This document shows positions 1 to 64,000 of a stretch of 64,000 bases of DNA, piece by piece; within the stretch, counting starts at the first letter, position 1, and each line of letters starts with the position of its first letter. The stretch comes from an uncultured Armatimonadetes bacterium (GTDB lineage Bacteria; Armatimonadota; UBA5829; DTJY01), in the NCBI GenBank assembly GCA_963717145.1, contig OY970325.1, positions 3,712,001 through 3,776,000 on the forward strand. The letters run 5' to 3'. Below the pieces are notes generated by a model that did no database searches, had not been told where the DNA came from, and saw only the letters and a list, made by a program, of their open reading frames with translations. Made by a program: the position numbers and the translations under genes.

Positions 1-1
1 G

Positions 2-757
2 ACAGACGACACTGAAGGGCGTGACTGGTACGTCAAAGACGTGCGCTTCGAGCGTGATCAGACCCGCGTTGTCGAGGACTCGTACGGCGGGATGGCGGGC
101 TCCGACAGCATGGGGGAGATCCGCTACGCGAGGTACGTGTTGACCACCGGCAAGCCCTGGCTAGGCAAAATCGGGAAGGCCGTCATCACGGTGGACACGT
201 CCGCTATCCGCGATTACCAGACGATTCGCGCCACTCCGAAGGGCTACTCGCGGAAGGGCAACACCATCACGTGGACCTTTACCGACTTCGAGCCGAAGGA
301 GGACATCGACATCCCATACTGGCCCGGCTTCTCACGTATGGTGATAGATGGCCGAGACTTGTCGACCGATTCCAACTTCTTCATAGGGGAGAGAGGTCCG
401 CTCGCATTCCGTGCAGTCGAAGGTAAGCGAACGTGGCCGGTCGCTTCGCGCATCGAGAAGGGAGTACTCGTGGCTCCTGCCGGCCTACTGTATGCTCTGC
501 TTGGTGTGCAGGCGAGTGTCGCGAAGGACGGTCGGACGGCCACGGTCAGCCATGGGAATCGGAGTATCCGAGTGACCGTCGGCAGCCGGACCGCGGTGAT
601 GGGCGGCGAGCAGATCAGGCTTCCGATGCCGGCCTACCTCTACCACCGGGAGCTGATGGTTCCGGTTGCTGCAGTGGGCAAAGCACTCGGCGCGAAGGTC
701 CGGTATGACTACTCGACAGGCAAGGTGCACATCAAGCGGCTGAAGCCACTCGACTGA
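2..757 (+). CDS. 5'-partial exported protein, DUF4424-like region plus C-terminal copper amine oxidase N-terminal (stalk) domain
   Basis: Frame is open from base 2 (TDDTEGRDWYVKDVRF...). YVLTTGKPWLGKIG resembles DUF4424; C-terminal ELMVPVAAVGKALGAKVRYD is typical of the stalk domain. Confidence 0.6.
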   Translation, partial: TDDTEGRDWYVKDVRFERDQTRVVEDSYGGMAGSDSMGEIRYARYVLTTGKPWLGKIGKAVITVDTSAIRDYQTIRATPKGYSRKGNTITWTFTDFEPKEDIDIPYWPGFSRMVIDGRDLSTDSNFFIGERGPLAFRAVEGKRTWPVASRIEKGVLVAPAGLLYALLGVQASVAKDGRTATVSHGNRSIRVTVGSRTAVMGGEQIRLPMPAYLYHRELMVPVAAVGKALGAKVRYDYSTGKVHIKRLKPLD

Positions 758-885
758 CCCCGCAGTCGTTCGCAGACTCGAATTGCCGACGAATTTGACT
801 TTTCGCGATCCTACGCAGTATACTACGCTTTGGCGTATCGCCCAAGAAGTATTTACACCCGCATTTGAGCAGGAGGTTTACGTCT

Positions 886-1539
886 ATGAGACTCGCACTC
901 CAGGCGGAGACGAGGAAAGATTTCCGCAAGAGCTACACCAAGAAGCTCCGAAACGACGGCAAGATACCGGCGACGGTCTATGGCAAAGGCCTTGAGTCGA
1001 AGTCGCTGCAACTCGAACTGGAGGCAATGGTCCAGCTTCTCAAGACGCCGGGCGGACGGCTTGCCCTTATCGACCTCAAGGTTGATGGCAAGACCGAGAA
1101 GGCTCACCCGGTGATGATCCAGACGATCCAGCGAGAGCCGATCGGCAAGAAGATCAGGCACGTGGATTTCCATCGGATCTCGATGGATGTAGCGGTCACG
1201 GCACTCGTTCCGGTCACGCTGGTCGGTACGGCTGCAGGTATTATCGAAGGCGGAGTCGTCGAACAGCCCACGAGCGATCTGCACGTCAAGGCGCTTCCGG
1301 ACAGGATCCCGACGCACATCGATGTGGACATCTCGCATCTCGGAGTCGGTGACTCCGTCCATGTGAAGGACATCCAACTCGGAGAGGGCATCGAGATCAT
1401 CGCCGCGGAAGATAACGTCGTAGTCCAGTGCCGCATGCCGCACGTTCGGGCCGAGGAAGCTGCACCTGAGGTCGAGGAAGTGGCAGAGGCTGCTGCTGTT
1501 GAGCCTGGCGCAGAAGAGAAGACCGAAAAGGCTGAGTGA
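886..1539 (+). CDS. rplY: 50S ribosomal protein L25 / general stress protein Ctc
   Basis: KLRNDGKIPATVYG, HVDFHRI and IPTHIDVDISHLGVGDSVHVKDI motifs; acidic tail; AGGAGG at 871-876 before ATG 886. Confidence 0.97.
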   Translation: MRLALQAETRKDFRKSYTKKLRNDGKIPATVYGKGLESKSLQLELEAMVQLLKTPGGRLALIDLKVDGKTEKAHPVMIQTIQREPIGKKIRHVDFHRISMDVAVTALVPVTLVGTAAGIIEGGVVEQPTSDLHVKALPDRIPTHIDVDISHLGVGDSVHVKDIQLGEGIEIIAAEDNVVVQCRMPHVRAEEAAPEVEEVAEAAAVEPGAEEKTEKAE

Positions 1540-1557
1540 TCTGATCCGGCGTTCAGT

Positions 1558-1588
1558 CCCGCCGCCCTCTTCGGAGAGGGCGGCGGGG
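1558..1588. terminator. GC-rich hairpin between convergent rplY and rex
   Basis: ccgccgccctct-tcgg-agagggcggcgg perfect stem with a UUCG-type loop. Confidence 0.75.
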
Positions 1589-1591
1589 CAA

Positions 1592-2536
1592 CTAACCTTC
1601 CCTGCTTCTCCCACCGCAGTAGTATGAGAGCGCCGACAACTCGGCAACCACATCCACATTTCGCACGATGATCCCGGAAGGCGCCACGAGTATCGCCGAC
1701 GTCAGGTTGAGGATCGCCTTCACTCCCGCCATCACCAGCGTATCTGCGACGACCTGAGCCTCCTCCGCCGGAACGTCGACCACCGCGCCCTGTGCCCCAA
1801 GTGACCTGACCTTCTCCGAAAGCGCACTGATCGGATACACCTTCATCCCGGCAACGATCTGACCGGCGGAGGCCTCATCAGTGCTGAAGACTGCGGTGAC
1901 GAAGCAGTTCTGCTGTGCGAACCGCTCGATCAGCGAGGGGTCCTCCGCCAGCCTCTGCGGGCCGACCCAGACGATCGTCTTGGAGTTGTCCAGGTGGAGA
2001 ATCTGCTCCAGGTGGTCTCGAAGGAATACCGTATCATAGCCGATCGAGGGCCTTCCGAACGCGCCGAAATGGCTGAGATCACGCCTGATCAGGCCGGGCT
2101 TCACTCCCACCTTGCGCCCTATGTCCTGAGATGACACTCGGTTGATCTCCTGATCGAGGAAACCGTTCAGCGCCACAAGGTACCACCGCAGACGGGTGAC
2201 CGTCCGGTCGGATACCTTCCTCTCACCGGGCGCGGACGGCTCGACAGTTTGTCTGGACCCGTAGAAGTCCGCGAGCTTCCTGCTGAAGTTCCGCGGCTTT
2301 TCGAACTGCTCGCGGACGGGGCATGCCATTTCGAGATTGTGTGGGAAAGGACAGACGGTTGACGTACATGAAGTGCAGGATGCGAAGCCTTTGGTCTGAG
2401 TACACATGAAGATAGCACACGGCTCCCGGCCGTCAGACTTGACGATGAGGTTTCCCGCCTCGCATCCGGGACAGCGTCCCTTGACAAGATGGTTACAAGT
2501 ATTGCAATCGAAGATCCCACAATGAGCAAATTCCAC
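1592..2536 (-). CDS. rex: Rex-family transcriptional repressor with N-terminal Cys-rich (DUF3795-like) domain
   Basis: Rex wHTH motifs (RLRWYL, VSSQDIG, IRRDLSHFGAFGRPSIGY) and C-terminal AGVKAILNL; N-terminal CGIFDCNTC...CPGC...C...C...CTSC. Confidence 0.85.
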   Translation of the reverse strand: MEFAHCGIFDCNTCNHLVKGRCPGCEAGNLIVKSDGREPCAIFMCTQTKGFASCTSCTSTVCPFPHNLEMACPVREQFEKPRNFSRKLADFYGSRQTVEPSAPGERKVSDRTVTRLRWYLVALNGFLDQEINRVSSQDIGRKVGVKPGLIRRDLSHFGAFGRPSIGYDTVFLRDHLEQILHLDNSKTIVWVGPQRLAEDPSLIERFAQQNCFVTAVFSTDEASAGQIVAGMKVYPISALSEKVRSLGAQGAVVDVPAEEAQVVADTLVMAGVKAILNLTSAILVAPSGIIVRNVDVVAELSALSYYCGGRSREG

Positions 2537-2564
2537 GGCGCTATCCCCTCTTTCTCATGCCTCT

Positions 2565-2615
2565 TTGTGAAATATTGCACAATTAGGCTTCCGCGTTTGT
2601 GCAATATTGCACAAA
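2565..2615. promoter_or_regulatory. Two Rex-type operators upstream of rex
   Basis: TTGTGAAATATTGCACAA (2565-2582) and perfect palindrome TTGTGCAATATTGCACAA (2597-2614) match the Rex consensus TTGTGAA-N4-TTCACAA. Confidence 0.8.
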
Positions 2616-2730
2616 CTCACCACCATTATATGCCGTCGCCGGAAAAGTGTCAAGCGGTTTTGTGCGAAAAGTAACCACTTGTGAAAAAAACAAGTACCTG
2701 GTAATAATACCAGTTTTTGCCCCGGAGGTA

Positions 2731-2759
2731 TTGACGGTTGACGAATTCGGTTGTAGACT
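2731..2759 (+). promoter_or_regulatory. sigma70-type promoter of the PEP-CTERM gene
   Basis: TTGACG-N17-TAGACT. Confidence 0.6.
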
Positions 2760-2900
2760 AGTAGCGTGCAACCCGAACCGACCCAATGCTGCTCCATGCG
2801 TGGGCAGGTCGCTGGGCGGAATCGGGTGGTAGAAGAGGGTCACCTCGATGTGATCCCACGGTACTTGTTGTTCCGCCGCATAGGCGGAAAGGAGAAAAAG

Positions 2901-3555
2901 ATGAGAATACGAGCAACAATTGTTGCAACAGTCATCCTGCTGCTGGCGCTGTCGCTTAGTGCACATGCCGTCATCAACGTGGGTGACTCGTGGTCCTACT
3001 GCCTGAGAGCGCCCGGCCAGTCCGGTGTCACAGCTGCGGTTATGAACCCCGAGTTCACATTCGTTCGGCGCCGTCGGCAACAGCTCTGCTGCATTGGCTA
3101 CAAGCCTGGGAGTGCCGGCGCTCGAGTACGGCCTCTACATCAGCAGCAACGTTCCCGTTGTTGGCGTGAGAACAGGCACGTGGACGGTGGGCCTGCCGGC
3201 CGCCGGCACGTATCAGGTATTCGTGGCCTGGGGTGCGACCACCAGCGGCAAGACGAATGCCAAGCATGTGGTCACCTACGACGGAGGGACGTCTACTTCG
3301 CTCCTCGACCAGCTTGCTGCCGCGAACAAGAACGTCTGGAACTCGCTCGGCACGTTCCACTTCCTGACTGGCGCCGGCAATGAAGCCAAGGTAAAGCTCA
3401 CGAACGACAATCAGAGCACCAGTGGCTCCCTGTACCTGGGCGCAGTCAAGTTCCAGGTCGTGACGCTCGATCCCGTTCCTGAGCCGAGCAGCCTGCTCGC
3501 ACTCGGAACCGGCCTCGTTGGAATGCTCGGCCTGATCAGAAGGCGCAGAGCCTAA
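2901..3555 (+). CDS. PEP-CTERM sorting domain protein (one frameshift near 3063)
   Basis: Signal peptide MRIRATIVATVILLLALSLSAHA in one frame; C-terminal VPEPSSLLALGTGLVGMLGLIRRRRA in another. Removing one base at ttcgttcggc joins them. Confidence 0.85.
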
Positions 3556-3582
3556 GAAGATCCCGCACGAAATAGTACGACG

Positions 3583-3619
3583 AAAACCGCCGGGCCCCAA
3601 ACCCGGCGGTTTTCTTTTT
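3583..3619 (+). terminator. Rho-independent terminator
   Basis: aaaaccgccggg-ccccaaa-cccggcggttttcttttt. Confidence 0.85.
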
Positions 3620-3650
3620 GCGGGAGTGTTCTCCGGTTAGCGACCTACCG

Positions 3651-4130
3651 TCAAGCATTACGCTCCAGCATGTCGGTGTAGATTCCCGGCTTGCTGTCCG
3701 GGATGATCGTCGCGCCGGAGCACTTCTCGTAGAATCCGGTCGGCCCTGCGCCGCCGATGATCGCGTAGGCGTACCCCATCTCATACATCGCCCTCAGGCA
3801 GGCGAGATAGAGCGCCTTGCCGATCCCCTTCCCCCGGTACGACTCCAGGACGCCCGTCGGGCCGAAGAAGTCGCGTCGGGTGCACTCGTAGCATGCGAAC
3901 CCGATGATCTTTTTCTCGTGCGTGGCGATGAAGCAGCTTCGAGGGTGCTGGTAGCAGCCGATCATCGCCTCATCCGCCCATAGCTCAGAGAAGTTGTCGA
4001 GCACGAACCGCCGAAGTGCCGATCCCTCGTACGACGCGACTCTCCGGATCGTGATCCCTTCGGCCTTCAGCCTCTCCACGTCATCGCTGTCGTCGGGGAT
4101 GGTGTACAGCTTCACAAGCATATCGGGCAT
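3651..4130 (-). CDS. GNAT family N-acetyltransferase
   Basis: Acetyl-CoA motif GPTGVLESYRGKGIGKALY and FYEK. Confidence 0.9.
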   Translation of the reverse strand: MPDMLVKLYTIPDDSDDVERLKAEGITIRRVASYEGSALRRFVLDNFSELWADEAMIGCYQHPRSCFIATHEKKIIGFACYECTRRDFFGPTGVLESYRGKGIGKALYLACLRAMYEMGYAYAIIGGAGPTGFYEKCSGATIIPDSKPGIYTDMLERNA

Positions 4131-4135
4131 GTCTG

Positions 4136-4172
4136 ACTCCTACTCCTACTCATACTCATACTCGTACTCATA
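4136..4172. repeat. Hexamer tandem repeat (TACTCN)n
   Basis: tactcc tactca tactca tactcg tactca; a related run lies at about 51413-51434. Confidence 0.8.
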
Positions 4173-4258
4173 TCCGGGCGAAGCATTGGCGTTGGCCACG
4201 AAAGCCCGGTGAAGTCAGAAGGGCCAATGCTGTCGCCCCTACTGCCTGCGGGCGTGTC

Positions 4259-4323
4259 GTAGTGGCCGTGCCTCCGTGCCGGCCGTGTCGCGTTGCAGGC
4301 CGGCACGGAGGCACGGCCACTAC
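4259..4323. repeat. REP-like family A doublet (GTAG-initiated)
   Basis: GTAGTGGCCGTGCCTCCGTGCCGGCC and its inverted copy; further copies at 18712-18776, 50167-50390, 51435-51453, 52606-52867 and 62404-62489. Confidence 0.85.
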
Positions 4324-4334
4324 ATGGTCAGGCG

Positions 4335-6320
4335 TCAAGATCCGGCATACCACTGAGCGATCCGCTTCTCGCGCTCATCGCCGGTCGAATAGCGCTTCAT
4401 CAGGCCATCGAATCCCTTGTACATGTTGAGCGCGGCATCCTCGTACATCTTCAGGATCGCCGCCCGCTTCTCCGGCGTGAACTGCGGCGTATCCATCGAG
4501 GCCCGAGTCCGATACGCCTCGAACGCCCGGAGCGCTTCCGCCAGGTACGCCTTCTCGTACTCAGCGCCGGAAGTCTCGTCAAGCTTCCTCAGCATTGCCG
4601 TCAGCGCCTCGAACGGCTTACGGAGGCTCACGGGAAGCTCCGCAGGTTTGGTCTCTCCCCGCGTCTCCGCGTCCCCGAGTCTCTGCGTCTCTCCCACTCC
4701 CCCACTCGTCTTGCCGCCTTCCGTCACTATCTCGACCCGCGCGTTCTTCGGCAGGATGGAGTGTGGCAGAGTAATGTGGTCCGGCGAATCGACCTTCAGC
4801 GCGGTCCCGTTCACCTTGACCGACTGTATCTTCGGCCCGCCGTTCTTCACCGAGATCATGATCCCCTTCTCACCGAACCGGATCGGCTCCTTCTGGGAGT
4901 ACTCAGCGATCGTCGGCGGGATGTGCGGGTAGAGCGTGAGGCTGTCGGCCTTGTAGACGTACTCGAAGAGCCCTCGAACCGTCGCCGCCGGGATTCCGAG
5001 CGTATCGTAGCAGAGGTTCGTCAGCCGGTCCTTGAACCAGACGTCGTTCCCGAAGTCGGTCAGCGGCGCATCCATCTGGTAGTCGGCCGTGAACTTCGCG
5101 AGCTGACGGTTCGACTTGCGGATGTCGTCATACCTGCCGAGCCGGTAGTACCCCATGATCGCGCGGGCCTCCATCGTGGCCCAGAAGCCGCCGTTCACCC
5201 ACCGGCCATACTCGAAGAGGCCGTCCGGATCGCGGCTGCCCCACTTGACGTAGGTGTCGTCGAGTGACGGATAGTTCGTGATCAGGAAATCGTGCGGCCG
5301 AAGGCCTGGGATCGAGGCGATCTTCTTGAAGATGGTCTCCGACCGAGCGTCGTCGACGGCCCGGAAGCAGATCGCATCGACGTTCGGCGCGGCCTCGAAA
5401 TAGCCGTACTTCGAGTGACCGTAGACGCCGTGCTTCGTGCCGTCGGTCTCCATCGACTTGATGAAGTACCCGCCGGGCGCCATCAGGAGGGGCAGGGAAT
5501 CCCTCGTCATCTTCCGACGAGACTCATAGAGCGCGACCTTCTCCTTGTCGCCGACGAGCCGGAACAACTCGACCATGCGATCGCACGCCGCGAGGTAGTT
5601 GACCGAGAGTCCCGCGAGGTACCCATTCCGAACGTGCCGTCCGGCTGCTTGATCCCGCCGTAACTCGGAGCAAGGAGGTTCGCCGCCGGGCCTGCGAGGA
5701 AAAGGCCGTTCTTCGGATCGCGCCGCGTCTCGATGAAGTTGCACGCCCGCTCCAGGTTTGAGAGGTACTTACGGGCGGCCTCCTTGTCGTGGCCGATCAG
5801 AAGAAGCTCCGCCTGCATGACTACTCCGGCCGCCGTGAACTCGAACGCCCAGTCGTGCATGTGCCAGTTGTAGTCGCCCTGGCGGTAGATGGCGGCGTTC
5901 GGAACAGCGGCATCACACAGGCATCCATCCGGCCCGATAAGCTCGGCGAACTGCTCGTAGCCGCCCTTCTTCCCGTCGCCCTGGTTGTTGAACCACATGT
6001 CCTGGGAATGCTGAAGGAAGCTCGAGCCACGGCTCCTGGAGGAACGGGAGCGAGCAGTACGTCGGCCCATAGGAGTTCTGGATCCACCACGCCATCCAGC
6101 TCGGGAAGCCCTCGATCAGGCAGTCCCATTCAGGGTAGTAGAGCATCGAGATGTTCGGCGTGTTCGGGTTCGGATGGAAGTAGCCGAACGACTCGTCGAT
6201 CAGCCGCAGGAACTCCGTGTCGCCCTTCCCGCTGCAGTATTCTCCCTTGAACTCTCCGCCGGAAGCGGTGCATGCGAGTGTGCCAATCATTGCCAACAGA
6301 ATCACCATCCTATGGAACAT
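4335..6320 (-). CDS. Secreted six-hairpin glycosidase-like protein (frameshifts near 6027 and 5623)
   Basis: Signal peptide MFHRMVILLAMIGTLACTASG, then three overlapping ORF pieces that join with single-base corrections (...EPWL/SFLQHSQD..., ...TFGM/GYLAGLSVNY...); VNGGFW motif. Confidence 0.55.
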
Positions 6321-6390
6321 GAGGTCATCTCCAGATCCGTCATTGGCTTCATGTTCGATGATCTGAGGGGTATTCCTTCGTGGAGGCGGC

Positions 6391-7406
6391 TTATGCAGCG
6401 AGCTTGAACGGCTCCACGGGGAGCAGACGATGAACGACGCTGTTTCCCAGAGATGACAGCAGCCACTCGATGAGCGGGCCCTCCCTGCCGAGTTGGCTCT
6501 CCAACTCCTCATCCGGGTTCGAGGTGAACGACGCCGTGCAGATGAAGAAGAGCGCCGCCCGTGCGATCGCAGTCGGAAGCGCTTCGTGCTCGATCTCATC
6601 GAGCGGTCCGTAACCCTCCAGGAACTCCTCGAGAGCGATCTCGAGGAGTTCCCCGGCAGCAGCGACCAGAGCGCGTATCCCAAATCGTGAAGCCGCTCGG
6701 CGCGCTGGATGAAGTCGAAATCAAGGATGCAGGTCACCCGGCCGTCGGTGAAGATCTGATTCCCCGGATGCCAGTCGCCGTGGATGATCGTCATCGGCAG
6801 GTCGCGGCTCACCGTGCGCCACCGGGTCATCACCAACTCATGCAGGCGTCGGGCCTCCTGGACCTGCTGCGACGGGAGGCGCATCCCGGCCAGGCGACTC
6901 AGGCCCTCATCCATGATCTCCTCCGAGGGGTAGTTCGACCAGCCCGGCCTGGGGCCGTCCTCGACGTCCACGAGTGCGTCGTGCATGCGTCGGAGCATCT
7001 CGCCGCTCGCACGGGCCTGTCGGACGCGGCTCATGAACGGACGGCCCGCGATGAACGGCGTCAACATGATGAGCCGGTCGTTCCAGCCGACGAAGGGGCA
7101 TCCGTCCGGGGTCTTCAGCGGATCGAGCGCCGGGATGCCCTCATCGCGGAGGAAACCGATCACTTGGAGAGTGAACTCGATGTGTTCCTCGATGGCAAAC
7201 CCCGAGAGGACTCTGACGACGTACATGCCGCCGGTCGTCTGCACCTTCAGATTGACGTTCAGGCAGCCGCCGAGCCCGCCGTGGACCGCCACCAGTTCGC
7301 CGATATCATACCGCTTGAGGATGCGTCGAACGTCCTCGACGGGCGGTACCTGCTTGTGGAATGGGCTCGATTCGGCGAAACTGTCCAGGATCTCCATGCA
7401 ATCCAT
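6391..7406 (-). CDS. APH-fold phosphotransferase / type II homoserine kinase-like (frameshift near 6630)
   Basis: IIHGDWHPGN and ILDFD catalytic motifs; corrected frame continues FLEGYGPLDEIEHEAL to TAA at 6391. Confidence 0.75.
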
Positions 7407-7527
7407 TGCGCGGCCTCGTGCATCCGGTGTGTGATGCACTTCTATACCCATGCGGATGAGCCGCAAATCAGAGCGCAGCGGGAGGGCGAAGCTCCGTCTG
7501 AGCCGGCTCTGTCGGGGGATGAATACC

Positions 7528-7639
7528 CCGTCAGTCCTGAGTTCGCCGGTGAATGACGGCGAGTAACGAAGGACGGCCTTGCTGCAGGAGCCGTCCTTCG
7601 TTACTCGCCGTCATTCACCGGCGAACTCAGGACTGACGG
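7528..7639. repeat. Long perfect palindrome, family B
   Basis: CCGTCAGTCCTGAGT..GCCGGTGAATGACGGC..GTAACGAAGGACGG and its exact complement; copies at 20823-20937, 50211-50342 and 52642-52772. Confidence 0.9.
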
Positions 7640-7655
7640 TTGGTGGAGTCACAGG

Positions 7656-8975
7656 TTAGAACTGCGGCAGCCACGGAGCGAGCGCCTCGAACATCTCGTC
7701 GCACATCGCCCAGACCTTCTCGGGCGTCAGGATCGCCGACGTGAGCGGATCGTGCAGGACCGCGAGCTTCGCGAGGTTCCGGTCGCCCGTGAGCGCCGCA
7801 TCGACCGCCATCCGCTGGACGTTCACGCTCGCCGAACAGGTCGCCGCGCACTGAGTGGGCAGCTCGCCGACATACATCGGCTGGATGCCGTTCCCATCCA
7901 CGATGCACGGCAGCTCGACGGTGCACCCGTCGGGCAGGTTCGTGATCAGTCCGGTGTTCGCCACGTTGAAGCAGCCCCAGTAACGCCGGCCGGTCTCGAG
8001 CGCCTCGATGATGTACGACCCGTGCTCGTTCGAGCGGTCGCCAAGCGGAATCTGGTCGAGTTCGCCGTTGATCCACTTGGGGTAGTTCTCCTTGTACGAA
8101 TTCTGGCTCTCCCGGCAGACGCGCAGGTATCCGCCCGTCTCACCGCCGGCCCACGACTCGGGGTTGTACCAGCGCTCCTTCTCGGACTGCGCGCCCTTGC
8201 GATACCAGGGCAGGTACTCGCTCAGGTGGCCGTTCGACTCGGTCGAGTAGTAGCCGAACCGCTCCAGCACGTCGATCCTCAGCGGCTCGCCTTTCACGAG
8301 TTCCTCGTGCGACTTGAACGCCTCGAGGATCTTGCCGGTGAGATCGACGCCTTTGTGCGAGACCTTGATGAACCACGTCTGATGGTTGATCCCCGCGCAG
8401 ACGTACTGCATCTCCTCCTGAGGAATGCCGAGCGCATGTGCGATCTGCCACGCGCCGCCCTGGACTCCGTGGCAGAGGCCGATGATCCTTACGCCGCCGG
8501 CCTTCCGTACCGCCCAGGTGTTCATCGCCATCGGGTTCGAGTAGTTGAGCCAGAGGGCGTTCGGGCAGACCTCGCGCATGTCGGCGGCGATATCGAGCAG
8601 GACGGGGATCGTCCGCAGCGCGTAGAAGATCCCGCCCGGGCCGAGCGTGTCGCCGACGCACTGATCGACGCCGTACTTCAGCGGGATCTCGATGTCGTGG
8701 GCGAAGGCCTCCAGTCCGCCGACCCGCACCATGCTGACCACGTAGTCGGCGTCCCTGAGGGCCTGCTTGCGGTCGAGGGTGGCGACGATCCTGGCGGGCA
8801 GGTCGTTGTCCTTCACCATCTTGGCGCAGAGGTTCCGGGCCATCTCCAGGTTCTCCTCCGAGATGTCCATCAGCCGGAACTCGGTGTCCCGCAGCTCCGG
8901 CACGGCGAGAATATCCATGAGCAACCTGCGCGTGAAGCCGACGCTCCCCGCACCGATGAATGCGACCTTGATCAC
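7656..8975 (-). CDS. melA: Alpha-galactosidase, glycoside hydrolase family 4
   Basis: IGAGSVGF, DQCVGDTLGPGG, NYSNPM, GLCH, AGINH and TESNGHLSEY motifs; AAGGAGG before GTG 8975. Confidence 0.9.
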   Translation of the reverse strand: MIKVAFIGAGSVGFTRRLLMDILAVPELRDTEFRLMDISEENLEMARNLCAKMVKDNDLPARIVATLDRKQALRDADYVVSMVRVGGLEAFAHDIEIPLKYGVDQCVGDTLGPGGIFYALRTIPVLLDIAADMREVCPNALWLNYSNPMAMNTWAVRKAGGVRIIGLCHGVQGGAWQIAHALGIPQEEMQYVCAGINHQTWFIKVSHKGVDLTGKILEAFKSHEELVKGEPLRIDVLERFGYYSTESNGHLSEYLPWYRKGAQSEKERWYNPESWAGGETGGYLRVCRESQNSYKENYPKWINGELDQIPLGDRSNEHGSYIIEALETGRRYWGCFNVANTGLITNLPDGCTVELPCIVDGNGIQPMYVGELPTQCAATCSASVNVQRMAVDAALTGDRNLAKLAVLHDPLTSAILTPEKVWAMCDEMFEALAPWLPQF

Positions 8976-9064
8976 TGTGACCTCCTTGGATGAGACTGCA
9001 GACGGTAGACTTTGGACTGCAGACCCCGGAGTGGGAACCGCCAAGGCGCCAAGAATGCCAAGCA

Positions 9065-9167
9065 AACCTCCCCCGGCCTGCTGGCCGGCCCCTCCTTCGT
9101 AAGGAGGGGCGCGGAAGGAAGATGTCCTTCCTTCCGAAGGGGGACGGGCCTCTGGGCCGATGGGGTT
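9065..9167. repeat. Intergenic palindromic repeat family E
   Basis: AACCTCCCCCGGCCTGCTGGCCGGCCCCTCCTTCGTAAGGAGGGGCGC is repeated at 48764-48887; a partial unit lies near 44949-44978. Confidence 0.8.
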
Positions 9168-9315
9168 CTGTCGCGCCGACTGCAGTCGTGTCCTCACTCC
9201 ACTTTCGACCTCCGTGGCCCTCTCCCCTCCCCCCAATTGCCCTATCCCCGCTCCCGTGCTATACTGCCCCAGACACGCGCGATGCGCGTATCCCAGACAA
9301 AGGAGGTCGGCTGTT

Positions 9316-9564
9316 ATGGTCAGAGCCCTTGTGTTGATGCACGTGGACCGCGGGCAGGTGCCCAAGACCGCGAAGAAACTCGCGGAGATGGATGAGGTCG
9401 TCGACGTCTACTCCGTCGCCGGCGGATACGATCTGGTGGCGATCGTCCAGACGGAGGAGTACGAGCGACTCGCGGAGGTAGTCACGGAGAAACTGCAGTC
9501 GGTGGACACGATCCACGACACTACCACGTTGATGGCATTCAGAAGCTACAAGTTCTCGGCTTAA
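9316..9564 (+). CDS. Stand-alone Lrp/AsnC ligand-binding domain protein
   Basis: VYSVAGGYDLVAIV...TTTLMAF; 82 aa without HTH; AGGAGG RBS. Confidence 0.85.
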   Translation: MVRALVLMHVDRGQVPKTAKKLAEMDEVVDVYSVAGGYDLVAIVQTEEYERLAEVVTEKLQSVDTIHDTTTLMAFRSYKFSA

Positions 9565-9578
9565 GGGAGGTGACGGAA

Positions 9579-10610
9579 ATGATCCAATCGGCTCTGAGAA
9601 AACTCACCGTGGGCGAGCACCTGTCGGAGGAAGAGATATTCGACATAATCGGCCACATCCGGACCGGCGAGATAACCGATGTACAGATCGCCGGGTTCCT
9701 GGTCGCCCTGCTCATGAAAGGCCCGACGATCCGCGAAGTCGCGTCGATCGCTCGGGCGATGCGTGCCAACTGCGAGCAGATATCGCCCAAGGTAGACGGC
9801 GATCTCGTCGATACGTGCGGCACGGGCGGCGGCAAGACCACGTTCAACTGCTCCACGGCGGTCGCAGTGGTCGCCGCATCGGGCGGCCTCAACATCGCAA
9901 AGCACGGCAGCCGGTCGCTCTCATCGCTGTCGGGAAGTGCGGATGCATTCGAGAAGCTCGGTGTCGCGATCGACCTGACGCCCAAGCAGGCGGAGAAGCT
10001 GATCGAAGCAGCAGGCATCAGCTTCCTGTACGCCCCGAATTTCCATCCCGTAATGCACAAAGTCCTTCCGCCGGAGATGGCGCTCGGGATCAAGACGATC
10101 TTCTACACGATCATCGGCCCACTGATCAACCCAGCGGATGCGAAGCGCCACATACTCGGCGTCTACAGGCTCGAGTTGGTCGAGATGGTGGCCGATATCC
10201 TGGTCGAACTCCAGTTCACCCACGCGCTGGTCGTACACGGGCTCGATACGCTCGACGAGATCTCCGTGATCGGCAAGACGTCGGTCGCCGAGGTCAAGGA
10301 CGGCTGGGCGAGGAAGTACGAGCTTCGCCCGGAGGACCTCGGTCTGCCGAGATACACGTATGAGGAGCTTGTCGGCGGCACCCCGGAGCAGAACGCCGAG
10401 ATACTCAAGGCAATCCTCACGGGCAAGGAGAAGGGCGCGCGGAGAGATATGGTCGTCGCGAACGCCGCGGGCGCATTGATGGTCGGCGGCAAGGCGGAGG
10501 ATCTGCGGGCCGGCGTCAAACTTGCCCAGGAGTTGATCGACAGCGGCACAGCGCAGAAGAAGCTCGAACAGCTCATCACCGAGTCGAACCGTATCGCGGC
10601 GTCGGGATAG
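9579..10610 (+). CDS. trpD: Anthranilate phosphoribosyltransferase
   Basis: DTCGTGGG, AKHGSRS, GSAD, GPLINP and LDEIS motifs. Confidence 0.95.
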   Translation: MIQSALRKLTVGEHLSEEEIFDIIGHIRTGEITDVQIAGFLVALLMKGPTIREVASIARAMRANCEQISPKVDGDLVDTCGTGGGKTTFNCSTAVAVVAASGGLNIAKHGSRSLSSLSGSADAFEKLGVAIDLTPKQAEKLIEAAGISFLYAPNFHPVMHKVLPPEMALGIKTIFYTIIGPLINPADAKRHILGVYRLELVEMVADILVELQFTHALVVHGLDTLDEISVIGKTSVAEVKDGWARKYELRPEDLGLPRYTYEELVGGTPEQNAEILKAILTGKEKGARRDMVVANAAGALMVGGKAEDLRAGVKLAQELIDSGTAQKKLEQLITESNRIAASG

Positions 10611-10617
10611 GTAAGAC

Positions 10618-11325
10618 ATGTCGGTTGGCAGATTCTCAAAGGCCCTGGCGGCGGCTCGTGCTTCCGGCAGGGCTCCGATCATCTCTGAGATAAAGAGCAT
10701 AAGCCCCAAGGAAGGCGATCTTCTCGCGGGTCGGGATCCGGCGGCCCTGGCGAACACCATGGGGGCGGCCGGCGCGGCGTGCATCTCGGTCGTAACCGAG
10801 CCGCATGACTTCGGCGGGAGCATCGATCTGCTCCGAGCCGTATCGGCGGCCGTATCGCTCCCGGTCCTGCGCAAGGACTTCGTGACTTGCAGCGAGGACG
10901 TCAGGATCACGCAGGAGGCAGGCGCGTCCTGTCTCCTGCTCACGGTCTCGATGCTCGACTGGCCGCTGCTGATGGAGTTGCACAGGGAGGCCCACGAGAT
11001 CGGCATCGAGACGCTGGTGGAGGTCCACAACGAGTCCGAACTCCGGAAGGCGCTGACTCTCGATCTCGACCTGCTCGGCATCAACAACCGGGACATCCTG
11101 GTTCTGGAGCGGGACGATGGTACGGTGTCGAATACGTTGGATCTGATCCGCATAGTCCCCGTGGGCATCTCGGTTATCAGTGAGAGCGCCATCTCGACGC
11201 CGGAGGAAGTGACAGCGCTGTTGGAGGTGGGCGCATCCGGGCTGCTCGTCGGTACCTCGATCCTGATGGCGACGGATACGGCGGCGGCCGTCCGACGACT
11301 GGTTTCGGCCGCGCTGTCATTCTGA
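10618..11325 (+). CDS. trpC: Indole-3-glycerol phosphate synthase
   Basis: IISEIK..SP, LRKDF, LVEVH, GINNRD and SES motifs. Confidence 0.92.
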   Translation: MSVGRFSKALAAARASGRAPIISEIKSISPKEGDLLAGRDPAALANTMGAAGAACISVVTEPHDFGGSIDLLRAVSAAVSLPVLRKDFVTCSEDVRITQEAGASCLLLTVSMLDWPLLMELHREAHEIGIETLVEVHNESELRKALTLDLDLLGINNRDILVLERDDGTVSNTLDLIRIVPVGISVISESAISTPEEVTALLEVGASGLLVGTSILMATDTAAAVRRLVSAALSF

Positions 11326-11331
11326 GACAGG

Positions 11332-11404
11332 GCTGTCATTCTGAGCGAAGCGAGGAATCCGGCCCGACGCAGAACAGATTCTTCGCTTCGCTCAGAATGA
11401 CAGC
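11332..11404. repeat. REP-like family C palindrome between trpC and trpF
   Basis: GCTGTCATTCTGAGCGAAGCGAGGAATC...GATTCTTCGCTTCGCTCAGAATGACAGC. Confidence 0.8.
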
Positions 11405-11423
11405 CGTGGTTACGGTTAACTCC

Positions 11424-12104
11424 ATGGTCAGAGTCAAGATCTGCGGCAATACGGACACGGAACAGATCAACATGTGCGTCCGAGCCGGCGCGGATGCCGT
11501 GGGATTCGTCGTCGAGTATCCCGTTCCCGTGCCATGGAACCTGACTCGGGAGGAGGCACGTGACCTCCTGCCCGTCGTCCTACCGTTCGTGAGCCGAGCG
11601 GTGGTGACCGGCGGCCCGGCGGAAGTCGTCCTCGCCATCGCCGAGTTCCTGTCGCCGGACGTCATTCAGCTTCATACGGATAACACGGTGGACGAGACGG
11701 CTCTGATCGCGCGGGAACTCGCTCTGAAGCATATAGGATTGATCCGGGCACTGAGGATCGATGTCGCCGCCGGAGTCGCATCCGGCGAGATCGATGATCC
11801 GGTCGAGGCAGCCCTTGCTCTCCAGGAAACAGGCATCTCAGCCCTGCTTGTCGATGCCCGAACCGACAGCATGCCGGCGGGCACCGGACTGAGCGTGAGT
11901 TGGGACCTCGCGCGCACAATCCGCGATTCGATCCGCATTCCGCTCATACTGGCGGGCGGCTTGAATCCCGGCAACGTCCGCGAGGCGATTGATGCGGTCC
12001 GGCCATACGGCGTGGACGTGATTTCGGGCGTCGAGGCGTCCCGGCGACTCAAGGATCCCGCGCTGGTGGAGGAGTTCATCCGCCGGGCGAAGGGAATGGA
12101 GTGA
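11424..12104 (+). CDS. trpF: Phosphoribosylanthranilate isomerase
   Basis: VKICG, VIQLH, LILAGGLNPGNV and GVDVISGVE motifs. Confidence 0.93.
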   Translation: MVRVKICGNTDTEQINMCVRAGADAVGFVVEYPVPVPWNLTREEARDLLPVVLPFVSRAVVTGGPAEVVLAIAEFLSPDVIQLHTDNTVDETALIARELALKHIGLIRALRIDVAAGVASGEIDDPVEAALALQETGISALLVDARTDSMPAGTGLSVSWDLARTIRDSIRIPLILAGGLNPGNVREAIDAVRPYGVDVISGVEASRRLKDPALVEEFIRRAKGME

Positions 12105-12117
12105 CGGAGTGACTGCC

Positions 12118-13365
12118 ATGTACGACAAGCTCGACCAACTGACCACAGGCTGCATGAGGTGCGGGAGCTGCAACGCAGTCTGCCCGTCCATTCAGGAACT
12201 CGGGGCGGAGAGCCTCTCCCCGCGGGCACGTGTGCGCGTCGTCCACGGACTCATCACCGGCGAGGTCGAGCTTTCCCCGCGCTATCAGGAGATCATCGGG
12301 ACGTGCATGAACTGCATGGCGTGCGCCGAGGAGTGCCCGAGCGGAATCCGTCCGAACGAGGTCGTGCTCAACGCGCGAGGGCAGATGGCCCTGGAGAAGG
12401 GTCTGCCGCTCGTCAAGCGGATGATCTTCCGCCGTGCGATGCGCATGAGGCGGATGTTCCCGGCCGGCGCAAAACTGATGGGCATGCTCCAGCGCGCCTC
12501 GTTCATCGGCAAGCCCTGGAGTCCAGCCCGGCTCGCTCTCCCACTCATGGGAATGAAGCTCGACAAGCAGATCCCCTACTTCGACCTGAAGCCGTTCCTC
12601 GAACGCACGGCGGAGCTCGTCCCCGCAACGAACCGCAAGTGCCGAGTGGCCTATTACGTCGGATGCTCGGGCAACCTGATCTACCCCGAGATCGGCGAGG
12701 CGGTCGTCGGGCTGCTCAACCATTACGGCGTCGAGGTCGTCATCCCGAAGGGCCAGATGTGCTGTGGAACACCGCTCTACAACTCCGGCGATCTCGTCGG
12801 GGCAGCATATTTCGCCCGACAAAACCTGCGCGCGTTCGAGGGCCTCGAGGTCGATGCGATCATCACGGCCTGCGGGACATGCGGGATGTCGTGGCGACGG
12901 GAATGGAGCGAACTGCTGGGGGTCGATGTGCCGGAAGGCGTGTCATCGAAGATATACGACATTGCCGAGTTCCTGACCGACTGCCTGGGGATCGACTCGA
13001 TCGAGTCAATCGCCGAACGGAACGTGCGGCTGACCTACCACGATGCATGCCACCTGGTCCGCGGCATGAGGGTCGCCAATCAGCCGAGGAAGCTCCTGTC
13101 GTCGCTGCCGGGAGTCGAACTGGTGGAGATGAACGAGGCCGACAAGTGCTGTGGCGGAGCGGGGGCATTCAGCATCTACCATCCCGACCTGTCGAGGGCG
13201 GTCGGAAGTCACAAGGCCGAGAGTATTGCGAAGACCGAAGCGGATATGATCGTAACCGGATGCCCCTCGTGCATGATGCAGCTCGATGAAGTGCTCCACC
13301 TCGCCAGATCGCCCCGCCCGGTCACTCACACCGCGTGCGTGCTGTGGGAGATGGTTAATGGTTGA
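12118..13365 (+). CDS. glcF: GlcF-like Fe-S oxidoreductase subunit (2x[4Fe-4S] plus two CCG domains)
   Basis: CMRCGSCNAVCP, CMNCMACAEECP, QMCCG, YHDACHL and KCCGGAG motifs. Confidence 0.85.
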   Translation: MYDKLDQLTTGCMRCGSCNAVCPSIQELGAESLSPRARVRVVHGLITGEVELSPRYQEIIGTCMNCMACAEECPSGIRPNEVVLNARGQMALEKGLPLVKRMIFRRAMRMRRMFPAGAKLMGMLQRASFIGKPWSPARLALPLMGMKLDKQIPYFDLKPFLERTAELVPATNRKCRVAYYVGCSGNLIYPEIGEAVVGLLNHYGVEVVIPKGQMCCGTPLYNSGDLVGAAYFARQNLRAFEGLEVDAIITACGTCGMSWRREWSELLGVDVPEGVSSKIYDIAEFLTDCLGIDSIESIAERNVRLTYHDACHLVRGMRVANQPRKLLSSLPGVELVEMNEADKCCGGAGAFSIYHPDLSRAVGSHKAESIAKTEADMIVTGCPSCMMQLDEVLHLARSPRPVTHTACVLWEMVNG

Positions 13366-13425
13366 TGGCTGATGGTTAATGGCGGAATGGCTCCCATCAA
13401 CCATGAACCATCAGCCATCAACCAT
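13351..13425. repeat. Heptamer tandem-repeat hairpin (ATGGTTR)n...(CCATCAA)n
   Basis: A related element lies at 46060-46149; octamer analogues at 27765-27820 and 61037-61118. Confidence 0.8.
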
Positions 13426-14043
13426 CTCCCCTCCCCTAGCTTTTCCACGAACTCTCTGCGAGTTCATGATGTACGGCTCTTTTGCCGACATCGGAAGCAC
13501 TCGGCCCATGATCTGCTCGGTCGGAATCGGGCCGAAGTTTCGGCTGTCGAGCGATATGTTCTGCGCGTCACCGACGAGGAAGACCCTGCCTTCAGGCACA
13601 TAGAGATGCTGGAGTCGCCCAAGGCCCGGATTGCGGCTGAGCACCCTCTGAACGCGCGAGACGTCATGAGGCTTCACGACCTCGGTGTAGCGATGACTGT
13701 TGCCATCGGGCGCATACTCGATCAGCCAGAGATCCTCGCCAGGCCCGGCGGCAACCCGCTTTACGCAGGTCTCACCGTCGGCGATGGCCACGACGATCTC
13801 ACCCCTGGTGGGGGAGGTGTGCTCGTAGAAGCCCTTGTCGAGCACGAAGACGTAATTCGGCTTCAGGGTCGGGGTCATCGACTCGCCCACGACTATCCCG
13901 AGCCTGAATGGAGAGAACCTCAGCACCAGCGCGCCCAATACCAGCACGGAGCCGAGCGCGAGGAGATGGACGTACCCGCGCTGCCTCGAACGTCTCGGGC
14001 GACGGCCGGACTGCATCTCGCTCAGGTTTATCGCGTAAGCCAT
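13411..14043 (-). CDS. lepB: Signal peptidase I
   Basis: GESMTPTL (catalytic Ser), VKRV (catalytic Lys), GD...SLDSRNFGPI. Confidence 0.93.
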   Translation of the reverse strand: MAYAINLSEMQSGRRPRRSRQRGYVHLLALGSVLVLGALVLRFSPFRLGIVVGESMTPTLKPNYVFVLDKGFYEHTSPTRGEIVVAIADGETCVKRVAAGPGEDLWLIEYAPDGNSHRYTEVVKPHDVSRVQRVLSRNPGLGRLQHLYVPEGRVFLVGDAQNISLDSRNFGPIPTEQIMGRVLPMSAKEPYIMNSQRVRGKARGGEMVDG

Positions 14044-14081
14044 CTCGGACCCCCTTCCCGGTCATTCCTCTCTCACACTCT

Positions 14082-14109
14082 TAGACGCTGTATGTACCCG
14101 CAAGGTTTT
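14082..14109 (-). promoter_or_regulatory. ECF-type promoter upstream of lepB
   Basis: Minus strand reads AAAC-N17-CGTCTA, resembling SigW/SigM-class promoters. Confidence 0.4.
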
Positions 14110-14204
14110 ATGGAATTTGCCCTGAGAGCAGGAATTCCGCAAGCCGGTCTTCAATACTCAAAGTTAGACCGCAGACAGCACCGTTCACTTCAATGGAGTT
14201 GAGC

Positions 14205-15437
14205 ATGAAACTTGAAGTCGCCTCCCGCGTCGCCCGCATGGCCGATGAAGCCACCGATCTCCTGTGCAAGCTGATCGCCATTCCGAGCGTAACCGGCCAC
14301 GAAGCCGAAGCTCAGGTGTACCTCGCCGGGCATCTCCGCGCTCTCGGATTCGACCCACAGCTTATTCCCATCCATGAGGGGATCGAATCGGACGAGGATT
14401 ATACCCCTGTCCCGAACCACAAGGGCTATCAGGACCGGGCGAACGTCGTCCTGAGCATCCTCGGTTCCGGCGGCGGACGGAGCATCCTCCTCAACTCCCA
14501 CATGGACGTGGTTCCCGGCGCGGACGAGCTGTTCGCGCCCCGGGTCGAGGACGGAGTGATCTATGGTCGGGGCGCGTGCGATGCGAAGGGTCAATGCGTG
14601 GTCATCATCCTTGCGCTGAATGCCCTCAAGGCCGCCGGTGTGAAGCTCAGAGGCGACGTGACCGCCGAGTTCGTGATCGAGGAGGAGGCCGGTGGGAACG
14701 GCGCGCTCTCGGTCATCATGGACGGCTATCGTGCCGACGGCGCGATCATCCTCGAAGGGACGGACCTCAAGATCGCCCCCGCGAATCGAGGCGCGGTGTG
14801 GTTCAAGCTCGACGTCGAGGGTAAGGCGACGCACATGGGCCGATGGCGCGAGGGAGTGAACGCGATCGACGAGACCACTGCGATACTCGACATCATGCGG
14901 GAATACGAGAAGCAGTTGGTCGCGGGGTCTCACGGCGATCCCCTGTTCCCCGATCCGGCGAGCACGGTGAAGGTGAACCTCGGCACGATCCACGGCGGTG
15001 AGTGGCCCTCGATGGTCGCTCCGAGATGCACGGTCGAGGGCGGGATCGGCTTCCTGCCGAACAAGCGGCTGCGTGAGGTCCGTGACGAGGTCCGGGCAGC
15101 GATAGAGGCTGGTGCGAGCGAGTGGGCGAGGGATCACTATGAGCTGACGTTCAACCGCCTGCACAACGAGGCATATCGCACCGATCCCGAGCACCCGATG
15201 GTCAAGACGCTCCAGGCGTCCGCGGAGTCGGTGCTCGGCTCGGCGGAGATCATCGGGATGACGGCCTCATGCGATGCGCGGCTCTTCTATCACCGTGGCG
15301 GGATGCCGACAGTCGTCTTCGGCCCGAGCGACATCTCGTTCGCCCATGCGGCCCACGAGCAGGTCAAGGTGAAGGATATCGTCTCAGCCGCCCAGATCCT
15401 GGCAACATTCATGGTCGACTGGTGCGGAGCGGAGTAG
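14205..15437 (+). CDS. M20 family ArgE/DapE-like deacylase
   Basis: NSHMDVVP, GRGACDAKG and IEEE metal-binding motifs; C-terminal AHAAHE. Confidence 0.9.
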   Translation: MKLEVASRVARMADEATDLLCKLIAIPSVTGHEAEAQVYLAGHLRALGFDPQLIPIHEGIESDEDYTPVPNHKGYQDRANVVLSILGSGGGRSILLNSHMDVVPGADELFAPRVEDGVIYGRGACDAKGQCVVIILALNALKAAGVKLRGDVTAEFVIEEEAGGNGALSVIMDGYRADGAIILEGTDLKIAPANRGAVWFKLDVEGKATHMGRWREGVNAIDETTAILDIMREYEKQLVAGSHGDPLFPDPASTVKVNLGTIHGGEWPSMVAPRCTVEGGIGFLPNKRLREVRDEVRAAIEAGASEWARDHYELTFNRLHNEAYRTDPEHPMVKTLQASAESVLGSAEIIGMTASCDARLFYHRGGMPTVVFGPSDISFAHAAHEQVKVKDIVSAAQILATFMVDWCGAE

Positions 15438-15455
15438 GTGCTGGATCTCGGGTGA

Positions 15456-15869
15456 TCAAAGGCCTGTCTGAGCTAGGAATTCGGCGGGCGAAACGATGGC
15501 GCAGTTCCGAAACTTCTTCAGGCGTAAGAGGTGTTTCCTGTCACCGGAGACTATGTAGTCAGCTTGCGCCTCTATTGCACATTCCAAGACACGGGTATCG
15601 TCTCCGATACTCTCTTCGTCGGCGATCAAGTCTGTCTTTGGATGTAACACGGCACAGAATGCAAGAACCTTGCGGATGAGCAATTCCACCACGAGTTCCT
15701 CACGAGAGAACTTGTCTCGCAGCACGTGGGCAAGCTCCTCTATCAAGTAAGGTGAGGTGAACGCCTCAATCGCTCCAGTCCTGGCTAGCGATACCACCTC
15801 GCTGGGTTTCCCACCAGGAAACATCACCGCTGAAACCAGCACATTCGTGTCCAGCACGACCCGTATCAA
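15456..15869 (-). CDS. PIN domain toxin
   Basis: VVLDTNVLVSA, DD..VLECA and IVSGD motifs. Confidence 0.9.
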   Translation of the reverse strand: MIRVVLDTNVLVSAVMFPGGKPSEVVSLARTGAIEAFTSPYLIEELAHVLRDKFSREELVVELLIRKVLAFCAVLHPKTDLIADEESIGDDTRVLECAIEAQADYIVSGDRKHLLRLKKFRNCAIVSPAEFLAQTGL

Positions 15870-16126
15870 GCTCTGTACTTCTCCCTGAGTGATTCCCGGA
15901 CCTCATCCACCAAGCGCTCTACGTCATCTTCCGAGGAAACGCCCATCTTGCGGGCCTGTTCCGCCATATCAGCTTGGAGATCCTCCCAGGAGATGTGCTT
16001 GTCCATGTACTCCAGAATTGCCTCTCGAAGTACCGAACTACGAGTCCGGCGCTTGCGTTTCGCCAGACGATCGAGTTCCTGCACAATCTGGTCAGAGATG
16101 GATATGTTAATACTCTTCGATGCCAT
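15866..16126 (-). CDS. CopG/RHH antitoxin
   Basis: SINISISD...ELDRLAK...TRSSVLREAI; overlaps the toxin start. Confidence 0.85.
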   Translation of the reverse strand: MASKSINISISDQIVQELDRLAKRKRRTRSSVLREAILEYMDKHISWEDLQADMAEQARKMGVSSEDDVERLVDEVRESLREKYRA

Positions 16127-16147
16127 AGTCAATCACCTCCTACTTCA

Positions 16148-17647
16148 GAAAGAGTTCACGATCGTTGATAGTGAAGTTTGTCAGGCTGGATCGGTCGCGG
16201 GTGTCTGAGGAACGCCCATGAGCATCCGCCGGCATGACTCCATCGCATCTTCACCACGCAAGTGCCAGGTCCCGAATAGACTCATCAGCGCCATGCGGGT
16301 CTCAGATCCCTTGGCCGACCGTGTGCCGCCGCTGATCTTGCGAGCCGTTACCGCAGGCCGGATCGCTCGCTCGGCCGCGTTGTTCTCGCTTGGTACTTCC
16401 GGACATTCTACGAAGACAAACAGCTCCGGCAGGAACCTCTCGATCCGCTGAGCCAGTATCCGCTGGGGAACATCCCGCTTCAGGTATGGCCTGGCGAGCC
16501 GATACAACTCTTCCTCGAATGCGATCCGCTGCTCGTGCCGAGCCTTCGACTCCTCGTTCGAATATCTCTTCGCGCGTCTGTAAACGGCCTTGACCTTGCC
16601 GACCCAGACTGCTACCCCTCTCTTGTCAGGGTTCGCCTCGACGAGCGTTCGCAAGTCCCGCAGGTAGTGCACCCAGCACCGCTGATGCCGCCCCAAGAGC
16701 ACGTTGTAACCGCAGTAGAAGTCGCTTACGACTACACCGCCGTAGTCCTCTCCCAGCACATCCTTTGCGACCTCTCCGCTCCGACTCTTGTCTCGGATGA
16801 AGTAGCGCACGCGTGGCGTCGAGAAGCTCCAGATGTATCCGTTCCTCCCGTCTTCCCGCCAGCCGGTCTCATCCGCGTTCACCGCAGGGCTTCCCCGCAC
16901 CGCATGAAGAAGCTTCTCTACCTCCGACTTCCCCATGGATGCTACCGTATGTAGTATCTTTGTGATCTCTCCGCGCCCGAGATGCAGACCGTAGAGTGAT
17001 TCCAGAAGCTTCTGCACACGCTCGACCGGCATTCTACCGACCGTGTGGAGATAGCTCACCAGGCTCATCAGCCGGATGCCCACCCGGTGTGTCCCGACCA
17101 CCTCTTCGGAGAGGTCGAGCTTCGGCACGTGTATCTTGTGGCAGACTCCGCAGTACCGTCCGATCACCAGGTGCTCGATGATCCTGACCGGCATCACCGG
17201 TATCTCGATCACCTGCCGGCTGTGATGCATCGTGCCGCCGGAGAGCTTCCTGCCGCAGTCGGGACAGGTGTCGAGCGCGTGCTCCACGATCTCCGTGGGG
17301 GTCTCCCTCAAGCGGGCAAACGACTTCTGCCGCTTCTTGCGATCCTTCTTCTTGCGCTCGGGCCGGTTTGCCTTCACAAAGGCAGGTATCGTCCTGCCGC
17401 CGCCACCGAGCTTGGACCGGAGTTCTTCATTCTCCTTCTCAAGCGCTCGGACGCGTTCGGTCAGGGTGTCTACACCTTCACGCAACTCCAGGACGGCCTG
17501 ATGCTGCTCTCGGATCGCCTGGTGCTGCTCCAAGACGATGCCGATCAGTTCTTCTCTTGATAGGTTGCCGAGATCGTTCACAACCTACCATTCGACAGCC
17601 GATCCTGGGGTACCTTCCTCAGATTATCAATGATCGTGAACTCTTAC
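16148..17647 (-). mobile_element. IS66 family (single-ORF, ISBst12-like) element, copy 1
   Basis: TIRs GAAAGAGTTCACGATCGTTGATA / TATCAATGATCGTGAACTCTTAC; 8-bp target duplication CTACTTCA at 16140-16147 and 17648-17655; 1500 bp. Confidence 0.95.
16181..17581 (-). CDS. IS66 family transposase
   Basis: Coiled coil, CPDCG zinc ribbon, ADETGW, SDFY, QRCWVH and NNAAERAIR motifs. Confidence 0.95.
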   Translation of the reverse strand: MNDLGNLSREELIGIVLEQHQAIREQHQAVLELREGVDTLTERVRALEKENEELRSKLGGGGRTIPAFVKANRPERKKKDRKKRQKSFARLRETPTEIVEHALDTCPDCGRKLSGGTMHHSRQVIEIPVMPVRIIEHLVIGRYCGVCHKIHVPKLDLSEEVVGTHRVGIRLMSLVSYLHTVGRMPVERVQKLLESLYGLHLGRGEITKILHTVASMGKSEVEKLLHAVRGSPAVNADETGWREDGRNGYIWSFSTPRVRYFIRDKSRSGEVAKDVLGEDYGGVVVSDFYCGYNVLLGRHQRCWVHYLRDLRTLVEANPDKRGVAVWVGKVKAVYRRAKRYSNEESKARHEQRIAFEEELYRLARPYLKRDVPQRILAQRIERFLPELFVFVECPEVPSENNAAERAIRPAVTARKISGGTRSAKGSETRMALMSLFGTWHLRGEDAMESCRRMLMGVPQTPATDPA

Positions 17648-18700
17648 CTACTTCAACACATCCTCGCCCTTACGGTACTTGGCGAGGAGCTTCCAGTAAT
17701 CCGGATGCTCGTTGCCGAGCCGCCAGATCGAGATCCCCGCGACCCCGAACTCCTGGGCGAGCGCGATCTTGTGCCTCATGCTGTCAGGGTCCTCGTACCA
17801 CACCTCGTGCTTCGTGCCATCGTCAGCCTTGTATGAAAACCAGTGGTATTTCCGCTCATCATCCCACTTGATCTCCGGCTTCACCTCGGCGATCAACTCT
17901 CCGACTGACTTGCTGGTGTGCGACTTAGACCCGCCGTCTTCCTGCCAATCGCGGCCGTAGAATGGGACGCCGAGCACGACTTTCTCCCTGGGAATGACGC
18001 TGGTCGCATATTCCAGTACCCTGCGCACCCATGTGGCCGAGCCGATCGGACCCGGAGGGCCACTGCTCCAGTGCTCGTCATATGCCATCAACATCACCAG
18101 GTCACAGCTCTTACCAAGCGCCACATAGTCGTAAGCGCCCGACCACTCGGCTTCCGGAGCATCGCGTGTCTTGGCCGGGACATCGATCGTGACCGTCAGC
18201 TTCTTAGCATGGAACCTGTCCGCAAGCTCGCTCACGAAGGCGCTGAGATGAGGGCGGTCCTCTTTCGGGATGTTCTCGATGTCTATGTTGATCCCCGGAG
18301 CCTGCCATTTCCCGGTAATATCCAGAAGTTGGTCGATCACCTTCGCGCGCTTGGCCGGATCGATCAGCACCTGGTGGCCGACATCCTTGCTGAACCCGCC
18401 GTTCGTCACCAGCGGAAGGAGCTTGATGCCCTTTTCCTTGGCAAAGGCGACCAGGTAATTGTCCTTCCCGCTCTTGACGTTGCCCTCGGTGTCCGCGATG
18501 GCGACGCGGGTCGGGCAGAGGTGGGTCAGCACTTTGTAGTTCTCATGGATGCAAGGGTACATCGACCGGTCGCTCTTGCCGGGCACCCAGAAGTAGCCGA
18601 TCACGAGGCGCTCGCTGTCCATAGGCTTAGTGTTCCCTCTCGTGAGTATGAAGACCGCCGCAAACAGCACGGCGAGAATCAGGCAGTGTTTTCGTTTCAT
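17648..18700 (-). CDS. Secreted glycoside hydrolase family 18 (YaaH/YdhD-like)
   Basis: GINIDIE, LMAYDEH, GVPFYGRDW and IWRLG motifs; signal peptide. Confidence 0.9.
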   Translation of the reverse strand: MKRKHCLILAVLFAAVFILTRGNTKPMDSERLVIGYFWVPGKSDRSMYPCIHENYKVLTHLCPTRVAIADTEGNVKSGKDNYLVAFAKEKGIKLLPLVTNGGFSKDVGHQVLIDPAKRAKVIDQLLDITGKWQAPGINIDIENIPKEDRPHLSAFVSELADRFHAKKLTVTIDVPAKTRDAPEAEWSGAYDYVALGKSCDLVMLMAYDEHWSSGPPGPIGSATWVRRVLEYATSVIPREKVVLGVPFYGRDWQEDGGSKSHTSKSVGELIAEVKPEIKWDDERKYHWFSYKADDGTKHEVWYEDPDSMRHKIALAQEFGVAGISIWRLGNEHPDYWKLLAKYRKGEDVLK

Positions 18701-18780
18701 GTCTTCCTTATGTAGTGGCCGTGCCTCCGTGCCGGCCTGACCATGTCGATGGCCGGCACGGAGGCACGGCCACTACATTG

Positions 18781-20163
18781 TCAGAGTTCGGCAAACACCT
18801 TCCCCGGATTGAGGATGCCTTTGGGGTCGAGGGCCGACTTGATCGCGCGCATCATGCCCATCGTGACCGACCCCATCTCGATCGGCAGGTAGCGCGACTT
18901 CGAGAAGCCGATGCCGTGCTCGCCGGAGACCGTGCCGCCGAGTTCGAGCGCCGCGCAGAAGATCGCATCCACCGCCTTCTCGACCCGCGCCATCTCGGCC
19001 TCATCGCGTTCGTCGGTCAGGATCGTCGGATGGAGGTTTCCATCGCCCGCATGGCCGAATGTGCCGATCAGGAGATGGTACTCCTCGGCGATACGGTTGA
19101 TCTCCCGCACCATATCCGCCAGCTTGCTCCTGGGAACGGTCGCGTCCTCCAGGATCGTCGTCGGCCGGACACGCGCCAATGCTGCGAGAGACGCCCGCCG
19201 TCCTTCCCATATCCGATCGCGCTGGGCTGCGTTCGAGGCGGTCTGGATGTCGGTCGCCTTGTGCCGCTTCAGGACGAGGATGGCGAGGTCCGCCTCCTCC
19301 TCGACCTGCGCCCTCGCGCCATCGACCTCCAGGAGCAGGAGCGCGCCCGCATCGACCGGCAGGCCGAGCTTCTTGTACTCCTCGACTGTGCGAATGGTCA
19401 CGTTGTCCATGATCTCGAGCGTGGCCGGCATGATCCCCGCGCTGATGATGCCCGAGACCGCGCTCGCGGCATCCTCCATCCTATCGAACGAGATCAGCAT
19501 CGAGCGCCTGCTCTTCGGCAGCGGGATGAGCTTGACGACGATCTTCGTGAAGATGCCGAGCGTACCCTCCGAGCCGCATAGCAGGTGAACGAGGTCGTAG
19601 CCCGAGACCGACTTGAGCGTCTGAGCGCCCGCCTTGAACAGCTCCCCGGTGGGGGTGACTCCCTCGATCCGCTTGACGTAGTCGGTCGTGACGCCGTACT
19701 TGATCGCCCGCAGACCGCCCGCGTTCTCGGCGACGTTGCCGCCGATGGTGGAAACCTTCATACTCCCCGGATCGGGCGGGTACATCAGGCCGACCGCCTC
19801 GACCGCCGAATGCAGGTCGGCGGTGATGACGCCGGCCTCGACGGTCGCGAGCAGATTCTCCTTGTCGATGTCGAGGATGCGGTTCATCCGGCCGAGGTCG
19901 ATAACGACCCCGCCTTCGATGGCGACCGATCCGCCGCTCAGACCGGTTCCCGAGCCTCGCGGGACGATCGGCAAGCCATCCTCGTTGGCGAGCCTGACGA
20001 TCGCGGCGACCTGGTCGATATCCGACGGACGAACGACGGCGTCAGGCCGGTGCTCGACGTGCTGGGCGTCGTATCCGTAGCAGATCAGGTCCTCCGTCGC
20101 CGTGAGGACGTTCTGCCTGCCCGCGATCCCTTCGAGTCTGGTGCGAATGGTCTCGTTCCCCAT
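18781..20163 (-). CDS. glcD: GlcD-like FAD-linked oxidase (glycolate/D-lactate dehydrogenase)
   Basis: PRGSGTGLSGG, YPPDPGS, GSEGTLG, GHAGDGNLH and GEHGIG motifs. Confidence 0.92.
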   Translation of the reverse strand: MGNETIRTRLEGIAGRQNVLTATEDLICYGYDAQHVEHRPDAVVRPSDIDQVAAIVRLANEDGLPIVPRGSGTGLSGGSVAIEGGVVIDLGRMNRILDIDKENLLATVEAGVITADLHSAVEAVGLMYPPDPGSMKVSTIGGNVAENAGGLRAIKYGVTTDYVKRIEGVTPTGELFKAGAQTLKSVSGYDLVHLLCGSEGTLGIFTKIVVKLIPLPKSRRSMLISFDRMEDAASAVSGIISAGIMPATLEIMDNVTIRTVEEYKKLGLPVDAGALLLLEVDGARAQVEEEADLAILVLKRHKATDIQTASNAAQRDRIWEGRRASLAALARVRPTTILEDATVPRSKLADMVREINRIAEEYHLLIGTFGHAGDGNLHPTILTDERDEAEMARVEKAVDAIFCAALELGGTVSGEHGIGFSKSRYLPIEMGSVTMGMMRAIKSALDPKGILNPGKVFAEL

Positions 20164-20414
20164 TCCATCTCCCCTACCGTTATTCTGAGCCGCCTGGATG
20201 CGGAGTCTCGCCTGGATGCTGAACCAAGTTCAGCATCCAGGCGGCTCAGCATGACAGATCATTGTGTGGGCAGGAGACAGGCTCCCGCCCGTAGAAGCTA
20301 TTGGTGCCTCATGGTATCAGGTCTCAGGGCCGGCGTCAACGAAAACTCAGCCTTGGAACTGGTTCCGGCGGGTAGAAACATCCTGCATATCGAAGTGATC
20401 ACGCATCGAGGAGG

Positions 20415-20780
20415 ATGACAGAAATGGAACAGCCCGTACAACCGACTCCGGAAGAGAAAGACGTGCGCGATGCCCGTACCTGGGCGGCGCTCGCGCATAT
20501 CGGCGGCTTGGTCACGTCGTTCATCGGCCCCCTGATCATCTGGGCGGTCTACAAGGACCGGTACGCGTTCGTCAGCGATCAGGCGAAGGAGGCGATGAAC
20601 TTCCAGATCAGCATCATGATCTACTTGATCGCCTCGTCCATACTCGCCATTCTCCTTGTAGGAGTAATCGGCTGGGTGATCATCCCGATCCTGGACTTCA
20701 TCTTCGTGATCATGGCGGCGGTCAATGCCAGCAATGGAACGGCCTATCGCTACCCGATCACAATCCGCCTGATACAGTAA
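20415..20780 (+). CDS. DUF4870 membrane protein
   Basis: GPLIIW, QAKEAMNFQI and YRYP motifs. Confidence 0.85.
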   Translation: MTEMEQPVQPTPEEKDVRDARTWAALAHIGGLVTSFIGPLIIWAVYKDRYAFVSDQAKEAMNFQISIMIYLIASSILAILLVGVIGWVIIPILDFIFVIMAAVNASNGTAYRYPITIRLIQ

Positions 20781-20969
20781 GGCAGACCACCGAGGGCTGT
20801 CATTCTGAGCATATTACTGGACACCGTCAGTCCTGAGTGCGCCGGTGAATGACGGCGTGTATCGAAGGACGGCCTTGCTGCAGGGAACCGTCCTTCGTTA
20901 CACGCCGTCATTCACCGGCGCACTCAGGACTGACGGTAGTTACGTGGCAGACTCATCCTGGAGGCACGC

Positions 20970-22541
20970 ATGACTTCCATCACTTGCTACGACGGCGTCG
21001 GATGCATCGGCGGCAACAAGATCCTGCTGGAGGACGGCGGGGTCAAGCTCTGGCTCGACTTCGGGCTGAACTTCAGCACGATGGGCCGATTCTATGAGGA
21101 GTTCGTGAAGCCCAGAGCGTGCCTCGGGCTCTACGAGCCGATCCAGATGGGACTGCTCCCTCCGATCCTCGACCTCTACCGCGCGGATCAACTCTGCGGG
21201 TTGGCGAATCCCTGGCACGGCATGCCCGGCCGCAAGCTTGGTGAGGTCGCCGGGATACTGCTGTCCCACGCGCACATGGACCACGTCGGCGCGCTGCACT
21301 ACGTCCGGGAGGACATCCCGATCTACGCCTCCGCCGTGACGCTGGCGATGATGAAAGCCACTCAGGATACCGGCGCGAGCGGGACCGATCATTACTGCTA
21401 CACGACGCCCTACGAAGAGTGCGAGACCGGCGAATTGAAGTCGGCATATTATGGCAAGAACCCGTCCGTGTCGCGCCAGTTCGTCTTTGTGGACGAGACG
21501 CCGAGCGACCCGTTCAACGAGTTCTGGAATGCGACTCCCAGCAGCATGACCGAGAGGGGCCGCAGGCATGAGGCGCTCCCGATCGCCTGTTCATCGTACA
21601 TCGGCGGGCTGAACCTCCGACGCTGGCCGGTCGATCATTCGGTCTACGGCGCGTGTGCCTGGGCGATCGAGACGACCGCGGGATGGGTCGTCTACAGCGG
21701 CGACATCCGATGTCACGGGGGCAATGCAGACCTGACCTGGAAGTTCGCCCAGGAAGCCGCCGAACTGAAGCCGATCGCGCTCATCATCGAAGGGACAAGG
21801 ATCGAATCCGACAGCACATCCACGGAGGAGGAGGTCCGCGACCGCGCGCTCGAGGTCGTCAGGGGCGCGCAAGGTCTCGTGGTCGCCGACTTCGGCCCTC
21901 GGAACGTCGAGCGCCTCGCGTCGTTCCTCGAGATCGCCAGGGAGACCGGACGCAAGCTCGTCCTGCTGCCGAAGGACGTGTATCTCTTGGAGAAGATGGC
22001 GCTCGCGGGCGGTGATGTGCCGTCGCTCGACGATCCCGCGATCCTCGTGTATTCGAAGTACGAGGCGTCGGACAAGAACTGGAAGAAGATGCTCAGGGGC
22101 GCATACGAGTCCCGTATGGTCACCGCGGCTCAGGTGTCGGGCAGCCAGGACAAGCTCATCTGCTGCTTCAGCTTCTTCGACGTGAACGAACTCGCGTACA
22201 TTCGCCCCGTGCCCGGCTCGATCTGGCTGTTCTCCTCATGCGAGGCGTTCAGCGAGGAAATGGCCATAGATTTCGAGCGCCTGGGCCACTGGATCGAGAA
22301 GTACGAGATGGCATTCCCAGGCGATCCGCGCCCGAAGCAGATCGGCGGCAAGCTCGTGGTCGAGAAGAACCCATTCCACGTCTCGGGCCACGCCTGCCGG
22401 GAGGATCTGCTCAAAGTGATCGAGATCATCGGCGCGCAGGTGGTCATCCCCATCCACACGGACAAGCCGGACGAGTACGCCAAAGCGCTCTCAGGCCGCA
22501 AGTTCATCCTCCCTGAGCGCGGCATCCCGATCGAACTGTAG
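20970..22541 (+). CDS. Metallo-beta-lactamase / beta-CASP RNase J-like hydrolase
   Basis: IGGNKI, SHAHMDH, VDHS, YSGD, HVSGH and PIH motifs. Confidence 0.88.
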   Translation: MTSITCYDGVGCIGGNKILLEDGGVKLWLDFGLNFSTMGRFYEEFVKPRACLGLYEPIQMGLLPPILDLYRADQLCGLANPWHGMPGRKLGEVAGILLSHAHMDHVGALHYVREDIPIYASAVTLAMMKATQDTGASGTDHYCYTTPYEECETGELKSAYYGKNPSVSRQFVFVDETPSDPFNEFWNATPSSMTERGRRHEALPIACSSYIGGLNLRRWPVDHSVYGACAWAIETTAGWVVYSGDIRCHGGNADLTWKFAQEAAELKPIALIIEGTRIESDSTSTEEEVRDRALEVVRGAQGLVVADFGPRNVERLASFLEIARETGRKLVLLPKDVYLLEKMALAGGDVPSLDDPAILVYSKYEASDKNWKKMLRGAYESRMVTAAQVSGSQDKLICCFSFFDVNELAYIRPVPGSIWLFSSCEAFSEEMAIDFERLGHWIEKYEMAFPGDPRPKQIGGKLVVEKNPFHVSGHACREDLLKVIEIIGAQVVIPIHTDKPDEYAKALSGRKFILPERGIPIEL

Positions 22542-22653
22542 GGGCGAAGGAAAGGGCGGGAGCAGAGGCTCCCGCCCGGTGGAAGGGAGGATTCAGTATC
22601 CTATGAAGCACACTCTGTATTACGCATCGGCGCCCGGATTTGTTACCGGGAAA

Positions 22654-23316
22654 TCAGTATCGGATCGCGAGAATCTTGTACGCGGCGAGGATGCTGAATG
22701 AGTCGAACTTGAATCCGGCGAACCTGTCCATGATCTCGTACCGGCCCTCGATTGAGAGTCGCTGGTCGTATATCAGTCCCAGGCAGACATTCGCGGTGAA
22801 TCCCCATCCGCTGTCACTGACACCCACACTCGGAGCTTCCACCCTGCCGAAGAATGCGCCGGCGTTGATCGACGCATAGGTCTGCATCTTGGTCTCCTGC
22901 CCGAACCCCTGAAGTACTCCGATGGTCAGCGGTACCAGTACCGCCTGATCGTCGTTCTTCCAGAGCGAATAGAAACTCACATCGTAGTTGAATCTCAGCC
23001 GCCTCGGGGTTTCCCTGAGTATCGGTTGGAGGCCGACCCGGAGCTTGGTGCCGCCGAATACGTCCGTCACGTCTGAGTTGATCGGCGTGTATGAGCCGAC
23101 TCCGAGCCCAAAGAGGTGAGGTTGTCGGCGGGGCTGCTCCTCGGAGAGAGTCAACTCGGCCGTGACCGCAGCGGGATCGGCGACCTGGACGGCATCTGCT
23201 GACGGCGGTGGAACAACGAGAATGGGACCGGTATCAGTTGCTGTTGTCGCGGAGAAGGCGGCTCCCGCTGCCAACACGGCGATCAGCAGTACCAGGACGA
23301 ATTGCGGCTTTATCAT
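22654..23316 (-). CDS. Exported protein, probable outer-membrane beta-barrel
   Basis: Signal peptide, alternating beta-strand pattern, aromatic C-terminus. Confidence 0.5.
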   Translation of the reverse strand: MIKPQFVLVLLIAVLAAGAAFSATTATDTGPILVVPPPSADAVQVADPAAVTAELTLSEEQPRRQPHLFGLGVGSYTPINSDVTDVFGGTKLRVGLQPILRETPRRLRFNYDVSFYSLWKNDDQAVLVPLTIGVLQGFGQETKMQTYASINAGAFFGRVEAPSVGVSDSGWGFTANVCLGLIYDQRLSIEGRYEIMDRFAGFKFDSFSILAAYKILAIRY

Positions 23317-23464
23317 CGAACGACCTCCCAGATATGCGCTAACCATGCACACAGTTTACCTGCTGCACTCCCAAAGATCAAGCACAAGGGATGACAGCGC
23401 TATCTTGCTAATAAAAGAATCGGTTGTACGGACTGCGGACTTTAGCGGGTGTCGGTCTGCAATC

Positions 23465-23920
23465 TCAGTCCGACTTCTTGCCTGTCATGCCGGTGATGCC
23501 CACCCGGATGACGGTGGTCTTGCTCAGCATCTCCTCCGAGTAGCCGCCGGACTCTCCGCCATAGTGGAGCACGAGGGCGTCGAGTCCTCGGAGCACTTCA
23601 TCTCGGTTCTCGACGATGCTCGCCATCCCGAAGGCTATCACACTGCGGTACTTAGTGCCGAAGTTGCAGCCCTTATCGCCCGGAACGGTCTCCATGTCGA
23701 TGTCGAACTCGGCGCAGACATTGGGGTTCCTCCGGATGATGTCGAGCTTCCTGCCCTCGGTCGCACAGTGGAAGTAGAGCCGGTCGCCGTCAAGGCCGAA
23801 CGACATCGGCACGATGTACGGCATATCGCCGTCGCACATGCCAAGCCGGCACACGTCCGACCGCCGGATGATCTCCAGTATCTCATTCCGATCGGTGATC
23901 TCTTTGTCTTTGCGTCTCAT
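23465..23920 (-). CDS. Pyridoxamine 5'-phosphate oxidase / NimA-like flavin-binding protein
   Basis: MRRKDKEI, PYIVPM, YFHCA.EGRK and YRSVIAFG motifs. Confidence 0.88.
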   Translation of the reverse strand: MRRKDKEITDRNEILEIIRRSDVCRLGMCDGDMPYIVPMSFGLDGDRLYFHCATEGRKLDIIRRNPNVCAEFDIDMETVPGDKGCNFGTKYRSVIAFGMASIVENRDEVLRGLDALVLHYGGESGGYSEEMLSKTTVIRVGITGMTGKKSD

Positions 23921-23929
23921 ATTCGCCCG

Positions 23930-25021
23930 TCACACCGTCGTCTGAAGCCGGCTCTCCCGCTCATGGCGTTCGAGCGCCAGATCGATCAACCGCTCGACCA
24001 GTTCGCCGTATGGTATCCCGCTGGCCTCCCAGAGCTTCGGGTACATGCTGATCTTCGTGAAGCCGGGGATCGTGTTGATCTCGTTGACGAGAGCCTCGCC
24101 GTTCGGTCTGAGGAAGAAATCAACCCGCGCCATGCCCTCGCAGCACAATACCTTGAAGGTCTCGACCGCCAGCGCCTTGATCCGGTCCGCCGTCGCCTGA
24201 TCGAGTTCCGCCGGGATCATCAGCCGCGCGCCCTCCGCGTCGATGTACTTCGCGTTGTAATCGTAGAACTCGTGGGTCGGTATGATCTCGCCCGGCACTG
24301 AGGCGATCGGAGCTTCGTTCCCGAGTACCGCGCACTCGATCTCGCGGCCCTGAATGAACTCTTCGATCAGCACCTTGGTGTCATATCGGAACGCATCGGC
24401 AAGCTTCGGCCCGAACTGCGACTCATCGGCAACCTTGTGGACTCCGACCGACGACCCCGCGTTTGCAGGCTTGATGAAGAGCGGCGCGCCGACTCCCGCC
24501 ACTGCCTCCGAGTAGGCGATCCTGTCACCGGCGCGGACGGTGATCGCCTTCGCGACCGGGAGTCCGGCTTCGCGCAGGAGTCGCTTGGTGACGTCCTTGT
24601 CCATGCCGACCGACGAGCCGAGGACACCCGCGCCGACGAAGGGGATGTTCGCCATCTTGAGCAGCCCTTGGATCGTGCCGTCCTCGCCGTAGGTGCCGTG
24701 GAGAACCGGGAACACGACATCGACCGGCGCGTCGTGGCCGCAGTCGGGGAGGTTCACCAGGGTGCTCTTCTCCTCGCCGGGAACGAGGGCGAGGGAAGTC
24801 TCGGACGCGGAGAGGCTGATCTGCGCGGGGTCGTCGGCATGCTGAAGGTAGCGGTCGGGCTGAAACTGATGCCACCTGCCCGCCTTGTCGATGCCGATCA
24901 GCACGACCTCGAAGCGCTCAGGATTCAGTGCGGACACCACATTTCTCGCCGACTGAAGCGACACCTCGTGCTCCGCCGACCTCCCTCCGAATATCACCCC
25001 GACGCGTGTCTTCCCGCTCAT
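23930..25021 (-). CDS. ddl: D-alanine--D-alanine ligase
   Basis: GGRSAEHEVS, LHGTYGEDG, GSSVG, FYDYNAKY and NEINTIPGFT motifs. Confidence 0.96.
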   Translation of the reverse strand: MSGKTRVGVIFGGRSAEHEVSLQSARNVVSALNPERFEVVLIGIDKAGRWHQFQPDRYLQHADDPAQISLSASETSLALVPGEEKSTLVNLPDCGHDAPVDVVFPVLHGTYGEDGTIQGLLKMANIPFVGAGVLGSSVGMDKDVTKRLLREAGLPVAKAITVRAGDRIAYSEAVAGVGAPLFIKPANAGSSVGVHKVADESQFGPKLADAFRYDTKVLIEEFIQGREIECAVLGNEAPIASVPGEIIPTHEFYDYNAKYIDAEGARLMIPAELDQATADRIKALAVETFKVLCCEGMARVDFFLRPNGEALVNEINTIPGFTKISMYPKLWEASGIPYGELVERLIDLALERHERESRLQTTV

Positions 25022-25764
25022 GTCCCGCCCTCCATATGTGTTGCGGCCACCTGCCGCAGGATTTTCTGCTTTGTCTTGGTAGATGCAATGTCCAGCGCCG
25101 TCTTGCCCTCGCTGTTCCTGATGCCGGTGTCCGCTCCTCGCGAAAGCAGGAGCTTCAGCATGTGGCCGTACGGGTCCTCAGGGTTCCCTGCCGCGAGGTG
25201 GAGGGCTGTACAGCCCTCGTTGTCCTGCGCGTCGACATCAGCACCGTGATCGAGCAATACCTCCGCTGCCCGGATCGTGTCGATTGTGATCTCACGATCG
25301 CTGGAGTACCAGGACGCGGCTCTGTGAAGCGGTGTCTCGCCACGGTTGTCCTTGCCGCGGACATCACCACTCCGTGCGATCAAGAGTTCGACGAGTCCCG
25401 CGCGACCAGTCTGAGCGGCCTCATGCAAGGGCGTCATGCCTGCGCTATCCGTGATACTCAGGTCCGCGCCTTGATCGAGCAGGAGCCGGGCCATGTTCGT
25501 GTGGCCGAAGAACGCCGCGTGGTGCAGAGCGGTGTTCAGACACTCGCTTCGGCTGTTGACGTCGGCCCCGTGCTCAAGCAGGTACTTGGCAACCTTTATG
25601 CGGTTTCCGCTCGCAGCCGCATCCAGAGGCGAAAAGCCGTTGCTCTCTCTGGCATTGATGAGTTCCGGATCATCGTCGAGAAGCCGTATGACCTCAGCAA
25701 GCCTGCCTCTCACCGCCGCTTTGTGTAGCGCTGTTCCCCACAGTCCCATCGTGCTACGAGCCAT
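25018..25764 (-). CDS. Ankyrin repeat protein
   Basis: About six TPLH/TALH...GADV repeats. Confidence 0.92.
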   Translation of the reverse strand: MARSTMGLWGTALHKAAVRGRLAEVIRLLDDDPELINARESNGFSPLDAAASGNRIKVAKYLLEHGADVNSRSECLNTALHHAAFFGHTNMARLLLDQGADLSITDSAGMTPLHEAAQTGRAGLVELLIARSGDVRGKDNRGETPLHRAASWYSSDREITIDTIRAAEVLLDHGADVDAQDNEGCTALHLAAGNPEDPYGHMLKLLLSRGADTGIRNSEGKTALDIASTKTKQKILRQVAATHMEGGT

Positions 25765-26119
25765 CCCTTATGTCATCTAGGTCGGAGACTGAATCAGGCA
25801 AGGGCTTTCCTCCATGAGTCTCCAGGACCTTCCGGTGAAATTCCTTGAGGTTGTCTAGTGTGTCCCTCAGCACTCTCCTGCGCGCATCCGCGGACGTGGT
25901 CCAGCAAACGGCGACTCCCTCGCGAACAAGTTCGGCGGCGTACTCAAGAGCTTGCTTGATATCCTCGGGCTCAAGCTCCGGGTAGTCTTCGATGATCTCG
26001 GCAGGCGACTTCCCGACCGCAACCAGATCAACTATCAGATGAACCGGTATGCGCAGGCCGCGGATACAGGCCTTCCCAAAGCAGATGTTCGGATCAGCAG
26101 TGATTCGCTCCAGTTCCAT
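25754..26119 (-). CDS. DUF433 domain protein with C-terminal extension
   Basis: RITADPNICFGKACIRGLRIPV and EDYPELEPEDIKQALEYAA motifs. Confidence 0.85.
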   Translation of the reverse strand: MELERITADPNICFGKACIRGLRIPVHLIVDLVAVGKSPAEIIEDYPELEPEDIKQALEYAAELVREGVAVCWTTSADARRRVLRDTLDNLKEFHRKVLETHGGKPLPDSVSDLDDIRDGS

Positions 26120-26307
26120 GGCTTTCACCTCGCGCATTATACCACGTGGTTCAAAGATCTGGTTAGTTCAGGCACAAGTGGTTGCCGATGGAACTGGAAT
26201 GCACAGATCGTGCGTCGAACAATACAGGGCATCACTTTTCCGAACCGAATCCGCCGGAACGCACTACACACCTAATGAGAGCGCGAAATCCGGACTCGAG
26301 GATCCAG

Positions 26308-26892
26308 ATGACGGACATCGACAAGCGCACGATAGCGGGTCTCCTTCGAGGCGATGATGCCGCCTACGTGGCGGTCATCAACGCCATGAAGCATCCCGTC
26401 CACAGGTTCGCCCTGCGGCTTTGCCGGGACTCAGCCACGGCCGAGGACATCACGCAGCAAACCTTCCTCGCGGTGTGGCAGAGCATCGGATCGTTTCGAT
26501 GGCGGTCGAAGTTCTCGACCTGGGTCTTCGGCATCGCATATCGCCAATACCTGCTGCTGAGGCGACAGGGCGAGCATGCGGTCGAGACCGTCCCGCTGGA
26601 GGAATGGCACGAGACGGATGACTCACCCGACATCGGCTCGGTGCTGGTTGCCGAAGACGAGCGGGCGAGAATCCGGAGAGCGGTGTATGCCCTGCCGGAC
26701 CCGTACCGAGAGGTCGTATGCCTCGTCTATCTGGAGGGTTTCACATGCCGTGAAGCCGCCGAGGTGCTCGATGTCCCCATCGGGACCGTCAAGTCACGGA
26801 TCAACGGCGCGCTGAAAATCCTGCGCGAAAGGCTCGGGGAAAGTGAGGATCTGGCTGATGAAAAGCGACAGCCCGAGAGTTCACAGGCATAA
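26308..26892 (+). CDS. ECF RNA polymerase sigma factor
   Basis: AEDITQQTF, FSTW and EAAEVLDVPIGTVKSRI motifs. Confidence 0.92.
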   Translation: MTDIDKRTIAGLLRGDDAAYVAVINAMKHPVHRFALRLCRDSATAEDITQQTFLAVWQSIGSFRWRSKFSTWVFGIAYRQYLLLRRQGEHAVETVPLEEWHETDDSPDIGSVLVAEDERARIRRAVYALPDPYREVVCLVYLEGFTCREAAEVLDVPIGTVKSRINGALKILRERLGESEDLADEKRQPESSQA

Positions 26893-27739
26893 CCGCCTGA
26901 CAGCATTCATCCACAGGATTCTGTGTGTCACTTGCAGGCGCAGCACGAAGGAATGGACTCGTCTTAGCCGTGGAATCGAGCGGCTTGAAGACGAGCAGTT
27001 CCCGCCGTCGCTCGATGAGAAGCTGCTCGCCGATGCGATGACGGCATCAGCGAGAGCCCGCCAGACCTCGCCGATCCGATCCCGCGCATCGGAGGTATTC
27101 ACTATGAGAAGAGTGACATACGCGGCGGGATTCGTCGTGATCCTGCTGCTCGTCGGAGCGTTCCTGTTTCCGCGGATGAGGGGGAATGCCGCTATCGCAG
27201 ACGCCATGCAGGCGATGGCAAGCGTCAAGACCTGCCACTTCACCGGCTCGATGCTGAGCGAGAATGGCAACAGAATGGAGATCGAGGGATGGTTCAGAGC
27301 CCCTGACCGGTTGCATGTACATAACGGGGATTCGCACGAGTCCTATCTCCTTGACGGCAAAGAGATCATCATCGAGCGGGACAAGGTGACGATCAGCAGG
27401 AACGACACGGACGTCCAGTCGATATTCGTCGGCGGACTCTTCAGAAGGGCGATGTCGCTGTATCAGTACTTCGACAAGGTGGACGTGAAGCAGGATGTGC
27501 TGCCCAACGGCCACGAAGCCCTGGTGATAGCAGCGCATGAGAAGCAGCGTTACTACGAGGGAACGGCCGTCTTCACCATCGACAGGGCCACCGATCTGAT
27601 GGTCAGCATGCGGGAATACAACAAGCAGGGCCAGCTCACCAATGAGATCGACAACTTCGAATACGACGTGCCGATCCCCGACTCGGCCTTCAAGGTCGAG
27701 ATCCCCGATTCCCTGCCCGTGACCGACAACACGAAATAG
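26858..27739 (+). CDS. Putative zinc-finger anti-sigma factor with TM helix and LolA-like periplasmic domain
   Basis: HxxxCxxC (HRILCVTC), one TM helix, C-terminal PDSAF; overlaps the sigma gene. Confidence 0.7.
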   Translation: MKSDSPRVHRHNRLTAFIHRILCVTCRRSTKEWTRLSRGIERLEDEQFPPSLDEKLLADAMTASARARQTSPIRSRASEVFTMRRVTYAAGFVVILLLVGAFLFPRMRGNAAIADAMQAMASVKTCHFTGSMLSENGNRMEIEGWFRAPDRLHVHNGDSHESYLLDGKEIIIERDKVTISRNDTDVQSIFVGGLFRRAMSLYQYFDKVDVKQDVLPNGHEALVIAAHEKQRYYEGTAVFTIDRATDLMVSMREYNKQGQLTNEIDNFEYDVPIPDSAFKVEIPDSLPVTDNTK

Positions 27740-27898
27740 CCACCAACGGGGGCCTTCCCGGCCCCCATCACCCCAACACTCCAGTACTCCAATACTCCAT
27801 TACCCCACCTCTCCAGCACTCCGTGCTATAATCCCATCGAACCGTTTGCCCCTGAAACCTGACATACATAGTGAAAGCGCAATTCGCGGAGTGACTGA

Positions 27899-28054
27899 GT
27901 GGCAGAAATCGGTCCGTCGACAATCGAGGCTCTTCGCAGAGGCGACGAGCAGGCATACGCTGCAGTCATCGAGGAGCTGATCGCTCCCGTGTACAGATTC
28001 CTTCTGCGCCTGTCCGGCGACTCCGGAACGGCGGAGGACCTGGCAGAGAGATGA
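27899..28054 (+). pseudogene. Truncated second ECF sigma factor (region 2 only)
   Basis: VAEIGPSTIEALRRGDEQAYAAVIEELIAPVYRFLLRLSGDSGTAEDLAER* aligns by eye with the N-terminus of the sigma at 26308. Confidence 0.8.
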
Positions 28055-28089
28055 AGCCGGAGGCTACCCGGCCTCCGGCTCTTTCTCGG

Positions 28090-29214
28090 CTATTGCAGCC
28101 ATGCAATTCTGGCCACCGGGTCCCACTTCACTGTTGCTCCAAAGTACTCGGCCACAGCTCGGACCGGTATCACGAGGTCGTCGCCCTGCTTCTTGGGGAC
28201 TGTGGGGAGACCGAGTGTCTTGCCATTGGCAACGGCATTGCGCGCGCCCGGCAGCAGAACTACCGACTTGGCGCCGGCTCCGCGAGCGGAAAGCGTGACT
28301 GAGCCGCGGGCATTGTCCTTGTGCACATTGAGCTTGAGCAGCCGTCCGATCTCACTCGCCGGTGCGGTCAGCACGTCACCATCGAGACTGCTTCCATCGG
28401 GCAGAGATGGACCGTCATCCGATACGATCATCGGCGGCCAGTCTCGTTGGCCCGAATGAGCAATCTCTTTCAGGCATACGTCGATCATCTGGTGTGGAGT
28501 CTCGGTTACTTCAGGGTGCTTCCTTCGGAGGAAGTCCACCCCCAGCGTAAGTCCCTGCAATGCCTGCCCATAGCTGTCTGTACGCCAGTACAACATACCA
28601 AGCTCATTTGCGGCACCCAGAACGATCCGTTCCTCGGGGAAACTGGCCTCCAGGCCCATATCAAAGGCAGCCACCCTCTCTGCTATGTGTATGGCCAAGA
28701 CATGGCTATCCGAGGTACCGAGTCTGTCAGCGTAGTAGGCCTGGCGCAACAGAATCTTCGCTTCATCGACCGTCTGGATCTGGCTGTCGCCAGGACTACG
28801 CTGACTCTCGTTTGCCAGCTTTCTGCGGCACTCTGCGATGGCGCTCGTGAGGTCAGACTTGGCCTCATTCGGGTGCTTCTTTCTGAACAGGCTTTCCCCC
28901 AAAGTGAACGCCTCCAATGCCTTCGCGTAGTCCCTTGCGTCCCAGTAGGCCCAACCGAGGCGCGACATGGCGAACATATGCACGCTAGTGTCTCGATAGT
29001 GTGCCTCGAAGCTGGGATCGAACTCCACCACTTTCTTCATAAGCGCGATAGCTTGATCGAGGTGAGGCGTGACCGTGTATTGCAGATGATATGCCTCAAG
29101 CAGGCAGGCTTTGGCCTCATCGGGATTCGCTATCTTGTCTGGAACGGCAGCCTGTGCAAACAGGCCCGAACCCGCGAGCAGAAGAATGGCTATGGCAATA
29201 ATGATCCTGGTCAT
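28090..29214 (-). CDS. Exported TPR-like protein with C-terminal copper amine oxidase N-terminal domain
   Basis: Signal peptide, two internally repeated helical units, IPVRAVAEYFGATVKWD. Confidence 0.75.
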   Translation of the reverse strand: MTRIIIAIAILLLAGSGLFAQAAVPDKIANPDEAKACLLEAYHLQYTVTPHLDQAIALMKKVVEFDPSFEAHYRDTSVHMFAMSRLGWAYWDARDYAKALEAFTLGESLFRKKHPNEAKSDLTSAIAECRRKLANESQRSPGDSQIQTVDEAKILLRQAYYADRLGTSDSHVLAIHIAERVAAFDMGLEASFPEERIVLGAANELGMLYWRTDSYGQALQGLTLGVDFLRRKHPEVTETPHQMIDVCLKEIAHSGQRDWPPMIVSDDGPSLPDGSSLDGDVLTAPASEIGRLLKLNVHKDNARGSVTLSARGAGAKSVVLLPGARNAVANGKTLGLPTVPKKQGDDLVIPVRAVAEYFGATVKWDPVARIAWLQ

Positions 29215-29234
29215 CTCAGTTCTCCGTTCATGGC

Positions 29235-30746
29235 TCAGTGCAGTTTTGTCTTGGATGCACAGCCTGGATTCGTTGTGCAGTAGAAATTGGCGATGGGCTC
29301 GTTGTTACGACCGGGACACGGATACCTCATGTTACACAGACTGGTTCCCGGGTAGTGGTGCGCTATACTGACGGCGTGCGCTAACTCATGGGCGATCACC
29401 TGTGAGATGATCGCCCCGTCATCCGGATCGACAGTTGTGGGGTCATGAGTTGGATCAGTCCACCCGCGGATCCATTCAGGATATATTCTAACCTCTGTAA
29501 CACCGCAGGGTATGTTTGGTCCTCCAAAGCAGTAGCCCGCCTCGTAGTTAGGGTCATATCCAGCATCAAGCAGCAGTATGCCGCACTGATTGTTGTCCTG
29601 ATTGTAGTTCACTTTGCGGGTGGAGCTGTCCCACTCATTGGCGTTGATGGTGTGCGCCTCCAGTCCCAGGGCGCCGAACGAGCCAAGTCCCAGGCTGTCC
29701 TTGTCGCGGATGTACACGTCCTTCTTGCTATCGGGGTCTGTTCGTGTATGATCCCCAGCAATCATGAAGCCTCGGTACTCATCGAAGCGTGAGAAGCCGT
29801 CACCCTTATTCAGTCCGACCGGCGTGTCCTCGTCATCATCCCAGCGCGTTCCTGGCGTCCCGTCCGGCTTCTTGTCGTGGGCCCAGGCATCTGCGATCAG
29901 GTTGTGGTTCGCGTCGTTAGGTATAGTTCCAAGCCATTCCTTCGGGTCCGTCCCCTCTACGTAAGCATCCTGATCGACGTACACGTGAGCACTCGCATAA
30001 AACCAGGCAAATGCACCGTAATCATGACAACTAATACCGATCGTCGCCTGATTGACCTGAGAGGCAGTAACTGCCCAGTCCGGAGAGGTGTTCCACCCGG
30101 CCTGATTGGGGGTGAATTCCAAGTCCGGATCAGTCCCCGTACCGGCATTACAGCATGTCCCCGTCCAGTTGAAATATGACTGGAACGTGAAGTACACCCA
30201 GATCATACCTTGTACACCTTCTGGCCTTATTGTGACCGTCATGCTCGTTGTGCTGTCAACTGCAGGAATCCAGCCGGAACTGCACTTGCTGATCGTGACG
30301 TCCCATACTTTGACGGTTACCGAGTTATCCGCGTCTGTCGTCACCGGTCCTTCATCATAATGCTTCTTGGGGTCCGCGGGACCGTCATCGATCGTCAGCG
30401 TCACCACGTATATGCCGACTTCCTCGAATGTGTGCGTCACATTCTGACTGTGCGCATTCGGCGTGGTATCCCCGAAGTCCCATTCCCAAGAATTGATGTC
30501 ATCGTTAACGAGCACGGGATCGCAGAAATCGTCCTTGTCGGATGAGTTGTTATCATAGAAGCTTGCTTCCCCCCCGACCGGCACATAGATGACATGACCT
30601 GTATTGCCGGTTCCAGGGCCGGTGCCCGTTGCCCTGGCGACAGGCGGGGTACCCTGTTCGTACCAGAAGCACAATCCCGGGAGACTGCTCATGACCATCA
30701 GAAAGAGCGCCAGCACCATCGCATATGGGAGTATTCTTGTGGACAT
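29235..30746 (-). CDS. Secreted PKD-domain protein with C-terminal zinc metallopeptidase motif
   Basis: WEWDFGD...HTF..VGIYVVTLTI (PKD); HELAHAVSIAH followed by CNMRYP. Confidence 0.7.
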   Translation of the reverse strand: MSTRILPYAMVLALFLMVMSSLPGLCFWYEQGTPPVARATGTGPGTGNTGHVIYVPVGGEASFYDNNSSDKDDFCDPVLVNDDINSWEWDFGDTTPNAHSQNVTHTFEEVGIYVVTLTIDDGPADPKKHYDEGPVTTDADNSVTVKVWDVTISKCSSGWIPAVDSTTSMTVTIRPEGVQGMIWVYFTFQSYFNWTGTCCNAGTGTDPDLEFTPNQAGWNTSPDWAVTASQVNQATIGISCHDYGAFAWFYASAHVYVDQDAYVEGTDPKEWLGTIPNDANHNLIADAWAHDKKPDGTPGTRWDDDEDTPVGLNKGDGFSRFDEYRGFMIAGDHTRTDPDSKKDVYIRDKDSLGLGSFGALGLEAHTINANEWDSSTRKVNYNQDNNQCGILLLDAGYDPNYEAGYCFGGPNIPCGVTEVRIYPEWIRGWTDPTHDPTTVDPDDGAIISQVIAHELAHAVSIAHHYPGTSLCNMRYPCPGRNNEPIANFYCTTNPGCASKTKLH

Positions 30747-31825
30747 TACTGTGCCACCCCCAGATCTTCCACCATTTCACCTGCCCGCACTTTCGCCTCT
30801 TTCCCCCAGTCATTCTTTGGGTATTTCTGGGCGAGCAGATTGTACGTGGACAATGCCTCGACCTTCTTCCCTATCCTGGCCTGGCTGTCACCCATCACAT
30901 AGAGAATGTAGACTTCCCAAGAGGCCGGAGGGTTCTTCGCTAGTATGGATTGGCATTCCGTCACCACCTCTGCAAAGCGCTTCTCCGAGATATAGCTGGC
31001 AGTCACCTCGGCCATCATCCACCAGGTGAAGTAGTTCTCGGGAAGAGTGCGCAAGGCATCTTGGAGAATCTGGCGACCCTTTGCCGGATCGTTGTGGAAC
31101 CGATCATCGGCGAGGTCCTTACCCTGGTAGATATACCATTGGGCCAGCCTGATACGCGACCATGCGACCTGCTTTATCTCGGTCGGATACTCTTTCTGCA
31201 CGCTTTCCAAAAGTGCAAACGCCTTTTCCAGTTCAGCAATATCCGCACTCTTGTACCATTTCTGGAACTGGGCGGTGCCTGCGAGGACAACAGACTCAGC
31301 CTTTACCGCCAACGCCGTCTTCATATTGTCCTTTACGGCTGCAAAGTTGCCGAGCGCCTGGTCGAGGTCAAGCTCACCGACCTGAAGCCTGGCGAGACGA
31401 AACTTCGCGAGTTGGGCTTCGGAGGTATCAGGATACCGACGCGTTACCTCAAGGAATGCATTGTAGGTATCCGGTCGCTTGGCTTTGCTGGCCAAATAAG
31501 CCAACCTCAGAAGCGCATCCGGGGCTTTGGGGCTGGAGGGGTGCAAGTCAGCAACCTGATGGAAATGTGTTTCCGCAAGCGTGAGATCTTTCTGCTTGAT
31601 GGCTATGTAGCCCAGTTTCCATGTGGCCTCTACTGCTTGGGCAGTTTCGGGGTATTGAGTGGCAATCTGGGTGAACAGGCCCTTCGCAGTGTCCACATTC
31701 CCGGTATCGAGTGCATTGTAAGCTGCCGTGAGGCTTTCCTGGACAGTTGCGGCCTGGGCCGACATTGCCAAGAGAAGCAGAATGAAAGGGAGCGCCCAGT
31801 ACTTCGGCCTACCTAGGATAGACAT
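30746..31825 (-). CDS. Exported tetratricopeptide repeat protein
   Basis: Signal peptide and repeated YP....A..A...LG/LA units. Confidence 0.85.
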   Translation of the reverse strand: MSILGRPKYWALPFILLLLAMSAQAATVQESLTAAYNALDTGNVDTAKGLFTQIATQYPETAQAVEATWKLGYIAIKQKDLTLAETHFHQVADLHPSSPKAPDALLRLAYLASKAKRPDTYNAFLEVTRRYPDTSEAQLAKFRLARLQVGELDLDQALGNFAAVKDNMKTALAVKAESVVLAGTAQFQKWYKSADIAELEKAFALLESVQKEYPTEIKQVAWSRIRLAQWYIYQGKDLADDRFHNDPAKGRQILQDALRTLPENYFTWWMMAEVTASYISEKRFAEVVTECQSILAKNPPASWEVYILYVMGDSQARIGKKVEALSTYNLLAQKYPKNDWGKEAKVRAGEMVEDLGVAQ

Positions 31826-31971
31826 ACATACCTCCTCTGATTAGTGTTCAGTGCAGAAGTCGTAGTGTCGGTAGCCAAAGAACACGGCATCACCCGCCTT
31901 TTGCGTGTACTGGTTACATCAGCAATCAGTACCATACCTGTGAGCTTGCTGATCATTGATTCCCAGTTGGT

Positions 31972-32000
31972 ATGATATACCATAGACCGGGTGAAGTCAA
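31972..32000 (-). promoter_or_regulatory. sigma70-type promoter of the TPR-PKD operon
   Basis: Minus strand TTGACT-N17-TATCAT, abutting the IS target duplication. Confidence 0.55.
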
Positions 32001-32008
32001 GCAGAGAT

Positions 32009-33475
32009 GTAACAGTTCACGCTTGGGGATAACGAGTTTGATCAGGCAGGGAAGAGGACAGACTTGCCTGCGAGCAGTTGCCTGCATGATTCGAGCATGT
32101 CCAGACCCCTGACGTGCCATGTGCCAAACAGACTCATGAGCGTCATCTTTGTCTCAGAACCCTTCTCGCTTCTCGTCCCGCCGCATACCTTGCGCGCGAT
32201 CACGCACGGCCTCAGCGCTCGTTCTGCGCCATTGTTGTCCGACGGTACTTCCGGGTACTCTACGAACATGAACAACTCGTGCAAGCGATCTATGAATCTC
32301 TTTGCCAGCGTCTGCTGTGGAGCATCTGAGCCGACATACGGACCTGAGAGCGCCTCTACCTCTTCCTCGAAGAGTACTCGCTTCCACTTGCGAACCTCCG
32401 CCTTCTTGCTCCGGAACTCCTTTGCCCGATCGTAAACACCCTTCACCGCATCCGCCCATGCGATGACGCCCGTGTCGTCCGCGTTCCTCTCCTTCAGTTT
32501 GTGCAGATCCCTGGCCAGATGTGCCCAGCATATCTGGCGGTCTGCAACTACCGGGTTGTATCCGGCATAGCAATCCGTTACCACTACCCCTTCGTAGTCG
32601 CCGCCTATCGTTTCCTTCGGGATCTCTCCACTCCGACTCCGCCGGTAGATGAAGTAGCGCACGTTCTTAGTGGAGAAGGTCCAGATGTATCCGTTCAGCC
32701 CATCCTCTCTCCAGCCCGTCTCGTCTGCGTTTATGTATGGGCTTCCACGTACAAGCGAGAGTAGTCGCTCTTTCTCTTTTTTGCCACAGTCTGCCACCGT
32801 GTGCAATATCTCGCTTATCTCTCCCACAGAGAGCCGAAGACCATACAGAGCCTTCAGCAATCCCTGTATCGTCCGCTTTGTCATGCGACCTACCGTCGAA
32901 AGATACGATATCAGGCTCATCAGGTTCACGCCTACCCGATGCTTGCCTACAACCTGGCCGGAAAGGTCAACCTTCGGCACATGACTCTTGCCACAGTATC
33001 CGCATCTTCTGGCGATGAACCTGTGCTCGACTACGTCCACAGGCACGATGGGGATGTCGATGACTTGGCGGAGTCTCTTTACCGTGCCCCCTGTGAGCGC
33101 TCGGCCGCAGTCCGGACACTTCGAGTGCGCGTGCTCGACTACACGGGTGGGTGTCTCCCGCCTGCGCACGAACGACTTCTTGCGCTTCTTTCGTTCAGCT
33201 GCCCGGCGCTCTTTGCGGTTCGGCTTCACCCAGTCAGGCACGGATGGGGAACTGCCATCACCGCCGGAAAGCCTGGCGCGAAGGTCTTCGTTCTCCTTCT
33301 CCAGGTCGCCGATACGCGCCACGAGTTGGGGAACTAGACCTTCCAACTGGCTGACCCTGGCCTCAAGCTCCTCGTATGTCGGCTTGGATTGCTCGCTCAC
33401 ACTCCTTGGTTCGAGACGCTCCCAGCAGGTTCCTTCTTCTTACAGACAAAATAATCCCTAAGCCTGAACTGTTAC
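32009..33475 (-). mobile_element. Second type of single-ORF IS66 family element
   Basis: Ends GTAACAGTTCA / TGAACTGTTAC; 8-bp target duplication GCAGAGAT at 32001-32008 and 33476-33483. Confidence 0.93.
32042..33400 (-). CDS. IS66 family transposase
   Basis: CPDCG, ADETGW, QICWAH and DNNGAERALR motifs. Confidence 0.95.
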   Translation of the reverse strand: MSEQSKPTYEELEARVSQLEGLVPQLVARIGDLEKENEDLRARLSGGDGSSPSVPDWVKPNRKERRAAERKKRKKSFVRRRETPTRVVEHAHSKCPDCGRALTGGTVKRLRQVIDIPIVPVDVVEHRFIARRCGYCGKSHVPKVDLSGQVVGKHRVGVNLMSLISYLSTVGRMTKRTIQGLLKALYGLRLSVGEISEILHTVADCGKKEKERLLSLVRGSPYINADETGWREDGLNGYIWTFSTKNVRYFIYRRSRSGEIPKETIGGDYEGVVVTDCYAGYNPVVADRQICWAHLARDLHKLKERNADDTGVIAWADAVKGVYDRAKEFRSKKAEVRKWKRVLFEEEVEALSGPYVGSDAPQQTLAKRFIDRLHELFMFVEYPEVPSDNNGAERALRPCVIARKVCGGTRSEKGSETKMTLMSLFGTWHVRGLDMLESCRQLLAGKSVLFPA

Positions 33476-33490
33476 GCAGAGATTTGCACA

Positions 33491-34990
33491 GAAAGAGTTC
33501 ACGATCGTTGATAGTGAAGTTTGTCAGGCTGGATCGGTCGCGGGTGTCTGAGGAACGCCCATGAGCATCCGCCGGCATGACTCCATCGCATCTTCACCAC
33601 GCAAGTGCCAGGTCCCGAATAGACTCATCAGCGCCATGCGGGTCTCAGATCCCTTGGCCGACCGTGTGCCGCCGCTGATCTTGCGAGCCGTTACCGCAGG
33701 CCGGATCGCTCGCTCGGCCGCGTTGTTCTCGCTTGGTACTTCCGGACATTCTACGAAGACAAACAGCTCCGGCAGGAACCTCTCGATCCGCTGAGCCAGT
33801 ATCCGCTGGGGAACATCCCGCTTCAGGTATGGCCTGGCGAGCCGATACAACTCTTCCTCGAATGCGATCCGCTGCTCGTGCCGAGCCTTCGACTCCTCGT
33901 TCGAATATCTCTTCGCGCGTCTGTAAACGGCCTTGACCTTGCCGACCCAGACTGCTACCCCTCTCTTGTCAGGGTTCGCCTCGACGAGCGTTCGCAAGTC
34001 CCGCAGGTAGTGCACCCAGCACCGCTGATGCCGCCCCAAGAGCACGTTGTAACCGCAGTAGAAGTCGCTTACGACTACACCGCCGTAGTCCTCTCCCAGC
34101 ACATCCTTTGCGACCTCTCCGCTCCGACTCTTGTCTCGGATGAAGTAGCGCACGCGTGGCGTCGAGAAGCTCCAGATGTATCCGTTCCTCCCGTCTTCCC
34201 GCCAGCCGGTCTCATCCGCGTTCACCGCAGGGCTTCCCCGCACCGCATGAAGAAGCTTCTCTACCTCCGACTTCCCCATGGATGCTACCGTATGTAGTAT
34301 CTTTGTGATCTCTCCGCGCCCGAGATGCAGACCGTAGAGTGATTCCAGAAGCTTCTGCACACGCTCGACCGGCATTCTACCGACCGTGTGGAGATAGCTC
34401 ACCAGGCTCATCAGCCGGATGCCCACCCGGTGTGTCCCGACCACCTCTTCGGAGAGGTCGAGCTTCGGCACGTGTATCTTGTGGCAGACTCCGCAGTACC
34501 GTCCGATCACCAGGTGCTCGATGATCCTGACCGGCATCACCGGTATCTCGATCACCTGCCGGCTGTGATGCATCGTGCCGCCGGAGAGCTTCCTGCCGCA
34601 GTCGGGACAGGTGTCGAGCGCGTGCTCCACGATCTCCGTGGGGGTCTCCCTCAAGCGGGCAAACGACTTCTGCCGCTTCTTGCGATCCTTCTTCTTGCGC
34701 TCGGGCCGGTTTGCCTTCACAAAGGCAGGTATCGTCCTGCCGCCGCCACCGAGCTTGGACCGGAGTTCTTCATTCTCCTTCTCAAGCGCTCGGACGCGTT
34801 CGGTCAGGGTGTCTACACCTTCACGCAACTCCAGGACGGCCTGATGCTGCTCTCGGATCGCCTGGTGCTGCTCCAAGACGATGCCGATCAGTTCTTCTCT
34901 TGATAGGTTGCCGAGATCGTTCACAACCTACCATTCGACAGCCGATCCTGGGGTACCTTCCTCAGATTATCAATGATCGTGAACTCTTAC
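33491..34990 (-). mobile_element. IS66 family element, copy 2 (same as 16148-17647)
   Basis: Same TIRs and identical translated ORFs; target duplication TTTGCACA at 33483-33490 and 34991-34998. Confidence 0.95.
33524..34924 (-). CDS. IS66 family transposase
   Basis: Protein identical to 16181-17581. Confidence 0.95.
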   Translation of the reverse strand: MNDLGNLSREELIGIVLEQHQAIREQHQAVLELREGVDTLTERVRALEKENEELRSKLGGGGRTIPAFVKANRPERKKKDRKKRQKSFARLRETPTEIVEHALDTCPDCGRKLSGGTMHHSRQVIEIPVMPVRIIEHLVIGRYCGVCHKIHVPKLDLSEEVVGTHRVGIRLMSLVSYLHTVGRMPVERVQKLLESLYGLHLGRGEITKILHTVASMGKSEVEKLLHAVRGSPAVNADETGWREDGRNGYIWSFSTPRVRYFIRDKSRSGEVAKDVLGEDYGGVVVSDFYCGYNVLLGRHQRCWVHYLRDLRTLVEANPDKRGVAVWVGKVKAVYRRAKRYSNEESKARHEQRIAFEEELYRLARPYLKRDVPQRILAQRIERFLPELFVFVECPEVPSENNAAERAIRPAVTARKISGGTRSAKGSETRMALMSLFGTWHLRGEDAMESCRRMLMGVPQTPATDPA

Positions 34991-35107
34991 TTTGCACATT
35001 CGTCTGTTACGCAACGACTCGCCCTCTGGAATGGACTACCACTTGGCAATTGGGAGCACGAAGTGCTCTGTTTGCCTCTCGACCAGCGCAACGGGCTTTG
35101 CATCACC

Positions 35108-36466
35108 GTGTTGCCTCATTTAACTTTGTTACCGAAACGCCATTCGTTGCGTCATTGATAATGTTACCAAGTAGTGTGTTCAAGTATGTCAGATCGGCTC
35201 TTGATCGCCGCTCAGGGCCGCGCCTTGCTCGCTTTCGATCTGTCTTTATTCGGCATCCTGTCAAGCTTTGATGATAGCCTGTGGATGCGTCTTAGTAGCT
35301 CCACCGGGTTCGTCGCTCTACGTTCTTTATCGAGGCGATCCTTTGCTTCATCGTCAAGCCATCCTTCAACACTTATCAGCTTGCGGTACGGCGTCATCGC
35401 AGGCTCATAGCGTTTGATCACTTTACTCCCAATCCGCTCCTTTTCTTTAAGACGCATCATGGGCTGACAGAAGTTGTGATACGCCACGATCAGCGGATAT
35501 ATCGCCTTTAGTACCGCAAGCTGCTCGTCCGTCTCGAATCGCCGGTAACCTATAAACTGCCGGACTACGCTCCAGTTCTTCTGCTCTACATGACATTGAT
35601 CGTTCTTCTTGTAAGGCCGACTGCGCGTAAACGTGATCCTGTGCGCTCGACAGTACTTGTTCATGTGATGGTTGATGAACTCGCCGCCGTTGTCGGTATC
35701 TATGCCTCTGACTGCAAACGGTGCGCTCTTGGACGCGGACTGCACCGCAAGCACGGTTCCGTGCTCCCCTCGGCCTTTCATTCCATCAAGCGCTACCCAT
35801 CCGGTCGCTACATCAGTCATAGTCAAAGTATACAGGAACTCTCCGCTCCCGTCACCTCCGCAATGACCCACCAAGTCCATCTCGAAGAACCCAGGCTCAG
35901 CTTCATCCCAGTCGGCAAACGTCCTCACCGGGATCTGAGACCGAAGCAGTGTCCCCGGCTTTGTTAAGGTCCTCCCTGTTAGCGATAGGGCAGACCGCTC
36001 CTTCTTCATCAACCTGTCGATGCTCGACGCGCTGATCGAGTTAAGCAGCCTCTCTTCTTCTGGTGTAACCGTTATCTCCCCGAATGACTCCAGTATGGGT
36101 AGAAACTCAGTCAGAAACGGCTGCAGACGCTTACCGCACGCGTAGAAACTCGCAGCCCAGAGTGTCTTCAGCTTGTGGGCTATCGGCTCGTATTTCGACT
36201 TCCTTGCGCGTCTCACTGGACTCCTCGCTGGTGGAACTCCTTTCGCGAACAGCCTCACCAGCGACTTCCTGTGGTAACCGGTCAATCCCTGGACTTCACT
36301 CAATACCAGCTTCTTCTCCGATTTGGTGGCTTTGCCATATTCTTTGCGTTTGCGCCTCACGACTTCTCTTACGGATGCAGTTGTCATCTTCTCCATGCCT
36401 CAGTTTCGGTAACATTCTTATCTGAGGCAACGTTTCCGTTTCGGTAACATCGTTCGTGAAGCAATT
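35108..36466 (-). mobile_element. ISNCY-like element with integrase-core transposase (ends approximate)
   Basis: Two copies of GGTAACA-N8/9-TGA(G/C/A)GCAA at each end, in inverted orientation between the ends. Confidence 0.7.
35212..36396 (-). CDS. DDE integrase-core transposase
   Basis: GYHRKS, TKPGTLL, EMDLVGHCG, DTDNGGEFIN and SRPYKKNDQCHVEQKN motifs. Confidence 0.9.
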   Translation of the reverse strand: MEKMTTASVREVVRRKRKEYGKATKSEKKLVLSEVQGLTGYHRKSLVRLFAKGVPPARSPVRRARKSKYEPIAHKLKTLWAASFYACGKRLQPFLTEFLPILESFGEITVTPEEERLLNSISASSIDRLMKKERSALSLTGRTLTKPGTLLRSQIPVRTFADWDEAEPGFFEMDLVGHCGGDGSGEFLYTLTMTDVATGWVALDGMKGRGEHGTVLAVQSASKSAPFAVRGIDTDNGGEFINHHMNKYCRAHRITFTRSRPYKKNDQCHVEQKNWSVVRQFIGYRRFETDEQLAVLKAIYPLIVAYHNFCQPMMRLKEKERIGSKVIKRYEPAMTPYRKLISVEGWLDDEAKDRLDKERRATNPVELLRRIHRLSSKLDRMPNKDRSKASKARP

Positions 36467-36729
36467 CGATCACTTGACTTTGCCGCGCGATTCCGGTTAT
36501 CATATCAACGAAACCAGCAGGGTGGGCGATTGAGCGCCCGTTGTGCTGGAGAGAAAAGACGGTCCTTCCGCACTTGCATATCGGCGGGGCAAGCCCGTTT
36601 TTCCGGTATCTCGATGAAATGGAAGGCCGAGTACCCGCCAATCCTTGACGGATATTCGGCCATTTTTCGTCCGTATGGTGCGAGTCGGACGAGTCCGACG
36701 GGTCGGACATGTCAGAGCGAAGGGAAGTG

Positions 36730-38484
36730 ATGACGATCGGGAATCGAGCCGTGCTTGAATGGGTGGACGAAATGGCGAGGCTGTGCAAGCCCGACCGCGT
36801 TGTCTGGTGCGACGGCTCCCTCGAGGAGAAGGAGCGCCTGACGGCCGAGGCTCTCTGCACCGGTGAGTTGACTGAACTCAACCAGGACAAGCTCCCGGGA
36901 TGCACATACCATCGCACCGCGACGAACGACGTGGCGCGCACCGAGCATCTTACCTTCATCTGCACCAGCAAGGAAGAGGATGCCGGGCCCACCAACAATT
37001 GGATGTCGCCCGAGGACGCATACCGCAAACTCGGCGCGCTTTTCGACGGCTCCATGAGCGGCCGAACCATGTACGTCGTCCCGTTCATCATGGGCGTCCC
37101 CGGATCGCCGTTCAGCAAGATCGGCGTCGAGATCACCGACAGCATCTACGTCGTCTTGAACATGCGCATCATGACCCGCATGGGCAAGATCGCGCTCGAC
37201 GCACTCGATCATTCAACAGATTTTACCAAGTGCCTGCACTCGAAGCACGAACTCGACATCGAGCGCCGGTACATATGCCATTTCCCCGAGGACAACGCCA
37301 TCTGGAGCATCGGCTCCGGATACGGCGGGAACGTCCTGCTCGGCAAGAAGTGCCTGGCCCTCCGGATCGCGAGCTGGATCGGACACCAGGAAGGCTGGAT
37401 GGCGGAGCACATGCTCATCCTCGGCGTGGAAAGCCCCGAGGGAGAGATTCATTACGTCGCGGGCGCGTTCCCGAGCGCGTGTGGGAAGACCAACCTCGCG
37501 ATGCTCGTGCCCCCTGAGTCGATGCCGGGCTGGAAGGTCTGGACGGTCGGCGACGACATCGCCTGGATGCGTATCGGTCCCGACGGGCGGCTCTGGGCGG
37601 TCAACCCCGAGGCGGGATTCTTCGGTGTCGTGCCGGGGACGAACTTCAAGACGAACCCTAACGCCATGCGCAGCATCGCGCGGAATACGATCTACACGAA
37701 CGTGGTGTTGAGGCCGGACGGAAACGTCTGGTGGGAGGGCCACGACGAGGACCCGCCCGAGCATGGGATCGACTGGCAGGGGCAGTTCTGGACGCCGGCA
37801 TGCGGTGAAAAGGGCGCTCATGCGAACTCACGGTTCACCGCGCCGGCATCCCAGTGCCCGAGCATCTCGCCGGAGTGGGAGAATCCTCAGGGAGTGCCGA
37901 TCTCCGCGATCCTCTTCGGCGCGCGCCGGGCACACCTGGCTCCGCTCGTGTACCAGTCGTTCAACTGGCAGCACGGGACATACATCGGGGCGACGATGGC
38001 CTCCGAAACAACCGCCGCTGCACTCGGCGCGCAGGGAATCGTGCGGCGCGACCCGATGGCGATGCTCCCATTCTGCGGCTACAATATGGCGGAGTATTTC
38101 CGGCACTGGCTCGACATCGGGCAGGGGCTTGTCGATCCGCCGAAGATCTTCCGCGTCAACTGGTTCCGCCAGGACGAGGGCGGCAAATTCCTCTGGCCGG
38201 GATTCGGCGACAATCTGCGGGTGCTGAAATGGGTGATCGAGCGCTGCAAGGGCGAGGGCAATGCCGTCGAGACCCCGATCGGGTACGTGCCGGCTGCGGG
38301 GAGCATGTATCTCGACGGGCTGAAGATCTCGTACCAGACGATGGAAGAGCTGACCCACGTGGAGAAAGACTCGTGGTACGAGGAACTCGAGAGCCAGACG
38401 GAATGGTTCCAGCAGTTCGGCTACTCGCTTCCCCTCGAGATCTGGCAGGAACACGAGGCCCTCGCAGACCGACTGACGCGTTGA
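36730..38484 (+). CDS. pckG: Phosphoenolpyruvate carboxykinase (GTP)
   Basis: GSGYGGN, FPSACGKTNLAM, VGDDIAW and RRDPMAMLPFCGYN motifs. Confidence 0.97.
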   Translation: MTIGNRAVLEWVDEMARLCKPDRVVWCDGSLEEKERLTAEALCTGELTELNQDKLPGCTYHRTATNDVARTEHLTFICTSKEEDAGPTNNWMSPEDAYRKLGALFDGSMSGRTMYVVPFIMGVPGSPFSKIGVEITDSIYVVLNMRIMTRMGKIALDALDHSTDFTKCLHSKHELDIERRYICHFPEDNAIWSIGSGYGGNVLLGKKCLALRIASWIGHQEGWMAEHMLILGVESPEGEIHYVAGAFPSACGKTNLAMLVPPESMPGWKVWTVGDDIAWMRIGPDGRLWAVNPEAGFFGVVPGTNFKTNPNAMRSIARNTIYTNVVLRPDGNVWWEGHDEDPPEHGIDWQGQFWTPACGEKGAHANSRFTAPASQCPSISPEWENPQGVPISAILFGARRAHLAPLVYQSFNWQHGTYIGATMASETTAAALGAQGIVRRDPMAMLPFCGYNMAEYFRHWLDIGQGLVDPPKIFRVNWFRQDEGGKFLWPGFGDNLRVLKWVIERCKGEGNAVETPIGYVPAAGSMYLDGLKISYQTMEELTHVEKDSWYEELESQTEWFQQFGYSLPLEIWQEHEALADRLTR

Positions 38485-38494
38485 GGCTCGGGGG

Positions 38495-38568
38495 GTCGTC
38501 ATGCTGAACTTGATTCAGCATCCACGGAGGCGGCAGATGGATGCTGAATCAAGTTCAGCATGACGACG
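38495..38568. repeat. Palindromic repeat family D
   Basis: GTCGTCATGCTGAACTTGATTCAGCATCC...GGATGCTGAATCAAGTTCAGCATGACGAC; a related unit lies at about 20179-20256. Confidence 0.8.
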
Positions 38569-38702
38569 GCTTGTATTTTCAAGGAAGATACGGGGCACGG
38601 TGGGTGAAAACTCGCCGTGCCTTTTTGTATATGCGCCCCAAGCAGGCATTGTCCCCTCAGGCGGCGAACAGCAGAGTTGATCTTGTGAGGGAGGACACTA
38701 CT

Positions 38703-40805
38703 ATGAAACACGCTTTGGTTCTTCTTGGATTGCTCATGCTTATCGCCGGATCGGCGCTCGGAGGGGAAAAGATGAAGGTTACTCTGAACGGACTAACTGT
38801 TACTCTCGATGCCGATTCGGGGTGCATACTCGGCCTCGACTACGCAGGGCCGGGTACGATGCTCGAGTCGTCTCCCGACCGCGGAGGGCTCGTCGACCTC
38901 GCCTATCCGCACGAGAAGTTCGAGCCGCGCCGACTCGCATCCAGGTACTCCCACGGAGCACAGATCACCAAGACCGACGGCGGTGTGGTCATCACCACAC
39001 CGAATCTCGGGGCCAGCCGCGAGGTCTTCCCGGTGAGCGGAAACGTCTCCGCGACCGTCCGACTCACAGAAGCACCCGACGGCCGATCGATCGTCATGAC
39101 CTGCGAGGTCAGCAATCAGTCGGACAAGCCCGTGCGCCAGGTGATCTTCCCCGACTTCCCCGGACTGCTGCCGTTTGATGGGAGGGATGGGACCTGGCTC
39201 CGTGCGGGCGGATTCGGGAGCCTGCCGTTCCTCGAACTCGCCCCGGACGAAGGCAAGGCCAGCACCCAGTATATGATCGACTTCGCCGGCTACACCGTCG
39301 AGCACAAAGCCGGCGGCGTCTTCAACGATATGTTCGTGCGGTGGATGGACTTCGGCGGCCTCGATGGCGGGCTCAGCCTCTTCCCGAAGCGCTGGGGGGC
39401 CGACCCGCAGGTACCGGTTCGGCTGCAGCTCTCCGAGGTCGACGGCACGATCCGCCTCATGTGCATCCACGATGCCACTATCGAGCCGGGCAAGTCCTGG
39501 GAGAGCGGCGAGTTCGTCCTGACCCCGCACGCGAACGGCTGGGCGAAGGGCATCGAGCCGTACCGCGAGTGGGTGAAGACGAAGTACAAGCGCGAGTTCC
39601 CGATCCCCAAGCGGGTTCGAGAGGGGCTCGGGTACCGGACGATCTGGATGTGCCAGACTCAGCCCGACGACCCGCAGGATGCGATCTTCCGGTTCGACGA
39701 TCTGCCTGAACTCGCGCGGGAGTCGAAGGATCACGGGCTCGACGAGATCGTCATGTGGGCCTCGCACAAGGCGTTCACCCTGCCGTTGCCGCCTCCGTTT
39801 CCACACCTGGGCACGGAACAGGATATGGCCGATGCGATCAAGGAGTGTCGGGCGCTCGGAGTCAATGTCGCCCCATTCCTGAGCATCGTCCAAGCGAACC
39901 CGGAGACCGCCCCGCGATATGGGCTCAAGGTGACCGACAACAACGGCTGGACTTATCACACCGAACTCATCCCCAAGTGGAATCCATCCTATGCGACTGG
40001 TTATTCCTGCGTGCAGGTCGGCCCGCTCAACCCGAAGTGGCACGAGGACGTGCTCGAGGGCTGCAAGCGCCTGATCGATATCGGGGTCCCCGCCCTGAGC
40101 TGGGACCAGTTCTGGACTACGCACGATCCGCCGCCGAACATGCTCTCCCTGGCATCGCAGATCAGGACCTATGCCCTCGCGCACGATCCCGAGGCCACCT
40201 TCTCCGGGGAGGAACTCTGGAACCTGGAACTCGACAGCGCCATACTCGACTACACCTGGAACTGGGGCGGCTACCGGGATTGCCGGGCCTTCACGAGCGT
40301 CTTCCCGGCCCCACGTATCAACTCCTGTATCAGTTTCGCACCGCTGAGCGTGAAGATGGCGTTCGCGGACAACCTCTACCTGAACATATTCCCGCGCAAG
40401 AAGGAGTCGGCTAACGGCTCAGACCGGATCTCGAACTACCCCGAACTCAGCAAGGCCCTGAAGCAGTGCGCCGGCCTGAGGAAGCAGTTCCTGCCGTACT
40501 TCGTCGATGGAACGCTGATCGGCGACTGCATCCTCTCGAAGCCGTGTCCGGCGACTCACATCACCGCATACACGCTGCCCGGCCGCGCGATCGTGATCAT
40601 GATCAACCGGGGCGCAAGCCGCGAGATCGACTTCACCTGCGACCTCGCGCCCTGGGTGAAGCCGTCGTCCGGGCGCTATGAGGCAAAGTCCTACGACGAG
40701 GACGGCAAGCTGCTCGACACGGCGAAGATCGACGGCGCGTGGACGGGCAAGACACCCGTGCTTGCGGGCGAGCAGATGGTCGTCTACGAGGTGACGGCTC
40801 TCTGA
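38703..40805 (+). CDS. Secreted putative glycoside hydrolase (TIM-barrel, DUF6259-like)
   Basis: Signal peptide; beta-rich N-terminus, then a barrel-like region with WDQF and SGEE; family assignment tentative. Confidence 0.5.
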   Translation: MKHALVLLGLLMLIAGSALGGEKMKVTLNGLTVTLDADSGCILGLDYAGPGTMLESSPDRGGLVDLAYPHEKFEPRRLASRYSHGAQITKTDGGVVITTPNLGASREVFPVSGNVSATVRLTEAPDGRSIVMTCEVSNQSDKPVRQVIFPDFPGLLPFDGRDGTWLRAGGFGSLPFLELAPDEGKASTQYMIDFAGYTVEHKAGGVFNDMFVRWMDFGGLDGGLSLFPKRWGADPQVPVRLQLSEVDGTIRLMCIHDATIEPGKSWESGEFVLTPHANGWAKGIEPYREWVKTKYKREFPIPKRVREGLGYRTIWMCQTQPDDPQDAIFRFDDLPELARESKDHGLDEIVMWASHKAFTLPLPPPFPHLGTEQDMADAIKECRALGVNVAPFLSIVQANPETAPRYGLKVTDNNGWTYHTELIPKWNPSYATGYSCVQVGPLNPKWHEDVLEGCKRLIDIGVPALSWDQFWTTHDPPPNMLSLASQIRTYALAHDPEATFSGEELWNLELDSAILDYTWNWGGYRDCRAFTSVFPAPRINSCISFAPLSVKMAFADNLYLNIFPRKKESANGSDRISNYPELSKALKQCAGLRKQFLPYFVDGTLIGDCILSKPCPATHITAYTLPGRAIVIMINRGASREIDFTCDLAPWVKPSSGRYEAKSYDEDGKLLDTAKIDGAWTGKTPVLAGEQMVVYEVTAL

Positions 40806-40845
40806 TCGCATCTCATCAGACTCGTGTAGGAGGGAGTTTGTCCTC

Positions 40846-42525
40846 ATGAAGTACCGCATTCATCTCGCGATTCTCCTGCTCGTATTGAGCAGTTCCGCCA
40901 TACAGGCAAAGACGTGGGTCAAGAAGCTCGCGCCAGGGGTCACCTATATCCAGATCGTCCGGGAGGCGCCTGTCCCACGGATCATCAATGTGCTCAAGAT
41001 CGATCCGCGGGTGCCCGGCGTCGAGATACGGTCGGTGCTTGCGGGTGACATGGTGAACGACGTCGATGCGACCAGGGGCCGCGAGACGATGGGTTCGATC
41101 GCCACGCGACTCAAGGCAACCGCCGTCGTCAACACCGATTTCTGCAACTGGACCGGCGACCCACTCGGCCTCCACATCGAGCGAGGCGAACTCGTCAGCG
41201 AGCCGTATCGCCGACGGACGATGTTCGGCATGACTGCGGATGGAGACTATCTATTCGACGTCTTGGGATGGGACGCGAAAGTCACCCTGGCCGACGGGAC
41301 TTCCCGGGCGATCGACGGCATCGACCGTGACCGCGAGGCCGGCGAACTGATCGCCTATACCTCGAAGTGGTTCACGAGCACCTGCACCAAGGACGGCGGA
41401 TGCGAGGCCGTCATTACGACGAAGGACCTCCCGGTGCGCCTGGGCGTCCCTATCAAGGGCAGGATCACGGAGCTGCGGCCCGGCCTGGGGGATACCCCCA
41501 TCCCGGCGGACGGCATCGTGCTCTCGGGCTCGGGACCAGCCGCCGACTTCATCGAGAACAGCCTCATCAAGGGCCCGGAAATGACGATGGAGTTCAACGT
41601 CATCCCGACGAGCACGACCGGCTGGGAGCGGGTCGTCGAGGCGGCGGGAGGGACTCCGAGGCTCGTTCGGAACGGCGAGGTCTGCACCGATTTCCTGAAC
41701 GAAGGCGTCGCTGCGAGCTTCGTCACCACGACTCATCCCCGATCCGCGATCGGCGCAACCGCCGACGGTCGGCTCGTGCTGGTGACCGTCGATGGCCGAC
41801 AGTACAACGCGACCGGCATGTCGCTCCCCGATCTCGGGCGGCTGATGAAGTCGCTGGGATGCGTGGACGCTCTCAACCTCGACGGCGGCGGATCGAGCAC
41901 GATGGCGACGTACTTCGGCACGCTCAACAGCCCGTCGGATGGGAGGCTTCGCGCGCTGCCGAACGGGATGGCCGTTTTCGCGCCGGACCTCACATTCCCG
42001 ACGCCGGAGTTCAAGGTCGTCGCTCCCTCGGATACGATTGTGACCGGCGAGAGCATGCAACTCACACTGATCGATGTTGTGACCGGTCAGCCGCTCAAGA
42101 AGATCATCGCGAACCGTGCCATTTGGAGCACCGCGGCGGCGATGGGATTCGTCGATCAGTCCGGCAAATTCACGGCGTATGGCGCGGGCACGGTGGAGGT
42201 CGTTGTCAAGCTCGGCTCGCGAATGGCGACTGCCACGATAGAGACCGTCAAGGGCCCGCCGAAGAAGGTGGTCGCTGCCCTTGATGGCGACAAACCCGGC
42301 GCTGAAAACCGGAATATTCTGTCCGTCACTATCTATGACAAGAACTGGAACGCGCTCCGCGGAGTGAGCCTCCAGGTCGCGGTCACTGGCGGGAAGCTCG
42401 ATCGAACGGACATCGTGACCGGTGACGCCGGCAAGGTGGCGGTGGGCATCACCTGGGACGCCCCCACCGGCGGCCAAGCCGAGGTCTCCTGCGCCGACCT
42501 CCCACCGGTTGTCGTCACGCGATAG
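40846..42525 (+). CDS. Phosphodiester glycosidase (NAGPA) family protein
   Basis: HPRSAIG, VDGRQ and NLDGGGSS motifs; signal peptide; Ig-like C-terminus. Confidence 0.88.
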   Translation: MKYRIHLAILLLVLSSSAIQAKTWVKKLAPGVTYIQIVREAPVPRIINVLKIDPRVPGVEIRSVLAGDMVNDVDATRGRETMGSIATRLKATAVVNTDFCNWTGDPLGLHIERGELVSEPYRRRTMFGMTADGDYLFDVLGWDAKVTLADGTSRAIDGIDRDREAGELIAYTSKWFTSTCTKDGGCEAVITTKDLPVRLGVPIKGRITELRPGLGDTPIPADGIVLSGSGPAADFIENSLIKGPEMTMEFNVIPTSTTGWERVVEAAGGTPRLVRNGEVCTDFLNEGVAASFVTTTHPRSAIGATADGRLVLVTVDGRQYNATGMSLPDLGRLMKSLGCVDALNLDGGGSSTMATYFGTLNSPSDGRLRALPNGMAVFAPDLTFPTPEFKVVAPSDTIVTGESMQLTLIDVVTGQPLKKIIANRAIWSTAAAMGFVDQSGKFTAYGAGTVEVVVKLGSRMATATIETVKGPPKKVVAALDGDKPGAENRNILSVTIYDKNWNALRGVSLQVAVTGGKLDRTDIVTGDAGKVAVGITWDAPTGGQAEVSCADLPPVVVTR

Positions 42526-42638
42526 TATGGAGTGCGATGGCTCGACATCGCTTTGGTCTTCGGCGGCTTGACGCCGTCCGGAGGGCCGCCGTGTCGAGCC
42601 ACGGCTCAGGAAAGCGATGTCGAGCCATCGCACTCCAA
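42526..42638. repeat. TGGAG-initiated REP-like doublet, family F
   Basis: TGGAGTGCGATGGCTCGACATCGCTTT...AAAGCGATGTCGAGCCATCGCACTCCA; a related doublet lies at 47963-48056. Confidence 0.8.
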
Positions 42639-42666
42639 GAGGAGAACAGCAGCCCCCCGTATGCCT

Positions 42667-44619
42667 TTACTTCGCCGGCTGGAAGATGCCGAGGGACTTG
42701 CCGACGAACTCCGCGTCGGCCATCAGCTTGCAGCACGCGGGATTCTCGATCGTGTTCGCAATGCCCGTGCCCGGGCCGGTCGGCTTCGGCTTGGCGGGCG
42801 AAACGACGATGCACGCGTCCATGACCTCCATCTCGAAGTCGCCGAGCAGCAGGCCGGCATCCGTCATCTTCTTGTTGTCCACGAGCATCCGTATTTCCGC
42901 GAGCTTTCCCTCGAGCACGGAGAAAAGCGCCTCATCGGAGATCAGCGGCACTTCGTCCAGACCGAACGGCAGTTCGTGGAAGAGGTCCAGCATCAACTGC
43001 ATGTGCGGAATGTCGGTCTCCAGTATCCATTTCCACTCGTCCCTGTGGACGTAGCCGGTCGGGTTCGGGCCTGCGCCGTCGTCGTCCCACGGAACCGACG
43101 TGCCGTAGAGGATGTTGAGCGTCCATGTCGTGCCCGCGGTTTCGTACATCAGCGGCCACCAGAGCCGGATGTTCGGCGTCCCCTGCTGCGAAATGGTGTT
43201 GGCCGGGAAGACGTCCGCGCACTGGATGATCTCCGGCGTAGTCTTCTTCAGGACGACGTTCTTCAGTGTGTATTCCACATCGAGTTGAGCAGCCTTCACG
43301 TAGTTCGCCCACGCCTGGCCCGGGACGATGGAGAGGACTCCGGGCGAAGCGGAGATCAGATCGCCGTCGGGATCGGATACGAATCCGTCGAAGGCGACAG
43401 CTTCCAGGACTCCGGTCTGTCCCGGATACACCGAATACACGGGCAGGAACTCCGAGTGAGTGATGTCGGTCAGGAACTCGTCCGCGCCGATATCGACCGT
43501 TCCGCCTATGATCCTCTCCTGTCCGTCCATGTCGGTGGCGGGGATCCCCGGCGCGTCGTTCCATCCGGCGTTGATGCAGGGTGAGAGCGACGTGAGGTGG
43601 TAGTCACCGCCCGCCATATTCACGAAGAGGGGATCAGCCGAGATGTCTCCGACTCCGGCAGCCGAGCCCGGAGTAGTTGTAGGCCGTATTGCCGTACACG
43701 TCGTTGTTCCGAAGAACAGGTGGTCCTCCGTTGTAGATGCATATCCCCGAGGAGTTGAAAGCCACGATGTTGTTCGACACTGCGGGAGAGGAGTTCTCGC
43801 ACTCTATCCCCCCCCCCACCCGCCGTCCGCGGTGTTACCGGTGATCGTGTTGTTCGTGATGGTCGCGGACGAGAAGTAGCAGGCTATCCCGCCGCCCAAC
43901 CCTGGGCTATGGTTACCGGCGATCGTGTTGTTTGTGATCGTCGGTGAAGAGTAGTAGCACAATATTCCGCCGCCCCAGAACGCATCGTTACCGCTGATCC
44001 TATTGCTCGTAATCGTTGGCGAGGAGCTCAAGCAGCATATCCCGGCACCCCCGACACGGGGCAGGCCGTTGGCTGTGATCGTGTTGTTCGCAATCGTCGG
44101 CGAGGAGTTCTCGCAGTATATCCCGCCGCCCCACCAGACCCCCGTGTTTCCGGTGATATTGTTGTTCGTGATAGTCGGCGAAGTGGCGTTGCAGTAGATG
44201 CCTCCACCGTTGTCGGCGCGCCCGTTGCGGATTGTGAAGCCATCGATCACCGTGGCCGGACCCGCTCCACTTGGACAGATCACGACGCTGCCGGCCTGGT
44301 TCCCATCAAGGATAGTCACGTGCGCCGCGATGTCCCTTGTCGATCCCACACCGGAATACCCGCCGTAGAGCGCCACTCCAGCCTTCAGAGTGATGCATTC
44401 GACATACGTTCCCCGCGCGACCCAGACCTGATCCCCCGAAGACGCCGCGTTCAAACCAGCCTGTACGGTGTGGTACGCCTTGCCCCACGACGTTCCATCG
44501 AACGTCGGGCCGGGAGAGTCCCATTTGACGTAGACAACCGCAAACGCCGCCGAGGAAGTGAGCGCGAGAAGCAGAATCGTCGCGAGCAAGGCAAGAGCAA
44601 ATCCGGAACGGTACTTCAT
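42667..44619 (-). CDS. Secreted right-handed parallel beta-helix (DUF1565-like) protein, frameshifts near 43812 and 43663
   Basis: Signal peptide, VWVARGTY, repeated GGGIYC..SSPTI.NN.I.GN units, DYHL...SPCINAG and VDIGADE. Confidence 0.8.
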
Positions 44620-44998
44620 CGTAACCTCCAAATGCGGAAATGACCAAATGGTGAATCGGGTGAAGCTCTGATGCCGGCGCGTCTGCGGTGAGTAGTAGTG
44701 CTTGCGCCGGACTACTTGGCGATAGTATACCCATGTTAGCGACATATTACTCATATCTACAAGCTCAGCAGGAGAAAAACCGGGGTTTTTTCGCAAGCTC
44801 AGCCGTTGCCCGTTCGGATGCATCATGCCCTCGCTTCGGGGTTACCGGGCACAAGCATCCCGGAAAACCCCTCCTACGTGGCTATGGACATGATGAGTTC
44901 TCCGCGCCCCTTGCACTGATCTCACGCACAGAGTAGAATCATCCGGAGGCTGGTCCCCCTTCGTAATGGGGACAGCTTCCGCTCAACAAGGAGTAACC

Positions 44999-46027
44999 AT
45001 GAGAGCAGTCAAGCTGTATGCGCCGGGCGATATGCGCCTGGTAGATATCGAGAAGCCGACGCCCGGACCGGGGGAGGCACTCGTCCAGGTCAAGGCGGTC
45101 GGAGTATGCGCATCCGATGTACACTACTACCGCGAAGGGCGGATCGGCGATGCCGTCGTAACCGAGCCGATCATTATGGGCCATGAGTTCGCCGGCGTCG
45201 TGGCGGAGATCGGTCCCGGCGTGACGGGCCTCAAGGTCGGCGACCGAGTGGCCGTCGAGCCCGCGTTCCACTGCGGAGAGTGCGAGATATGCAGATCCGG
45301 CAACATCAACCTCTGCCGGGCGATGAAGTTCTGCGGCACGCCTCCGTATGACGGATCGCTGAGGGAGTACATCGCGTGGCCCGCCAGTCTGTGCGTTCCC
45401 GTGCCGGACTCGATGAGCATGCCGGAAGCCGCGATGCTCGAACCGCTCGCGGTCGGCGTTTACGGCGTCGAGATCGCCGAACCAGTCTCGGGGAAGGGCA
45501 TCGGCATCCTCGGCGCAGGCGCAATCGGGCTGTCGATCCTTCAGGCGGCGAAGGCGTCCGGGTGCGGTAGGGCATACGTCACCGATCCGATCCCCGAGCG
45601 CCGCGAACTAGCCCGAAAGCTCGGGGCCGACGCCGTCTTCGATGCCGCCGATCCCGACGTGGTGAGCAAGGTCGTCGGCGATTCTATCGGGCTCGACATC
45701 GTTTTCGAGGCGGCCGGCGAGAACGACGCGGTCCGTCAGGCGACCGAGATCGTCCGACCGGCGGGGCTGGTGGTCGTCGGCGGGATACCTCGCGAGGACA
45801 GCCTGTGCGTCACCGCCTCACTCGTCCGCAGAAAGGGCCTCACCATCAAGCTGATTCGACGCAGCAGGAACACGCTCCACCGCTCGATCGACCTCGTGAA
45901 GGCGGGCAAGGTGGACATCGCTTCCTTCGTCACGCACAAATTCCCCGTCGAGCGCGTCCTTGATGCCTTCGAGCTTGCGATGGCTCGGAGAGACGGCGTA
46001 CTCCGGGCCGTGGTGGAATTCGGTTAG
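44999..46027 (+). CDS. Zinc-dependent alcohol/polyol dehydrogenase (sorbitol dehydrogenase-like)
   Basis: GVCASD, GHE, CGECEIC...C and GAGAIG motifs. Confidence 0.9.
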   Translation: MRAVKLYAPGDMRLVDIEKPTPGPGEALVQVKAVGVCASDVHYYREGRIGDAVVTEPIIMGHEFAGVVAEIGPGVTGLKVGDRVAVEPAFHCGECEICRSGNINLCRAMKFCGTPPYDGSLREYIAWPASLCVPVPDSMSMPEAAMLEPLAVGVYGVEIAEPVSGKGIGILGAGAIGLSILQAAKASGCGRAYVTDPIPERRELARKLGADAVFDAADPDVVSKVVGDSIGLDIVFEAAGENDAVRQATEIVRPAGLVVVGGIPREDSLCVTASLVRRKGLTIKLIRRSRNTLHRSIDLVKAGKVDIASFVTHKFPVERVLDAFELAMARRDGVLRAVVEFG

Positions 46028-46165
46028 CCATGCGTTTGGCGCAAGCACTTCGTGGGGAAATGGTTAATGGTTCATGGTTGATGGTTCATGGGGGACGGGA
46101 AACCGAACCGCCATTCCCCATTAGCCATTAACCATCAGCCATCAACCATTCCCGAGAGGTACACC

Positions 46166-47962
46166 ATGGCGAGGGACCGCTCATCGGAGATCCACTGGGT
46201 AGAGTGGAGCAACGAAGCCTTCGAACGCGCGCGGAAGGAGGACAAGCTCGTCCTCCTGAATATCGGCGCGGGCTGGTGCCACTGGTGTCACCAGCTCGAC
46301 CGTACGTCCTACTCCGATCCTCAGGTCGTCGAACTCATCAACGAAAAGTTTGTGCCAATCCGAGTCGAGGCCGACCGCCGGCCCGACATCCAGGACAGGT
46401 ACCTCATGGGCGGCTGGCCGACCACCGCGATCCTCACCCCGGACGCTCGAATCCTGACCGGCGCAACGTATATGCCACCCGAACGCATGCTGAGCCTCCT
46501 GCGACAGGTCGGCCAACTCTACGAGGAGGACCGGGAGGCCGTGACCCTCCGCGCATCGCAGATGTCCGAGGAGGCCGAGGAGGAGATGGGCCGGCACTGG
46601 GCCGCCACATCAGCGAAATCCCCGAGCCGAGAGGTCATCGGCTCGCTCGTCACCGCCATGCGCCGGGAGTTCGACTCGATCAACGGCGGCTTCGGTACCG
46701 AGCCTAAGTTTCCGTTCCCGGATGCAGTCCGTCTCGCATTCCTCCAGAACCGCCGAACCGGCGATCAGACGATGCTCGATATGGCGCTGAAGACGCTCGA
46801 CGGCATGGCCCGCCTCATCGATCCCGTATGGGGCGGGATGTACCGGTATTCCGTGGACGCCCAGTGGAAGCATCCGCACTACGAAAAGATGCTCTACATC
46901 CAGGCCGGGGCGCTCGACAACTACGTCGAGGCATACCAGGTCACCGCCAACGTGAAGTATGCCGAGATCGCGGCCGGGATCGAGGTCTATGTGAGGCGAT
47001 TTCTCGCCGACAGGGAGAACGGCGGGTTCTATGGCAGCCAGGACGCCGATATCGGAAGCCACGAACCGCAGGCCGATCTCATCACCGGCGAGCAGTATTT
47101 CCCCAAGAGCGAGAAAGAGCGCCTCGAAATGGGTATGCCGCACACCGACCAGACCATCTATGCCGGGTGGAACGGCATGATGTGCTCCGCATACTTCCGA
47201 CTCTGCAGCGCGACCGATGACATGAACGCCGCGAACTTCGCGATCAAGACCATCGACCGCCTGCTCAGGGAGAACGTGAGGGACGGACTGGTCTATCACT
47301 ACAATGACGGCGAGCCGCGCGTGCCCGGCCTGCTCTGCAACCAGGCGTACTTCGCTCAGGCGCTGATCGACGCGCACCAGACGACCGGGCGACGCGGCTA
47401 CCTCGAACACGCGGAACGGATCGCCCGGGTGACGCTTGACGTGCTGCAGGACAGGGAGAGCGGCGGGTTCTACTACCAGCCGCCCGATCCACATGCGCTC
47501 GGCGAACTGGCACAGCGACACAAGCCCTTCGACGAGAACGTCATGGCGGCGAAGGTGCTCACCAAACTGAACTACATGACCGGCAGGGAGGACTACCGCG
47601 AGGCAGCCGGGCGCGCGCTCGAAGCGGTGTCGTACCCGCAGTTGGTGGAGAGCATCATGGGCGCGGGCTATGGATTGGCGCTCGATCTCCATCTGGAGCC
47701 GCCGGTTCACATAGTGGTCGTCGGCAACCGCGACAACACCGAGACGGGCAAGATGCTCAAGGCGGGACTCCATGCCTATGAGCCGCAAAAGCTGATCCAG
47801 GTGCTCGATCCGGATGAAGACAGCCTGACGATCGGCGCATTGATCTATGCCGCGCAGAAGGAACCATCCGCCTATGTCTGCGTAAGAAACGTGTGCATGA
47901 GCCCGATCGTCGGCAGCGACGAACTGACGACGACGCTGGAGGACGTGCTGGGGAATGGTTGA
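46166..47962 (+). CDS. DUF255 thioredoxin / six-hairpin (YyaL-like) protein
   Basis: WCHWCH, GGWPTT, GGFG..PKFP and PHYEKML motifs. Confidence 0.88.
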   Translation: MARDRSSEIHWVEWSNEAFERARKEDKLVLLNIGAGWCHWCHQLDRTSYSDPQVVELINEKFVPIRVEADRRPDIQDRYLMGGWPTTAILTPDARILTGATYMPPERMLSLLRQVGQLYEEDREAVTLRASQMSEEAEEEMGRHWAATSAKSPSREVIGSLVTAMRREFDSINGGFGTEPKFPFPDAVRLAFLQNRRTGDQTMLDMALKTLDGMARLIDPVWGGMYRYSVDAQWKHPHYEKMLYIQAGALDNYVEAYQVTANVKYAEIAAGIEVYVRRFLADRENGGFYGSQDADIGSHEPQADLITGEQYFPKSEKERLEMGMPHTDQTIYAGWNGMMCSAYFRLCSATDDMNAANFAIKTIDRLLRENVRDGLVYHYNDGEPRVPGLLCNQAYFAQALIDAHQTTGRRGYLEHAERIARVTLDVLQDRESGGFYYQPPDPHALGELAQRHKPFDENVMAAKVLTKLNYMTGREDYREAAGRALEAVSYPQLVESIMGAGYGLALDLHLEPPVHIVVVGNRDNTETGKMLKAGLHAYEPQKLIQVLDPDEDSLTIGALIYAAQKEPSAYVCVRNVCMSPIVGSDELTTTLEDVLGNG

Positions 47963-48066
47963 TATGGAGTGCGGAAGCGGAGTCTGCGGAGCTTCCGCTT
48001 TGGCATACGTTACGACGGAAAGCGGAAGCTCCGCAGACTCCGCTTCCGCACTCCAAAGGATACCAT

Positions 48067-48750
48067 ATGAGAAGAACCCTCGTCATAATGGCGAAAGCCC
48101 CCATAGTCGGCAAGGTGAAGACGCGATTGTGCCCGCCGCTCGGTGCACAGAGCGCCGCCCTTCTGCACGAGTCCTTCATCCGCGATGCAGTCGAGAAGGC
48201 ATCGACAGTGCCGGACGCCCAGACCGTGATGGCATATACCCCGCGAGGCACCGCCTCATTCTTCCGTGACGCCGCCTGTGATGCCGACGCATATATGCTC
48301 CAGAAGGGCAGCGGACTCGGGGAGCGGCTCTCGAACTGCTTCGATCGGCTGAGCGAGCGTGGGCGCGCGGTCGTCGTGATGGGCGCGGATTCGCCGACGC
48401 TCCCCGCGAGGTGTCTCGAGTTCGCATTCGACGTGCTCGATACGGAGCGCGCCGACGCGGTTCTCGGGCCAACGAGCGACGGCGGGTTCTACCTCGTGGG
48501 ACTGCGGTCGCCCCAGCCGAAGTTGTTCGAGGACGTCCTGTGGAGCGGGCCGAACGTACCCGGCGCTTCCGTCGAGAAGGCGAAGGAGTTAGGCCTGCGC
48601 ATGCACCTGCTCCCGGAGTGGTATCACGTGGACCGATCGGTGCATCTGGCCCACCTCCGCGCGGAACTCCTCGAACGGAAGGTGACGAATCACGCCGCCC
48701 GCCACACCCGCGAGCGCCTCCAGTCCTTCGTCGAGCGCGGGTTGCTCTGA
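48067..48750 (+). CDS. DUF2064 / TIGR04282-like glycosyltransferase
   Basis: AKAP..GKVKTRL, Q.G..LGER, DSPTLP and LGP..DGGFYL motifs. Confidence 0.85.
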   Translation: MRRTLVIMAKAPIVGKVKTRLCPPLGAQSAALLHESFIRDAVEKASTVPDAQTVMAYTPRGTASFFRDAACDADAYMLQKGSGLGERLSNCFDRLSERGRAVVVMGADSPTLPARCLEFAFDVLDTERADAVLGPTSDGGFYLVGLRSPQPKLFEDVLWSGPNVPGASVEKAKELGLRMHLLPEWYHVDRSVHLAHLRAELLERKVTNHAARHTRERLQSFVERGLL

Positions 48751-48897
48751 ATGCGGAATGGCGAACCTCCCCCGGCCTGCTGGCCGGCCCCTCCTTCGTA
48801 AGGAGGGGCGCAGACAGAGATGTCCCCCCCTGCCGCAACAGATGTCCCCCTTACGAAGGGGGACCGGCCTCTGGGCCGAGGGGGTTTCCGGTCCGAC

Positions 48898-50124
48898 CTA
48901 ACGCACGAGCTTGAAGAGCCTTCCCTCGCCCGGCTGGAGCGGCAGGACCACCTTGCCTGACGCGTCCGGCGGATGGTTCAGGCGACCCCCGCTCGCCGCG
49001 GTCAGTTCCTCCAGCCGCTTCACCGATTTACCGAACGTGAGTTCCACCTCCACCGGCTTGCGCATCAGGCGGTTCGAAACCATCGCCCAGGTTGAGCCGT
49101 CCTCATGCTTGAACATCCCCAGCACGACCGGCGCGTCATTCGACACTCGAACCGGCAGCCCCGACTTCTGCGCCTGACATCCCGCCGGCACGTCGCCTGA
49201 GTGATACACGCCGGTCGAGGTCAGCTTCATCAGTGTCGGTCCGAGGATCCGCAGATCGCCGTTGATCCGCCTGGCCCGGTTGAAGAGCGCCGTCCGATTG
49301 CCCTTCTGGTCTATGATCGCGCTCAAGGGGCCCAGGACATCGCCCGGCGTCCAGTACGTGAAGTACAGTATCCCCTTCACGCCGTAGACGAGCGAGTTGT
49401 AAACCTGCCAGCGCAGATCGGCATCGGTGGGAGTGCGATAGGAGAAGTGAGGGAGCGAGAGCATTATGTAGCAGGTCGGGATGTCGTACTTCAGGCCGGC
49501 GGCGCGAACGACCTCCAGGTTCTGGAAGTAGCTGGCGATGTTCGGCAGGTTCTCCGGCTCTCCGGCCATCGCAATGTAGTGATCGTAGCTCAGTATCCGC
49601 GGTTCGACGATCTTGCAGAACTGATCGACGTGCGCCTCATACGTCGGGTTGCCGAGTTGCTGTTCATTCGCGTAGTTCGGGAACAGGTTGATGTACGGCA
49701 GGCGCTTCGGATCCGCCTTCAGCAGGTACTTGTTGATCGCCGTCAGCCTGGGGAACACAGCGGAGTTCGGCTCATCGGTGACGTAATATCCTCCCAGCGC
49801 GGGGTACTTCGAGTAGTCGGCGACCACCGAGTCGAGCTGCTTGGTGAAATCCGGGCTCGCCGGATCGGCGAAGGTCCGCGGGTCGCCGACGATGTACTTC
49901 AGGCCGTACTTCGCGCAGGCATCGAGAATCGCCTTGTTCTGCTCGGGGGTCACCGCGCTGCACGGAGGCAGGCAGTAGTTGAAGTTACACTCCGCGACCT
50001 CGGCATACCGGGCGATCGGATCCTGGTCCGCGGCCGGGCCGCACCAGTAGCTGACGATGAAATCCGACGCCGTCGCGGGCACAACGAAGAGAAGAAGGAT
50101 GACAAGAGCCAGAACCAGGTACAT
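48898..50124 (-). CDS. Secreted putative glycoside hydrolase (clan GH-A-like)
   Basis: Signal peptide; GYYVTDEP, INLFP, SYDHY and GILYFTYW motifs. Confidence 0.6.
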   Translation of the reverse strand: MYLVLALVILLLFVVPATASDFIVSYWCGPAADQDPIARYAEVAECNFNYCLPPCSAVTPEQNKAILDACAKYGLKYIVGDPRTFADPASPDFTKQLDSVVADYSKYPALGGYYVTDEPNSAVFPRLTAINKYLLKADPKRLPYINLFPNYANEQQLGNPTYEAHVDQFCKIVEPRILSYDHYIAMAGEPENLPNIASYFQNLEVVRAAGLKYDIPTCYIMLSLPHFSYRTPTDADLRWQVYNSLVYGVKGILYFTYWTPGDVLGPLSAIIDQKGNRTALFNRARRINGDLRILGPTLMKLTSTGVYHSGDVPAGCQAQKSGLPVRVSNDAPVVLGMFKHEDGSTWAMVSNRLMRKPVEVELTFGKSVKRLEELTAASGGRLNHPPDASGKVVLPLQPGEGRLFKLVR

Positions 50125-50166
50125 GGTCGGATACCTCCCAGGACAGACGTTGGACGTCGGACCCTC

Positions 50167-50390
50167 GTAGTGGCCGCGCCTCCGTGCCGGCCATGCGCCT
50201 CCTACCGGGACCGTCTAGTCCTGAGTATGCCGGTGAATGACGGCATGTAACGAAGGACGGTGGCATTCCGCCAGACCTCCGTGCTCCGCAAGCCGCCCTT
50301 CGTTACATGCCGTCATTCACCGGCATACTCAGGGCTGACGGGTTGCCGTTCCCGGCACACCGGAAGGCCGGCACTGAGGCACGGCCACTA
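50167..50390. repeat. Composite repeat (family B palindrome nested in a family A doublet), copy 1
   Basis: A direct, highly similar copy lies at 52606-52821. Confidence 0.85.
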
Positions 50391-50508
50391 CGTTCTGTTT
50401 CCTGCATATTCGCGTTCCACACCGCCGTTCCTGCAGGGAATGGTTGGCCTGCTACCGGTCGCAGTTCCGGCGCACGTTTGCGTTGAAAGAAAAAATGGGT
50501 AGAAGGTA

Positions 50509-50563
50509 TTGACAAACGAACAGCACTCATGTAGACTAAGAGTGCTAGGTGAACTTAAGTTTG
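50509..50563 (+). promoter_or_regulatory. sigma70 promoter with LexA-like box
   Basis: TTGACA-N17-TAGACT (50509-50537); tGAACttaaGTTTg at 50550-50563. Confidence 0.6.
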
Positions 50564-50582
50564 CTGTCCCGGAGGAATCGTT

Positions 50583-50984
50583 ATGATGTCAGGAAGACAC
50601 TCGGGAATCCTCTCACGAGGGTTTAGCATCGAACATACGATCGACCGCACGGAGTCGATTCTTCTCTTTGCCGCCGTCCTCATGCTCCTTTTCGTCATCG
50701 GCATGTGGGCCAAAGGCCTCATCGTATCCGATACGCCTGTCATGAACATGGAGGTCACCGTTCAGCGGGGAGACACCCTCTGGAGTGTCGCTCAGGCTTA
50801 CGGCGATCCGGACGAATACATACTCGCACGCGTCGATAAGCTGGCAAAGGCGAATGGCCTGACACGGGGCGCTGTCCTTGACAAGGGACAGACGCTCGTC
50901 GTGCCCATGACCGGCAAGATGCGCGACCTTGTACTGCGGAGGCACATATGCAAGCAGACCGACTCCGGACAAAGGACCTTATGA
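50583..50984 (+). CDS. TM + LysM domain protein (YneA-like)
   Basis: One TM helix, then VTVQRGDTLWSVA...N.L....L..GQTLVVP. Confidence 0.8.
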   Translation: MMSGRHSGILSRGFSIEHTIDRTESILLFAAVLMLLFVIGMWAKGLIVSDTPVMNMEVTVQRGDTLWSVAQAYGDPDEYILARVDKLAKANGLTRGAVLDKGQTLVVPMTGKMRDLVLRRHICKQTDSGQRTL

Positions 50985-51403
50985 TCGAAACCGCCGCCTG
51001 CCGTCCGGATTCAGGGCCGGGCGGCATCGGCGTTGTCGCGCGGAACGTCCATCCCACGGTGGCAGGCCGGATATGCGAGCAGGCATACGGCGACATCGAC
51101 GAGTTGACGTACCGGGCGGTGCTCAGAGCGCTAGACCTCGGGAAGCGTCTCCGCCTGGGACGAGTCTCCATCCTGTGTCCCGATGAGACGATCGTCAAGC
51201 AGATCAACCGCGAGTTGCCCGTCCCCCAGCAAGGCCGGATTCCCCTGCTCTACGTGAGGGTCAAGTCGCTCATGTACACCTACAGCCACGCGGAGATCAT
51301 CGCTGCCCCCGAGGGCAAAGTGCGCGCCGCCCGCAAGCTCGCGATGGCCGGAAGCAGGATTCCCATCCCCGTCAAGAAAGAGCCCCGCACGCTCTTCACC
51401 TAG
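50948..51403 (+). CDS. RNase HI-fold protein, apparently inactive
   Basis: GPGGIGVV, YRAVLRAL and IVKQIN align with RNase HI, but the catalytic D/E/D positions are not conserved. Confidence 0.65.
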   Translation: MQADRLRTKDLMIETAACRPDSGPGGIGVVARNVHPTVAGRICEQAYGDIDELTYRAVLRALDLGKRLRLGRVSILCPDETIVKQINRELPVPQQGRIPLLYVRVKSLMYTYSHAEIIAAPEGKVRAARKLAMAGSRIPIPVKKEPRTLFT

Positions 51404-51450
51404 GCCCTGGGAATCATAATCATACTCATACTCCGTGGCCGGCACGGCCA

Positions 51451-51933
51451 CTACATCTCAGGCGGCCAATGCGTCTTCCGGCTGCTGGTGAGAATCCCGC
51501 CGGAGCAGCGGAATCTGGGGCCGATCCGGAGTGCGAGCGCCAGGGCGCACACGCAATCATCATGCTGCCCTCGACGCGCCTGCGTGCGGACGTGCCCCGA
51601 GTTGGTGATCTCATACTCGTAGAACTGAAGCTCCTCGATCAGCGGCTCGATGCGCGGATAGACGATCTCCTGATGAGCCAGACGGACGGCGAGGTTGTCG
51701 ATCAACTCGCGCTTTGTCTGGTCGTATGTCGGCGCAACGATCATCTGCACCGATCCGTCGAACGCCGCCGCGAACGTGGCGACATCGACCGCCGCCGCCT
51801 CGGTCTTGCCCCATCGCCGTCCGCACGCCGCCACTCTGACGGGATGGCCGTCGAGCAGCCACTCCCTCTGGCTCGGATGAGGAGTCCAGCCAAAGAGAGC
51901 CGCCGCCAGTTCAATCCTCTTCGCGGGTGTCAT
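51451..51933 (-). CDS. Internally deleted phage terminase large subunit-like protein
   Basis: PHPSQ, CGRRWGKT (Walker A) and VAPTYDQ fused directly to the C-terminal KRELIDNL...HDDCVCALALA. Confidence 0.75.
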   Translation of the reverse strand: MTPAKRIELAAALFGWTPHPSQREWLLDGHPVRVAACGRRWGKTEAAAVDVATFAAAFDGSVQMIVAPTYDQTKRELIDNLAVRLAHQEIVYPRIEPLIEELQFYEYEITNSGHVRTQARRGQHDDCVCALALALRIGPRFRCSGGILTSSRKTHWPPEM

Positions 51934-52300
51934 CGTTCACCTCCGCTATGCGATTGAGCACCGATGTGAAGCCATCGGCCTCGTCGTCGCCGGCGGAATG
52001 CTCGGCGGCGAGGAGTCCGCTGGCCTTGAGGAGATCGATGATCACCTTGTGGCGGACCTTCTCGTCGGCGGTCTTGATCATCGCCTCGAGTTCCTGGGCG
52101 GCCTCGACGACGCGCTTGCTGATGAACCTGATGGCGGTCAGGCGGTTGTCGCGCACGAAATCGCAGAGCGCCTGAGCGAACTGCGGGTCGCGCTTCCACT
52201 CGTCGAGGGTCTCGCGGTTGATCTTGAGCTTGCGAATGACCTCCTCGTCGGTGGACTGGAAGAGCAGAGCCACGGCCCTGCGCTGTTTGGGATCGAGCAT
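51911..52300 (-). CDS. HTH protein resembling a phage terminase small subunit
   Basis: KQRRAVALL...INRETLDEWKRDPQF; overlaps the terminase-like gene. Confidence 0.65.
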   Translation of the reverse strand: MLDPKQRRAVALLFQSTDEEVIRKLKINRETLDEWKRDPQFAQALCDFVRDNRLTAIRFISKRVVEAAQELEAMIKTADEKVRHKVIIDLLKASGLLAAEHSAGDDEADGFTSVLNRIAEVNDDTREED

Positions 52301-52318
52301 GATTGATGCTGCCTTTCT

Positions 52319-52332
52319 CGAACATATGTTCG
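52319..52332. promoter_or_regulatory. LexA (SOS/Cheo) box
   Basis: Perfect CGAACATATGTTCG immediately upstream of the RBS of the gene starting at 52300. Confidence 0.7.
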
Positions 52333-52490
52333 GCCTGATGATGTCTCCTCCGACCTGTCGGAGCCCTCATATTACTAGCACGCCATCCTGCCCCGAAAGA
52401 ATGAACAAACCGTGAACTCTCCCGGAAATCTTCGCCGCAATACATGCTGGTCGAAGAAAACCGCGACTTTCTTTTGCGCAAATATTTAGT

Positions 52491-52507
52491 TTGGCACGGT
52501 TCTTGCA
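52491..52507 (+). promoter_or_regulatory. sigma54 -24/-12 promoter
   Basis: TTGGCACGGTTCTTGCA. Confidence 0.85.
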
Positions 52508-52517
52508 CAATACCCTA

Positions 52518-52584
52518 GTGGACAACAACATCTTTTCTCCTTCCTAATTGCCCTCCGGCGCTTTGCCGGGGGGCTCTCTTTTTT
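52518..52584 (+). ncRNA. Putative sigma54-dependent small RNA, copy 1
   Basis: Promoter, then GACAACAACATCTTTTCTCCTTCCTAATT, then terminator GCCCTCCGGCG-CTT-TGCCGGGGGGC with a U tract. Confidence 0.7.
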
Positions 52585-52605
52585 GAGTGGTCTTCCCCGT
52601 CCCAT

Positions 52606-52867
52606 GTAGTGGCCGTGCCGGCCATGCGGCTCCTACCCGCGCCGTCTAGTCCTGAGTATGCCGGTGAATGACGGCATGTAACGAAGGACGGTGGCATTCC
52701 ACCAGGCCTCTGTGCTCCGCAGGCCGCCCTTCGTTACATGCCGTCATTCACCGGCACACTCAGGGTTGACGGGTTGCTGTCCCCGGCACGCCGGAAGCCG
52801 GCACGGAGGCGCGGCCGCTACGAGGCGATGCGATGGCGGAAGGCCGGCACGGAGGCACGGCCACTAC
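52606..52867. repeat. Composite repeat copy 2 plus an extra family A unit
   Basis: Matches 50167-50390 in direct orientation. Confidence 0.85.
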
Positions 52868-52903
52868 GAGCCGCCCGAGACGTTTTTTTGGCAAATGCGC
52901 GGA

Positions 52904-52920
52904 TTGGCACGATTCTTGCA
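52904..52920 (+). promoter_or_regulatory. sigma54 -24/-12 promoter
   Basis: TTGGCACGATTCTTGCA. Confidence 0.85.
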
Positions 52921-52930
52921 CTATACCCTG

Positions 52931-52996
52931 GTAGACAACAACATCTTTTCTCCTTCCTAATTGCCCTCCGGCGCTTTGCCGGGGGGTTTTCTTTTT
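52931..52996 (+). ncRNA. Putative sigma54-dependent small RNA, copy 2
   Basis: Body and terminator stem identical to copy 1. Confidence 0.7.
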
Positions 52997-53095
52997 GTAT
53001 AACCCCTCAACTTGTGGTACAATCAGCTTTGACTGGGACAGCTACCGGCCGCAGTGCCGGCGTCCGATTTATCCGACGTCGCTGAGGAGCCGTCC

Positions 53096-54052
53096 ATGAA
53101 GAAACGATACCTGCCGTACATCATCGCGCTCATCGCTATCCTGACCATCGCAACGATTCTGATCGCCGACGATTCGCCCTGGATCACCCCCGAGCCGCCC
53201 GAGTTCACCTTCATCGTCATGGGTGACAGCCGGCCCGGGCTGCCCGCTGAGGCCCAGCCGCGGATGTTCAAAGACCTCATCATGCGCGCGGATGCCTACA
53301 ACCCCGGGTTCGTGGTGCATACCGGCGATGCGATCTACGGGTCGTCGAGCCTGGGTAAGGTGCAGGAGCAGTACAAGGATTTCAAGGACGCCGTCAAGCC
53401 GCTGAGGGCGAAGCTCTACCTGACCATCGGCAATCACGAGGTGCAGAACCGGGAGGCGAACCAGACGTTCTTCGAGAAGGAGATCGGCGGGCTGTACTAC
53501 TCGTTCGACCTCAAGGGATCGCATTTCATCGTGCTCGACAGCCATATCGTCGGCGAGGCGGGTCGAATCGCGGGCAAGCAGCTCGACTGGCTCAAGGAAG
53601 ACCTGCGGAAGTCGCGGACCGCCCGGCACAGGTTCGTCTTCATCCACATGCCGCTCTACCCGGTCGACGGCCACATGGGGGCATGCCTCGATGCGCATCC
53701 CGAGGAGCGCGACGCGTTACACAAGCTGTTCATGCTCAACCGGGTCGATACCGTCTTCGTCGGGCACGAGCACTTTTTCGACGAGCAGAAGAGGAATGGC
53801 GTCCGCTACGTCATCAGCGGCGGCGCAGGGGCGCCTGTGTTCCCATCGCTGAAGGGCAAGGGCGACTTCTACCACTTTGTCATCGTGAATGTCAACGGCG
53901 ATTCGGTCAAGATGAAGGGGTTCCGCCCGGCGCAGAGAGGCCGACCGGAAGAGGAGTTCAGGATTCCGCCGGATCAGCCGCGTGTCCGAATGCCGAGTCG
54001 GTGGAAGAACTATGCCGGCGATGGCTTGTTGAAGCGCGCTAACTCGGCATAG
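53096..54052 (+). CDS. Exported calcineurin-like metallophosphoesterase
   Basis: GDSR, TGD, GNHE, FIHMP and GHEH motifs. Confidence 0.9.
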   Translation: MKKRYLPYIIALIAILTIATILIADDSPWITPEPPEFTFIVMGDSRPGLPAEAQPRMFKDLIMRADAYNPGFVVHTGDAIYGSSSLGKVQEQYKDFKDAVKPLRAKLYLTIGNHEVQNREANQTFFEKEIGGLYYSFDLKGSHFIVLDSHIVGEAGRIAGKQLDWLKEDLRKSRTARHRFVFIHMPLYPVDGHMGACLDAHPEERDALHKLFMLNRVDTVFVGHEHFFDEQKRNGVRYVISGGAGAPVFPSLKGKGDFYHFVIVNVNGDSVKMKGFRPAQRGRPEEEFRIPPDQPRVRMPSRWKNYAGDGLLKRANSA

Positions 54053-54154
54053 GCGGCCACCTGCTCCTCGATCCATCCATCGTCGCGCCGAAAGGATATG
54101 ACATGCCCCTGGAGATCAACTACCACGATATCCATGTGCAGAAGCTTATGCTAG

Positions 54155-55742
54155 CAGCCTGTCCATGAAATAACCTCTGGCGCAAGGTGCCAGGTATGTA
54201 GTAAAATACGGGTATGAGCAAGCCATACCTTCCTTATCAACCTGACCAGATATTGCTGTTGCCGCCCTTGATGTCGGAGTGGCTGCCCGAGGGACATCTC
54301 GCATACTTTGTGAGCGATGTCGTAGACAGTCTCGACCTTTCCGCGATATACGCCTCATACGAGAAAGAGGCCCGAGGAGCGCCGCCGTTCCATCCGGCAA
54401 TGCTTACAAAGATCATATTCTACGGTTTGTGCCGGGGAGTGTATTCATCTCGAAAGCTCTCCCTGGCCACGTATGAAGATGTAGCCTTCCGGGTGCTTGC
54501 GGCAGGAAATCATCCCGACTTCCGCACGATAAGCGAGTTCAGGAAGAGGCATCTCAAGTCCCTTGCGGACCTGTTTGTGCAAGTGCTCAGGCTATGCGCA
54601 AGCGCCGGGCTTGTGTCGATGAAACACATAGCCATAGACGGAACAAAGCTGCTTGCCAACGCAAGCAAGCACTCCGCCATGAGCTACTCTCGGATGGTCG
54701 AGAAAGAAAAAGAGCTTCAGGCTGAGATCGAGGCGCTCCTTGCGAAGGGTCTTTCTGTGGACGACCAGGAAGACGCGGAATATGGTCTTGACCGCCGAGG
54801 AGACGAACTCCCGGAGGAACTCGCAACCAGAGAGAAGCGGCTCGCCAAGATCAGGGAAGCAAAAGAAGCGCTGGAGCGCGAGGCCAAAGAGCGAGCATCA
54901 GCCGAAGAAGCGATGCGAGCCCAAGAGAAGGCGGAGCAGGAAGCATCCGGGAAGAAGCCTCGCGGCAGAGAGCCGGGGCCCGTAAAGACAGAGCCGGAAG
55001 GGAAGGCACAGCGGAACTTCACAGACCCGGAAAGCCGGATAATGAAGGACGCAAAGAAAGCCTTCGTGCAGGCATACAACGGACAAGCTGCGGTAGACGC
55101 AGATCATCAGATTGTAGTGGCGTGTGATCTCACGAACCAGGCAGCGGACTCACCGCATCTTAGTGACATGATCGAGGCAATCAAGGAGAACACCGGAAAG
55201 AAACCGGAAGAACTATCCGCCGATGCCGGATACTTCAGCAGCGACAACATAGAGATGGTCGAGCAGCAAGGGATCGACGCTTATATACCGCCTGACAGAC
55301 AACGTCATGGCAAAGAGCCGACGGCGCCTTCCTGCCTTGATCCGGCAAAGCAATCCGCCGCAGATCGCCAGAGAGCAAAGCTCTTGACTCCTCTTGGCCG
55401 AAAGATCTACGGGAGGCGGAAGGAGACGGTAGAGCCGGTGTTCGGCCAGATCAAGAGCGCACGGAACTTCCGAGGCTTCCTACTCCGAGGCCTTGCGAAA
55501 GCGAAGTCGGAGTGGACGCTTGCGTGTCTTGGGCACAACATGCTGAAGCTATACCGATACGGCGACCGGAAATCGATCTTCGATACGTAGATATATGACC
55601 TGGATCAGGCTGATTATCAAGGTACAAGGGGTCTTTACAGACCCTCGCCGGAAATCCGGCGAAAAACACTATCGAACAGCAGCCAGCGCGACCCCGCAGA
55701 TGGGAAACTCACCCACATAGCGGGGAATTCTCAGACAGGCTG
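54155..55742 (+). mobile_element. IS1182 family element
   Basis: Ends CAGCCTGTC / GACAGGCTG flanked by CTAG duplication (54151-54154, 55743-55746). Confidence 0.9.
54214..55590 (+). CDS. IS1182 family transposase
   Basis: LPEGHLA, PDFRTISEFR, IDGTK, TDPESRIM, ADAGY and VEPVFGQIK motifs. Confidence 0.95.
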   Translation: MSKPYLPYQPDQILLLPPLMSEWLPEGHLAYFVSDVVDSLDLSAIYASYEKEARGAPPFHPAMLTKIIFYGLCRGVYSSRKLSLATYEDVAFRVLAAGNHPDFRTISEFRKRHLKSLADLFVQVLRLCASAGLVSMKHIAIDGTKLLANASKHSAMSYSRMVEKEKELQAEIEALLAKGLSVDDQEDAEYGLDRRGDELPEELATREKRLAKIREAKEALEREAKERASAEEAMRAQEKAEQEASGKKPRGREPGPVKTEPEGKAQRNFTDPESRIMKDAKKAFVQAYNGQAAVDADHQIVVACDLTNQAADSPHLSDMIEAIKENTGKKPEELSADAGYFSSDNIEMVEQQGIDAYIPPDRQRHGKEPTAPSCLDPAKQSAADRQRAKLLTPLGRKIYGRRKETVEPVFGQIKSARNFRGFLLRGLAKAKSEWTLACLGHNMLKLYRYGDRKSIFDT

Positions 55743-56653
55743 CTAGGCGACGGCATTCGCTGCAAGTCTTTCCGCCGCGCTCTCGCTGAGATCGTAACGT
55801 CGGATTCCGCGGTCTTGGATATTGGTGCCGGTACCGGAATACTGAGTATCTTCGCGGCACAGTCGGGAGCCCGAGTGGTGTACGCCGTGGAGAGGACCAA
55901 GACGGCCGAGCTTGCCCGGCGCATCGTCTCGGAGAATGGCCTATCTGACCGCATACAGATATTCCAGGATGACATGGAAAACGTCGAGTTGCCTGAGAAG
56001 GTCGACGTGATAGTCTCCGAGTGGCTTGGCGGCTACGGGATAGATGAGAACCTCCTGCCCGTGATAGTCCAGGCTAGAGATCGATGGCTCAAGCCTGGTG
56101 GCAGCATGATACCCAGGCATGTTTCGTCCTGGATAGCCCCGGCCTACGATGAACTCCTCGACCAGGATGACGGCTTCTGGAGGCAGCACCCGTATGGCGT
56201 GAATCTCGCTGCCATCAGTGACGTCACCTCGAGCCAGTTGCTGTGGTGCCGCAACAACGTGAAGGAAGAGCACCTCTTGGCGGATGCGCGGCAGATGTGG
56301 GAGATCGACCCCGCCTCGATCACTCATGGTCAGGCGACCGACGTCTTCCAGGCTGAACTGAGCTTTTCCTGCCGCCGAAGTGGGCGCTGTAATGCGTTGG
56401 CCGCGTGGTTCGAGGCTTGCCTGAGTGACGGGAACATCCTGTCGAACCGTCCCTCAGAGCAGTACACGCACTGGGGGCGCTGGATCTTCCCCATCGGAGC
56501 ATGTCTGGATGTGGACGAGGGCTCGACTATCGCTGTCTCGTTCCGTGTGGAACCAGGGGGAACAGGGCAGTCGACGGCGACATGGCGGGTCAACCTCGGC
56601 GACTACTCATTCTCCTCGCAGGATTCGACGAGTCTCACCGGATGACGCGCTGA

Positions 56654-58216
56654 TCAGACGATGTAGCCATGCGCCAACTCGGTGTACCGCACTACCTGCC
56701 GCTCGGCCCACGGGGAATCGCGCCCAAGTTCGGCGGCCATCACCCGCGCCACCGTCGTCGCCATCTCGATGCTGATCTTCGCCCCCAGAAGCAGACACCT
56801 CGTCCGCCGCGAAAGGAAGTCCTCGACCGTCTGCGCCATCTCATTCCGGACCGCCCAGACGATCTCGCCGACGACGTGCGGCATCTCGGGATGGATGCGC
56901 TCGGCGTACTCAGGCTTCTCCCGAATGAGCGACTGAAGCGCGGGCGCATCCGAGCCATAGATCGCCAGGTCGCCGAACCGCTCGGAGTTCTTGTGGAAGC
57001 CATGGATCGGGAGATCCGCCGTCACGCACGGGCGTCCCGGATCGAGTTCCCCGAGGAGCGCCGCCTGGTTTACGGTGTCCTCCGCCATCTTGCGATAGGT
57101 CGTCCACTTCCCGCCCGCGATCGTGATCAGCCCGGTGTTCGAGATGTGGACGGTGTGGTCGCGCGACAGTGAGGCGGTGTGCTCCGCGTCCGACGATCCG
57201 ACGAGCGGCCGGATGCCGGTGAACGCGCTCAAGATGTCGTCATCGGTCGGGTCCTTCGTCATGTACCGCGCGGCGTGGCTGAGCAGGAAGTCGATCTCTT
57301 CCCTCAGCGGCTTCGGCTCGACCTCAATGCTGGTCACCGGCGTGTCGGTCGTGCCGACGATGACGGCATTGTGCCAGGGGATCGCGAAGAGCACGCGGCC
57401 ATCATCGGTGTGCGGCACCATGATCGCCGTGTCGCCGGGGAGGAAAGATCGGTCGAGCACGATGTGGACTCCCTGGCTCGGGTCGATCATCGGCCTGACT
57501 TCGGGGTCATCCATCCGCCGGACGGAATCGGCGAACGGCCCGGTCGCGTTGATGACGATCTTGCTCCTGATCTCGAACTGCTCGCCCGTCTCCGCATCTT
57601 CCGCGATAATCCCACTGACGACATCATCGGCCTTGAGGAGCGACTTCGCCTCGACGTAGTTCGCCAGGACCGCTCCCTGCTCGGCGGCGGTTTGGACCAT
57701 GTTGACGATCAGGCGCGCGTCGTCGAACTGCCCGTCGTAGTAGACCACTCCGCCTCGGAGGCCCTCAGTCTCGATGGTGGGGATGCGCTCGACGGTCTCG
57801 TCCAACGAGAGGAGGCTCGATCGCCCGAATCCCTGGCGGCCGGCCATGATGTCGTAGACCTTCAGCCCGAATCCGTAGAATCCGCCCTCCCACCAGTCGT
57901 ATCGCGGGACGACGAACGCGAGGTCGTGGACGAGATGCGGGGCGTTCTGGCGAAGGAGTCCACGCTCCCGGAGCGCCTCCAGGACGAGCGAGATATTCCC
58001 CTGCTGGAGGTATCGGACGCCACCGTGGGCGAGCTTGGTGCTCCGGCTCGAAGTGCCCTTGCCGAAGTCGAATCGCTCGACGAGGACGGTCCGGTAGCCC
58101 CGTGACGCGGCATCGATGGCGATCCCCACGCCGGTCGCCCCTCCGCCGATCACGACGATATCCCACGGATCGGTCGCGCTCCGTATCCGTTCGAGCATTG
58201 TATCTCGATCGAGCAT
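56654..58216 (-). CDS. glpD: FAD-dependent glycerol-3-phosphate dehydrogenase
   Basis: GGGATG, GTSSRSTKLAHGGVRYL, GTTD and GGKWTTYR motifs. Confidence 0.95.
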   Translation of the reverse strand: MLDRDTMLERIRSATDPWDIVVIGGGATGVGIAIDAASRGYRTVLVERFDFGKGTSSRSTKLAHGGVRYLQQGNISLVLEALRERGLLRQNAPHLVHDLAFVVPRYDWWEGGFYGFGLKVYDIMAGRQGFGRSSLLSLDETVERIPTIETEGLRGGVVYYDGQFDDARLIVNMVQTAAEQGAVLANYVEAKSLLKADDVVSGIIAEDAETGEQFEIRSKIVINATGPFADSVRRMDDPEVRPMIDPSQGVHIVLDRSFLPGDTAIMVPHTDDGRVLFAIPWHNAVIVGTTDTPVTSIEVEPKPLREEIDFLLSHAARYMTKDPTDDDILSAFTGIRPLVGSSDAEHTASLSRDHTVHISNTGLITIAGGKWTTYRKMAEDTVNQAALLGELDPGRPCVTADLPIHGFHKNSERFGDLAIYGSDAPALQSLIREKPEYAERIHPEMPHVVGEIVWAVRNEMAQTVEDFLSRRTRCLLLGAKISIEMATTVARVMAAELGRDSPWAERQVVRYTELAHGYIV

Positions 58217-58316
58217 GGGGATATTGTACCATACCGCCTGTGGAGTGCGGAAGGAGTCCGACGCCTAACGCATCGAACATACCCTCAGCAATCATCTCCG
58301 GAAAGGTCCGCACCGC

Positions 58317-61034
58317 ATGATACGCATTTTCGGCTTCGCGCTGATACTTCTCCTGGCGGCGAGAGTGGTGTGCTCACAGGACGCTCCCGTCTCCTATCTC
58401 GATGGCACGGCGGCGATCCCGGACGATATGGTCCGCCCGTCGCCCGCCGATGGTTCGGTTGCCGCCACCAATCCGCCGGGGTTCGTATGGCTCCCCGAGG
58501 CGGGCGCCGTCTCCTACACACTCGAATGCTCCCGAAGCACCGACTTCTCCGATGCCGTCACGCTCGAAGGCACCAAGCTGAGCATCCATCAGCCGAACGA
58601 GCCCCTGCCCCAGGGCACGTGGCATTGGCGGTATCGAGCGGTATTCGCGGACGGGAAGACGTCGGCGTGGAGCATCACCCGCTCGTTCAGGATCACCAGG
58701 GACTCCCTCCCGCTGAGGTTTCCGCCGTTCGAGGAGGTCAAGGCGAACGTCCTGAGCGGCAGGCCGAGGCTGTTCGCGCGTGCGGCGAGTCTGGAAAAGC
58801 TCAGGGCGGCGCGATTCACGACGCTCAAGGCGCTATGGGAGCCGCTGGAGAAGACCATCGAATCGAGCATCGGCGCCAAACTGATCCCGGAGCCGGAACG
58901 ATATCCCAACGACACGCGCACCGCGGAGTTGTGGCGCAAGAACTATGGCGAGATCCGTGCGATGACCGGCCCGATGGAGTATCTGGCGTTCGGCTACCTG
59001 GTCACCGGGGAGCGGAAGTATGCGGACGAGGCGAAGCGCATCATGCTCTATCTCTGTTCCTGGGACCCAAACGGCACAAGCCGCTACACGTACGATGATG
59101 AGGTCGCCATGCCCCTGGCCAACAGCGTCAGCCGGGCCTACGACTGGATCCATGACACACTGACGCCCGAGGAGCGGACCGTGGTCGTCTCGTCCATGCG
59201 CATCAGGATGGGAGAGCTGTATCAGGTTCTGAAGCGCAGTCCGTACGAAGCAAGGCCCTATTCCAGCCACTCGTCCCGCGCTCTGATGTTCCTCGGCGAG
59301 GCGAGCATCGCGTTCATGGGGGAAGTGCCTGAGTGCGAGGAATGGCTGGAGTACGTGCTCAAGGTCTACGCATGCGTGTACCCGCCGTGGGGCGGCGCTG
59401 ACGGAAGCTACAGCGAGGGGCCGTGGTATTGGGCCAGCTACATCGGAAAGGCCCTGTCATTCAACGACGCTCTCCAGGGCGCGACGGGTGTCGAGCTGTA
59501 CGGCAAGCCGTTCTTCCGGCACACCGGCGACTGGGCGCTGTATTGCGTGCCGCCGTTCCTCAAGATGGTGGCCTTCGGTGACGGGCAGTGGCTTCCTCCC
59601 GGCTCGGGCCACCAGATGAATCTCTACAGGCTGTCGTCGGTCTACAAGAACCCGTACTACCGGTGGTATTCCGAGAGCTTCGAGAAGGGGATATGGAGCA
59701 GCCCGACCTTCTACCTGTGGAAAGACGACTCCGTGAAGGCCAAGCCTCCGACCGACATCCCGCAGTCGAAGGCGTTCTACGACTCCGGCGAGGTCGCGAT
59801 GCACAGCAACCTTGCCGATGGCCTTGAGGATCGCTTCCTGCTGATGAGAAGCAGCCCGGGCGGCTCGTGGAGTCATTCGTTTGCCGATCAGAACGGATTC
59901 TACCTCCAGGCGTTCGGTGAGCCGCTCGCGATCCCGACCGGCTACCGTCCGTTCTATGGCGACGCGCACCACAAGGGCTGGACCTGGGAAACGAAGGCGC
60001 ACAACTCCATACTGGTCGACGGCCAGGGACAGGTGACCCGCTCGCGATCGTCTCAGGGCAGGATCGCCGGGTTCATCACCACTCCGCGGATCGACTACAC
60101 GTGCGGCGATGCGACCAGGGCATACGGCGGACGGCTCGATCGGTTCCTTCGGCACGTCATCTTCCTGCGGCCCAACTGCTTCGTCATGATCGACGACCTG
60201 CACGCCCCGAAGGCGTCCACCTACCAGTGGCTGCTCCACTCCGTGGAGAAGATGGACGTGGATGAGCAGGCGAACAGGGCCGTGATCTCGAAGGGCGATG
60301 CTCGTCTATCGGCAACCTGGGTCTGGCCCGACAAGCTCGATTTCAGCCAGACCGATCAGTTCTCGGTCGCACCTGCAAACGGGATGCCGAACCAGTGGCA
60401 TCTCACCGCCTCGACTACCAATGCATCGAGGTCCCAGCAGTTCGTCACGGTGCTGCATCCCTATAAGGCCAATAATGCGTCTCAGCCGCTGATAGAGCGC
60501 ATCGAGGTACCCGGCGCGATCGGAGTCCGGTTGAGCCAGGACGGCTCAACCGACACCGTCGTGCTCAACAAGCTGGGCGGACCGATCGCCGGGCTGCCGG
60601 TGAAGTCGGACGCGCACATCGTCAGCGTGCGTGAAGAGGTCGGCAAGGTGACGTGCATGCTGATACAGGCCGGCTCCTACTTCACATACCGGGAGGAGTC
60701 GGTCCGGTCGGATGCGCCGGTCAATCTCGTAATGGATCAGACGAAGAGCATGCGCTCGCTGGTGTCGCAGTCGGAGGGGCCTGCGAGGATCGAGATCGCG
60801 GTCCCGGAGGCTGCCTCCAAGCCGTTGTCCGAACGAATCCTCGGCAAGATGAGCCGGTCCCCGGTCACGGATGACATGGACGACCCGAAGTGGTTCCGAG
60901 GAACGGTCAGGGTCGATGGAAAAGGTCTATCTAGGACCGAGTTCTCGTTCGATCGCAAGACTCTGGTGCTCAGCCTGAAGCTCCCCGCCGGCGAGCACCG
61001 CATCGAGATCAAGGCGACGGGACAGCCGACGTGA
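58317..61034 (+). CDS. Heparinase II/III-like polysaccharide lyase with N-terminal DUF4962 (PL15-like)
   Basis: NPPGFVW, PYSSH, DGSYSEG..YW, SHSFADQN and AHNSILVDG motifs. Confidence 0.82.
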   Translation: MIRIFGFALILLLAARVVCSQDAPVSYLDGTAAIPDDMVRPSPADGSVAATNPPGFVWLPEAGAVSYTLECSRSTDFSDAVTLEGTKLSIHQPNEPLPQGTWHWRYRAVFADGKTSAWSITRSFRITRDSLPLRFPPFEEVKANVLSGRPRLFARAASLEKLRAARFTTLKALWEPLEKTIESSIGAKLIPEPERYPNDTRTAELWRKNYGEIRAMTGPMEYLAFGYLVTGERKYADEAKRIMLYLCSWDPNGTSRYTYDDEVAMPLANSVSRAYDWIHDTLTPEERTVVVSSMRIRMGELYQVLKRSPYEARPYSSHSSRALMFLGEASIAFMGEVPECEEWLEYVLKVYACVYPPWGGADGSYSEGPWYWASYIGKALSFNDALQGATGVELYGKPFFRHTGDWALYCVPPFLKMVAFGDGQWLPPGSGHQMNLYRLSSVYKNPYYRWYSESFEKGIWSSPTFYLWKDDSVKAKPPTDIPQSKAFYDSGEVAMHSNLADGLEDRFLLMRSSPGGSWSHSFADQNGFYLQAFGEPLAIPTGYRPFYGDAHHKGWTWETKAHNSILVDGQGQVTRSRSSQGRIAGFITTPRIDYTCGDATRAYGGRLDRFLRHVIFLRPNCFVMIDDLHAPKASTYQWLLHSVEKMDVDEQANRAVISKGDARLSATWVWPDKLDFSQTDQFSVAPANGMPNQWHLTASTTNASRSQQFVTVLHPYKANNASQPLIERIEVPGAIGVRLSQDGSTDTVVLNKLGGPIAGLPVKSDAHIVSVREEVGKVTCMLIQAGSYFTYREESVRSDAPVNLVMDQTKSMRSLVSQSEGPARIEIAVPEAASKPLSERILGKMSRSPVTDDMDDPKWFRGTVRVDGKGLSRTEFSFDRKTLVLSLKLPAGEHRIEIKATGQPT

Positions 61035-61121
61035 CGTATGGGGGTGTGGGAGTATGGGAGTATGGGGGATCGGAGGATTCCGGACTCCCACACTCCCACA
61101 CCCCCACACTCCCATACTTCG

Positions 61122-61910
61122 CTAGGCGAAAATCGACGGCTCTTTCGTCTCGCCGCGGATGCTGATCACCACCGAATCGAGCGGGATGGTCGCGCCGGAT
61201 TCCTCGACCGCCTGCTTTGCCGCGAACAGGAGTCCGAGGCAACACGGCACCTCCATGTGGAGGACGGTGATACTCTTGATCCCGCCTTCCGTGATGATCG
61301 CCTTCAACTTCTCTTTGTAGATGTCGACGTCGTCGAACTTCGGGCAGCCGATCGCCAGCGCCTTCCCCTTCATGAAATCGGGGTGCATCGACGCATAGGC
61401 GAACGCGGTGCAGTTGGCGGCGAGCACCAGGTCGGCACCCTTGAAGTAAGGCGCGCTGGGACTGACAAGCCTCAGTTTGACCGGCCACTGACGGAGCGCG
61501 CTCCTGAGCTTCGGGGTGTCAGACTGATCCTCATCCTCTTCCACGTCGCTGAAGTCGAACGTCCGCGCAGACGGGCATCCTCCGCCTCCCCCGCCTGAAC
61601 TCGGGCATCCTCCGCCGGCGTGGGCGGCCTGACGGGCGTTGTGCTCCTCCAGGGAGCGGCCCATCGAGGTGAGATGCTGCTCGACCGCCTGGATGTCGAA
61701 CTCCTCGGCCTCGCGTTCCTCGAAGGATATCGCGTCCATCGGGCACTCTCCGAGACACGCGCCAAGCCCATCGCAGTAGGTGTCGGACACGAGCCGCGCC
61801 TTGCCATCGATGATCTGGATCGCTCCCTCGGCGCACGACGGGACGCACTCACCGCATCCGTTGCACAGTTCCTCGTCGATCTTGATCACTTTTCGGGTCA
61901 CTTTGGTCAT
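61122..61910 (-). CDS. 4Fe-4S dicluster protein
   Basis: CNGCGECVPSC, CDGLGACLGECP, QWPVKL, GCPKFDD and MEVPCC motifs. Confidence 0.88.
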   Translation of the reverse strand: MTKVTRKVIKIDEELCNGCGECVPSCAEGAIQIIDGKARLVSDTYCDGLGACLGECPMDAISFEEREAEEFDIQAVEQHLTSMGRSLEEHNARQAAHAGGGCPSSGGGGGGCPSARTFDFSDVEEDEDQSDTPKLRSALRQWPVKLRLVSPSAPYFKGADLVLAANCTAFAYASMHPDFMKGKALAIGCPKFDDVDIYKEKLKAIITEGGIKSITVLHMEVPCCLGLLFAAKQAVEESGATIPLDSVVISIRGETKEPSIFA

Positions 61911-61947
61911 TTCTTGTACCTCACCAGGTATTATACCCAAGCCGACA

Positions 61948-62979
61948 CTACAGGCTCGGGGCGGTCTTCTTGAACTCCGCCGTGGTGTAGAGAAGCCTGA
62001 AATCGGTGATCCCGGTCGAATCGGATATCGAGCGCGCCGTCTCCTCGCACTCATCCCGCGAATGGCCGTGGATCATGGTGTAGACGTTGTAGGGGAATCC
62101 CTCGAACCGGGGACGCTCGTAGCAGTGACTGACCGATCTCAACTCGGCCGCCGTCCGCCCGAACCATTCCACCCGGTCGTCCGGTACGTTCCAGGCGCCC
62201 ATGGCATTGACGGAGTACCCGGCCTCGCGGTGGCGGAGGATCGCCCCGAACCGCCGTATCGTGCCATCGGATTTCCAGGCCGCCAACTGCGCGAGGAGGT
62301 CGTCCACCGGGATGCCCACGTCCTCCGCAACGTCGCGAAACGGCTCGCTGGTCAATGGCAGGCCGCCCACCAGCGCCGTGATGATCCTCCGCCTCACCTC
62401 GTCGTAGTGGCCGTGCCTCTGTGCCGGCCTTTCTACATCGCTGGTTGGCTCTTCTGCTCCGCTGGCCGGCACAGAGGCACGGCCACTACGGGTTTGGTCG
62501 GTGGCGGACGAGTCACCGACAGCGGGCTCTCCGGTGAAATCGAACTCCACCCTGATCTTGAACAGCCGCTCCGCGGGCAGGACATGGATATCCCCTACCC
62601 CCGTGCGAGCCTTGATGTCGGACACGATCCGCTCGACCTGCGCCCAATCGCGCGCCACAAGGGCGAACCAGAGGTTGAACTCGTCCTCCCGCCCATAGTT
62701 GTGAGTCACCTCGGGGTACGAGCTGATCAGCCCGGCGATGTCCTCCAGACGGTCGGGCGGGGCCTTCATCGCGACAAGTGTGCTGACGTATCCGAGTCGC
62801 CGGGAATCGAACGACGGCCCGATCCGGCGGATGATCCCCGATTCTGCGAGGCTCTTCACACGCGCCAATGCCTCAGCCTCGGGTATGCCGAGCCGCTCCC
62901 CGATCACCTGGTATGGCCTCGGGTCGAGCGGGAATTCCGCCTGGATGATGTTCAGCAACTGCCGGTCGAGGGTATCCAT
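61948..62979 (-). CDS. ahbAB: Siroheme decarboxylase AhbA-AhbB (NirDL-like) fusion
   Basis: IQAEFPLDPRPY, VTHNYGR, RRFGAILRH, VSHCYER and YNVYTMIH motifs. Confidence 0.88.
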   Translation of the reverse strand: MDTLDRQLLNIIQAEFPLDPRPYQVIGERLGIPEAEALARVKSLAESGIIRRIGPSFDSRRLGYVSTLVAMKAPPDRLEDIAGLISSYPEVTHNYGREDEFNLWFALVARDWAQVERIVSDIKARTGVGDIHVLPAERLFKIRVEFDFTGEPAVGDSSATDQTRSGRASVPASGAEEPTSDVERPAQRHGHYDEVRRRIITALVGGLPLTSEPFRDVAEDVGIPVDDLLAQLAAWKSDGTIRRFGAILRHREAGYSVNAMGAWNVPDDRVEWFGRTAAELRSVSHCYERPRFEGFPYNVYTMIHGHSRDECEETARSISDSTGITDFRLLYTTAEFKKTAPSL

Positions 62980-63042
62980 GGTCTTGGGAATCTTACCATT
63001 CTCCCCGCCTGAGGTCAAATCCGGCACTAGTACCGGTGCGAA

Positions 63043-63058
63043 TGGCACGATTCTTGAA
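63043..63058 (+). promoter_or_regulatory. sigma54-like promoter
   Basis: TGGCACGATTCTTGAA. Confidence 0.6.
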
Positions 63059-63133
63059 GATAGAGAGTATGAGTCTGCAGAGTGGTGTTGCCACAAGCAA
63101 GACGGATGATAGAAAAGGGGAAAGCGACTACAT

Positions 63134-63472
63134 ATGAAGACCATACAGTCCCCAGCAGCCGCCAGAACGGGAGCCGTTATCAGCGCAGAGAGCATCGCCA
63201 TCATGGCCATATGCATGGCAGACCTCGTATCCACGATATGGCTGCTGGCGGCGGGACTCGCGACCGAGGCGAACCCTCTGATGGCTCGTCTGCTGAGTCA
63301 CAGCCCGCTTCTGTTCTGCACGGTGAAGATGGGAACCGTAACCTGCCTGGTGACCGTGACTGAGTGGTACAAGAAACACAACCCAACGTTCGTGCGCAAC
63401 GTGATGCGGGCCGCTATCGCATCGTATCTGGCGATCTATTTCATACTTGTCTTCGGCATTAACTGGGCTTAA
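63134..63472 (+). CDS. DUF5658-like small membrane protein
   Basis: D..ST......G.A.EANPLM...K motif; three hydrophobic helices. Confidence 0.75.
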   Translation: MKTIQSPAAARTGAVISAESIAIMAICMADLVSTIWLLAAGLATEANPLMARLLSHSPLLFCTVKMGTVTCLVTVTEWYKKHNPTFVRNVMRAAIASYLAIYFILVFGINWA

Positions 63473-63498
63473 CTCGACTGCGCTGCTCCAATCGCCCC

Positions 63499-63530
63499 GA
63501 AAGCCTCCCCCCAGCCAGGGGGAGGCTTTC
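63499..63530. terminator. Hairpin terminator
   Basis: gaaagcctcccc-cagccag-ggggaggctttc. Confidence 0.75.
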
Positions 63531-63619
63531 GTAATGTCAGAGCCACAAATTGTGAAGTTACAAACTAAAGAGCAGGCTTCGAGGCTCGAAAAAAAGCCTC
63601 GAGCCTCGAACCCTGCACT

Positions 63620-64000
63620 CTAGATCCTCAACGCGGTCTCTGTCAACAGATTCTCTATGTCGCCCACGAACTGATCGCTCGGGGCAGCCCTTTCCAGAGC
63701 TTCTCGGGCCGCCTGTCTCGCCTCAACAAACCGGCCGAGTATGATGTAAGCCCTCGCGATCATGTAGTAGATCGCCGGAGACGCTGGATCCAGGCTCAGC
63801 GCCCTCGTAAGCGATGCCAGGGCTTCCTCGCCTTTACCGAGCGCAACGTATGCGTTGCCGAGAGAAAAATAAGCGTCCACATCCTCATCGTCCTGCTCTA
63901 TGGCTCGCTTGAAAAGTTCGACCATCACACCACTCTTCATGTTAGCCTGCTCTTCGTGATGCAGATAGCTCCCGAAGGCAGCCTCACCGAGAGCGGTATA
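63620..64000 (-). CDS. 5'-partial TPR protein
   Basis: Frame is open to the window edge; AYFSLGNAY..LG...EA...L.RAL.LDP. Confidence 0.8.
   Translation of the reverse strand, partial: YTALGEAAFGSYLHHEEQANMKSGVMVELFKRAIEQDDEDVDAYFSLGNAYVALGKGEEALASLTRALSLDPASPAIYYMIARAYIILGRFVEARQAAREALERAAPSDQFVGDIENLLTETALRI

Follow-up and report, generated by a model that had tools for sequence, protein, structure and literature searches.

In Vibrio, the small RNAs (sRNAs) Qrr1-5 are multicopy and redundant, are transcribed from sigma-54 promoters under the NtrC-type regulator LuxO and depend on Hfq. The Myxococcus sRNA Pxr is also made from a sigma-54-type promoter, adjoins the gene of its activator, nla19, and occurs as a tandem duplicate in some relatives. 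In Streptococcus, the csRNAs of the CiaRH regulon are described as several near-alike, response-regulator-driven sRNAs per genome, with an unpaired region complementary to the Shine-Dalgarno (SD) sequence and start codon in which CAU is found in 53/61 cases (PMC3091779). For the sigma-54 regulome of Desulfovibrio vulgaris, published work reports four non-coding RNAs and a response regulator, DVU0679, that binds upstream of an sRNA (PMC4641369, PMC3333781); DVUA0057 is reported to bind PEP-CTERM genes (PMC3333781). The PrsK/PrsR pair of Proteobacteria connects an NtrC-type regulator with PEP-CTERM genes behind sigma-54 promoters, and the same source links PEP-CTERM/exosortase surface proteins to exopolysaccharide, flocs and biofilms (PMC1569441).

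We analysed a 64-kb stretch of DNA from an uncultured Armatimonadetes bacterium (the window), in which two units on the + strand each run from a sigma-54 promoter to a T tract (unit 1, 52492-52584; unit 2, 52905-52996). Both are 93% identical over 90 nt (BLAST, E 5.6e-33) and lie 413 bp apart from start to start, the distance given by an earlier sequence-only reading of this DNA. That reading had called their promoters near-consensus, and indeed we found exact -24/-12 elements, TGGCACGGTTCTTGCA at 52492..52507 in unit 1 (GG at -25/-24, GC at -13/-12) and TGGCACGATTCTTGCA at 52905..52920 in unit 2. The pattern TGGCACG-N4-TTGCA is matched by just these two promoters in the window, where 0.01 would be expected, and 0/100 shuffles of the window reached two matches. 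With position -12 placed at the C of GC, transcription is predicted to start at G52518 and G52931, in agreement with the earlier positions, which would yield two sRNAs of about 66 nt (52518..52584 and 52931..52996).

The segments 52521-52574 and 52934-52987 are identical and contain GACAACAACATCTTTTCTCCTTCCTAATT together with the hairpin GCCCTCCGGC-GCTTT-GCCGGGGGG, so that the identical body, the identical terminator stem and the U tract announced earlier were all recovered in both units. In sRNA 1, the seed CATCTTTTCTCCTTCC occupies 52529..52544 (anti-AUG 52529-52531, anti-SD 52537-52544) and is followed by a terminator at 52550..52584 (stem-loop 52550-52574, T tract 52575-52584); in sRNA 2, the seed lies at 52942-52957 and the terminator comprises a stem-loop at 52963-52987 and a T tract to 52996. 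Both hairpins were called as + strand terminators, T tracts included. The predicted fold has about -21 to -23 kcal/mol and leaves the seed unpaired, the 5' half of sRNA 1 being unstructured up to the intrinsic terminator. The seed is, as claimed, the exact reverse complement of GGAAGGAGAAAAGATG, a ribosome-binding site plus start codon; it is unpaired, rich in pyrimidines and complementary to the SD, the spacer and the start codon alike. The described placement of substitutions was also correct: the four that lie between promoter and terminator all affect the promoter spacer or the region of the start, and the others lie in the tail.

Between the units lies inserted repeat DNA (52590..52880, by genome BLAST), with a palindromic element of about 130 bp at ~52642-52774 and a short repeat at ~52839-52874. 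These repeats have ~160 and ~280 matches in the genome, in line with the unrelated REP DNA reported earlier; a weak E-value match of mir-H7 to the REP palindrome was far below threshold and was rejected. Upstream of the promoters, we located the palindrome-like motif TTTTGCGCAAAT (52472..52483, + strand, centred about -40), possibly a regulator or DNA-bending site, and its counterpart TTTTTGGCAAAT in unit 2 (52885..52896, + strand). The TTTTG(C)GCAAAT-like motif that had been noticed is therefore present in both units, but it fails as a family hallmark, since it occurs in 13/53 family members, in 2/21 other sigma-54 promoters of the genome and in 0.9% of random 45-mers; it is recurrent, not family-defining.

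By using a model built from 53 homologues, we found five copies in this genome (43.6-60.2 bits, the next match reaching 25.3 bits), as opposed to two by BLAST alone. At E<=1e-7, the same model gave 88 matches in 40/53 genomes of the same Armatimonadota class, the sRNA being present in 28 of the 38 high-quality class genomes and arranged in tandem arrays in 13 of the 40 carriers. The units had been taken for members of a multicopy family, and several copies per genome, often in tandem, are indeed usual in the class. Outside it, none of 137 genomes in a phylum sample of 151 scored above 30 bits, and when 185,579 species genomes were scanned with a pattern, 38 stretches were returned (22 labelled Armatimonadota, 13 from unlabelled MAGs and 3 from other phyla).

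Among paralogues and homologues, conservation is confined to the seed and the elements of the promoter: all 53 aligned homologues share TGGCAC and TTGC without change, and ATCTTTTCTCCTTC in the seed is at least 90% conserved over the 53. Terminator sequences diverge while their pairing is kept, with double changes at 5/9 terminator pairs, and promoter, seed and a terminator are retained together in the 40 of 53 class genomes, so the conservation that the sequence-only reading had made a check of its proposal was found. CAU, a spacer of 5-7 nt and CUCC stand in the same register in 42/53 members; the anti-AUG seed thus stands for both units here but does not extend to every member. In sister families the RNA has, besides the seed, a second invariant stretch, GUGUUGUGG, complementary to a CCACAACAC leader of PEP-CTERM genes; the longer form of the RNA has an invariant AAAGUGUUGUGG after the seed.

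We clustered 1655 flanking ORFs and found no class-wide conserved neighbour gene; flanking synteny is clade-local (phosphofructokinase in 7 genomes, CAAX protease, GT2). Nor was a conserved ORF found at the sRNA loci on either strand. The units had not been recognised as a named family, and Rfam 15 gave the same answer, with no family at gathering threshold in the whole window, nothing relevant at threshold in 14 related loci and 0 matches in 5 target loci. At E<=10, the best matches to the units were RsaOG, with 25.4 bits where 50 are required, and mmgR, with 19.2 where 41 are required; both are weak and unrelated and were rejected. We found no published account of this sRNA family. Together, these observations make it very likely, judging from sequence, that a sigma-54-driven sRNA family is real. 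The family is new, and its kind, a sigma-54-driven, multicopy, anti-SD sRNA, is already known.

How it compares with the described systems can be stated feature by feature. Like the csRNAs, it has an unpaired anti-SD/anti-AUG region, with CAU in 42 of 53 members, but csRNAs belong to Firmicutes, have sigma-70/CiaR promoters and two flanking stem-loops instead of one terminator, target competence and other genes, and share no sequence or Rfam relationship with the Armatimonadota sRNA. With the Qrr RNAs it shares multicopy sRNA genes behind sigma-54 promoters; Qrr genes, however, are dispersed, encode RNAs of about 100 nt with four stem-loops and a conserved region that is not anti-SD, and belong to another phylum with other targets, and no Rfam Qrr match was obtained for the Armatimonadota units. 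Unlike at Pxr, no enhancer-binding protein (EBP) gene is adjacent at any Armatimonadota locus, and there is no Rfam match to it either. The ncRNAs of Desulfovibrio vulgaris are similar in being non-coding RNAs of a sigma-54/EBP regulon, but they lie downstream of their regulators.

The genome encodes two copies of rpoN, a gene that the sequence-only reading had asked for, as well as three NtrC-type EBPs (Sigma54_activat, 241-249 bits) and Hfq (101 bits). Hfq and a Rho-independent terminator with a U tail, the prerequisites of an Hfq-type sRNA, are thus both present. Among class genomes, rpoN was found in 40/40 sRNA-positive ones and the sRNA in 0/7 rpoN-less ones, a co-occurrence that is partly a product of counting since the counting model contains the promoter; the promoter-free body motif was also absent from the 5 rpoN-less genomes searched. 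When we compared the three EBPs with all fetched sRNA loci by tblastn, no EBP gene adjoined an sRNA at any locus, and the one match concerned a receiver domain alone. NCBIfam gives all three EBPs generic NtrC/AtoC-like scores and the kinase an AtoS-like one. A PrsK/PrsR regulon (TIGR02915, TIGR02916) was tried and rejected, as neither the EBPs (400-407 bits against PrsR, curated cut-off 502.6) nor the kinase beside EBP1 (106.9 bits, 300 needed) reach the curated cut-offs.

Behind the genome's other sigma-54 promoters of the TTGCA class, the first ORFs recall that system: 11/13 end in VPEP, a membrane helix and RRR, as PEP-CTERM proteins do. Pfam PF07589 detects 4 of these 13 ORFs, and an exosortase gene is present. 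By their sequences, these genes are predicted to be driven by the same promoter class as the sRNA, which is a promoter class of PEP-CTERM surface-protein genes in this genome. PrsK/PrsR is purely transcriptional, our literature search found no sRNA arm described for it, and the EBPs here fall below the PrsR cut-off.

For target prediction in this genome, 23,616 candidate start regions were first ranked with duplexfold without restriction; long looped duplexes on doubtful ORFs prevailed in that ranking, and a register-anchored score took its place. ORFs were called by a crude greedy procedure rather than by a gene finder, and for each ORF, in both groups alike, the best-scoring of several candidate starts was used. 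Complementarity at 12 or more of 13 positions was found in 12/61 PEP-CTERM ORFs compared to 16/4197 others (Fisher p 6e-16); as we count them, the 12 best PEP-CTERM sites represent about 10 loci, and PEP-CTERM genes are partly paralogues whose ribosome-binding regions are shared by descent, so that the enrichment statistics overstate independence. At a score of at least 11, 19/50 PEP-CTERM genes without a sigma-54 promoter were retained compared to 0/11 with one (p 0.0125), and some predicted PEP-CTERM targets bear sigma-70-like TTGACA-type promoters. The predicted targets include a paralogous family with an FGE-sulfatase domain. PEP-CTERM genes whose leaders are predicted targets lie, for example, at contig positions 1019340-1022640, 148459 and 2047708. 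The window form of the sRNA is without the GUGUUGUGG helix and its predicted targets still keep CCACAACAC, so this leader element must have another role too. Pfam searches on 10 top sites showed no theme, the PEP-CTERM signal having emerged from the C-termini.

Across 53 class genomes, CACAACAC..GGAG..ATG occurred 76 times, compared to 8 times for a reversed control. Leaving out the antisense strand of sRNA genes, the pattern preceded 18 complete ORFs with 150 aa or more, of which 13 encode PEP-CTERM or FGE-family proteins. Cognate duplexes are bipartite, with predicted energies of -28 to -41 kcal/mol, and for 9/13 cognate pairs 0/300 shuffles reached the observed energy; the same held in G023 and G018 with a non-FGE PEP-CTERM gene (-32 and -35 kcal/mol, 0/300 shuffles). 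A query with the FGE-PEP-CTERM protein found a homologue in just 1/5 further sRNA-bearing genomes, and with the family not found in the other four it is not a universal target. When variant sRNAs and leaders were searched for co-variation, one PEP-CTERM gene was returned, in G190, in which GUGUUAUGG faces AUAACAC; as a possible compensatory change it has no discriminating power, because pairing is no worse with a non-cognate sRNA.

Taken together, these predictions suggest that the sRNA likely acts by pairing with the SD and AUG. That PEP-CTERM mRNAs are its main targets is a proposition we favour only slightly on the same predictions. The earlier idea of a multicopy translational repressor is supported, and now has PEP-CTERM mRNAs as a concrete predicted target class. 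As a whole, we regard it as fairly likely that each of the two units is a gene in its own right for a trans-acting sRNA of ~66 nt, within a family restricted to one Armatimonadota class, with sigma-54 activation, SD/AUG blocking and PEP-CTERM targets.

The seed itself is close to a generic anti-SD, and the sigma-54 sRNA family could be real and yet be a general anti-SD regulator or have other main targets, in which case the PEP-CTERM enrichment would reflect no more than the strong, similar and A-rich ribosome-binding regions that paralogous genes for secreted proteins have in common. We consider this unlikely. The conserved core of the RNA comes down to an anti-SD and a U-rich spacer, further top sites lie on genes unrelated to these (coding for an ABC ATPase, for an LVIVD-repeat protein and for a radical-SAM protein), tandem paralogues inflate the counts and, as noted, four of the five further sRNA-bearing genomes are missing the FGE family, all of which a general regulator would accommodate. 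It would be harder pressed to explain why, when ORFs that match the SD equally well are compared, the 5-nt spacer matches too in 12/19 PEP-CTERM ORFs but in 13/332 others, why the non-SD helix GUGUUGUGG:CCACAACAC recurs before PEP-CTERM genes in several genera, and why all 11 sigma-54-driven PEP-CTERM genes are spared. CrcZ is an RNA that sequesters Hfq, and a similar titration of an RNA-binding protein such as Hfq by the pyrimidine-rich tract and the A-rich 5' end seems very unlikely here: although that 5' end, the U-rich tracts, the encoded Hfq and the multicopy arrays are compatible with it, there is a single such tract per RNA, and neither the CAU-spacer-CUCC register kept in most members nor a long bipartite complementarity to defined leaders is necessary for protein binding.

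Two further readings concern the locus rather than the RNA's partner. The promoter might serve a downstream gene, the hairpin being a conditional terminator of a cis-acting leader or attenuator; a same-strand metallophosphoesterase gene (53097-54052) does begin about 100 nt after the end of unit 2, and a same-strand phosphofructokinase gene follows in the 7 genomes mentioned above. Yet downstream genes differ across the class, inner array units have another promoter after them, and the terminators combine strength with long U tracts and lack a conserved alternative anti-terminator fold, which leaves this reading a shade more remote than titration. Least credible to us is a locus without a functional RNA, which would hold either antisense remnants of PEP-CTERM gene starts in decay or a small ORF on the minus strand behind a strong ribosome-binding site. 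The seed complement resembles an ideal ribosome-binding site plus ATG, and an ORF of 54 codons starts at it in unit 1 (52367..52531, - strand), which we ascribe to chance; the frame stops after 7 codons in unit 2, and the frames of relatives have 5-50 codons and are unrelated, so the minus-strand ORF was rejected as part of the element. Moreover, the + strand promoter is invariant and terminator pairing is kept in the 53 homologues, and the family is maintained in 40 genomes.

Under the preferred reading of a trans-acting, sigma-54-dependent sRNA, RNA polymerase with sigma-54 would bind the -24/-12 promoter, which would fire solely when one of the three NtrC-type response-regulator activators is phosphorylated; EBP1, the one of the three that has no DNA-binding domain, is a candidate activator. 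Transcription would end at the intrinsic terminator, and tandem copies would increase the dose. The single-stranded CU-rich seed CAUCUUUU(U)CUCCUUCC would then pair with the SD, spacer and AUG of the target and block ribosome binding, probably with Hfq. The best-supported putative targets are mRNAs of exosortase-sorted PEP-CTERM surface proteins whose genes have no sigma-54 promoter. Since sigma-54 promoters are predicted to drive one PEP-CTERM set and the sRNA to target another, such a circuit would exchange surface proteins, one set being induced transcriptionally and the other silenced post-transcriptionally. Tentatively, and with somewhat more reserve than for the individual steps of pairing and targeting, we propose that the family may be the post-transcriptional arm of the PEP-CTERM/exosortase system, in which the activator would induce one set while sRNA arrays silence a second by bipartite pairing to CCACAACAC ... 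GGAG ... AUG, a switch of the surface proteome.

Armatimonadota are little studied, and very few of their members have been cultured. Our literature search found no regulatory RNA described for this phylum, and no RNA layer of PEP-CTERM/exosortase control in print. With the present family, Armatimonadota gain an easily recognised conserved sRNA, for which a sigma factor is likely and a concrete class of targets is predicted, and a possible RNA layer is added to the control of PEP-CTERM/exosortase surface proteins. If the switch reading is true, Armatimonadota would have their first described sRNA family and, with it, their first described sRNA-target network.

By examining window 52440-53000, we found two units in the same orientation, which the sequence-only reading had described correctly as to promoters, identical body, hairpin, T tract, positions of the substitutions and repeat spacer. 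Each unit opens with an exact sigma-54 promoter match, TGGCACGGTTCTTGCA at 52492-52507 (+) for unit 1 (52492-52584) and TGGCACGATTCTTGCA at 52905-52920 (+) for unit 2 (52905-52996), and these are the only 2 matches to TGGCACG-N4-TTGCA in the whole window (0.01 expected). Downstream of the promoters, both units carry an identical GACAACAACATCTTTTCTCCTTCCTAATT, the hairpin GCCCTCCGGC/GCTTT/GCCGGGGGG and a T tract; the few substitutions between them are limited to the promoter spacer, the start region and the tail. A simple scan of 52300-53150 called exactly these two hairpins as plus-strand terminators and found no sigma-70-like promoter. Folding from G52518 and G52931, the predicted starts, left the first ~32 nt of both RNAs unpaired ahead of a terminator stem of 10 bp, with energies of -21 to -23 kcal/mol that at most 1/200 shuffles equalled. 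No conserved ORF was found: the minus-strand ORF has 54 codons in unit 1 and only 7 in unit 2, and in relatives this frame has 5-50 codons and is unrelated. The units are very probably genes of a new family of small RNAs (sRNAs) that would be transcribed with sigma-54.

Between the units lie 290 bp of repeats that occur ~160 and ~280 times in the genome. The pair lies in a stretch rich in mobile elements, flanked by an RVT_3 (RNase H-like) ORF at 50948-51403 (+), a small HTH protein at 51911-52300 (-), a DDE transposase at 54214-55590 (+) and a PRMT-like arginine methyltransferase at 55815-56645 (+).

In the genome that contains the window (5.37 Mb, single contig, 60.6% G+C), BLAST recovered only the 2 copies of the window pair. 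By using a promoter regex and then R1, a sequence model of the gene and its promoter built from 53 non-identical homologues (alignment A3), we found 5 copies scoring 43.6-60.2 bits, the next match scoring 25.3 bits. The additional copies are a second tandem pair at contig positions 4125874 and 4126070 (-), 196 bp apart, and a diverged fifth copy at 4341232 (+). What all five paralogues keep unchanged is limited to the promoter elements and ACATCT(N)TTTCTCC; their terminators differ in sequence and all fold. At E<=1e-7, R1 gave 88 matches in 40/53 genomes of the class, or 28/38 among high-quality genomes, and the positive genomes are spread over its families (7/10, 6/6, 5/6, 2/2 and 19/28, own genome excluded). 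A positive genome has 1-5 copies, and in 13/40 two or three of them stand in tandem. Across 151 genomes sampled evenly from the phylum, strong full-length matches were confined to the class; the 137 sampled genomes outside it scored 29.6 bits at best, and mostly the promoter part alone matched there. A search for the exact pattern in 185,579 species, with one genome each, returned 38 stretches, 22 titled Armatimonadota, 13 from unlabelled MAGs and 3 from other phyla, from which we assigned the phylum as Armatimonadota; the two of these last three that we inspected had no family body beyond the searched pattern and no terminator. Neither the window nor 14 related loci had an Rfam match at threshold, and a literature search for Armatimonad* and sRNA found nothing relevant. 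At four loci (L123, L142, L144 and L145), sRNA-like copies with seed, GUGUUGUGG and terminator lie, without a canonical -24/-12 promoter, on the strand opposite a match to the leader pattern described below; they may be decaying copies, or paralogues that another promoter serves.

The alignment also indicates which parts of the RNA are kept. TGGCAC and TTGC are invariant in all 53 members, ATCTTTTCTCCTTC is at least 90% conserved, and in 42/53 a CAU precedes CUCC by 5-7 nt. A short form made of seed and terminator occurs in the window's own family of genomes, and a long form of 100-120 nt in two sister families, where an almost invariant AAAGUGUUGUGGC comes after the seed and precedes a variable hairpin and a terminator with co-varying pairs (double changes at 5/9). 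In a third group, the seed lies within a hairpin closed by GGAA...UUCUGUC. The CU-rich, unpaired seed (52529-52544 and 52942-52957) is complementary to both SD and AUG, and the sRNAs would most likely repress translation by covering these two elements.

The genome encodes two rpoN genes and Hfq, which the sRNAs may use. It has only three true NtrC-type enhancer-binding proteins (EBPs), all receiver-AAA+ proteins, and each scores below the curated cut-offs of named equivalogs, including that of PrsR. EBP1 (contig position ~3.048 Mb), whose gene sits behind an AtoS-like kinase, ends directly after the AAA+ domain and has no HTH. Across the class, rpoN scored above cut-off in 46/53 genomes, including 40/40 sRNA-positive ones; the sRNA was found in 0/7 rpoN-less genomes and 6 genomes have rpoN without it, a co-occurrence that is partly built in because R1 contains the promoter. 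A promoter-free body motif was likewise not found in 5 rpoN-less genomes. No EBP gene adjoins any sRNA locus and no neighbouring gene is conserved class-wide. A phosphofructokinase gene lies on the same strand 3' of the sRNA terminator in 7 genomes (L007, L008, L012, L019, L021, L044 and L055), and a c-di-GMP-I riboswitch (66 bits; L005:1218-1312 (-)) lies ~200 nt from one relative's sRNA gene.

The sRNA promoters belong to a class shared with PEP-CTERM genes. TGGCA[CT]G-N4-TTGCA promoters number 26 in the genome, 5 at sRNA genes and 21 elsewhere, and 11/13 first ORFs behind the latter have a PEP-CTERM sorting signal at their end, made up of VPEP, a hydrophobic helix and RRR; the remaining two encode a subtilase and an unknown protein. 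Pfam at E<=1e-3 detected 4/13 of these ORFs, and the genome has one exosortase gene. This promoter link agrees with those described in passages of PMC1569441 for Proteobacteria and of PMC3333781 for Desulfovibrio. Promoters of another type, TGGCAC-N5-ATTGCT, are concentrated at 244-270 kb (contig positions 244080-269500; L091, L092, L100), where flagellar genes (FlgB-type rod protein, FliN), the second rpoN and the third EBP also lie. This arrangement suggests that each of the two sigma-54 paralogues has a promoter type and a regulon of its own.

In the window's own family of genomes, many promoters contain a palindrome GGTA-N4-6-TACC between the -12 element and +1 (e.g. TTGCAGGTAATACTACCTGG), and in sister families CCTGG(Y)A-N5-TGCCGGG immediately precedes -24. 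These two motifs are candidate operators; one or the other occurs at L004, L009, L015, L072, L073 and own-genome contig positions 4067746 and 3605552. Some other strong sigma-54 promoters have no ORF close behind them. Two, at contig positions 1523043 (+) and 3591340 (-) (L074, L075), have their first plausible start 183 and 344 nt downstream and precede a CU-rich body unlike that of the window family (GUGAUU(A/C)CAAGAGUUUUCUUCUU...CGUGGCAA...) and terminators, probably another sRNA family. Three more, at 4067746 (-), 3605552 (-) and 2151822 (+) (L095, L096, L076), have no plausible ORF within 450 nt, and the last has a CUCCUUCC tract and a terminator.

In a crude set of 4258 non-overlapping ORFs (the calls are rough), we compared each candidate start, in register, with the ideal target site of the window sRNA and scored the matches over an 8-nt SD part and a 5-nt spacer, with G-U pairs and a one-base shift either way allowed. 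A C-terminal regex defined 62 PEP-CTERM ORFs. At least 12/13 positions matched in 12/61 PEP-CTERM ORFs vs 16/4197 others (Fisher p 6e-16, with paralogues sharing leaders by descent); among these 16, 2 look like further relatives from the same gene families, one being a PEP-CTERM-like protein and the other a truncated paralogue located in the same tandem cluster, and 1 is the antisense strand of an sRNA gene. Duplex energies of -18 kcal/mol or lower were reached by 17/61 vs 130/4197, and where the SD matched at 7/8 or more, the spacer was fully complementary in 12/19 vs 13/332. Scores of at least 11 occurred in 19/50 PEP-CTERM genes without a sigma-54 promoter and in 0/11 with one (p 0.0125). 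Inside the window, a gene from 2901 onward (contig position 3714901, +) for a secreted-looking protein of 208 aa has an RBS region, GGAAAGGAGAAAAAGATG, that matches the seed at 12/13 positions, and is a possible target.

Complementarity extends across genomes. At contig positions 1019-1024 kb, tandem PEP-CTERM genes with an FGE-sulfatase domain have the leader CCACAACACTTTGGAGGGAAAAGGATG, which is complementary to the invariant seed and the AAAGUGUUGUGG extension found in the sister families' longer sRNAs. The 53 class genomes contain 76 instances of the leader pattern CACAACAC-N2-10-GGAG-N4-10-ATG vs 8 of a reversed control. Among the 47 instances examined with sequence, 13 are the antisense strand of sRNA genes; the complete ORFs of at least 150 aa among the remainder (n=18) comprise 9 PEP-CTERM, 4 of the same FGE family and 5 unrelated, and most of these pattern-bearing genes have TTGACA-type, sigma-70-like promoters. 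Duplexes between sRNA and leader of the same genome are bipartite (GUGUUGUGG:CCACAACAC and CAUCUUUUCUCC:GGAGAAAAGAUG) with -28 to -41 kcal/mol, energies reached by 0/300 shuffles in 9/13 pairs. The FGE family was not found in genomes G023, G029, G012 and G033; in G023 and G018, an ACAACAC leader belongs to a different PEP-CTERM gene, and its duplexes with their sRNA have -32 and -35 kcal/mol (0/300 shuffles). One genome encodes both a variant sRNA, GUGUUAUGG, and a PEP-CTERM gene with AUAACAC; we rejected this pair as compensatory proof, since a non-cognate sRNA pairs at least as well. FGE-PEP-CTERM leaders (L117, L143, L148, L149, L152, L146, L147) also share a conserved 5'UTR hairpin AAGCGG(R)CAnnAGAnnCCGCA just upstream of the CACAACAC element and mostly behind TTGACA-type promoters; it has no Rfam match and is possibly a processing, stability or protein-binding element.

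Qrr and Pxr are sigma-54-driven sRNAs, and the window sRNAs would work like them in this respect. They would also work like streptococcal csRNAs, which are, in passages of PMC3091779, multicopy and two-component-controlled, with an anti-SD plus anti-AUG region. Rfam placed nothing in the window among csRNA, Qrr or Pxr, and our literature search found no sRNA precedent for PEP-CTERM genes. As a hypothesis, the most specific reading that the data support is a swap of surface proteins: a sigma-54 activator would switch on one PEP-CTERM set together with the sRNAs, which would silence another set that lacks the sigma-54 promoter. The value of the family lies in its phylum, its clean multicopy architecture and its concrete link to PEP-CTERM genes.
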